This document shows, piece after piece, positions 1 to 64,000 of a stretch of 64,000 bases of DNA. This stretch comes from Eledone cirrhosa (lineage: Eukaryota), in contig OZ024745.1 in assembly GCA_964016885.1 (NCBI GenBank), forward strand, positions 22,196,001 to 22,260,000. The letters run 5' to 3'. How positions within the stretch are numbered: the stretch's first letter is position 1; each line of letters starts with the position of its first letter. Under the pieces are notes generated by a model that was not told the origin of the DNA, did no database searches, and saw only the letters and a program-made list of their open reading frames with translations. Both the position numbers and the translations under genes were made by a program.

Positions 1-388
1 TATATAATCTCATCAACACATTGTAAAATTGACCTGAGCTAGATATAATCTTACTCAAATAAATCCAAACAGTCTCAAACGTATTCAAATTGATCTTACA
101 ACAGTCAAACATAACTCAAAATACGTAAACTCATGGAAACACACTTAAATGTATTAAAATACTGGCCGTATCTAATTATGATTTTAGATTTCACGAACGT
201 CTAAAAAAAACTTTTAAAAACATTGAAAACGACCGGAACACATCAAACCGTGTCAGTCAAACTTACTCTAGCCTTACGGCAAGAACCAAAAGACGGACGA
301 CATATTAAGGCAGATAACTCTACCATGTGATTCCTTTTTGCATTGCAGGTGTCTCTCATTTTCTCTGACACATCCTTATTCCTTTTAG

Positions 389-444
<56 letters not shown>

Positions 445-449
<5 letters not shown>

Positions 450-564
450 TAAGTATTTGCTCTGTTTCTTATATATTTTATATATTCTTATATACTTGAT
501 ATATATTTATCCTTATCGAACCCTCTTTGGATTTTAGACTTCATGTTTATTATTATTACTATAT

Positions 565-568
<4 letters not shown>
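445..568 (+). mobile_element. 3'-end fragment of a small (TA)n-inserted element, same family as 16487-16710
   Basis: ATCCTTATCGAACCCTCTTTGGATTTTAGACTTCA matches the reverse complement of 16500-16540; (TA)n on both sides. Confidence 0.7.
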
Positions 569-659
<91 letters not shown>

Positions 660-660
<1 letters not shown>

Positions 661-1822
661 GTATATATATAAAATTAAGTATGTGTGTGTGTGTGTCTGT
701 GTATTACCTGTAGGGGCCTACATCTTATGACCGATTTTCATGAAACTTTACAGGCTCATAGATTAGTCATCGGGGGAGTGTTTTCTATATATCAGCGTAT
801 TGTTTTTTTTTTATTCCGGGGTCATTCTGCAGATAAAAATCGATAGGGGGTCACCTCTTTTTAGGTATCGAAAAATAAGATTTTGGGCTCTAGCTCCCAC
901 ATTTTGCCACCGATTTCGTTCAAATTTTAAAGCAAAATAGAATTTATCATTGTACATCCTGTAATTGCTTTATATTTTGCCTTTGTTGTTCAGGGACGGC
1001 ATTGCAGCCGCTTAAATATTCAAAAATACTACTTTTAGACTCAAATTTCCACTTTTTCGGCTCTAGCTCCCACATTAATCAACCTACTTTGTTCAAATTT
1101 TACACTACGCTAGATCTGATTATTTCACGTCTTAACCTGCCTTTACATTTTGGATTTTTTGTTCAGGAACGGCGTGGCAACCGCTTAAATATTCGAAAAT
1201 AACATCTTTTCGCTCAAATTTCCACCTTTTTCGGCTCTAGCTCCCACATTTTTCAACCGATTTCATTCAAATTCCACCTCACACATAAATCAATTTATTT
1301 GGTTCAACTTTTATACTACGATAGAACCTATCATTGCACATCTTATAATAGCTTTACACTGCATTTTTTGTTCAGGGACGGCAACCTATCATTAGCTTCC
1401 ACATTGTTCAACCGATTTCGTTCAAATTCGAAACTTCGGCTCCACCTCACACATAAATCAATTTATTTGGTTCAACTGTTATACTACGATAGAACCTATC
1501 ATTGCACATCTTATAGATAATCAAAGGCAAAAGGATGGCCACTGACGGCCAGCTTTTAGTTGTGTATTTGAGAATTCATCGGTTTCCAATCAAGTAGCGT
1601 GAGGAAATTTGGCTTAGTGTTAGAGGTCATTACCTCCCACCCCCAGCATGCCCCTTCATCAGTCACCCGCGTTTCTCAGTGATAGAGGTCATCACCACTT
1701 TCCCTCGCATGGCCTGTGTCTGGCCATAGATGAGTCATCGAGAAGCAGTCGGTAAGATCAACACATTTTCATCAAAGCAGATATTATTTTACCTACCCAG
1801 GCAACGCTGGGTACTGCTGCTA

Positions 1823-1823
<1 letters not shown>
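660..1823 (+). mobile_element. Non-autonomous Helitron-like element with internal ~170-bp subrepeats
   Basis: 3' hairpin CCCAG-GCAACG-CTGGG then CTAG|T at 1820-1824; GGCTCTAGCTCCCACATT recurs at ~886, 1060 and 1233. The 5' end is blurred by (TA)n. Confidence 0.65.
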
Positions 1824-1867
<44 letters not shown>

Positions 1868-2472
1868 GAGTGTATAACATCCTGAACGTTCTGAAGAAGT
1901 TCGACATTATCGCTGCAAATAGTCACATTTCTCGTCAGCTGATTCTATTTTTTTTAAAATCTGGTTGCCTTAACGTTTGTCTTCGTTAAGCTCACCCTAA
2001 TACATAAAAAATATATTGAAAACTGACGTAAACATTTCTAAGAATAACACAACGGTTAAACACATGGAAAAGTAGCTAAACATAGCCTACGAAAATATTC
2101 AAATATTTTCGAACCTACGCAAACATTGCCAATAATATTTGCAACACATGAAGTCGCACACATACACACTCATATTTAGTAGAGTTTTTGTAGCGATTTT
2201 CTTATTTATTTATTTGTTTATTTATTTGTTTGTTTATTTATTGAGTGGTTGTTATTATTATATATGCTGTTCTCACCCTCCTCTTCTTCCACACACTCCT
2301 CTGCCACTTCCTCATCACTATCCTCATCAACATATTCAATTTACTTATACAGGTGCATCCCTACGACGAACAGTAAAATATATTTCTGTACATCTAATCA
2401 CACACGTATGCACATTCATATTTTTCTGTTCTTACGGGCGTTTCCTACTTTATTTATTATCTATTTTGGATT

Positions 2473-2519
2473 ACTATTACTACTACTACCACCAGCATCA
2501 CTACTACTGTTGCTGATAC

Positions 2520-2577
<58 letters not shown>

Positions 2578-2600
2578 GCTGCTGCTGCTACTGCTGCTGA

Positions 2601-2675
<75 letters not shown>

Positions 2676-2699
2676 CAACACCACTACGGCTGTTGCTGA

Positions 2700-2745
<46 letters not shown>

Positions 2746-2915
2746 GCTGCTACTACTATTACTACTCCTACTATTACTACTATTACTACTACTGCTGCTG
2801 CTGCTACTACTACTATCACTACCACTACCATCACTACTACTACTATTACTACTACTGTCACCACCACCACCATTACTACTACCATTATTATTACCATCAT
2901 CATCATCTTCATCTT
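2473..2915. repeat. (CTA)n/(TAC)n trinucleotide microsatellite
   Basis: Directly visible; explains the poly-L and poly-V ORFs. Confidence 0.95.
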
Positions 2916-3988
2916 TATCATACTCAGTTTACGTATACAGGTGTGTGCTTGCTTTATTATTCTCTTTCCTCATTACTACTATGTTTTCTCTGCTAATTGT
3001 ATGGCATAATATTGAATATGAAGTATTTCGCTGTGTTACCTCCTTAGGTAAGACACACATCTCAGCCTGTCTTGGTCAGCATGACAAATATCTTTAACTC
3101 TTACTACTACACATGTCTTCAAAGGTGTTACGGTATCTATTAATACAGAAACATACGTAAAGATGAACGTATAACAATACTTACTGCAAGAGACAAGACT
3201 TCATATTTAGGGGATAGGTATAGTTAAAAAGATATAATATTTCTACAGACACATAATTCATCGAACTTTCCACCTTGAAAATATATTAAAATCAGACTCA
3301 GTCTGATTTGAGCTCAGATCCTAAAGGTACGTAACTATATTCCATTAGATATTTTGTCCGTCATTCTCCACCAAATCTGCCAATTTCCTTATGCAACGAA
3401 ATAATTCTTGTAAAAAACAATAGAAGTATCAAAACCCAATGTGATAATCTAACATATCTATATATTAATTTCAACAATGTCATTATTCCGTATGTCATAA
3501 TTCTCGATTATCATTGGTTCATAGGTTTCAAACGACTCCGCCCACCTCAACGACGCCAAACTTAAATTAATATGTATAATGCCAATGAGGGAGTGAAGGG
3601 GAGAGAGAGAGAGGCAAAGTGAACGCTGTGTTTGGATACACTATGTATATGTGTCAGTGTAAAAACATGAGGGTGGAAATAAGGAGGGAAGGAAAGCAAT
3701 AACTATTAACATGTGTGCGTGTGTATGTACGTGCGCGTATGTTTATGTGTGTGCGTGCAGCGTTCCACAGAAAGTAAAAATTATCAACATGTGTGAGTGT
3801 GTGCGTGTGTGTAAGTTTGCGTGCGTGTACGCGTTTCCATGCGTGTATGTGTGTGTACGTGCGGCATTCCACAATCGCCACGCAGTTTATCTGTCTGTGT
3901 GCCTGTCTGTCAGTTTAACATACACAGAGTCGTGAAGGAGTAAAGAGGGACCTTTTTTTACATTGACAGACATCTCTTATATTAATTA

Positions 3989-4347
3989 TCTATATATATA
4001 TATATACATATAATATAAAGGATTGGAACTTCCATCATCCTTTTGAGAAACGTGGAACAACCACATCTATGCAATGATACACGTTTCACAGTCAGGCAGA
4101 AGATGAGCCATCTCCTAGACGTCACTATTCTAGGTGGGAGCACCTAGAATTGTTCAAATACTATGCACAAACGGTACAACGAAGAATCTGGTATATCTGG
4201 AAGACTTTTTTACTGTTTTTTGTATCACACAGGCACCACGGACTCGCTCATACTGTAACCAGACAAACATCCGATACAGTCATTTTCTCTTTTACATGTC
4301 TTCTCTTATCATCTGTTTACCTGGGCGAAGCTGGGTACGTCAGCTAG
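3989..4347 (+). mobile_element. Non-autonomous Helitron
   Basis: A|TC start at 3989, subterminal hairpin CCTGG-GCGAAG-CTGGG, CTAG|T end at 4347, no TSD. Confidence 0.7.
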
Positions 4348-5193
4348 TCCTTATCAAAATATGAATAAAAAGTTTGATTTTTCTGACTCAGTCGTAAAAA
4401 TGAAATGTAACAACAATGACCTTTGTTTAGGTCATCATCCGAGACGGAAGTGAAGAAGGGAGGTAATTATCTTCATACCAAAGACTCAGCCCCAACACTT
4501 GTAACAGGATGGACGCCACCAAAGGCCTATTGGTGGTGTTAAAATTGCTGATATATATCTGCCACCAAATAGATAAAGAGTATTTTCAATAGGCTTCTAT
4601 ACAGTTTTCGCCTACCAAATTTTCCACACATGATTTCTGTTGATCCGAGGCTATAATAGAAAATACTTGTCTATCGTATGCAAAAACGATAAAATTGCCG
4701 ACTCTGGTGTTTATATTGAATATTAAAAAGCATTTTCTTTAACACTGCATCAATGTCTTTCGAAAAGAATAAAATATGCTGAATGAATAGAACAGGGGAA
4801 CATGATCATGAGTGTATGTGTTTGTAATTGTGCGTGTGTGAATGTGAGTATATGAGTGTGGTTGTGAGAGTGTATGTATATATCTGTATGTGTATTTCAT
4901 AATGGCTTAGTTAAGAGCCATCAATTTCAAAATATTTTCCCCTATTTACTGTTATTTTCGTCTTCCACAGTGAATTACAGATTGTTCTGGCTACTACATT
5001 ATGCCTCAAGGGTGTGTGTGTGTGTGCCTCTGTGTGTGTGTGTGTGCCAAGAAGTAAAAAGTCTTAGCATTGACTATCATTTAAGTAGTTATGGCCTGTA
5101 AGTGATTAAATATCTAACATTATCTATAATTGTACCAGCAAGGTTCATCTGTGTATAGGTGTGTGTTTTCTATGTATGTGTGTATTTGTGTCT

Positions 5194-5231
<38 letters not shown>

Positions 5232-5597
5232 TATGTTTGTACGTGAATGGTGTACGTACATATGTACACACAGAACAATTATAGTCAACTTTGCCAACGT
5301 TTACTCGGCAAGGAGGATTTATTAATCCGACTTTAATTCTTCACACACCATGTTGATAATTGTGTTCTATTGACGAGAAGATTCAGTAATGATGCTGCTA
5401 GCTTGCCTCTGTTAGTTATAATAGTAGTGTGTTTCGTATAGCTGGTGACACCATATTGTTAATCCTGGTGTTGATTTAATGGTTCTTCTAGCAGAGGCTG
5501 GCCGCCGTAGTATTGCTGGAATTTTCTGTGTATTCAACCCCAGGTTATTACTGCTTTTTACTATGTGGAGCGAATCCTGGATCACACACACACACAC

Positions 5598-5710
<113 letters not shown>

Positions 5711-5805
5711 GATGTCAACATGAATGGACCTGTTATTTTTATCTAAAGACATTTTTTCCAATTCCGTCCCGCCCATCCCCTCAATCTATTTTATTTCTCA
5801 TTCTT

Positions 5806-5841
5806 TCTTCTGATGAAGGACTAGCGTCCGAAACGTCAAGA
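5806..5841 (+). ncRNA. Minimal type I hammerhead ribozyme
   Basis: TCTT CTGATGA A GGAC-TAGC-GTCC GAAAC GTC AAGA: stem I TCTT/AAGA, 4-bp stem II, palindromic ACGT stem III, GUC cleavage triplet. Confidence 0.75.
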
Positions 5842-6056
5842 CCCTCTTCCTGCTATATCAAGCGTTAACCTAATATATACCTTCCATATACTGTACCGAT
5901 TGTGTTGTTATTTCTGTTTACCTTTTACATACATACATATATGTATATATAGTAAAATAACGGAGCAAAGGACTCGCGTATAATCCTGGTTTGAAATTCC
6001 TGTAAAGAAAAACACACTCTTCTGTGTCTTTCCCCTCTATATATTGTATTTTTTTA

Positions 6057-6130
<74 letters not shown>

Positions 6131-6133
<3 letters not shown>

Positions 6134-6228
6134 GGTGTCCCAAAAATTGTATACATACTTTGATTATCTGTACATGCACTATTTATTAGAATGCGGTTGA
6201 AGTAGGTATACATTTTTTGGACACCCTG
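6131..6228. mobile_element. Tc1/mariner-type MITE
   Basis: TIRs CAGGGTGTCCCAAAAATTGTATAC / GTATACATTTTTTGGACACCCTG, at the edge of (TA)n. Confidence 0.8.
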
Positions 6229-6267
6229 TGTATAATATATATATACATATACAAATTAACACATGTT

Positions 6268-6415
6268 AGTTTAAATCCCGTCGAGGTTAACTTTGCCTTT
6301 TATCCTTGCGGGGTCGATAAAATAAAGTACAAGTAACACGCTGGGGTCGATTTAGTTGACTTTTCCCTTTCCTTGAAATTGCTGCTTCAAATTGTGCCAA
6401 ATATAGAAATAATAA
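6268..6415 (+). mobile_element. tRNA-derived SINE, family A, 5'-truncated
   Basis: B-box-like GTTTAAATCCC followed by the family core GAGGTTAACTTTGCCTT..ATCCTT.CGGGGTCGATAAAATAAAGTAC, seen in about ten copies in this window. Confidence 0.8.
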
Positions 6416-6701
6416 TCACACAGTAACTCATATTGTCCTGTACATACTGACGTATGTCTTGACATAGGAAGTTGCGTGACGTAATTAACATATGGTCACG
6501 TTTAGTAACAATCACGTGACACTCTTAGAGATCTCGTGTCCACGTAACTTCCGTTCAAACCAGGATTTTCTTTCGACGTATTACGAAAAACCAGTTAAGT
6601 GAAGATCTTTCCCTCAGTCTCATATTTAATGTTACTTTAATGTTTTACTAATGAATTAAAGTGTTTTCTTTTTATACACGCTGCACCAAGTACATGGTGT
6701 C

Positions 6702-6738
<37 letters not shown>

Positions 6739-6870
6739 AGGAAGTTATAGTTCACTTGAAGCATTGTGTAATGAGGTATAAACGTTTGTATTTGTAAAGC
6801 CAAAACAATGCATTGTTTTGGTTTTACAAATAAAAACGTTTATATATATATACCTACAATGTACTTGGCG

Positions 6871-6970
6871 CAGGGTCTCCCAAAAAATGTATACATACTT
6901 CAACAACATTCTAAAATAAATATTACCTGAACAATTAATCAAAATAATTATACATTTTTTGTGGACACCT

Positions 6971-6972
<2 letters not shown>
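6871..6972. mobile_element. Tc1/mariner-type MITE, second copy, opposite orientation
   Basis: Imperfect TIRs CAGGGTCTCCCAAAAAATGTATAC / TATACATTTTTGTGGACACCTTG; interior resembles the reverse complement of 6131-6228. Confidence 0.75.
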
Positions 6973-7051
<79 letters not shown>

Positions 7052-7324
7052 GAAAATAGAGAAATTAATGTGAGCAAGAAGCCAACAGTAATTCTTCATA
7101 CATATAAGTGACTATTAGGTCAAGATAGAAAATATTTAACGTAAGATATGGGAAAATAATTCAATCTCAATTCAAAAAAAGTCAAGACAAAGATTTTATC
7201 CACAGATTTTGTGTAATCCAGGGGAAAAAACCAATAGAATCATAACTCAGAATAAAATTAAGAGTAAATACTTATCCTTCAATTTTGAAAAATCTTTGAA
7301 AGAAATTTTGAAAAATCTACAAAT

Positions 7325-7405
7325 GCTCTATATAGTCTTAAAAAGACTATTTCACGAAACTTTTCAGTGGGGTTAGTCACGGTTGGAGTCGTTCATCAGT
7401 AGAGC
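7325..7405 (-). ncRNA. Type I hammerhead ribozyme inside a ~450-bp (TA)n-flanked element (~7050-7500)
   Basis: Minus strand: GCTCTA CTGATGA ACGA..(long loop)..TCGT GAA ATAGTCTT-TTT-AAGACTAT A TAGAGC. 6-bp stem I, 8-bp stem III, AUA triplet. Confidence 0.8.
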
Positions 7406-7563
7406 TCAAACACGATAACAAAAAACCGCTGCTAAAATATGCCAGAAATGGAATTTAAAAGCAAGCTAGTTACACCTCGTGTGGAATTAAGATAATAAAC
7501 ACACATGGACACACACATATATATTAAGATAATAAACACATATAAACACACACACACACAAAC

Positions 7564-7587
<24 letters not shown>

Positions 7588-7595
<8 letters not shown>

Positions 7596-7782
7596 TAAAG
7601 GCTTCTACAGGACTAGAACTGTCTCATACGAAGTAAATCATGAGAAAAGCCCTGATGATTTCCTTCGTATGAAACAGTTCTAGTCCTGTAGAATCTTTTC
7701 TATATTTATTTTTTTGTATATACTCGACTTATATATGTAGTACCTTACCTACTGTAGTTAGCCACGATTGAAACAGAGACTC
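7588..7782 (+). mobile_element. Fold-back element with HHR-like arms (family F, copy 1)
   Basis: ~55-bp inverted repeat (7588-7706) containing CTGATGA..GAAACAGTTCTAGTC plus a unique tail; homologous to 17758-17948 and 18092-18272. Confidence 0.7.
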
Positions 7783-8214
7783 ACACACATATATATATAT
7801 ATTTTTTTTAACATGTCCCTTTCTATAACTGTAGACCATGATTTAAAGAAGATTTGGGCTTATTGTGAATAGGGTTTCTGTTGATATTGCTGTTAGTGTT
7901 GTTGGTATTAATTTTGGCATAAGTAGGTGCATCGTGGTTTGTTGTATAGTTAAAAGTGATAGCCAGTAGAATAATTACGTTGTAACACCGTTAATTCAAA
8001 TAAAGTATTTAGATAGATTTCTTAACCCTCTCCGTTATATTACACCTATAGATGCTAATGATAGTAATGTTAGTAGTAAAAACCTTCACCCACAGCACCA
8101 TAGTATAGTCATTAATACATTCAACACAGATAATTTCGTCATGTAATGTTTGATGGGCAGTTAGATAGTTGATGTAAATTTAATCTCCGCCTCTTTATGT
8201 ATATAGAGGAGGAC

Positions 8215-8603
<389 letters not shown>

Positions 8604-8643
8604 CTATATACTGGTGTTTTGGCCTTTATATATATCTGACAGT

Positions 8644-11343
8644 ATGCTAACAAAGAGCTACCTGCCTTTATCTCTGAAGAATATTCCCATCCCCTCTAGA
8701 AATACTTATGAAAAACTCTTAATTGCTAGTGTTAACTCCTTCGTAAAAAGGATTAGATGGCGTGCTTTCCACTTTGATATTAATAGGAATGGGATTGACC
8801 CCCGGGATAGGACTCGTTTCAATAACTTTGGTTTCAAGACTTATAAGAGCCCACCGCATAATGTTCTATTAGATAATTTTGAGAACGATTTACTTTCCCT
8901 TGTCAAAAATATAAAGTATAGGCCGTATAATAGATATGGGAACCATAATAAGTTCGACAGGTTCCAGTCTAAACTTAAGAATATCGTTAAGGATTTTAAA
9001 GGGAATAAGTCTATTCTTGTCCCGGCTGACAAGACTAAGAATCTTTACTCTATGGATTACAATGCTTACCGTAATTTTATCTATAAGGAGCTGCACAAAA
9101 ATTACAAAAAGACAACGCAAGATAATTTGGATCATATCAATAATGAGGGTCTCAAGATAGTTTCGGACCTGGGCCTTAATAAGTATACCCAGCCATATTA
9201 CCCTAGGGAACCGAGATTCACTCTTAAGGATCATAAGGTAGACTTCATTAGTAATCCTTCTGTTAGACTCATTAGTCCTTCTAAGTCTGATATAGCTATT
9301 ATTAGTAAGAAAATCCTTGACCTGATTATACCAGCCGTTAGGGAAAAGGTTCATTTTAATCTATGGGGGAACACTAAGGATGTTATAGATTGGTTCTCTG
9401 GTATTAATAAACTTGAGTCTAGTAGGTTTATCCAGTCTGATATTGATGCCTATTACACGTCGATTTCACCTATCCTCCTTAATAAAGCCTTAATTATGGC
9501 CATGCGAGTGTCTAGCCTTACACGACCGCAGATTGATGTTATACTAGCAGCCCGTAGGACTATCATCAAATTCGAGGATACACTTTGGACGCGTAAAAAC
9601 ACACCCAACAATTTCAACGTTACAATGGATTCGAGTGATTCAGCCCAGGTAACTGATCTTGTTGGGCTGTTCCTTCTAAATAAACTGTATGTTACCTTTC
9701 CGCACCTTAAAGGCGGACTTTATCGTGACGAAGCATTGTTTGTGATAAACTCTAGCACCAACAACATTGAGCATAATAGGAAGAAACTTTATACATTTTA
9801 AAAAAATTTTAACCTTTCGATCACGATTGATAGAAATGATAGAGCGGTCAACTTTTTAGATGTGACTTTGGACTTGATCACTAATAGTTATAAACCCTTC
9901 CATAAGCCAAATGAGATACTCTCTTATGTTAATCCCAATTCTAACCACCCCAAATCTATGATTAGCTCTATAATTAACGGTGCATCTAATAGAATTTCCA
10001 CACTCTCTAAGGATATAGGAATATTTAATTCACATGCAGAGTACTATAATAATGCCCTAGATAACTCTGGTTACTCTGGTAAAATACGTTATAATGAGAA
10101 CAACCTTAGAAAGTCTCCGTTTACCCATAATAATAATAACGTAATTTCCCATAATATGGCTATGAATGGGAGTAGAAAGCATAAGAATCGTAGAAATCCC
10201 ATAGGTGTATCCTAACCCATGCATAGATTAAGCTACCGTGATCGTAATAGTGAGTCTAATGGTACACTTTTCGGGATTAGTTCTAGGGAACAAGTTAGGC
10301 ACTGTGATCGCTCACCCAGTGGTAATGTTTTTACTAATTCTAATAGTGTTGTTTCAACTGATCCTGGTAGTAACCCTAATCCAATTGATATGATTCCCGA
10401 TAACAGTAGATATACTAAAGGTAGAAACAGAAGGAGACTCAATAGGGTTTTGGTTGCTTCTAATAATGTTGTTTCAACTAGTCCTTGTAGTAACCCTGAT
10501 CCTATTAGTGGGATACTGGATAACGGTAGAGTTCGTAAGGATAGAAATAGGAGGAGACTCAATACTTATTTTAACCCGTCTTATGATCATGAAGTATTAA
10601 CTAACATCCCTAGGTCTTTCTTTTCTATCTTAGAGAAAGATTTCCCTCCTACTAATACATACCATGGTATTTTTAATAAAAATGTAATTAAACTATCATT
10701 CTCTACCACCCCTAATATTAGTTCTCATTTAGCTAGCACTAACAATAAGAAAATTAGGGACAGCTACTCCTCTTTGCGTACTAATAGTCTTGATAGATCC
10801 ATTAATGCCTTACCACCTGAGCAGACCTTATCTTATAATAACCCTAGAAGTGATGCATCACTTATTCAGCCGGTAAATAGCACCAGGTAGTGTAACTGTA
10901 GAGTAAGTATTAACTGCCCTGTAAATGGTCACTACCTCTCTAGGAACATTGTTTATGCTTGTGAAGTTAAGACTGATTCTTCTAATATCACATATATAGG
11001 CTCCACATCAAATACTTTTAAAACTAGGGTTAATTCTCATATCTCTAATTTTAAGCATGTTAAGTTTAAGAACTCTACTTCTTTAGCACACCATATCTGG
11101 GATCTTAAAGGGGCAGGCATGCCATATAGCCTTAATTGGCGTATAGTAGCACGCTCTAATAACCTATCAACACACACTAAATTCTGTAATCTCTGTATCC
11201 TAGAGACCCACTCTATAATTTTCTCTAGGGAAGTTTTGCTTAATAGAAAGTCTGAGATATTTTCTTCCTGCCCCCATGCCATTTCTAATTCTTTCTTCTA
11301 TTATAGACCTAAAAGTTCTGGTAGTTTAAATCGTATTCATTAG
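8644..11343 (+). pseudogene. Penelope-like (Naiad) reverse transcriptase / GIY-YIG endonuclease ORF, ~899 codons, interrupted by 3 stops
   Basis: ORFs 8614, 9862, 10219 and 11119 share one frame; stops are TAA 9799, TAA 10213 and TAG 10888. Motifs: [43 protein letters not shown] (YRDD decayed), VNFLDVTLDL, SNHP, CNC..CP zinc knuckle, NIVY..YIG..FKTR..H, CNLC..E, LLNRKSE..CPH. Confidence 0.92.
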
Positions 11344-12931
11344 CTGCTATATTTCCTTATCTTTTTTGTTTAGGTTCATTTTGATTACCATCATCTTTAT
11401 TATTATTAGTTTTTTACAACTTTTCGATTTTAGTTTCCATAGTCTTTTGGCTACCATACCCTATCTATCGTCTTAAGCATTATTATAGTTTCACTACTAA
11501 CACCTTATGGGTTTATATCTTATTAAATACTTTGGTTGGAGTCTCATTCAACTAATGTACCTCCTCCTCTACACACTTAATATCCGCCCCTTCTATTATA
11601 CTATATATAAATTTCACCTTTATGCTCCTTTTATGTTATTATATAATATATTGATTTTACTTTTATGCTCCTTCCTATGCTCCATAACCTCTCTTCTTTC
11701 TGTTCCCATTGGTCTACCATAGTTCTATTTAGAGTCCTTTTATTTGATAACGTTATTCGACTGAACGGAGCATATTTTACTCTCTTCTTGATAATTTTAT
11801 TGAAATATCTCAAACTTATACGTTTTTGATGACTTAAACTATAGCCAATTTTGAAGTGACTAAATATGTATTTTAAATACTTTTAATATTAATTAATTTG
11901 AAAAGGTTTTCTAGTCAATTCGCCGCTTACATTTCTATCTCTTCTTTTACTTAACCGCTTGTGACACCTAAGTAAATATACTTGTTTTTGTTTTTCGATC
12001 TTCGGTTTATTTTATTTATTTTTTTACTACCACACGCTGTTCATTAATATATGTCTGTGTATCTCAACCGCGTAAATATTTATTAAGCATTTCCTTAGAC
12101 TCTGTTTGATATTTGATATTAATGTTGTTATATCATAACATTTTTATGTAATCGTATTATAGATTTTAATATATGTTATTTGAAGTACAGTTCTATTATA
12201 TTTTGTAATATTTTGTGATATTTTGGTAATAGTTATGCCAATGTAAAACGACTTGACCTCCGTGTATTTGTTGCAATGGTATAGATATTTTTTTCAACAC
12301 AATTTTTTCAACACTATTTAGTTCTATATGATTTTTTCTTACCCTGTGTAAAACTTTATACTATTTGTTAACCTTGAATTATATATATGATGTAATTTTG
12401 TATATCTTTTGATGCCAATATATTATAATATTGTTATTATAATGTTATTATAATGTTTTTATATTGTTTATGCACACTCACAGGGAATTATATATTATAT
12501 TTTATTTTTATTTTTATCTTTATTATATTATACTGTAAACAATATATATATATATTTAAATACTTAATAAGTGTTAGTTTGTGTTTGTACTAATGTATAT
12601 ATGTATAAATATATATATATATACATATATTAAGCTTTTTATTATCCCCATCTATTATATTATATTATATATTATATTATATTCTATATCGTACTGTAAT
12701 TCTCGCATTATATTACCATTTGTGTTTTTGCATTATATATTATTTACAATGTGGGTTCAACATGTTAATCACTTCCTTGCTATTTGGTCTATATCTATGT
12801 TTGTAACTGCTCGCTCTTAATCTTAGCCTACTTTTCCTTGATATCCTTCCTAGGCTTTAATAGATGTATACTCCATATTCTTCTGAGTTTTTGGCTTGTA
12901 TTGGCCGATAGTGCTTCTTGTAGTTTTACTT

Positions 12932-12969
12932 GCCCTGATGAGTCCTTAATAGGACGAAACATTGTTGGC
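12932..12969 (+). ncRNA. Minimal type I hammerhead ribozyme at the 3' end of the Penelope-like element
   Basis: GCC CTGATGA GTCCT-TAAT-AGGAC GAAAC-ATT-GTT GGC, followed by AATAAA at 12971. Confidence 0.75.
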
Positions 12970-13107
12970 TAATAAAGACTTTTGATGTATTGAAGGCTTC
13001 TTTGATTTATTTTTTATATTTCTTCGGCTCTGTTTAATTACATTGAGCTATATCTTATACTGTCATTTCTAGTATTTTAATTTTTCTTATATATATATAT
13101 ATATATA

Positions 13108-13472
13108 CAGAGCACCAATCCTAATTTTCAGTTTTTGCTGGACCGGCAATCGCTCTGTATAATCAGTTCCTGATTATTACTGGAATTCTATAAGAATCCA
13201 GCTTCTATAATTTTCAACAAAGGTCGGCGAGTGCTAAGCTCTGATGAACACCAACAGTGTGAAACAGAATCTGTCAGCTTATCTCCCTTCTTATCTGTCA
13301 GCTTATCTCCCTTCTCTTGTTGAAAAAAGAAGTAAGTGACATAGTCACTACTTTAAAATAATAGCGCAAGGTCTTCAAAATGTTTTTAATTAAACATACG
13401 ATATATCGCTAGATATACTATACATACATTCATGTATACATCGCTATTTCAGAGCACCAATCCTAATTTTCA
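13108..13472 (+). mobile_element. Retrozyme-like element, 320-bp family, terminally redundant monomer
   Basis: 23-bp direct repeat CAGAGCACCAATCCTAATTTTCA at both ends, (TA)n flanks, internal HHR; homologous to 16723-17745. Confidence 0.8.
13235..13281 (+). ncRNA. Type I hammerhead ribozyme with canonical core
   Basis: TAAGCT CTGATGA ACAC-CAACA-GTGT GAA ACAGA-A-TCTGT C AGCTTA; predicted cut after C13275. Confidence 0.88.
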
Positions 13473-13892
13473 ATATATATATATATTTATTTATTAACAA
13501 ATGTTAACAAATGAAACACAGGAAGCAGTTTTGCACAGATAAATTAGTTTCACGCTTGGTGGAAGTGGAGGAGTCTTCAACATTTTGGACAGAAGTTCTT
13601 CTTCGGGAATTTCGTTACAGATATATTTCGTTATATATATATTTTGTTTTTGAATTTGTTTAGCAAGATTTCTCATCTGAAAACGTGTTGAAACAGATAT
13701 TGGTATTCTTTGTCAGAGTCATGCTGCCAATAATAACAAACGCACCTGTTGGTTGTTTCGGTAACCGGATGGTTGTTTATATATTGTCAAAGTTCTTTCA
13801 TCACACATTCTGTGACCTCCTCAGTGACTGGGTTTTTATTTTGTGTCTCTTCTTAGTTCTGTCCTCCACCATCTTGTTTTTGTCACACACAG

Positions 13893-13933
<41 letters not shown>

Positions 13934-14589
13934 AGGCATTTTGACTGCTATTTCTCACAGGTAGAATTTCCTCGTAGAGCTGTTGTCATTATCTAGCTCC
14001 AGATCAGCTCTACTTGTGTAGATAAAGGCGTTCAAATCGTAACTCTTTCACTTTTATTTTCATTTAGAGCAAATTTAAAGAGACAGGGTTGCTATTTCTA
14101 ACAGATTGGTGTTCCACGCAAAGTTCCAACCACTCGTTCGTCTTTTTGCAATTTAGGAGTGGCGAGTCGGTCTAGTAGTTCCCATTTCTAAGTAAAAAAT
14201 ATCTGCCTAGGGGGTATCCATTCCGTCATCCTCCCCACATAGCACAGCTGTCTCTGAACTTGTACCTATTCACAACGAGTTAATCTGTGCCAATAAGTGA
14301 TAAATATATCGGCCATTAACATAACACAGCGAATGCGAAAGGTTACGAAACATTGAATCCTCGGCAAATAGCCTGTCATTCTACGAGATCGACCATCTGT
14401 CAGACCCAATTTCTACCTACTTTAGGATAATGCACTGCAACACAGCTAGTATTAAATATAATAGTGCTTAAATATGATATAACCTAGCTGAAAATAATGG
14501 CTTTTTTAAAAAGAGTTATTTCTCTGTCTCCATCTCTCTCTATCTCTCTCTCCAAAAACACACAGGCACACACATTTATTTATTACTTA

Positions 14590-15310
<721 letters not shown>

Positions 15311-15703
15311 GACTGTCTCTTCAGAGAGACAGAGAGACAGAGAGATGGGGTGAGAATGAAATACAGAGAGAGAGAGCGTCAGGTTTATAAATAAAGAGAA
15401 TGATATACAGATATATATATACATTTATGTATGTATGTAGGAATGTATTCAGAGAGAGAGAGAGAAAGATGGGGGGTGGGTGTGATAATTATGCACCTTT
15501 CCTAAACCGATTCTCAAAGATGTTTGGTCCACTGGCAGCATGGTTACATTACGCAAAGCTTTGGAAACGTTTCCAAATTTATAGCCGTCTGTCCACCATA
15601 AAGATATATTCGACGCTGAGAAAGACTGTTTCTTGCTCTTCCGGTGAATGAATTCAGAATATATAAAGAAGTTTTATACATATTCACACACATACACGCA
15701 CCT

Positions 15704-15784
<81 letters not shown>

Positions 15785-15861
15785 ACAAACCTGTATGTAT
15801 ATATGTGTGTGTGCATATATTTTATGTACCTGTATGTGTGTGAATATGTATAAAGCTTTCT

Positions 15862-15931
<70 letters not shown>

Positions 15932-16252
15932 CATATACATACAGATACACGTATATATATAGAGAGAGATAAAGAATGTATCAGCAGAGAATACACGAAT
16001 TTACCAAACACAATAGTTAAATGCATTGTTATTTCGTCAGCCACACTGCAGTTTCGTGCATTACGGTGGTACTGCATTTGTGAGTTCTGTTAGTACAACA
16101 GATCTGAGCCTGTTCTGTTGTGGGATGCTTGTCAGACGATATAAATAAAAGGATCGTCAGGGAAAGTTCACGGCTGGCTTTCAAAGACAGGATATATACG
16201 TGAAAATTTACTAGAATTAAATGATCATGTATAATATATATATATATATATA

Positions 16253-16435
16253 ACGAAGGAAATGTGGTAAGGAACCAGGTGGACCATAACGCACCAAAGT
16301 ACTCAATACTTGAGGTAGTAGAGTGGGTAATAGGAACCAGTAAGACCCCGACAGCTGAGCTCAAGCCGTTTCGACGGCTCATTCAGAATTAGCCGTCGAA
16401 ACGGCTTGAGCTCAGCTGTCGGGGTCTTACTGGTT

Positions 16436-16440
<5 letters not shown>
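16253..16440 (-). mobile_element. Fold-back element carrying the 3' half of a hammerhead
   Basis: Perfect 50-bp inverted repeat 16330-16379/16391-16440 containing GAAACGGCT..AGCTGTC; (TA)n on both sides. Confidence 0.65.
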
Positions 16441-16486
<46 letters not shown>

Positions 16487-16490
<4 letters not shown>

Positions 16491-16710
16491 TTAATAATAA
16501 ATTTGAAGACTAAAATCCAAAGAGGGCTCGATAAGGATAAATATATATCAAATATATAAGAACCGTAGAGAAAATATTTATTAAAATAACAGATTAAAGT
16601 TTAAGCAAAGAATCGCTGCTTTCACCCTTAACGGGATCTTCTGAAGATCCCGTTAAGGGTGACAGCAGCGATTCTTTGCTTAAACTTTAATCTGTTATTT
16701 TAATAAATAT
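16487..16710 (-). mobile_element. Fold-back element with HHR-like arm
   Basis: 68-bp inverted repeat centred on T16642 with one mismatch; tail homologous to 445-568; (TA)n flanks. Confidence 0.65.
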
Positions 16711-16722
16711 ATATATATATAT

Positions 16723-17745
16723 AAAATTAGAATTGGTGCTCTGAAATAGCGATATATATATAAATGTATATACAGTGTATTTTGCAATACACTGTATGCT
16801 TAATTAAAAGCATTTCGAAGACCTTACGCTATTGTTTTAGAGTAGTGACAGTCTCATTTACTTTAAATTTTCAGCAAACAGGGGAGATAAAGCTGACAGA
16901 GCTCTGTTTCGTACTTTTTGGTACTTATCAAAGCTAAGTACTCCACCTGTTTGCTGAAAATCATGAATGTTTGATTCTTATAGGATTCTAGTAATAATCA
17001 GGAACTGATTATACAGAGCGATTGCCGCTCAAGCAGAAATTGAAAATTAGAATTGGTGCTCTGAAATAGCGATATATATATGAATGTATATATAGTGTAT
17101 TTTGCAATACACTGTATGCTTAATTAAAAGCATTTCGAAGACCTTACGCTATTGTTTTAGAGTAGTGACAGTCTCACTTACTTTAAATTTTCAGCAAACA
17201 GGGGAGATAAAGCAGACAGAGCTCTGTTTCGTACTTTTTGGTACTTATCAAAGCTAAGTACACCACTTGTTTGCTGAAAATCATGAATGTTTGATTCTTA
17301 TAGAATTCTAGTAATAATCAGGTGAGACTGCCACTACTCTAAAACAATAGCGTAAGGTCTTCGAAATGATTTTAATTAAGCATACAGTGTATTACAAAAT
17401 ACACTATATATACATTCATATATATATCGCTATTTCAGAGCACCAATTCTAATTTTCAATTTCTGCTTGACCGGCAACCGCTCTGTATAATTAGTTCCTG
17501 ATTATTACTAGAATTCTAAAAGAATCAAACATTCAGGATTTTCAGTTAACAGGTGGAGTACTTAGCTTTGATAAGTACCAAAAAGTTCGAAACAGAACTC
17601 TGTCAGCTTTATCTCCCCTGTTTGCTGAAAATTTAAAGTTAGTGAGGCTGTCACTACTCTAAAACAATAGTGTAAGGTCCTCGAAATGCTTTTAATTAAG
17701 CATACAGTGTATTGCAAAATACACTGTATATACATTTATATATAT
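16723..17745. mobile_element. Retrozyme-like element, 320-bp family: ~1.9 tandem units (minus) joined to ~1.3 inverted units (plus)
   Basis: AATTGGTGCTCTGAAATAGCG at 16731 and 17051 (period 320); orientation flips at ~17322; three HHR motifs. Confidence 0.85.
16891..16935 (-). ncRNA. Hammerhead ribozyme, U3-A8 core variant
   Basis: Minus strand: AGCT TTGATAA GTAC-CAAAAA-GTAC GAA ACAGAGCTCTGT C AGCT. Further copies at 17211-17255 (-) and 17564-17608 (+). Confidence 0.78.
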
Positions 17746-17757
17746 ATATACGTATAT

Positions 17758-17948
17758 AATATAGAAATGCTTCTACAGGGCTAGTACTGTTTCATTCGGG
17801 AGAAATCATCAGGAAGTCTACCTGATGATTTCTCCTGAATGAAACAGTTCTAGTCCTGTAGAAGCCTTTCTATATTAAGTATTTACACTCTGCTTTGTAT
17901 TGAGTCCCTTACTTACTGTCGTTACCCCCGATTGAACCGGGATAAACT
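17758..17948 (+). mobile_element. Fold-back element with HHR-like arms (family F, copy 2)
   Basis: Inverted repeat 17758-17876 around loop AAGTCTA; CTGATGA at 17822; tail shared with the other two copies. Confidence 0.72.
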
Positions 17949-17965
17949 TATATATATATATATAA

Positions 17966-18078
<113 letters not shown>

Positions 18079-18091
18079 TATATATATATAT

Positions 18092-18272
18092 GAGTCATGG
18101 GTTCAATGAAGGTTAACCACAGTAAGTAAGGAACTCAATACATTAGTAGAGTGTAAACATTATGTTAATATAGAAATGGGTTCTAAAGTCCTAGAACTGT
18201 TTCCTTCAAAAGAAATGATCAGGGATTTCCTGATGATTTATTTTGAATGAAACAGTTCTAGTACTGTAGAAG
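18092..18272 (-). mobile_element. Fold-back element with HHR-like arms (family F, copy 3)
   Basis: Same hairpin, with the tail in reverse orientation (CAGTAAGTAAGG.ACTCAATAC). Confidence 0.7.
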
Positions 18273-18293
18273 TTAAATATATATAAATACATA

Positions 18294-18504
18294 CGAGGGT
18301 CAGTCGAAAATGTTATAGGCTCAAATGTTCATAGGCTGACCAGGGTACTCTCGTGGAATCACAAAATGAGGTTTAATTTTCAACGTAGTTCCTTTAAAGA
18401 AACAATGCAGTTGTTAAGAAAATTTTAAAATAATGCATGCAAGACTTCACAGCTCTAGCTTCAGTCCTTCATAGTGAGCCTATGAACTTTTCAGCCCACC
18501 TTCG
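18294..18504. mobile_element. Mariner-type MITE
   Basis: TA|CGAGGGTCAGTCGAAAATGTTATAGGCT ... AGCCTATGAACTTTTCAGCCCACCTTCG|TA: imperfect TIRs with TA duplication. Confidence 0.7.
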
Positions 18505-19068
18505 TATATACATACATTCCCACATACATACATATATATATTCCCATATACATACATATATACATACATTCCCATATACATACATATATACGTACATACC
18601 TACATATATACGTACATACATATATACACACGTACATACATATATACCTACATATATACGTAGATATATACGTACAAACATACATCTATACATAAGTTCA
18701 TGAATACATACATAATACATACATACATACATACGTATTCCAATGCTCAGTCGATTATCAGCTACAGTTAAAATATGTGAAAGTTTCAGCAAGTTCAATA
18801 TTTGCTCCGACATTTTATTGTTTGAAATATCAACAAAAGAATCATGTCTGTCGGTTAGAGAGTGGCTTTTGTTCTGTCGTCTGCATTTCAATGGAAGACA
18901 CAATGGATAAACATAACCTCCTCCAACCTCACGTAGGCAAACGTCTTACAGAGATATCTATGTATGAATATGTGTGTCTCTATGTGTGTCTTTTTATTTA
19001 TATATATATATATGTTTGTGTGTATATGTATGCATATATATATGTCTATATATATATATGTATGTATG

Positions 19069-19149
<81 letters not shown>

Positions 19150-19187
19150 ACATATATGTACATATATATATGTACACCTATATATAT

Positions 19188-19342
<155 letters not shown>

Positions 19343-19800
19343 TGTATATTTTTGTACGTGTATGTATGTATATAGATAAACAAAAGAATGTCGTCTCTTT
19401 TAGTGATTGACTTTTGCACTATTGAAAGAACTTAGATCAAATAAAAATGGGAGACACGAACACACACACACACGCACACAAACATATACACACATAAATA
19501 TATATACACACACGCAACAACGTACACTAAAGAGACAAATACTGTGACAAATGTGTGTGTTTGTGCAATTACGCGTGTCATCTGTAGGCGAGATTAGAAG
19601 TAACCCCTGTCGAATATAAAGTACTCAATACATAAAAGTTCTATAGTGAAAGTGTTCTTCATTTTATCTAATCGGTATTTACAAGATGATGAAGGTGTTT
19701 CGTTAATATTCTTCGGAATTTCGAGTGCTAATGAAGCTATGAAATATGTGAAGTCGGTTAAAAAGGTAACCAAATTATTGTCAAAGGTATATGTAAGGAT

Positions 19801-19963
19801 TTCTGATTTATAGGCACAAGGCCAGTAATTTTTTTTTTTTTTGGGGGGGGGGCGATTATATCGACCCTAGTGCGTTACTGGTACTTTATTTTATCGAATC
19901 CCGTAAGGATGAAAGGCATGAACTCAGAACGTAAAAGGCCGGCCGTAACTATAAACCGTAAAG
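19801..19963 (-). mobile_element. tRNA-derived SINE, family A
   Basis: GGCACAAGGCCAG..TTACTGGTACTTTATTTTATCGA..CCGTAAGGATGAAAGGCA. Confidence 0.8.
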
Positions 19964-20044
19964 CATATGTATATATATATATATTTGAAAAATAGTTTTG
20001 AAAACCATACAATGCATTAGAAAATTAAAAGTGCTATGATAACA

Positions 20045-20136
<92 letters not shown>

Positions 20137-20303
20137 AAGTAATTCCGTCGGAAAGGTGCAGGAAAAAAGAGTGCTCTATGTAGGTTACATCGCTTAATAG
20201 TTATGTAATAAACAACATAAGGTAATTATTTCATTTGCTGGTGTATTTATTGACATTGTCAATATTTTCAATATTGACAATGTTAATAAATACACCAGGA
20301 TTT

Positions 20304-20364
20304 TTTCATTCTGATGATTGAAAGCAAAATGTGTTTGCTTTCAAGAAACCACTGGTAAATGAAA
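20304..20364 (+). ncRNA. Type I hammerhead ribozyme with 11-bp stem II, in an inverted element at 20136-20396
   Basis: TTTCATT CTGATGA TTGAAAGCAAA-ATGTG-TTTGCTTTCAA GAA ACC-ACT-GGT A AATGAAA; predicted cut after A20357. Confidence 0.88.
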
Positions 20365-20389
20365 TAATTACCTTATGTTGTTTATTACA

Positions 20390-20427
<38 letters not shown>

Positions 20428-20431
<4 letters not shown>

Positions 20432-21017
20432 GAAAAAAATGAAATTTCATTTGTCTCTCTTAGTACGGCTGATACTTAAATATAACTATGTATACGTACA
20501 TACATATATGTATACAGACGTACAGCAGTATGTATATATATATATATATACATACATGCACACATATATATATATATACGTGTGGTTTACCGAACATTTA
20601 TTATAATGTTCGGTTTGTTTGTAAACAAACAGCCCGAATTAAGCCGTACAGGTTCGGCAACCATCGTTGCCCTTTTGTTCAACACTGACAAAGGAACGAT
20701 GAACTAGTTTCAAGCTTATTAGCTATCGTCAGCACCGTATACCTTCCTGTCAGATGATTGAACGTTTGAAAGTATATACTTTCCTTGTGCATATTAACAG
20801 CTGAGCAGCCTAATTTGCATATCGTGTGAGTTAGTCGGCCGGGCGTACCGAAAACGACAAAAGGAAAAAATGAAATTTCATTTCTCACTCTTAGTACGTC
20901 TGATACTTAAATATAAGTTTGTATACGTACATACATATATGTATACAGAGGTACAGTAGTATGTATATATATACATACATGCACACATATGTACGTATGG
21001 GTTTACCGAACATTTAT
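20428..21017 (-). mobile_element. Retrozyme-like element, ~432-bp unit x ~1.35, diverged relative of the 23-29 kb array
   Basis: AAAGGAAAAAA.TGAAATTTCA at 20428 and ~20860; collinear with the reverse complement of the array unit; (TA)n flanks. Confidence 0.85.
20696..20738 (-). ncRNA. Minimal type I hammerhead ribozyme
   Basis: Minus strand: ACGGTG CTGACGA T AGCT-AATA-AGCT T GAA ACTAGT T CATCGT. Confidence 0.8.
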
Positions 21018-21029
21018 TTTATACATATA

Positions 21030-21427
21030 TATATATATATAAAGTTGTAGTTTTTCCTGTCTGTTTGTCTGTATGTTTGTTCACGAACTCCTCCTCTGGT
21101 TATGGAGATAGACCCCCGTAACCATATATATTCTGAAACTATATTGCCCAGGGTACTTGGATAATCATATTTCATTTTAATCAAAAGGTTCCCCGTGGCA
21201 GAAACCCCCGCTGAAAATTGTTTCCCTTTGATTTATGTGAAATTTAAACCATAGGTTAGTGACAAGATATGATGCATATTCACAAATTTTTAGCAAATTT
21301 CAATTATATTAATACACTTTAATGGAGTTAGTTTTTCTCCATAAATTATATCACTGATTTAAAATCAATCATCATTTTCTTACAAAAAAATGTGTGAAAC
21401 GCAGCAAGGCGCGGGTAATTCGGCTAG
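21030..21427 (+). mobile_element. Non-autonomous Helitron-like element
   Basis: Starts TATATAAAG..CTGTCTGTTTGTCTG; ends GCAAGGCGCGGGTAATTCGG CTAG|T, like the other three. Confidence 0.6.
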
Positions 21428-21475
21428 TATATATATAACATCCATATTCATTTTTGGTCGGGTATCTTGAATAAT

Positions 21476-21548
21476 TGTTTCTACTTTTGGCACAAGGCCA
21501 GCAATTATCTCAGTATATTACTGGTACTTTATTTTATCGACCCCGTAA
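21476..21548 (-). mobile_element. 5'-truncated SINE, family A, with 16-bp TSD
   Basis: GGGTATCTTGAATAAT at 21460-21475 and 21549-21564. Confidence 0.85.
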
Positions 21549-21984
21549 GGGTATCTTGAATAATAATCACAATACAGACATCAAATATTGATTTGTTTGA
21601 TAGTTAGATTTCTTAGTTTTCTAGGAATCATGGCAATTTCATTGAACGTAGTTTATTCCGGGAACACAAAGGGCTCACTACTCTCCATGTAAAATAATAT
21701 AGGAAACATTTTTGCTAAATACTACAGTAGACTGACTAAAACTGATCCTGGGCACGGTACATAGCTTGATCCCTACTTATTTCGAAGGAAGCAAGCAAAC
21801 ATTCGATATAAATGTCCAAACTAATGCCGGGTTTCGCGTATTTTCTCGTTACCTCGCTAATTCAAGCCATGTGTTAGTCGTTACAGCTTGCTCTTCACTT
21901 CTCTCATTTTCTTCCTCCACACCCCTCTCCCTCACGCTAATAGTTTATATCTCTACGTATCTCTTAATCTGCGTGTGATGTTAC

Positions 21985-22903
<919 letters not shown>

Positions 22904-25900
22904 TTAAATGTAAGTATGCATGTATACGTACATACATATATGTATACAGACGTACAGTAGCATGCACATATATATATATACATATATATATATACATATG
23001 CATACAGGTACACATACATATATGCACGTATCAGTTTAACGAACAAAGCGACGTTATAATAAGCGCCGCTAAACTGATACGTGCATATATGTATGTGTAC
23101 CTGTATGCATATGTATATATATATGTATATATATATATATATGTGCATGCTACTGTACGTCTGTATACATATATGTATGTACGTATACATGCATACTTAC
23201 ATTTAAGTAAGTGCCATACTAAGAGTGAGAAATGAAATTTCGTTTTCATTTTGTTTCAATTTATCGTTTTCCGTATGCCTGACCGATTTAACTCACTCAA
23301 TATGCAAATTAGGCTGCTCAGCCGTTAATTTTCATAAGGAAAGTATATACTTTCGAACGTTCAACTATCTGGCAGATGGGTAAACGGTGCTGATGATAGC
23401 TAACAAGCTTGAAACTAGTACATCGTTCCTGTGTCAGTGTTGAACAAAAAGGTGACGTGGTTGCCTTAACACCGTATGGCATAAATTCAGGCTGTTCAGT
23501 TTGTTTACAAACGAACAAAGCGACGTTATAATAAGCGCCGCTAAACTGATACGTGCATATATGTATGTGTACCTGTATGCATATGTATATATATATGTAT
23601 ATATATATATATATGTGCATGCTACTGTACGTCTGTATACATATATGTATGTACGTATACATGCATACTTACATTTAAGTAAGTGCCATACTAAGAGTGA
23701 GAAATGAAATTTCGTTTTCATTTTGTTTCAATTTATCGTTTTCGGTATGCCTGACCGATTTAACTCACTCAATATGCAAATTAGGCTGCTCAGCCGTTAA
23801 TTTTCATAAGGAAAGTATATACTTTCGAACGTTCAACTATCTGGCAGATGGGTAAACGGTGCTGATGATAGCTAACAAGCTTGAAACTAGTACATCGTTC
23901 CTGTGTCAGTGTTGAACAAAAAGGTGACGTGGTTGCCTTAACACCGTATGGCATAAATTCAGGCTGTTCAGTTTGTTTACAAACGAACAAAGCGACGTTA
24001 TAATAAGCGCCGCTAAACTGATACGTGCATATATGTATGTGTACCTGTATGCATATGTATATATATATGTATATATATATATATATATATGTGCATGCTA
24101 CTGTACGTCTGTATACATATATGTATGTTCGTATACATGCATACTTACATTTAAGTAAGTGCCATACTAAGAGTGAGAAATGAAATTTCGTTTTCATTTT
24201 GTTTCAATTTATCGTTTTCGGTATGCCTGACCGATTTAACTCACTCAATATGCAAATTAGGCTGCTCAGCCGTTAATTTTCATAAGGAAAGTATATACTT
24301 TCGAACGTTCAACTATCTGGCAGATGGGTAAACGGTGCTGATGATAGCTAACAAGCTTGAAACTAGTACATCGTTCCTGTGTCAGTGTTGAACAAAAAGG
24401 TGACGTGGTTGCCTTAACACCGTATGGCATAAATTCAGGCTGTTCAGTTTGTTTACAAACGAACAAAGCGACGTTATAATAAGCGCCGCTAAACTGATAC
24501 GTGCATATATGTATGTGTACCTGTATGCATATGTATATATATATGTATATATATATATATATATATGTGCATGCTACTGTACGTCTGTATACATATATGT
24601 ATGTTCGTATACATGCATACTTACATTTAAGTAAGTGCCATACTAAGAGTGAGAAATGAAATTTCGTTTTCATTTTGTTTCAATTTATCGTTTTCGGTAT
24701 GCCTGACCGATTTAACTCACTCAATATGCAAATTAGGCTGCTCAGCCGTTAATTTTCATAAGGAAAGTATATACTTTCGAACGTTCAACTATCTGGCAGA
24801 TGGGTAAACGGTGCTGATGATAGCTAACAAGCTTGAAACTAGTACATCGTTCCTGTGTCAGTGTTGAACAAAAAGGTGACGTGGTTGCCTTAACACCGTA
24901 TGGCATAAATTCAGGCTGTTCAGTTTGTTTACAAACGAACAAAGCGACGTTATAATAAGCGCCGCTAAACTGATACGTGCATATATGTATGTGTACCTGT
25001 ATGCATATGTATATATATATATATATATATGTGCATGCTACTGTACGTCTGTATACATATATGTATGTACGTATACATGCATACTTACATTTAAGTAAGT
25101 GCCATACTAAGAGTGAGAAATGAAATTTCGTTTTCATTTTGTTTCAATTTATCGTTTTCGGTATGCCTGACCGATTTAACTCACTCAATATGCAAATTAG
25201 GCTGCTCAGCCGTTAATTTTCATAAGGAAAGTATATACTTTCGAACGTTCAACTATCTGGCAGATGGGTAAACGGTGCTGATGATAGCTAACAAGCTTGA
25301 AACTAGTACATCGTTCCTGTGTCAGTGTTGAACAAAAAGGTGACGTGGTTGCCTTAACACCGTATGGCATAAATTCAGGCTGTTCAGTTTGTTTACAAAC
25401 GAACAAAGCGACGTTATAATAAGCGCCGCTAAACTGATACGTGCATATATGTATGTGTACCTGTATGCATATGTATATATATATGTATATATATATATAT
25501 GTGTGCATGCTACTGTACGTCTGTATACATATATGTATGTACGTATACATGCATACTTACATTTAAGTAAGTGCCATACTAAGAGTGAGAAATGAAATTT
25601 CGTTTTCATTTTGTTTCAATTTATCGTTTTCGGTATGCCTGACCGATTTAACTCACTCAATATGCAAATTAGGCTGCTCAGCCGTTAATTTTCATAAGGA
25701 AAGTATATACTTTCGAACGTTCAACTATCTGGCAGATGGGTAAACGGTGCTGATGATAGCTAACAAGCTTGAAACTAGTACATCGTTCCTGTGTCAGTGT
25801 TGAACAAAAAGGTGACGTGGTTGCCTTAACACCGTATGGCATAAATTCAGGCTGTTCAGTTTGTTTACAAACGAACAAAGCGACGTTATAATAAGCGCCG

Positions 25901-28900
25901 CTAAACTGATACGTGCATATATGTATGTGTACCTGTATGCATATGTATATATATATGTATATATATATATATATATATGTGCATGCTACTGTACGTCTGT
26001 ATACATATATGTATGTTCGTATACATGCATACTTACATTTAAGTAAGTGCCATACTAAGAGTGAGAAATGAAATTTCGTTTTCATTTTGTTTCAATTTAT
26101 CGTTTTCGGTATGCCTGACCGATTTAACTCACTCAATATGCAAATTAGGCTGCTCAGCCGTTAATTTTCATAAGGAAAGTATATACTTTCGAACGTTCAA
26201 CTATCTGGCAGATGGGTAAACGGTGCTGATGATAGCTAACAAGCTTGAAACTAGTACATCGTTCCTGTGTCAGTGTTGAACAAAAAGGTGACGTGGTTGC
26301 CTTAACACCGTATGGCATAAATTCAGGCTGTTCAGTTTGTTTACAAACGAACAAAGCGACGTTATAATAAGCGCCGCTAAACTGATACGTGCATATATGT
26401 ATGTGTACCTGTATGCATATGTATATATATATGTATATATATATATATATGTGCATGCTACTGTACGTCTGTATACATATATGTATGTACGTATACATGC
26501 ATACTTACATTTAAGTAAGTGCCATACTAAGAGTGAGAAATGAAATTTCGTTTTCATTTTGTTTCAATTTATCGTTTTCCGTATGCCTGACCGATTTAAC
26601 TCACTCAATATGCAAATTAGGCTGCTCAGCCGTTAATTTTCATAAGGAAAGTATATACTTTCGAACGTTCAACTATCTGGCAGATGGGTAAACGGTGCTG
26701 ATGATAGCTAACAAGCTTGAAACTAGTACATCGTTCCTGTGTCAGTGTTGAACAAAAAGGTGACGTGGTTGCCTTAACACCGTATGGCATAAATTCAGGC
26801 TGTTCAGTTTGTTTACAAACGAACAAAGCGACGTTATAATAAGCGCCGCTAAACTGATACGTGCATATATGTATGTGTACCTGTATGCATATGTATATAT
26901 ATATGTATATATATATATATATGTGCATGCTACTGTACGTCTGTATACATATATGTATGTACGTATACATGCATACTTACATTTAAGTAAGTGCCATACT
27001 AAGAGTGAGAAATGAAATTTCGTTTTCATTTTGTTTCAATTTATCGTTTTCGGTATGCCTGACCGATTTAACTCACTCAATATGCAAATTAGGCTGCTCA
27101 GCCGTTAATTTTCATAAGGAAAGTATATACTTTCGAACGTTCAACTATCTGGCAGATGGGTAAACGGTGCTGATGATATTTAACAAGCTTGAAACTAGTA
27201 CATCGTTCCTGTGTCAGTGTTGAACAAAAAGGTGACGTGGTTGCCTTAACACCGTATGGCATAAATTCAGGCTGTTCAGTTTGTTTACAAACGAACAAAG
27301 CGACGTTATAATAAGCGCCGCTAAACTGATACGTGCATATATGTATGTGTACCTGTATGCATATGTATATATATATGTATATATATATATATATATATAT
27401 GTGCATGCTACTGTACGTCTGTATACATATATGTATGTTCGTATACATGCATACTTACATTTAAGTAAGTGCCATACTAAGAGTGAGAAATGAAATTTCG
27501 TTTTCATTTTGTTTCAATTTATCGTTTTCGGTATGCCTGACCGACTTAACTCACTCAATATGCAAATTAGGCTGCTCAGCCGTTAATTTTCATAAGGAAA
27601 GTATATACTTTCGAACGTTCAACTATCTGGCAGATGGGTAAACGGTGCTGATGATAGCTAACAAGCTTGAAACTAGTACATCGTTCCTGTGTCAGTGTTG
27701 AACAAAAAGGTGACGTGGTTGCCTTAACACCGTATGGCATAAATTCAGGCTGTTCAGTTTGTTTACAAACGAACAAAGCGACGTTATAATAAGCGCCGCT
27801 AAACTGATACGTGCATATATGTATGTGTACCTGTATGCATATGTATATATATATGTATATATATATATATATGTGCATGCTACTGTACGTCTGTATACAT
27901 ATATGTATGTACGTATACATGCATACTTACATTTAAGTAAGTGCCATACTAAGAGTGAGAAATGAAATTTCGTTTTCATTTTGTTTCAATTTATCGTTTT
28001 CCGTATGCCTGACCGATTTAACTCACTCAATATGCAAATTAGGCTGCTCAGCCGTTAATTTTCATAAGGAAAGTATATACTTTCGAACGTTCAACTATCT
28101 GGCAGATGGGTAAACGGTGCTGATGATAGCTAACAAGCTTGAAACTAGTACATCGTTCCTGTGTCAGTGTTGAACAAAAAGGTGACGTGGTTGCCTTAAC
28201 ACCGTATGGCATAAATTCAGGCTGTTCAGTTTGTTTACAAACGAACAAAGCGACGTTATAATAAGCGCCGCTAAACTGATACGTGCATATATGTATGTGT
28301 ACCTGTATGCATATGTATATATATATGTATATATATATATATATGTGCATGCTACTGTACGTCTGTATACATATATGTATGTACGTATACATGCATACTT
28401 ACATTTAAGTAAGTGCCATACTAAGAGTGAGAAATGAAATTTCGTTTTCATTTTGTTTCAATTTATCGTTTTCGGTATGCCTGACCGATTTAACTCACTC
28501 AATATGCAAATTAGGCTGCTCAGCCGTTAATTTTCATAAGGAAAGTATATACTTTCGAACGTTCAACTATCTGGCAGATGGGTAAACGGTGCTGATGATA
28601 GCTAACAAGCTTGAAACTAGTACATCGTTCCTGTGTCAGTGTTGAACAAAAAGGTGACGTGGTTGCCTTAACACCGTATGGCATAAATTTAGGCTGTTCA
28701 GTTTGTTTACAAACGAACAAAGCGACGTTATAATAAGCGCCGCTAAACTGATACGTGCATATATGTATGTGTACCTGTATGCATATGTATATATATATGT
28801 ATATATATATATATATATGTGCATGCTACTGTACGTCTGTATACATATATGTATGTACGTATACATGCATACTTACATTTAAGTAAGTGCCATACTAAGA

Positions 28901-29412
28901 GTGAGAAATGAAATTTCGTTTTCATTTTGTTTCAATTTATCGTTTTCGGTATGCCTGACCGATTTAACTCACTCAATATGCAAATTAGGCTGCTCAGCCG
29001 TTAATTTTCATAAGGAAAGTATATACTTTCGAACGTTCAACTATCTGGCAGATGGGTAAACGGTGCTGATGATAGCTAACAAGCTTGAAACTAGTACATC
29101 GTTCCTGTGTCAGTGTTGAACAAAAAGGTGACGTGGTTGCCTTAACACCGTATGGCATAAATTCAGGCTGTTCAGTTTGTTTACAAACGAACAAAGCGAC
29201 GTTATAATAAGCGCCGCTAAACTGATACGTGCATATATGTATGTGTACCTGTATGCATATGTATATATATATGTATATATATATATATATATGTGCATGC
29301 TACTGTACGTCTGTATACATATATGTATGTACGTATACATGCATACTTACATTTAAGTAAGTGCCATACTAAGAGTGAGAAATGAAATTTCGTTTTCATT
29401 TTGTTTCAATTT
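22904..29412 (+). mobile_element. Tandem array of ~13.5 x 464-478-bp hammerhead-containing units (retrozyme-like), with an inverted 5' segment
   Basis: Near-identical units whose length differs only in an internal (TA)n; 22904-23038 is the reverse complement of 23070-23206; (TA)n on both flanks. Confidence 0.92.
23383..23427 (+). ncRNA. Minimal type I hammerhead ribozyme, first of 13
   Basis: AACGGTG CTGATGA T AGCT-AACA-AGCT T GAA ACTAGT A CATCGTT. Other copies start at 23855, 24331, 24807, 25271, 25743, 26219, 26691, 27163, 27641, 28113, 28585 and 29059. Confidence 0.85.
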
Positions 29413-29419
29413 ATATATA

Positions 29420-29533
<114 letters not shown>

Positions 29534-29549
29534 TACATACATGCATGTG

Positions 29550-29839
<290 letters not shown>

Positions 29840-31112
29840 ATATCAGAAATAATTTGAAAACTCAACGCAGAATAGCTGTTAAAACACCCAAATACAAGTG
29901 AATGACAGAATGAAATTGGATAAAAATACCTCAAAGGACAAACATCAGTAGCCCAAGGTCAGTAAAGAGAAAAGGAAACCTGGGAGGAGTGGACGTGCAG
30001 ATAAAATGTAAATAATATTGAGAAGTACAAGTGTGTTGTTACATAGAAGTGATAGGAAGAAATAAAGATGTGTATGGGTGATACAAATTCACACATGCCT
30101 ACCTGTCACATCAGCTCTCAAACAATCAAGCAGTTTCACATGTGTAAAGTGAAATGACCGCATAATTTCCCAGTTCGTGCAACATAAATTATATATTTCT
30201 GCTGGTAAGATGTGTGAGTGTTAACAAAAACAGAGCAGATTGAAAGACAGGTCAAAGAGCGAAGTATAGCGAATTCTGTCAGCATTAAGCCGCCGGTAGA
30301 AAGGACATTGATAGTGCTAGGGCGTTGAGGTTTCGAATTATTTCTATGAATTTCAAATACACTCACATTTCGTCTTGATTTTCGAGACCACAATGTTTAC
30401 CTTTATTAGAGCTATGATTTATTAGCGTTCTAGTTTGAACAGGCACCATAGCCTCAGGCCAACTATAGTCCTCTTTCCATTCTTTTCTTTTATCTTTTTT
30501 TAATCTTCCTTTCCCTCTCTTTCCCACTCTTCTCTTTTCCCTTCTCGCACTTGCTGCTCTTGCTGTCACTTCCACCACCCCAGGGCATTTACTGTTCTTT
30601 CTACCTGATAGCTAATTCTTTCAATTACAGGTACAGTCCATCTATGTCACATACAGTGCCACATTCAATCACCATCAGATTTATATTAAAGGTACACATG
30701 GCTGAAGAATGTTCAGTTACTTAGACACTCTGTCACTCTCAATCGCTGAGATTTACATTAAGGGTACACATACCCAAGGAATACTGAGCCACTTACGCGT
30801 TAGTTTCATTACTTGAACATCGTCGAAAATGACCGAGGTCCATTTCAGTGAGCTACACCAGTCTATACTTAGCCAATGGTGGAAGAAGTAGACCTAAAAA
30901 CAAGTTAGTTGCTGATGCTTCAGTGAATCGAACACGGCTGGCTAGAGACTGAGAGGATGGCGTACGTGTCCTACAAACATGCGTCATTATAATCCAATGA
31001 TGTACAGATGGTATTAATGAGACGGCTATCGTTTGTCAACGTGAAGCAATCTTCAGAATGATACATCGTCTTCTCTTCCTCTGTCAGTCAGTCTCTCTCG
31101 ATTTTCTCTCTC

Positions 31113-33462
<2,350 letters not shown>

Positions 33463-35477
33463 CTGGCTGGCTGTCTCTCTGCTATTTGTGTATACATACA
33501 TACATATATATATATATACATACCTCCATATATACATCTATGCACATATGTTTGCTTTCATTTGTGTCTACTCTCTGATTGTCTCTTTCTTCGACCCATA
33601 ATGTACATCCCCCCCACCACCACCAAATTCGTATATATATATATAGAGAGAGATGCATACATAAAGAGATGACGAATTAGTGTAACATCTGTTTCCATAT
33701 AATGGTATTGTTATCACGTAGTCACGTGGTCTTATCTGTTTGTTCAAGTTATGTTGGTTGACAAGATTATGTGTGGGATATATCTCTCGCACATTCTATC
33801 CATATATATCCTTGTTCCCCACCCCCTCGCCATGCGTTACCTGCTAATCCCTCGCATCTACCTTAACCCACTCACACAATGTAGTTTCTTAACATATAAA
33901 AGTAATTCAAATATGTAGGAGACAAAAACCACTATAGAGTAACCTAACCAGTTAAAATTAGCAGCTAAGTTTCCGTCAAATCATACCTAACTGTCTCATA
34001 AAAGAAAGAATACATTTAAAAATGTAGTCCTAGATAATGTATGTTTGAAAACTAAAACTAGATAAACGGTATGGCCACAGCTGTGACACCTTTCATGTAG
34101 GAAGATCAACAGAGCTGAACTACAGGCTAAACAATACAAATCAACAGTATTTGCATATACAGAAAACATAAATATAGATCACAGACTCTAGTTAGAGTAA
34201 GAGGTAAATTCATAGGCTGACTAAATCTGTGATGTGGTTTCGATTTCTGTTTCAGAGCCATATGCGTAACGAAAACATGCATTAACCATGACAAATCTCC
34301 GTCAAAGCGTTAGCGCCTGAACAGACAAGTACCTGTAGAACCACAAATTATGTCACTATATCGTGGGTTCGGTTACGATGTAGTTCAGACAAAACCGCCC
34401 GATGGCCACATGGGAAGAAACCATATTAATAAATTGTCTGAGAGGAAACTGTCTGTGATGTGTCTGGTGGAAATAGTTAATATCTGTATTGCTTCGGTGA
34501 TATACTACCAAGTCGTAACCTGTCCCTAAAAATATATTACCAGACTGGAACATATACACTTACACTTCTTGTGATAGGGACAGCCTCCTTTCTTCAGAAA
34601 GTTCATTGGCTACCATCACCAACAACACGAAAGTATTGAAATGTTGTCACTAAATGATGCACAGACATGTGCTGAAGCTGACACTTGCCGTGTGATCAAG
34701 CCGCATTCCTGAGTCAAGAAGAGTCGGAAATTAGGGCTTCGGTGCCTGGAATGTTGCCAGGTGTCTACTTCCCTGTATCTGCTCCATGTAAACAACAAAA
34801 CGTTAAGATTTGGATTTCATACAAATCTAGGGGAGGATATGAGCTATGAAGTCCTGGGAGTGAGACAAGACGTCTAAAAGAACAGTTCTCATAGAGGACT
34901 TTCAGGACAAGAATATGAGCATATACAGCGAGTGAAGATACTGTCCCGTTCGCACTAGCTCAGTGCTCAGTGTCCTTGCATTGCTGAGTTTTATTCCGGA
35001 CAATTATTAACACGTGTGGTTATCAGCTGATTCTACATTAAAAATCAACCATTGCATTTGCTTTGGTAACGAAGATGGGGATTTATCCTTTGTATACATC
35101 TCGTGGTTACAGTAAAGTTGTGTGGTGAACGCTATTTAAAGGTTTGAGGACAGAGACATTCCTTCCTGGAAAAACCTCTCGTCCACTTTTTAAGATAACA
35201 ACTGGAGCAAAAAATGATCGAAGAAAGCGAGAGGTGTGTCCTTCAAATAAATTGTATGAAAGGCGGGTTTGTGAGGCAAATGTGGTAAAGTTACATGGGA
35301 CTAAATTGACTATATGGTTGCAGGGGAACAACAAGGATAGAGTGGAAACACTGCTTATAGTTTATCAGGGTAATCCGGTTGGTGTGTGGAGTGTCTATCT
35401 TTCTTTTCGTTTTGATAAAACGCTTTTTGTTGTATTCTATTTTATTTTGAGCTGTAGTCTTAGTTATATATATTATT

Positions 35478-35665
35478 TGGATTGTCTGTATCGGTAGAGG
35501 ATCGGACGCCATGCTTTGACGCAAAGACTTACGGCCCTTTCCATTCTGAGTTCAAATCCCGTCGAGGTTAACTTTGCCTTTCATCCTTACGGGGGTCGAT
35601 AAAATAAAGTACCAGTAATACACTGGGTAATTGCTGGCCTTGTGCCAAAAGTAGAAACAATTATT
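35478..35665 (+). mobile_element. tRNA-derived SINE, family A
   Basis: Head TGGATTGTCTGTATCGGTAGAG, B box GAGTTCAAATCCC, family core. Confidence 0.85.
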
Positions 35666-35821
35666 TATAATTATTTATATTTGTTGTTGATCTCAGTGCA
35701 TCTTGTTACTCAATGGAAATGATCCCATTATTTCTTGTTTTATGTTTTTGCAACTTATTTCACATTTCGTCTGTCCCCAACATCAAGGGCCCCTGTGACC
35801 AATAAAAGAAATTATTATCAT

Positions 35822-36008
35822 AACTTTGTGGCATAGAGTTGCGGCCCTTTAAGTTCTGAGTTCAAATCCCGTCGCGGTTAGCTTTGCCTTTGATCCTTAT
35901 GAGGTCGATAAAATAAAGCACTAGTAATGCACTGGGGTCGATTGAATCGACTTGCCCCTTTCCCCCCGAAGATTGTTGGCCTTGAGCCTGAATCAGAAAG
36001 TATTATTA
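35822..36008 (+). mobile_element. tRNA-derived SINE, family A (long variant)
   Basis: B box GAGTTCAAATCCC, family core, extra GGGGTCGATTGAATCGAC segment. Confidence 0.85.
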
Positions 36009-36214
36009 TCTTCTAATTTTCACCCTCCTCATCATCATTATTATCCTTATTTCTCCCCTCATCGTTATTCTCTTTATATTTATCATGTATAAAAACTCCG
36101 CTTGTATCTAGAGAATGCTGGGAGTTGAGAACAATTTCCACTTGTGTAACAAGCATGATGTATACTGGCTGAGACTCGGCATAAATCAGAACCCATTATT
36201 TATACATAATGACA

Positions 36215-36408
36215 CGGTGCTGGATTGGCTGTATCGGTAGAGGGTCTGACGCCACACTTTGCAGCAAAGAGTTACGGCCCTTTATAGTCTAAGTTCAAAT
36301 CCCGCTGAGGTTAACTTTGCCTTTCATCCTTACGAGGTCGATAAAATAAAGTACCAGTAATGTACTGGGTAATTGCTGGCCTTGCGCCAATAGTAGAAAC
36401 AATTATTT
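36215..36408 (+). mobile_element. tRNA-derived SINE, family A
   Basis: Head TGGATTGGCTGTATCGGTAGAG, B box GTTCAAATCCC, family core. Confidence 0.85.
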
Positions 36409-37239
36409 ATAAATAGCTGAGATCAATACAGAAGAACGAAACATTCGTATTATTTGGAAACAATCAAGAGACATTATTGTTATTGATACGTTGGTAGTTA
36501 TATGTATTACTACTTTAGACAGTGAATGTGGTGTGGTAAATGGAACCAAACTGCCACTCTCCTCGTCAATCCCGCTCTCCCCATCTCTTACTATATCGTG
36601 GTTGCTGTAATTTACGTTACAACACGGGTCTCTGGTGTTAGCTGTGATATTGTTGGTATCATATTAACCATGTCCGATACGATTATTTTTAAACACCTTT
36701 TGAGAATTGACTACTAATTTTCTCTGTAGTTTTCATCTTCAATGAAGTCTATCGCTGTGTCAAAGTCAACATTGACACATTTGGGAAACCCAACCCAAGC
36801 AATAACTGTGAGAAGGTTCACAAGGCTTTCTGTCACACAACCTAAATGATAGTCTAATGCACCAACCCAGTCACTCACAACAGCAGTGAAGCAAGTATTC
36901 CCAATAATATATCCGAGCACCTGGCACTGCTTGACCAGGTTTCAATGATGTTATCAGCAGCCATCAGGCCTAAAACGGTATGAAACTTCTGTCCTCTAAA
37001 GGAGCGTGATAAGTTTCTGTCCAGAACCTCTGATGTCGCTGACAGCAACAACAACATACCGAGGAAATTGAGGACGTTGAGAAAACGATTCTGCTTTCAG
37101 GCCCACACTAGGCTTAGTTTTAATACGGCATTGCATTAATGAGGGAAACGTCATTTATCTTAATGGAGAGAAACCAAGCAATTTTGTTTTTGGTCCTCAA
37201 AGGACCTATCGAATACGTTTCTTCTTAATTCCTCTTAAT

Positions 37240-38645
37240 CACCACCGTCATCATCATCATAAACATCGTAATTACCACATGCACCACGAACACCAGGACC
37301 ACTACAACCACTGTCATCATCACCGCCAACACCCACATCACTACTACTCAACCGCCACCACCACCACCACTAATACTGAAACCGCCACTATCATCATCAT
37401 GAATGTGATCATCTTCATCACTGTCATTCTCCTCTTCATTTTATTCAGTCTATCATTCCCTCACTTGCTCTTGCTCATCATCATCATCATCATCAACAAC
37501 GCCGCCACCATCCTCTCCTCCCACTTCATTCACCTTCTCCTCCTCCTCATCATCAAATTCATCATCACTACCACCACCGCAACAACCACTAACACCACCA
37601 CTACCATCACCACTCCAACTACCACCACCTCGATCAACATCACCGCTGCCACAATCATCACCATCATCATCATCATTATCCTCACTATATATATATATAT
37701 ATGTTATTACGCCCCTTTCTTTCTACTATTCCATCACCTCCTCCTACTCCTAACCCCCTCCTTATTACTGACGCCCTCCTCCCACTATCTCCACTTAACA
37801 GTTTCCGCCTTTTAAGCTTTAATTGCCGGTAAATAATAACGGCAGATCTAGCACGTTTTCTCGTCTAATCACCAACACCACCACCACCACCACCACCACT
37901 GCCACCAACACCACCTCACCACCACCACCACCACCACCACTGCCACCAACACCACCTCACCACCACCACCACCACTGCCACCAACACCACCACCACCACT
38001 GCCACCAACACAACCACCACCACTGCCACCAACACAACCACCACCACTGCCACCAACACCACCACCACCACTGCCACCAACACCACCACCACCACTGCCA
38101 CCAACACCAACACCACCTCACCACCACCACCACCACCACCACCACTGCCACCAACACCACCACCACCTCCTCACCACAACACCACCACCACCACTGCCAC
38201 CAACACCAACACCACCTCACCACCACCACCAACACCACCACCACCTCACCACCACCACCCCCACTTGCCACCACCACAACCACGCAACGACCACCACCAC
38301 CTCACCACCACCACCACCACTGCCACCACCACAACCACCAACACCACCACCACCTCACCACCACCCACCACTACGACACTATTCCCACTACCACCCACCC
38401 CCACTAACACCATCCACCACCACCACTACTACACTATCCCCCCCACACACCACTACCACCCCCACCACCCATCCACCGCCACGAGTGCATAACCAACGGC
38501 TGGCAATTACAACAATAACAACAACTGTTACTACAACAGTAACAACTACAACATCAACAACAACTATAATAGGTTGGTGTCATTACAGCAAGAATAATCA
38601 TTTATAATAGCTCCCAGTAGTAGTTGTAGTAGTAGTAGTGTTTGG

Positions 38646-38678
<33 letters not shown>

Positions 38679-39344
38679 GGTGGTGGTAGTAGTAGTGGTG
38701 GTGGTACTAGTAGTAGTGTTGGTAGTAGTAGTAGTGGTGGTAGTAGTGGTGGTCGTGGTAGTAGTAGTGTTGTAGTAGTGGTGTTAGTAGTGGTGGTGGT
38801 AGTTGTAGTAGTAGTGGTGTTAGTAGTAGTAGTTATGGTGGTGGTAATAGTGGTGGTGGTAGTAGTAGTAGTGTTGGTAGTAGTAGTAGTAGTGGTGGTA
38901 GTAGTTGTGGTGGTGGTAGTAGTAGTGTTGTAGTAGTGGTGGTAGTAGTGGTGGTGGTTGGTAGTAGTAGTGTTGTAGTAGTGTGGTAGTAGTGGTGGTG
39001 GTAGTTGTAGTAGTAGTGGTGTTGGTAGTAGTAGTAGTGGTGGTCGTAGTAGTAATAGTAGTAGTAGCAGTAGTGGTGGTGGTTGTGGTTGTAGTAATAG
39101 TAGTAGTAGCAGTAGTGGTGGTGGTGGTTGTAGTAATAGTAGTAGTAGCAGTAGTGGTGGTGGTGGTGGTTGTATTAATAGTAGTAGTAGTGAGTGGTGG
39201 TGGTTGTAGTAATAGTAGTAGTGGTGGTGGTTGTAGTAATAGTAGTAGTAGTAATGGTGGTGGTGGTGGTGGTTGTAATAATAGTAGTAGTAGTGGTGGT
39301 GGTGGTGGTGGTAGTAGTAGTAGTGGTGGTGGTGGTTGTAGTAA

Positions 39345-39384
<40 letters not shown>

Positions 39385-42300
39385 GGTAGACATTACGGTA
39401 TTAACTAACAGCAATAAATACAGAAAACTGCAACAACAACAACAACAACAAGAATACCTATAACAACAACAACTATAACAGTAACAACAACTATAACAAC
39501 AACAACAACAACAACAACAACTATAACAACAACAACAACTATAACAATAACAACAACAACAACAACACCTATAACAACAACAACAACACCTATAACAACA
39601 ACAACAGCTATAACAACAACAACAGTAACAACAACAATAGCGACAATAAAAACTATGGTAGGAGGAACAATAACAGTGAATACATCCATGACAACAACAA
39701 TAGTATTTATGAGACCAGACATATTGTTACCTACACTACTACTGGCACCACTACCACTAGTACCTACACCACTACCACCAACACTACTGGCACCACTACC
39801 ACTACCACCTCCACCACTACCACTACCACTAGTACCTCCACTACTACCACTACCACTACTGGCACCACTACCACTACTGGTACCACTATCCCACCATCAC
39901 TATACCACACCACTAGTACCTCCACAACTACCACACCAACACTACTGGCACCACTACCACTACCAACCTCCACACCACTACCACTACCACTAGTACCTCC
40001 ACTACTACCACTACCACTACTGGGCACCACTACCACTACTGGTACCACTACCACCATCACTATACCACTACCACTAGTACCTCCACAACTACCACCAACA
40101 CTACTGGCACCACTACCACTACCACCTCCACCACTACGCACTACCACTAGTACCTCCACTACTACCACTACCACTACTGGCACCACTACCACTACTGGTA
40201 CCACTAACACCATCACTATACCACTACCACTAGTACCTCCACAACTACCACCACCACTACTGGCACCACTACCATCATCACTATACCACTACCACTAGTA
40301 CCTCCACAACTACCACCACCACTACCACCATCATTATACCAATACCACTAGTACCTCCACAACTACCACCACCACTACCACCATCACTATACCACTACCA
40401 CTAGTACCTCCACAACTACCACCACCACTACTAGCACCACTACCACTAGCACCTACACCACTACCACACCACCTCTATACCACTACCACTAGTACCTCCA
40501 CCACTACCACCACCACTACTGGCACCACTACCACTAGCACCTACACCACTACCACCACCTCTATACCGCTACCACTAGTACCTCCACCACTACCACCACC
40601 ACTACTGGCACCACTACCACCACCTCTATACCGCTACCACTAGTACCTCCACCACTACCACCACCACTACCACCACCACTACCACCATCACTATACCACT
40701 ACCACTAGTACCTCCACAACTACCACCACCACTACTGGAACCACTACCACTAGCACCTACACCACTACCACCACCTCTATACCGCTACCACTAGTACCTC
40801 CACCACTACCAGCACCACTACTGGCACCACTACCACTAGCACCTACACCACTACCCACCACCTCTATACCGCTACCACTAGTACCTTCCACCACTACCAG
40901 CACCACTACTGGCACCACTACCACTAGCACCTACACCACTACCACCACCTCTATACCGCTACCACTAGTACCTTCCACCACTACCAGCACCACTACTGGC
41001 ACCACTACCACTAGCACCTACACCACTACCCACCACCTCTATACCGCTACCACTAGTACCTCCACAACTACCACCACCACTACTGGCACCACTACCACCA
41101 TAACTACCACCTGTATCTACATCACCACCAATACCATTACCGTCACCACTACCATCAATACTACCACGACCACTACCACCAGTACCACTGGCACCTCCAC
41201 CACCACCAGTACCACTGGCAGTAGCGTCACCATCTACCACCTGCACCACTACCACACCACCACCAGTACCACTAGCACCTCCATCGTCATCATCACCACC
41301 ACCATCACCACCATCACCATCACCATCACCACCACCATCACCACCATCATCACCATCAGCATCAGTCATCATCATCACCTCACCATCACCATCACACACC
41401 CACACCATCACCACCATCATCATCACCACAAACACAATACCAACACCACCATTACCACCATCACCACAAACACCACTACCAACACCACCATTACCACCAT
41501 CACCACAAACACCAACTACCAACACCACCATTACCACCATCACCACAAACACCAATACCAACACCACCATTACCACCATCACCACAAACACCACTACCAA
41601 CACCACCATTACCACCATCACCACAAACACCACTACCAACACCACCATCACCACAAACACCAATACCAACACCACCATTACCACCATCACCACAAACACC
41701 AATACCAACACCACCATTACCACCATCACCACAAACACCACTACCAACACCACCATTACCACCATCACCACAAACACCAATACCAACACCACCATTACCA
41801 CCATCACCACAAACACCACTACCAACACCACCATCACCACAAACACCAATACCAACACCACCATTACCACCCATCACCATCACCACCACCACCACCACCA
41901 CCATCATCACCATCACCATCATCATCACCACCATCATCATCACCATCACCACCATCACCATCATCACCATCATCACCACCATCACCATCATCATCACCAC
42001 CATCATCATCACCATCACCATCATCACCATCATCACCACCATCACCACCATCACCATCACCACCACCACCACCACCACCATCATCACCATCACCATCATC
42101 ATCACCACCATCATCATCACCATCACCACCATCACCATCATCACCATCATCACCACCATCACCATCATCATCACCACCATCATCATCACCATCACCACCA
42201 TCACCATCATCACCATCATCACCACCATCACCATCATCACCACCATCATCGTCATGACTGTCGTCGGCGTCATCATTATCATCATTGTTATCATCGTTAT
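37240..42300. repeat. Block of degenerate trinucleotide and compound repeats (CAC, GTA/GTG, ACA, CTACCA, CAT)
   Basis: Directly visible; the low-complexity ORFs here are artefacts. Confidence 0.92.
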
Positions 42301-42344
42301 CCTCAACACACATTTCCTCTTGGTTATGAAAATTTCGTGGGGGA

Positions 42345-42695
42345 CAGAGTCTTGAAATACTCCTTCCCGCGAGTCCTATCAATAGCAACCCCCTCTAACT
42401 GATCCCACTGTATCCTCAAGCAAGACCAGCCCAGCTCATGGATGTTACCCAACCATCTTGCTCAGGGGTCTACCATTAGGTATCCCGTCGGTGGATTTGG
42501 TTTTACCCGTGAAATCTGTCCAGCAATTCTTTCCTGAAATATTCTCATCACATGTCCGTATTATGGGAACTGTAATCTTTCAATTCAGATTAGTAGTTAC
42601 TCTATTTGGAGCGACCCCCTGATCTCCGAACTACGCACTCTGTTGAGTAAGGTTACTACAACGACCCTTCGGAGGGACCCTATTTTGGCTGCTGT
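42345..42695 (-). mobile_element. RTE-clade LINE 3' fragment (degenerate)
   Basis: Minus-strand translation AAKIGSLRRVVVVTLLNRVRSSEIRGSLQIE*LLI*IERLQFP*YGHVMR..ERI..RWLGNIHELGWSCLRIQWDQLEGVAIDR resembles the RTE/Expander C-terminus (AEMxFLRR..DRVRS..QLRWxGHVxRM..RW). Confidence 0.8.
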
Positions 42696-43671
42696 CTTAA
42701 ATGAGGAAGACATGTTGGATAGTTAGTGTAGTTGTAGATGTACTGTGTATTAATGGGAAGGTTTATACCTGAAAATATTTTGATTCTGAGGCCTGTTTAA
42801 TCGGGGATACATAACAACTTCAGTACCGAAGTAGTCAATGACCGAGCATTCTATACATTCGTGAGTCCTGCTAGAAATAGCAACCTAATCTCCTTGAAAC
42901 CGCACACGAATATATTAGAAAAGGAAGGATATGTTGTAATATATAGTTGAAGACATATTATGGTTGAAAAACTAGCGGAATTGTCGTATCTGGAATGTTG
43001 TTCAGAATACGTTAGTGCAATCTGATAAAGCGTTGAACTCAATAACAGCAGTAATATCAACAGCAACAACAACAACAAATGTATATATAGCGTAGTAGAT
43101 TAAATAACAGGATTGGCAACAATAAAGACAAACGTAGTTATAATTTGTTTTAGATTGGCCCAATGCCACTTACTTCCGTGGAGGGTATTGTTTGTTGAAG
43201 TGGATCCCAATACTTGACTGGTGCTTTATTTCACCGAACCCGGGAACATTGAAAAACCTAGTTGATAACCTTATTACTGTACAATTTCCCCCACTCTACT
43301 ACTGTCTGAACTCCAGAAGAAACAATAAAAGCCCCAATAAAAGCAACTATATTGGAGTACTATTCACATTACTATTGTCTCTCACACACACACATGCACA
43401 CACACACACATGCACACACACACGCACACACACATACACACACACTAACACACACACATAAATATTCCTAACCACACCCATCCTAATGAAAGCCATCCGA
43501 TCAATTACCACACTATAAACGCTACTTCATATATCGTGTTCTTTACTCTCTCTTCTCCTCCAACTACAATAGCCCGGTTTTCTCTGAACTAGAGATAGTA
43601 ATATGACATCTTTCGGTGAAATTCAAATGAGAAACCCGTCTGCTGTGTTTCACCTTCCACGTGTTGCATTA

Positions 43672-43746
<75 letters not shown>

Positions 43747-43799
43747 AATAACATTACAAATTGATCACAATTCTTTTAGAATAACGTTACAAATATAAT

Positions 43800-44011
43800 T
43801 GTTTCTACAAATATAATTGTTACAAATATAATTGTTTTGGCACAAGGCCAGCAATTACCCAGTGCATTATTGGTACTTTATTTTATCGACCCCGTAAGGA
43901 TGAAAGGCAAAGTTAACCTCGACGGGATTTTAACTCAGACCGTAATGGGACGTAACAATGCTAGAAAGCATGGCGTCCTAACCTCTACCAATACTGCCAA
44001 TTCACCGTCCT
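43800..44011 (-). mobile_element. Full-length SINE, family A, with 19-bp TSD
   Basis: ATAACGTTACAAATATAAT at 43781-43799 and 44012-44030. Confidence 0.88.

Positions 44012-64000: not shown

Follow-up and report, generated by a model that had tools for sequence, protein, structure and literature searches.

The pair formed by positions 3 and 8 of the hammerhead ribozyme is given in PMC3884650, and natural cores with U3-A8 at these positions were presented by Perreault et al. 2011 (PMC3088659), where earlier in vitro activity is noted and the legend of Fig. S8 describes a palindromic helix/loop III in repeat-type hammerheads. About 1,300 U3-A8 motifs were found by Cervera and De la Pena 2014 (PMC4209133) in Penelope-type elements of Schistosoma after having been missed by their own first descriptor, and the minimal Penelope hammerheads treated there have low in vitro activity. 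Non-LTR retrozymes were defined by Cervera and De la Pena 2020 (PMC7229834), with repeats of 150-450 bp that yield circular RNA in coral and mussel. A preprint by Li et al. 2026 (10.64898/2026.07.22.740005) calls a retrozyme 'active' when two consecutive units carry complete hammerheads. Inverted 5'-truncated copies and a bias for (TA)n are described as traits of Penelope-like elements (PMC8557442), and in the one in vitro system insertion did not depend on cleavage (PMC11167929). Both the U3-A8 core and the palindromic helix III are already published for this kind of element.

Here we analysed a stretch of 64,000 nucleotides from Eledone cirrhosa (contig OZ024745.1), called the window throughout, which contains a non-coding repeat of about 320 bp with a U3-A8 hammerhead. 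This repeat is probably a non-autonomous retrozyme that is mobilised by a Penelope-like element and is predicted to cut itself, likely as a pair. In a transcript of at least two units, the palindromic helices III of two hammerheads would pair over 12 bp, and each hammerhead would cut after GUC, thereby releasing a 320-nt monomer that may circularise. A Penelope-like RT/GIY-YIG protein would then reverse-transcribe the monomer and insert it into (TA)n. The change from C3-G8 to U3-A8 would have arisen once in a source element and would have been retained since cutting requires the 3-8 pair; copies would then decay after insertion, as 17251 and 17568 appear to have done. Cleavage and expression of the 320-bp element, as well as its mobilising partner, are what we infer from these features. 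The repeat brings no new chemistry and no new kind of element; it is an ordinary but well-supported example. The one new lead is computational, namely that U3 halves the strength of a predicted self-inhibiting fold.

The 320-bp repeat and its hammerheads

The features of the repeat and its surroundings are collected in Table 1. In the compound insertion the minus strand holds 1.9 units in tandem (17322 to 16723; period 320, 97% alike), and these stand head-to-head with roughly 1.3 plus-strand units (17323-17747), giving inverted arms of 426 nt (96%). No ORF of at least 100 aa was found over 16723-17747. The 2-kb bin around the insertion has 33% GC in a window of low-GC, microsatellite-rich DNA. 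The folded 320-nt unit reached z = -7.1, with none of 100 shuffles as stable. The diverged sister monomer carries a 23-nt terminal redundancy and an internal 24-nt duplication (13269-13315). This tandem duplication extends across the site at which the 13241 hammerhead is predicted to cut, and it supplies helices III and I with another 3' strand.

Table 1. Positions, strands and supporting evidence of the features in the window
Feature	Position	Strand	Details and evidence
Compound insertion of the ~320-bp repeat, (TA)n tracts on either side	16723..17747	.	period 320, inverted arms
Intact U3-A8 type I hammerhead	16891..16935	-	direct reading, descriptor, HH9 E 0.0024
U3 of this motif	16931	-	
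A8 of this motif	16926	-	
Stem II of this motif	16924-16911	-	
G12-A14 of this motif	16910-16908	-	
Palindromic helix III of this motif	16907-16896	-	
Predicted cut of this motif	16895	-	after C17
Second U3-A8 hammerhead	17211..17255	-	U3 17251; 320 nt upstream, same transcript as 16931
Third U3-A8 hammerhead	17564..17608	+	U3 17568, A8 17573; inverted arm
Predicted helix I extension	16866..16962	-	~21 bp past an internal loop, hammerhead on its tip; folding
Diverged sister monomer (84-85%)	13108..13472	+	C3-G8 core at 13241-13247; between (TA)n tracts
Decayed Penelope-like element	8587..13090 (3' end approximate)	+	own canonical hammerhead at 12935 in 3' region; ORF, GIY-YIG match

Read directly, the plus-strand copy at 13241 is C3-G8, with CTGATGA, stem II ACAC/GTGT and helix III ACAGA-A-TCTGT in the layout AGCT-CTGATGA-ACAC-loop-GTGT-GAA-ACAGAATCTGT-C-AGCT. 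The minus-strand copy at 16931 reads AGCT-TTGATAA-GTAC-loop-GTAC-GAA-ACAGAGCTCTGT-C-AGCT, and it shares TTGATAA and the stem II 5' arm GTAC with 17251(-) and 17568(+), hence all three are U3-A8. The opposition of CTGATGA at 13241 to TTGATAA in three homologues, which a previous sequence-only reading had pointed out, was therefore borne out. The same reading saw stem II as ACAC/GTGT against GTAC/GTAC and stem III as a loopless palindrome. Both statements hold for two of the three U3-A8 copies, the palindrome being ACAGAGCTCTGT, and fail for 17568, which has GTAC/GTTC in stem II and ACAGAACTCTGT in helix III.

Only the 16931 motif is intact. Its core fits the type I hammerhead, with UUGAUAA, GAA, A15.1-U16.1, C17 and a Watson-Crick 3-8 pair that is U-A, and its three helices, of which helix I is open, are backed by the covariation described below. 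The 17251 and 16931 motifs belong to consecutive units, but in 17251 the change of A1.1 to U has removed the first pair of helix I (1.1-2.1); in 17568 a single stem II mismatch accompanies the broken palindrome. A strict descriptor search matched two of the three U3-A8 copies, and one is missed because of the damage in 17251 (pair 1.1-2.1) and 17568 (stem II, palindrome). All three copies were matched by the Rfam model Hammerhead_HH9 with E values of 0.0024, 0.022 and 0.048, while their scores of 24.5, 21.5 and 20.5 bits stay below the gathering score of 52. HH9 is a model of a different subfamily, and the sub-threshold score lowers membership of that Rfam family only. The claim that CUGANGA searches miss the subfamily proved right, as a strict descriptor of this kind misses U3-A8 cores here and likewise in PMC4209133. 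Strict CUGANGA searches thus undercount animal hammerheads, since one high-copy subfamily lies outside them and also below the Rfam thresholds. Rfam matches over the whole window (150 of 259 listed) were mostly microRNA models on microsatellites and were rejected as low-complexity. A search with a family pattern in which positions 3 and 8 were unconstrained gave no loci in viral contigs; its eight metagenome loci were rejected as chance matches, none having the flanks of the 320-bp unit.

The decayed Penelope-like element next to the sister monomer has an ORF (8587-11343) with three in-frame stops as well as a GIY-YIG match at the C terminus (E 6e-4), below the curated cut-off. RWR, DKT, CxCX5C, CxxC and CxH motifs as well as (TA)n flanks were recognised by eye, and such motifs and flanks are described for the Hydra clade in PMC8557442, there with RWK where the element here has RWR. 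The reverse transcriptase part gave no Pfam match and no meaningful match to solved structures. A 120-bp internal duplication lies at 10338-10564. The sister monomer follows this element after a (TA)n tract and has no sequence in common with it. The element was rejected as a proven partner, as BLAST found no similarity between it and the 320-bp unit; it shows only that Penelope-like elements exist in this genome, and no autonomous partner of the unit was identified.

Several other repeats of the window carry hammerhead-like motifs. A second and younger family that resembles retrozymes forms a tandem array of 13.5 copies of a 472-bp unit (23038-29414; 98% alike, with an internal microsatellite). 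Each unit has one canonical type I hammerhead with CUGAUGA, and 12 of these matched the descriptor; at 20613-20875 there is a diverged inverted copy. The descriptor was also matched at 20311, where a CTGATGA...GAAA motif has a helix I of 7 bp and a long stem II. Three other repeat families form short palindromes with their arms head-to-head, mostly beside (TA)n, at 16334-16440, 16574-16710, 17757-17877, 18165-18272 and 7579-7714. Most of their arms begin with a CTGANGA-like box, or a few bases ahead of it, and a stem and GAAA come next; it looks as though inverted 5' truncation tended to fall at the hammerhead core. In the sequencing runs described below, opposite-strand joints of the 320-bp unit occur at six different places (X1, X8), which suggests that inversion is common in the family. 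The second half of the window is strongly C-skewed and trinucleotide-rich, with a 34-bp minisatellite of 277 copies at 47379-56782.

The 3-8 swap in the window and in the family

Between the 13241 and 16931 hammerheads, three of 14 pairs (3-8, 10.1-11.1 and 10.2-11.2) differ in both of their bases, and no pair differs in just one. Against a background of 36 transitions among 46 changes at 313 sites, at least three double transitions have a probability of about 0.0008, and for one-sided changes the observed zero compares with 3.5 expected (P ~0.02), both values having been computed post hoc. Taken by itself, the 3-8 swap has a post hoc P of ~0.013-0.018. The three U3-A8 copies are 94.0-97.5% identical, compared with 83.6-85.3% between them and 13241, and they lie in one insertion; therefore the swap in the window counts as a single event, and indeed the 3-8 swap is one historical event. 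CpG decay was rejected as its cause, since in 13241 C3 is followed by T and G8 is preceded by T.

For the survey of the family, four of the ten listed sequencing runs (X1, X4, X7 and X8) were aligned to 16790-17040 with a likeness floor of 80%. Matches were obtained with 2,482 contigs of X1, 4,211 reads of X8, 37 contigs of X4, which has another organism code, and two contigs of X7, both short and neither over the hammerhead; X7 does not enter the frequencies below. The 320-bp family is dispersed and high-copy, the contig and read numbers of X1 and X8 being no exact copy number. Copies of the 13241 type, 74-76% identical over the hammerhead region, fall below the floor, hence the run data are silent on the abundance of the C3-G8 sister.

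Variant sites were evaluated among the 40 of 97 that were listed, and places were also counted by kind of change. In X1 the listed places at 3% or more are complete for both transitions (5 of 5 A>G, 4 of 4 T>C) and include neither 16931 nor 16926; therefore C3 and G8 each make up less than 3% of depth on the U3-A8 background. All five A>G places of X4 are listed as well, none of them 16931, which limits C3 as in X1, while the six of eight listed T>C places limit G8 only to about 14%. Of the X8 places, six of the 10 with A>G are listed and six of the 15 with T>C, and the bound on C3 and G8 is about 14%; both of these wider bounds assume that sites are ranked by share. Contigs (X1, X4) lose rare variants, and the read ends of X8 cluster at restriction-like sites, so that its counts are biased by library design. 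The U3-A8 pair is the dominant state of this subfamily. 

Among the same 40 of 97 listed sites, those within 16866-16962 number six among the 16 unpaired positions and nine among the 68 paired ones, with none among the 13 of the core; the difference between core and unpaired sites has a Fisher p of 0.02, while the invariant core compared with all flanking sites (36 of 223 variable) gives a non-significant P of 0.10. Loops vary at 13-43% in X8, and the core has no listed variant. The helix I extension contains two listed variant sites, one a wobble and one at its end; an internal loop is predicted in helix I, and loops 1 and 2, the candidates for a tertiary contact, are both variable in the family data. 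Among the nine variable paired sites, six form three compensating pairs, two are G-U wobbles and one breaks the last pair of the long stem. Within each compensating pair the frequencies agree in both runs:

pair 11.2/10.2 with 356/1424 and 351/1299 in X8 (25.0 and 27.0%) and 11.8 and 13.1% in X1; pair 11.4/10.4 with 195/1297 and 188/1301 in X8 (15.0 and 14.5%) and 1.1 and 1.1% in X1; and the helix III pair 16903/16900 with 160/1395 and 170/1422 in X8 (11.5 and 12.0%) and 1.7 and 1.7% in X1. These matching, unphased frequencies point to linkage inside each pair. All three pairs may go back to one or two subfamily founders. Stem covariation could also be obtained by hairpin-templated repair, which cannot couple positions 3 and 8. 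The sequence-only reading had taken the double change as an argument for selection on catalysis. What stands of this is a real, high-copy subfamily and not local decay, given the low shares of C3 and G8 in X1 and the compensating stem pairs; the three copies are not independent and testify to one event.

Dimer, monomer and other readings

Regarding the mode of cutting, the analysis favours use of the hammerhead as a dimer. The 12-bp duplex of two palindromes has a predicted energy of -20.1 kcal/mol, compared with -1.8 kcal/mol for the helix III that a monomer can form, 4 bp capped by the 4-nt loop AGCU. Because this short helix is possible, the palindrome by itself is no proof of dimer use. 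The argument comes from two other observations. The compensated helix III pair 16903/16900 encloses just 2 nt, therefore it forms only between two copies. Moreover, the natural tandem has a free minimum of -165.0 kcal/mol, from which the dimer form (-164.3) is only 0.7 kcal/mol away, while two monomers (-154.2) lie 10.8 kcal/mol above it. Dimeric cleavage, to which the loopless palindrome had been taken to point, is in this way favoured, with the reservation that the short monomer helix can form. Lunse et al. reportedly dealt with dimeric Penelope hammerheads.

It is rather unlikely that the same element cuts as a monomer, with the 4-bp helix III and its AGCU loop assisted by the long helix I and the palindrome being incidental. 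Such a hairpin is allowed, single cloned retrozyme repeats of coral and mussel self-cleaved (PMC7229834), and the palindrome of 13241 is odd-length and imperfect; yet about 12% of X8 reads preserve the dimer-only pair through a double change, and in the tandem two monomers are placed 10 kcal/mol above the dimer form. The helix III variant itself brings the predicted gap to the hammerhead-like fold down to 0, which speaks for the monomer. A different origin of the unit is also unlikely, namely that it is the pseudo-LTR of a not-yet-found autonomous Penelope-like element, whose copies would be 5'-truncated, inverted insertion remnants and not an independent retrozyme. Head-to-tail repeats with a closed 320-nt period and a 13241 monomer with 23-nt terminal redundancy speak against remnants of this kind, as does a unit that has neither an adjoining ORF nor similarity to the 3' region of the neighbouring element. 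Inverted truncated arms and (TA)n targets are nevertheless typical of Penelope-like insertions (PMC8557442), and the preprint 10.64898/2026.07.22.740005 derives retrozymes from pseudo-LTRs.

Finally, it is quite unlikely that the U3-A8 subfamily owes its spread to hitchhiking and carries a hammerhead that is dead or weakly active; the 3-8 double change would then go back to chance transitions in a founder and the stem covariation to template switching on DNA hairpins. Stems II and III are short inverted repeats, and such repeats are open to palindrome correction; however, positions 3 and 8 form no DNA hairpin, so repair cannot couple them. Both 3-8 changes are transitions, as are most changes of the lineage, and the swap is a single event with the post hoc P given above. 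The core stands out less clearly from all flanks than from the loops, where the lack of any core variant among the listed sites contrasts with the loop variation in X8. Insertion proceeded without cleavage in vitro (PMC11167929), but the same swap recurs in phages (PMC3088659) and Schistosoma (PMC4209133).

The preferred reading, a retrozyme that cuts as a pair, leaves room for a further role of U3. In the best monomer fold, which is 2.9 kcal/mol lower than the hammerhead-like one, the palindrome pairs with U3-U4-G5 and the arm of helix I; the hammerhead-like fold makes up less than 1% of the predicted monomer ensemble. Putting C3-G8 into the 16931 context in silico widens this gap from 2.9 to 5.6 kcal/mol. 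The natural 13241 hammerhead has a gap of 2.8 kcal/mol, changed to 2.2 by in-silico U3-A8. In combination with the helix III variant, U3-A8 has a gap of 0.0 and C3-G8 one of 2.1; all these gaps are nearest-neighbour energies that ignore tertiary contacts and Mg2+. Hence, it might be conceived, as an improbable option suggested by the models, that the U3-A8 swap belongs to a switch that is off in the monomer and on in the dimer, and that core swap and palindrome co-evolved to tune it. The helix III palindrome would be complementary to the helix I arm and to core bases 3-5, a lone hammerhead would rest in the inhibited fold until opened by a partner copy, and U3 would turn a C-G pair of the inhibitory helix into a wobble, thereby halving the predicted inhibitory strength. 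The gap of the U3-A8 subfamily (2.9) matches that of its natural C3-G8 sister (2.8), whose palindrome is imperfect. If such a switch exists, C3-G8 should not occur together with a perfect AGCU-centred palindrome, and the family would hold a natural record, in a thousand copies, of how a folding switch and a catalytic core pair interact epistatically. A literature search, mainly of open-access main texts, returned no account of a coupling between core pair and palindrome, which is weak evidence of absence.

Comparison with described hammerheads

The same search, again mainly of open-access main texts and again weak as evidence of absence, did not find this particular 320-bp family, and the comparisons below refer to the available text of each source. 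In several respects the motif resembles the hammerheads of the Schistosoma mansoni Cercyon elements (PMC4209133). Both are type I motifs in an animal retroelement-related repeat, with U3-A8 beside C3-G8 families, both are missed by the standard descriptor, and both have nearby copies on opposite strands and are dimer-compatible. They differ in stem II, which has 4 bp and no extra base after A9 here and 7-8 bp with a bulge in Cercyon, and in helix III, a full 12-nt palindrome here that is absent in the Cercyon hammerheads; moreover, the motif here belongs to a 320-bp unit repeated in tandem and is carried by a long helix I, unlike in Cercyon. The strict description of a minimal Penelope hammerhead (helix III absent or minimal, stem II of 7-8 bp, an extra base after A9) does not apply to it.

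Several of the retrozyme features are present in the repeat: it is a high-copy, non-coding tandem unit within 150-450 bp and of low GC, strongly self-paired and with one type I hammerhead per unit. It agrees in this with the metazoan non-LTR retrozymes (PMC7229834; 10.64898/2026.07.22.740005), as also in the occurrence of monomers and short multimers and of Penelope-like elements in the same genome. The U3-A8 core sets it apart, as none was found in the available text of the metazoan retrozyme accounts, and in our case circular RNA and cleavage are predictions. With the repeat-type hammerheads (PMC3088659) it shares a palindromic helix III that is fully paired in the dimer and U3-A8 as a natural compensating swap. 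Unlike in those cases, as far as they are described there, both features occur in one family here, with frequencies at the family level and a compensated dimer-only pair. For the question, left open in the literature, whether the hammerheads of retroelements are selected for cutting and dimer gating, the natural C3-G8/U3-A8 sister pair and this compensated pair are both handy test material.
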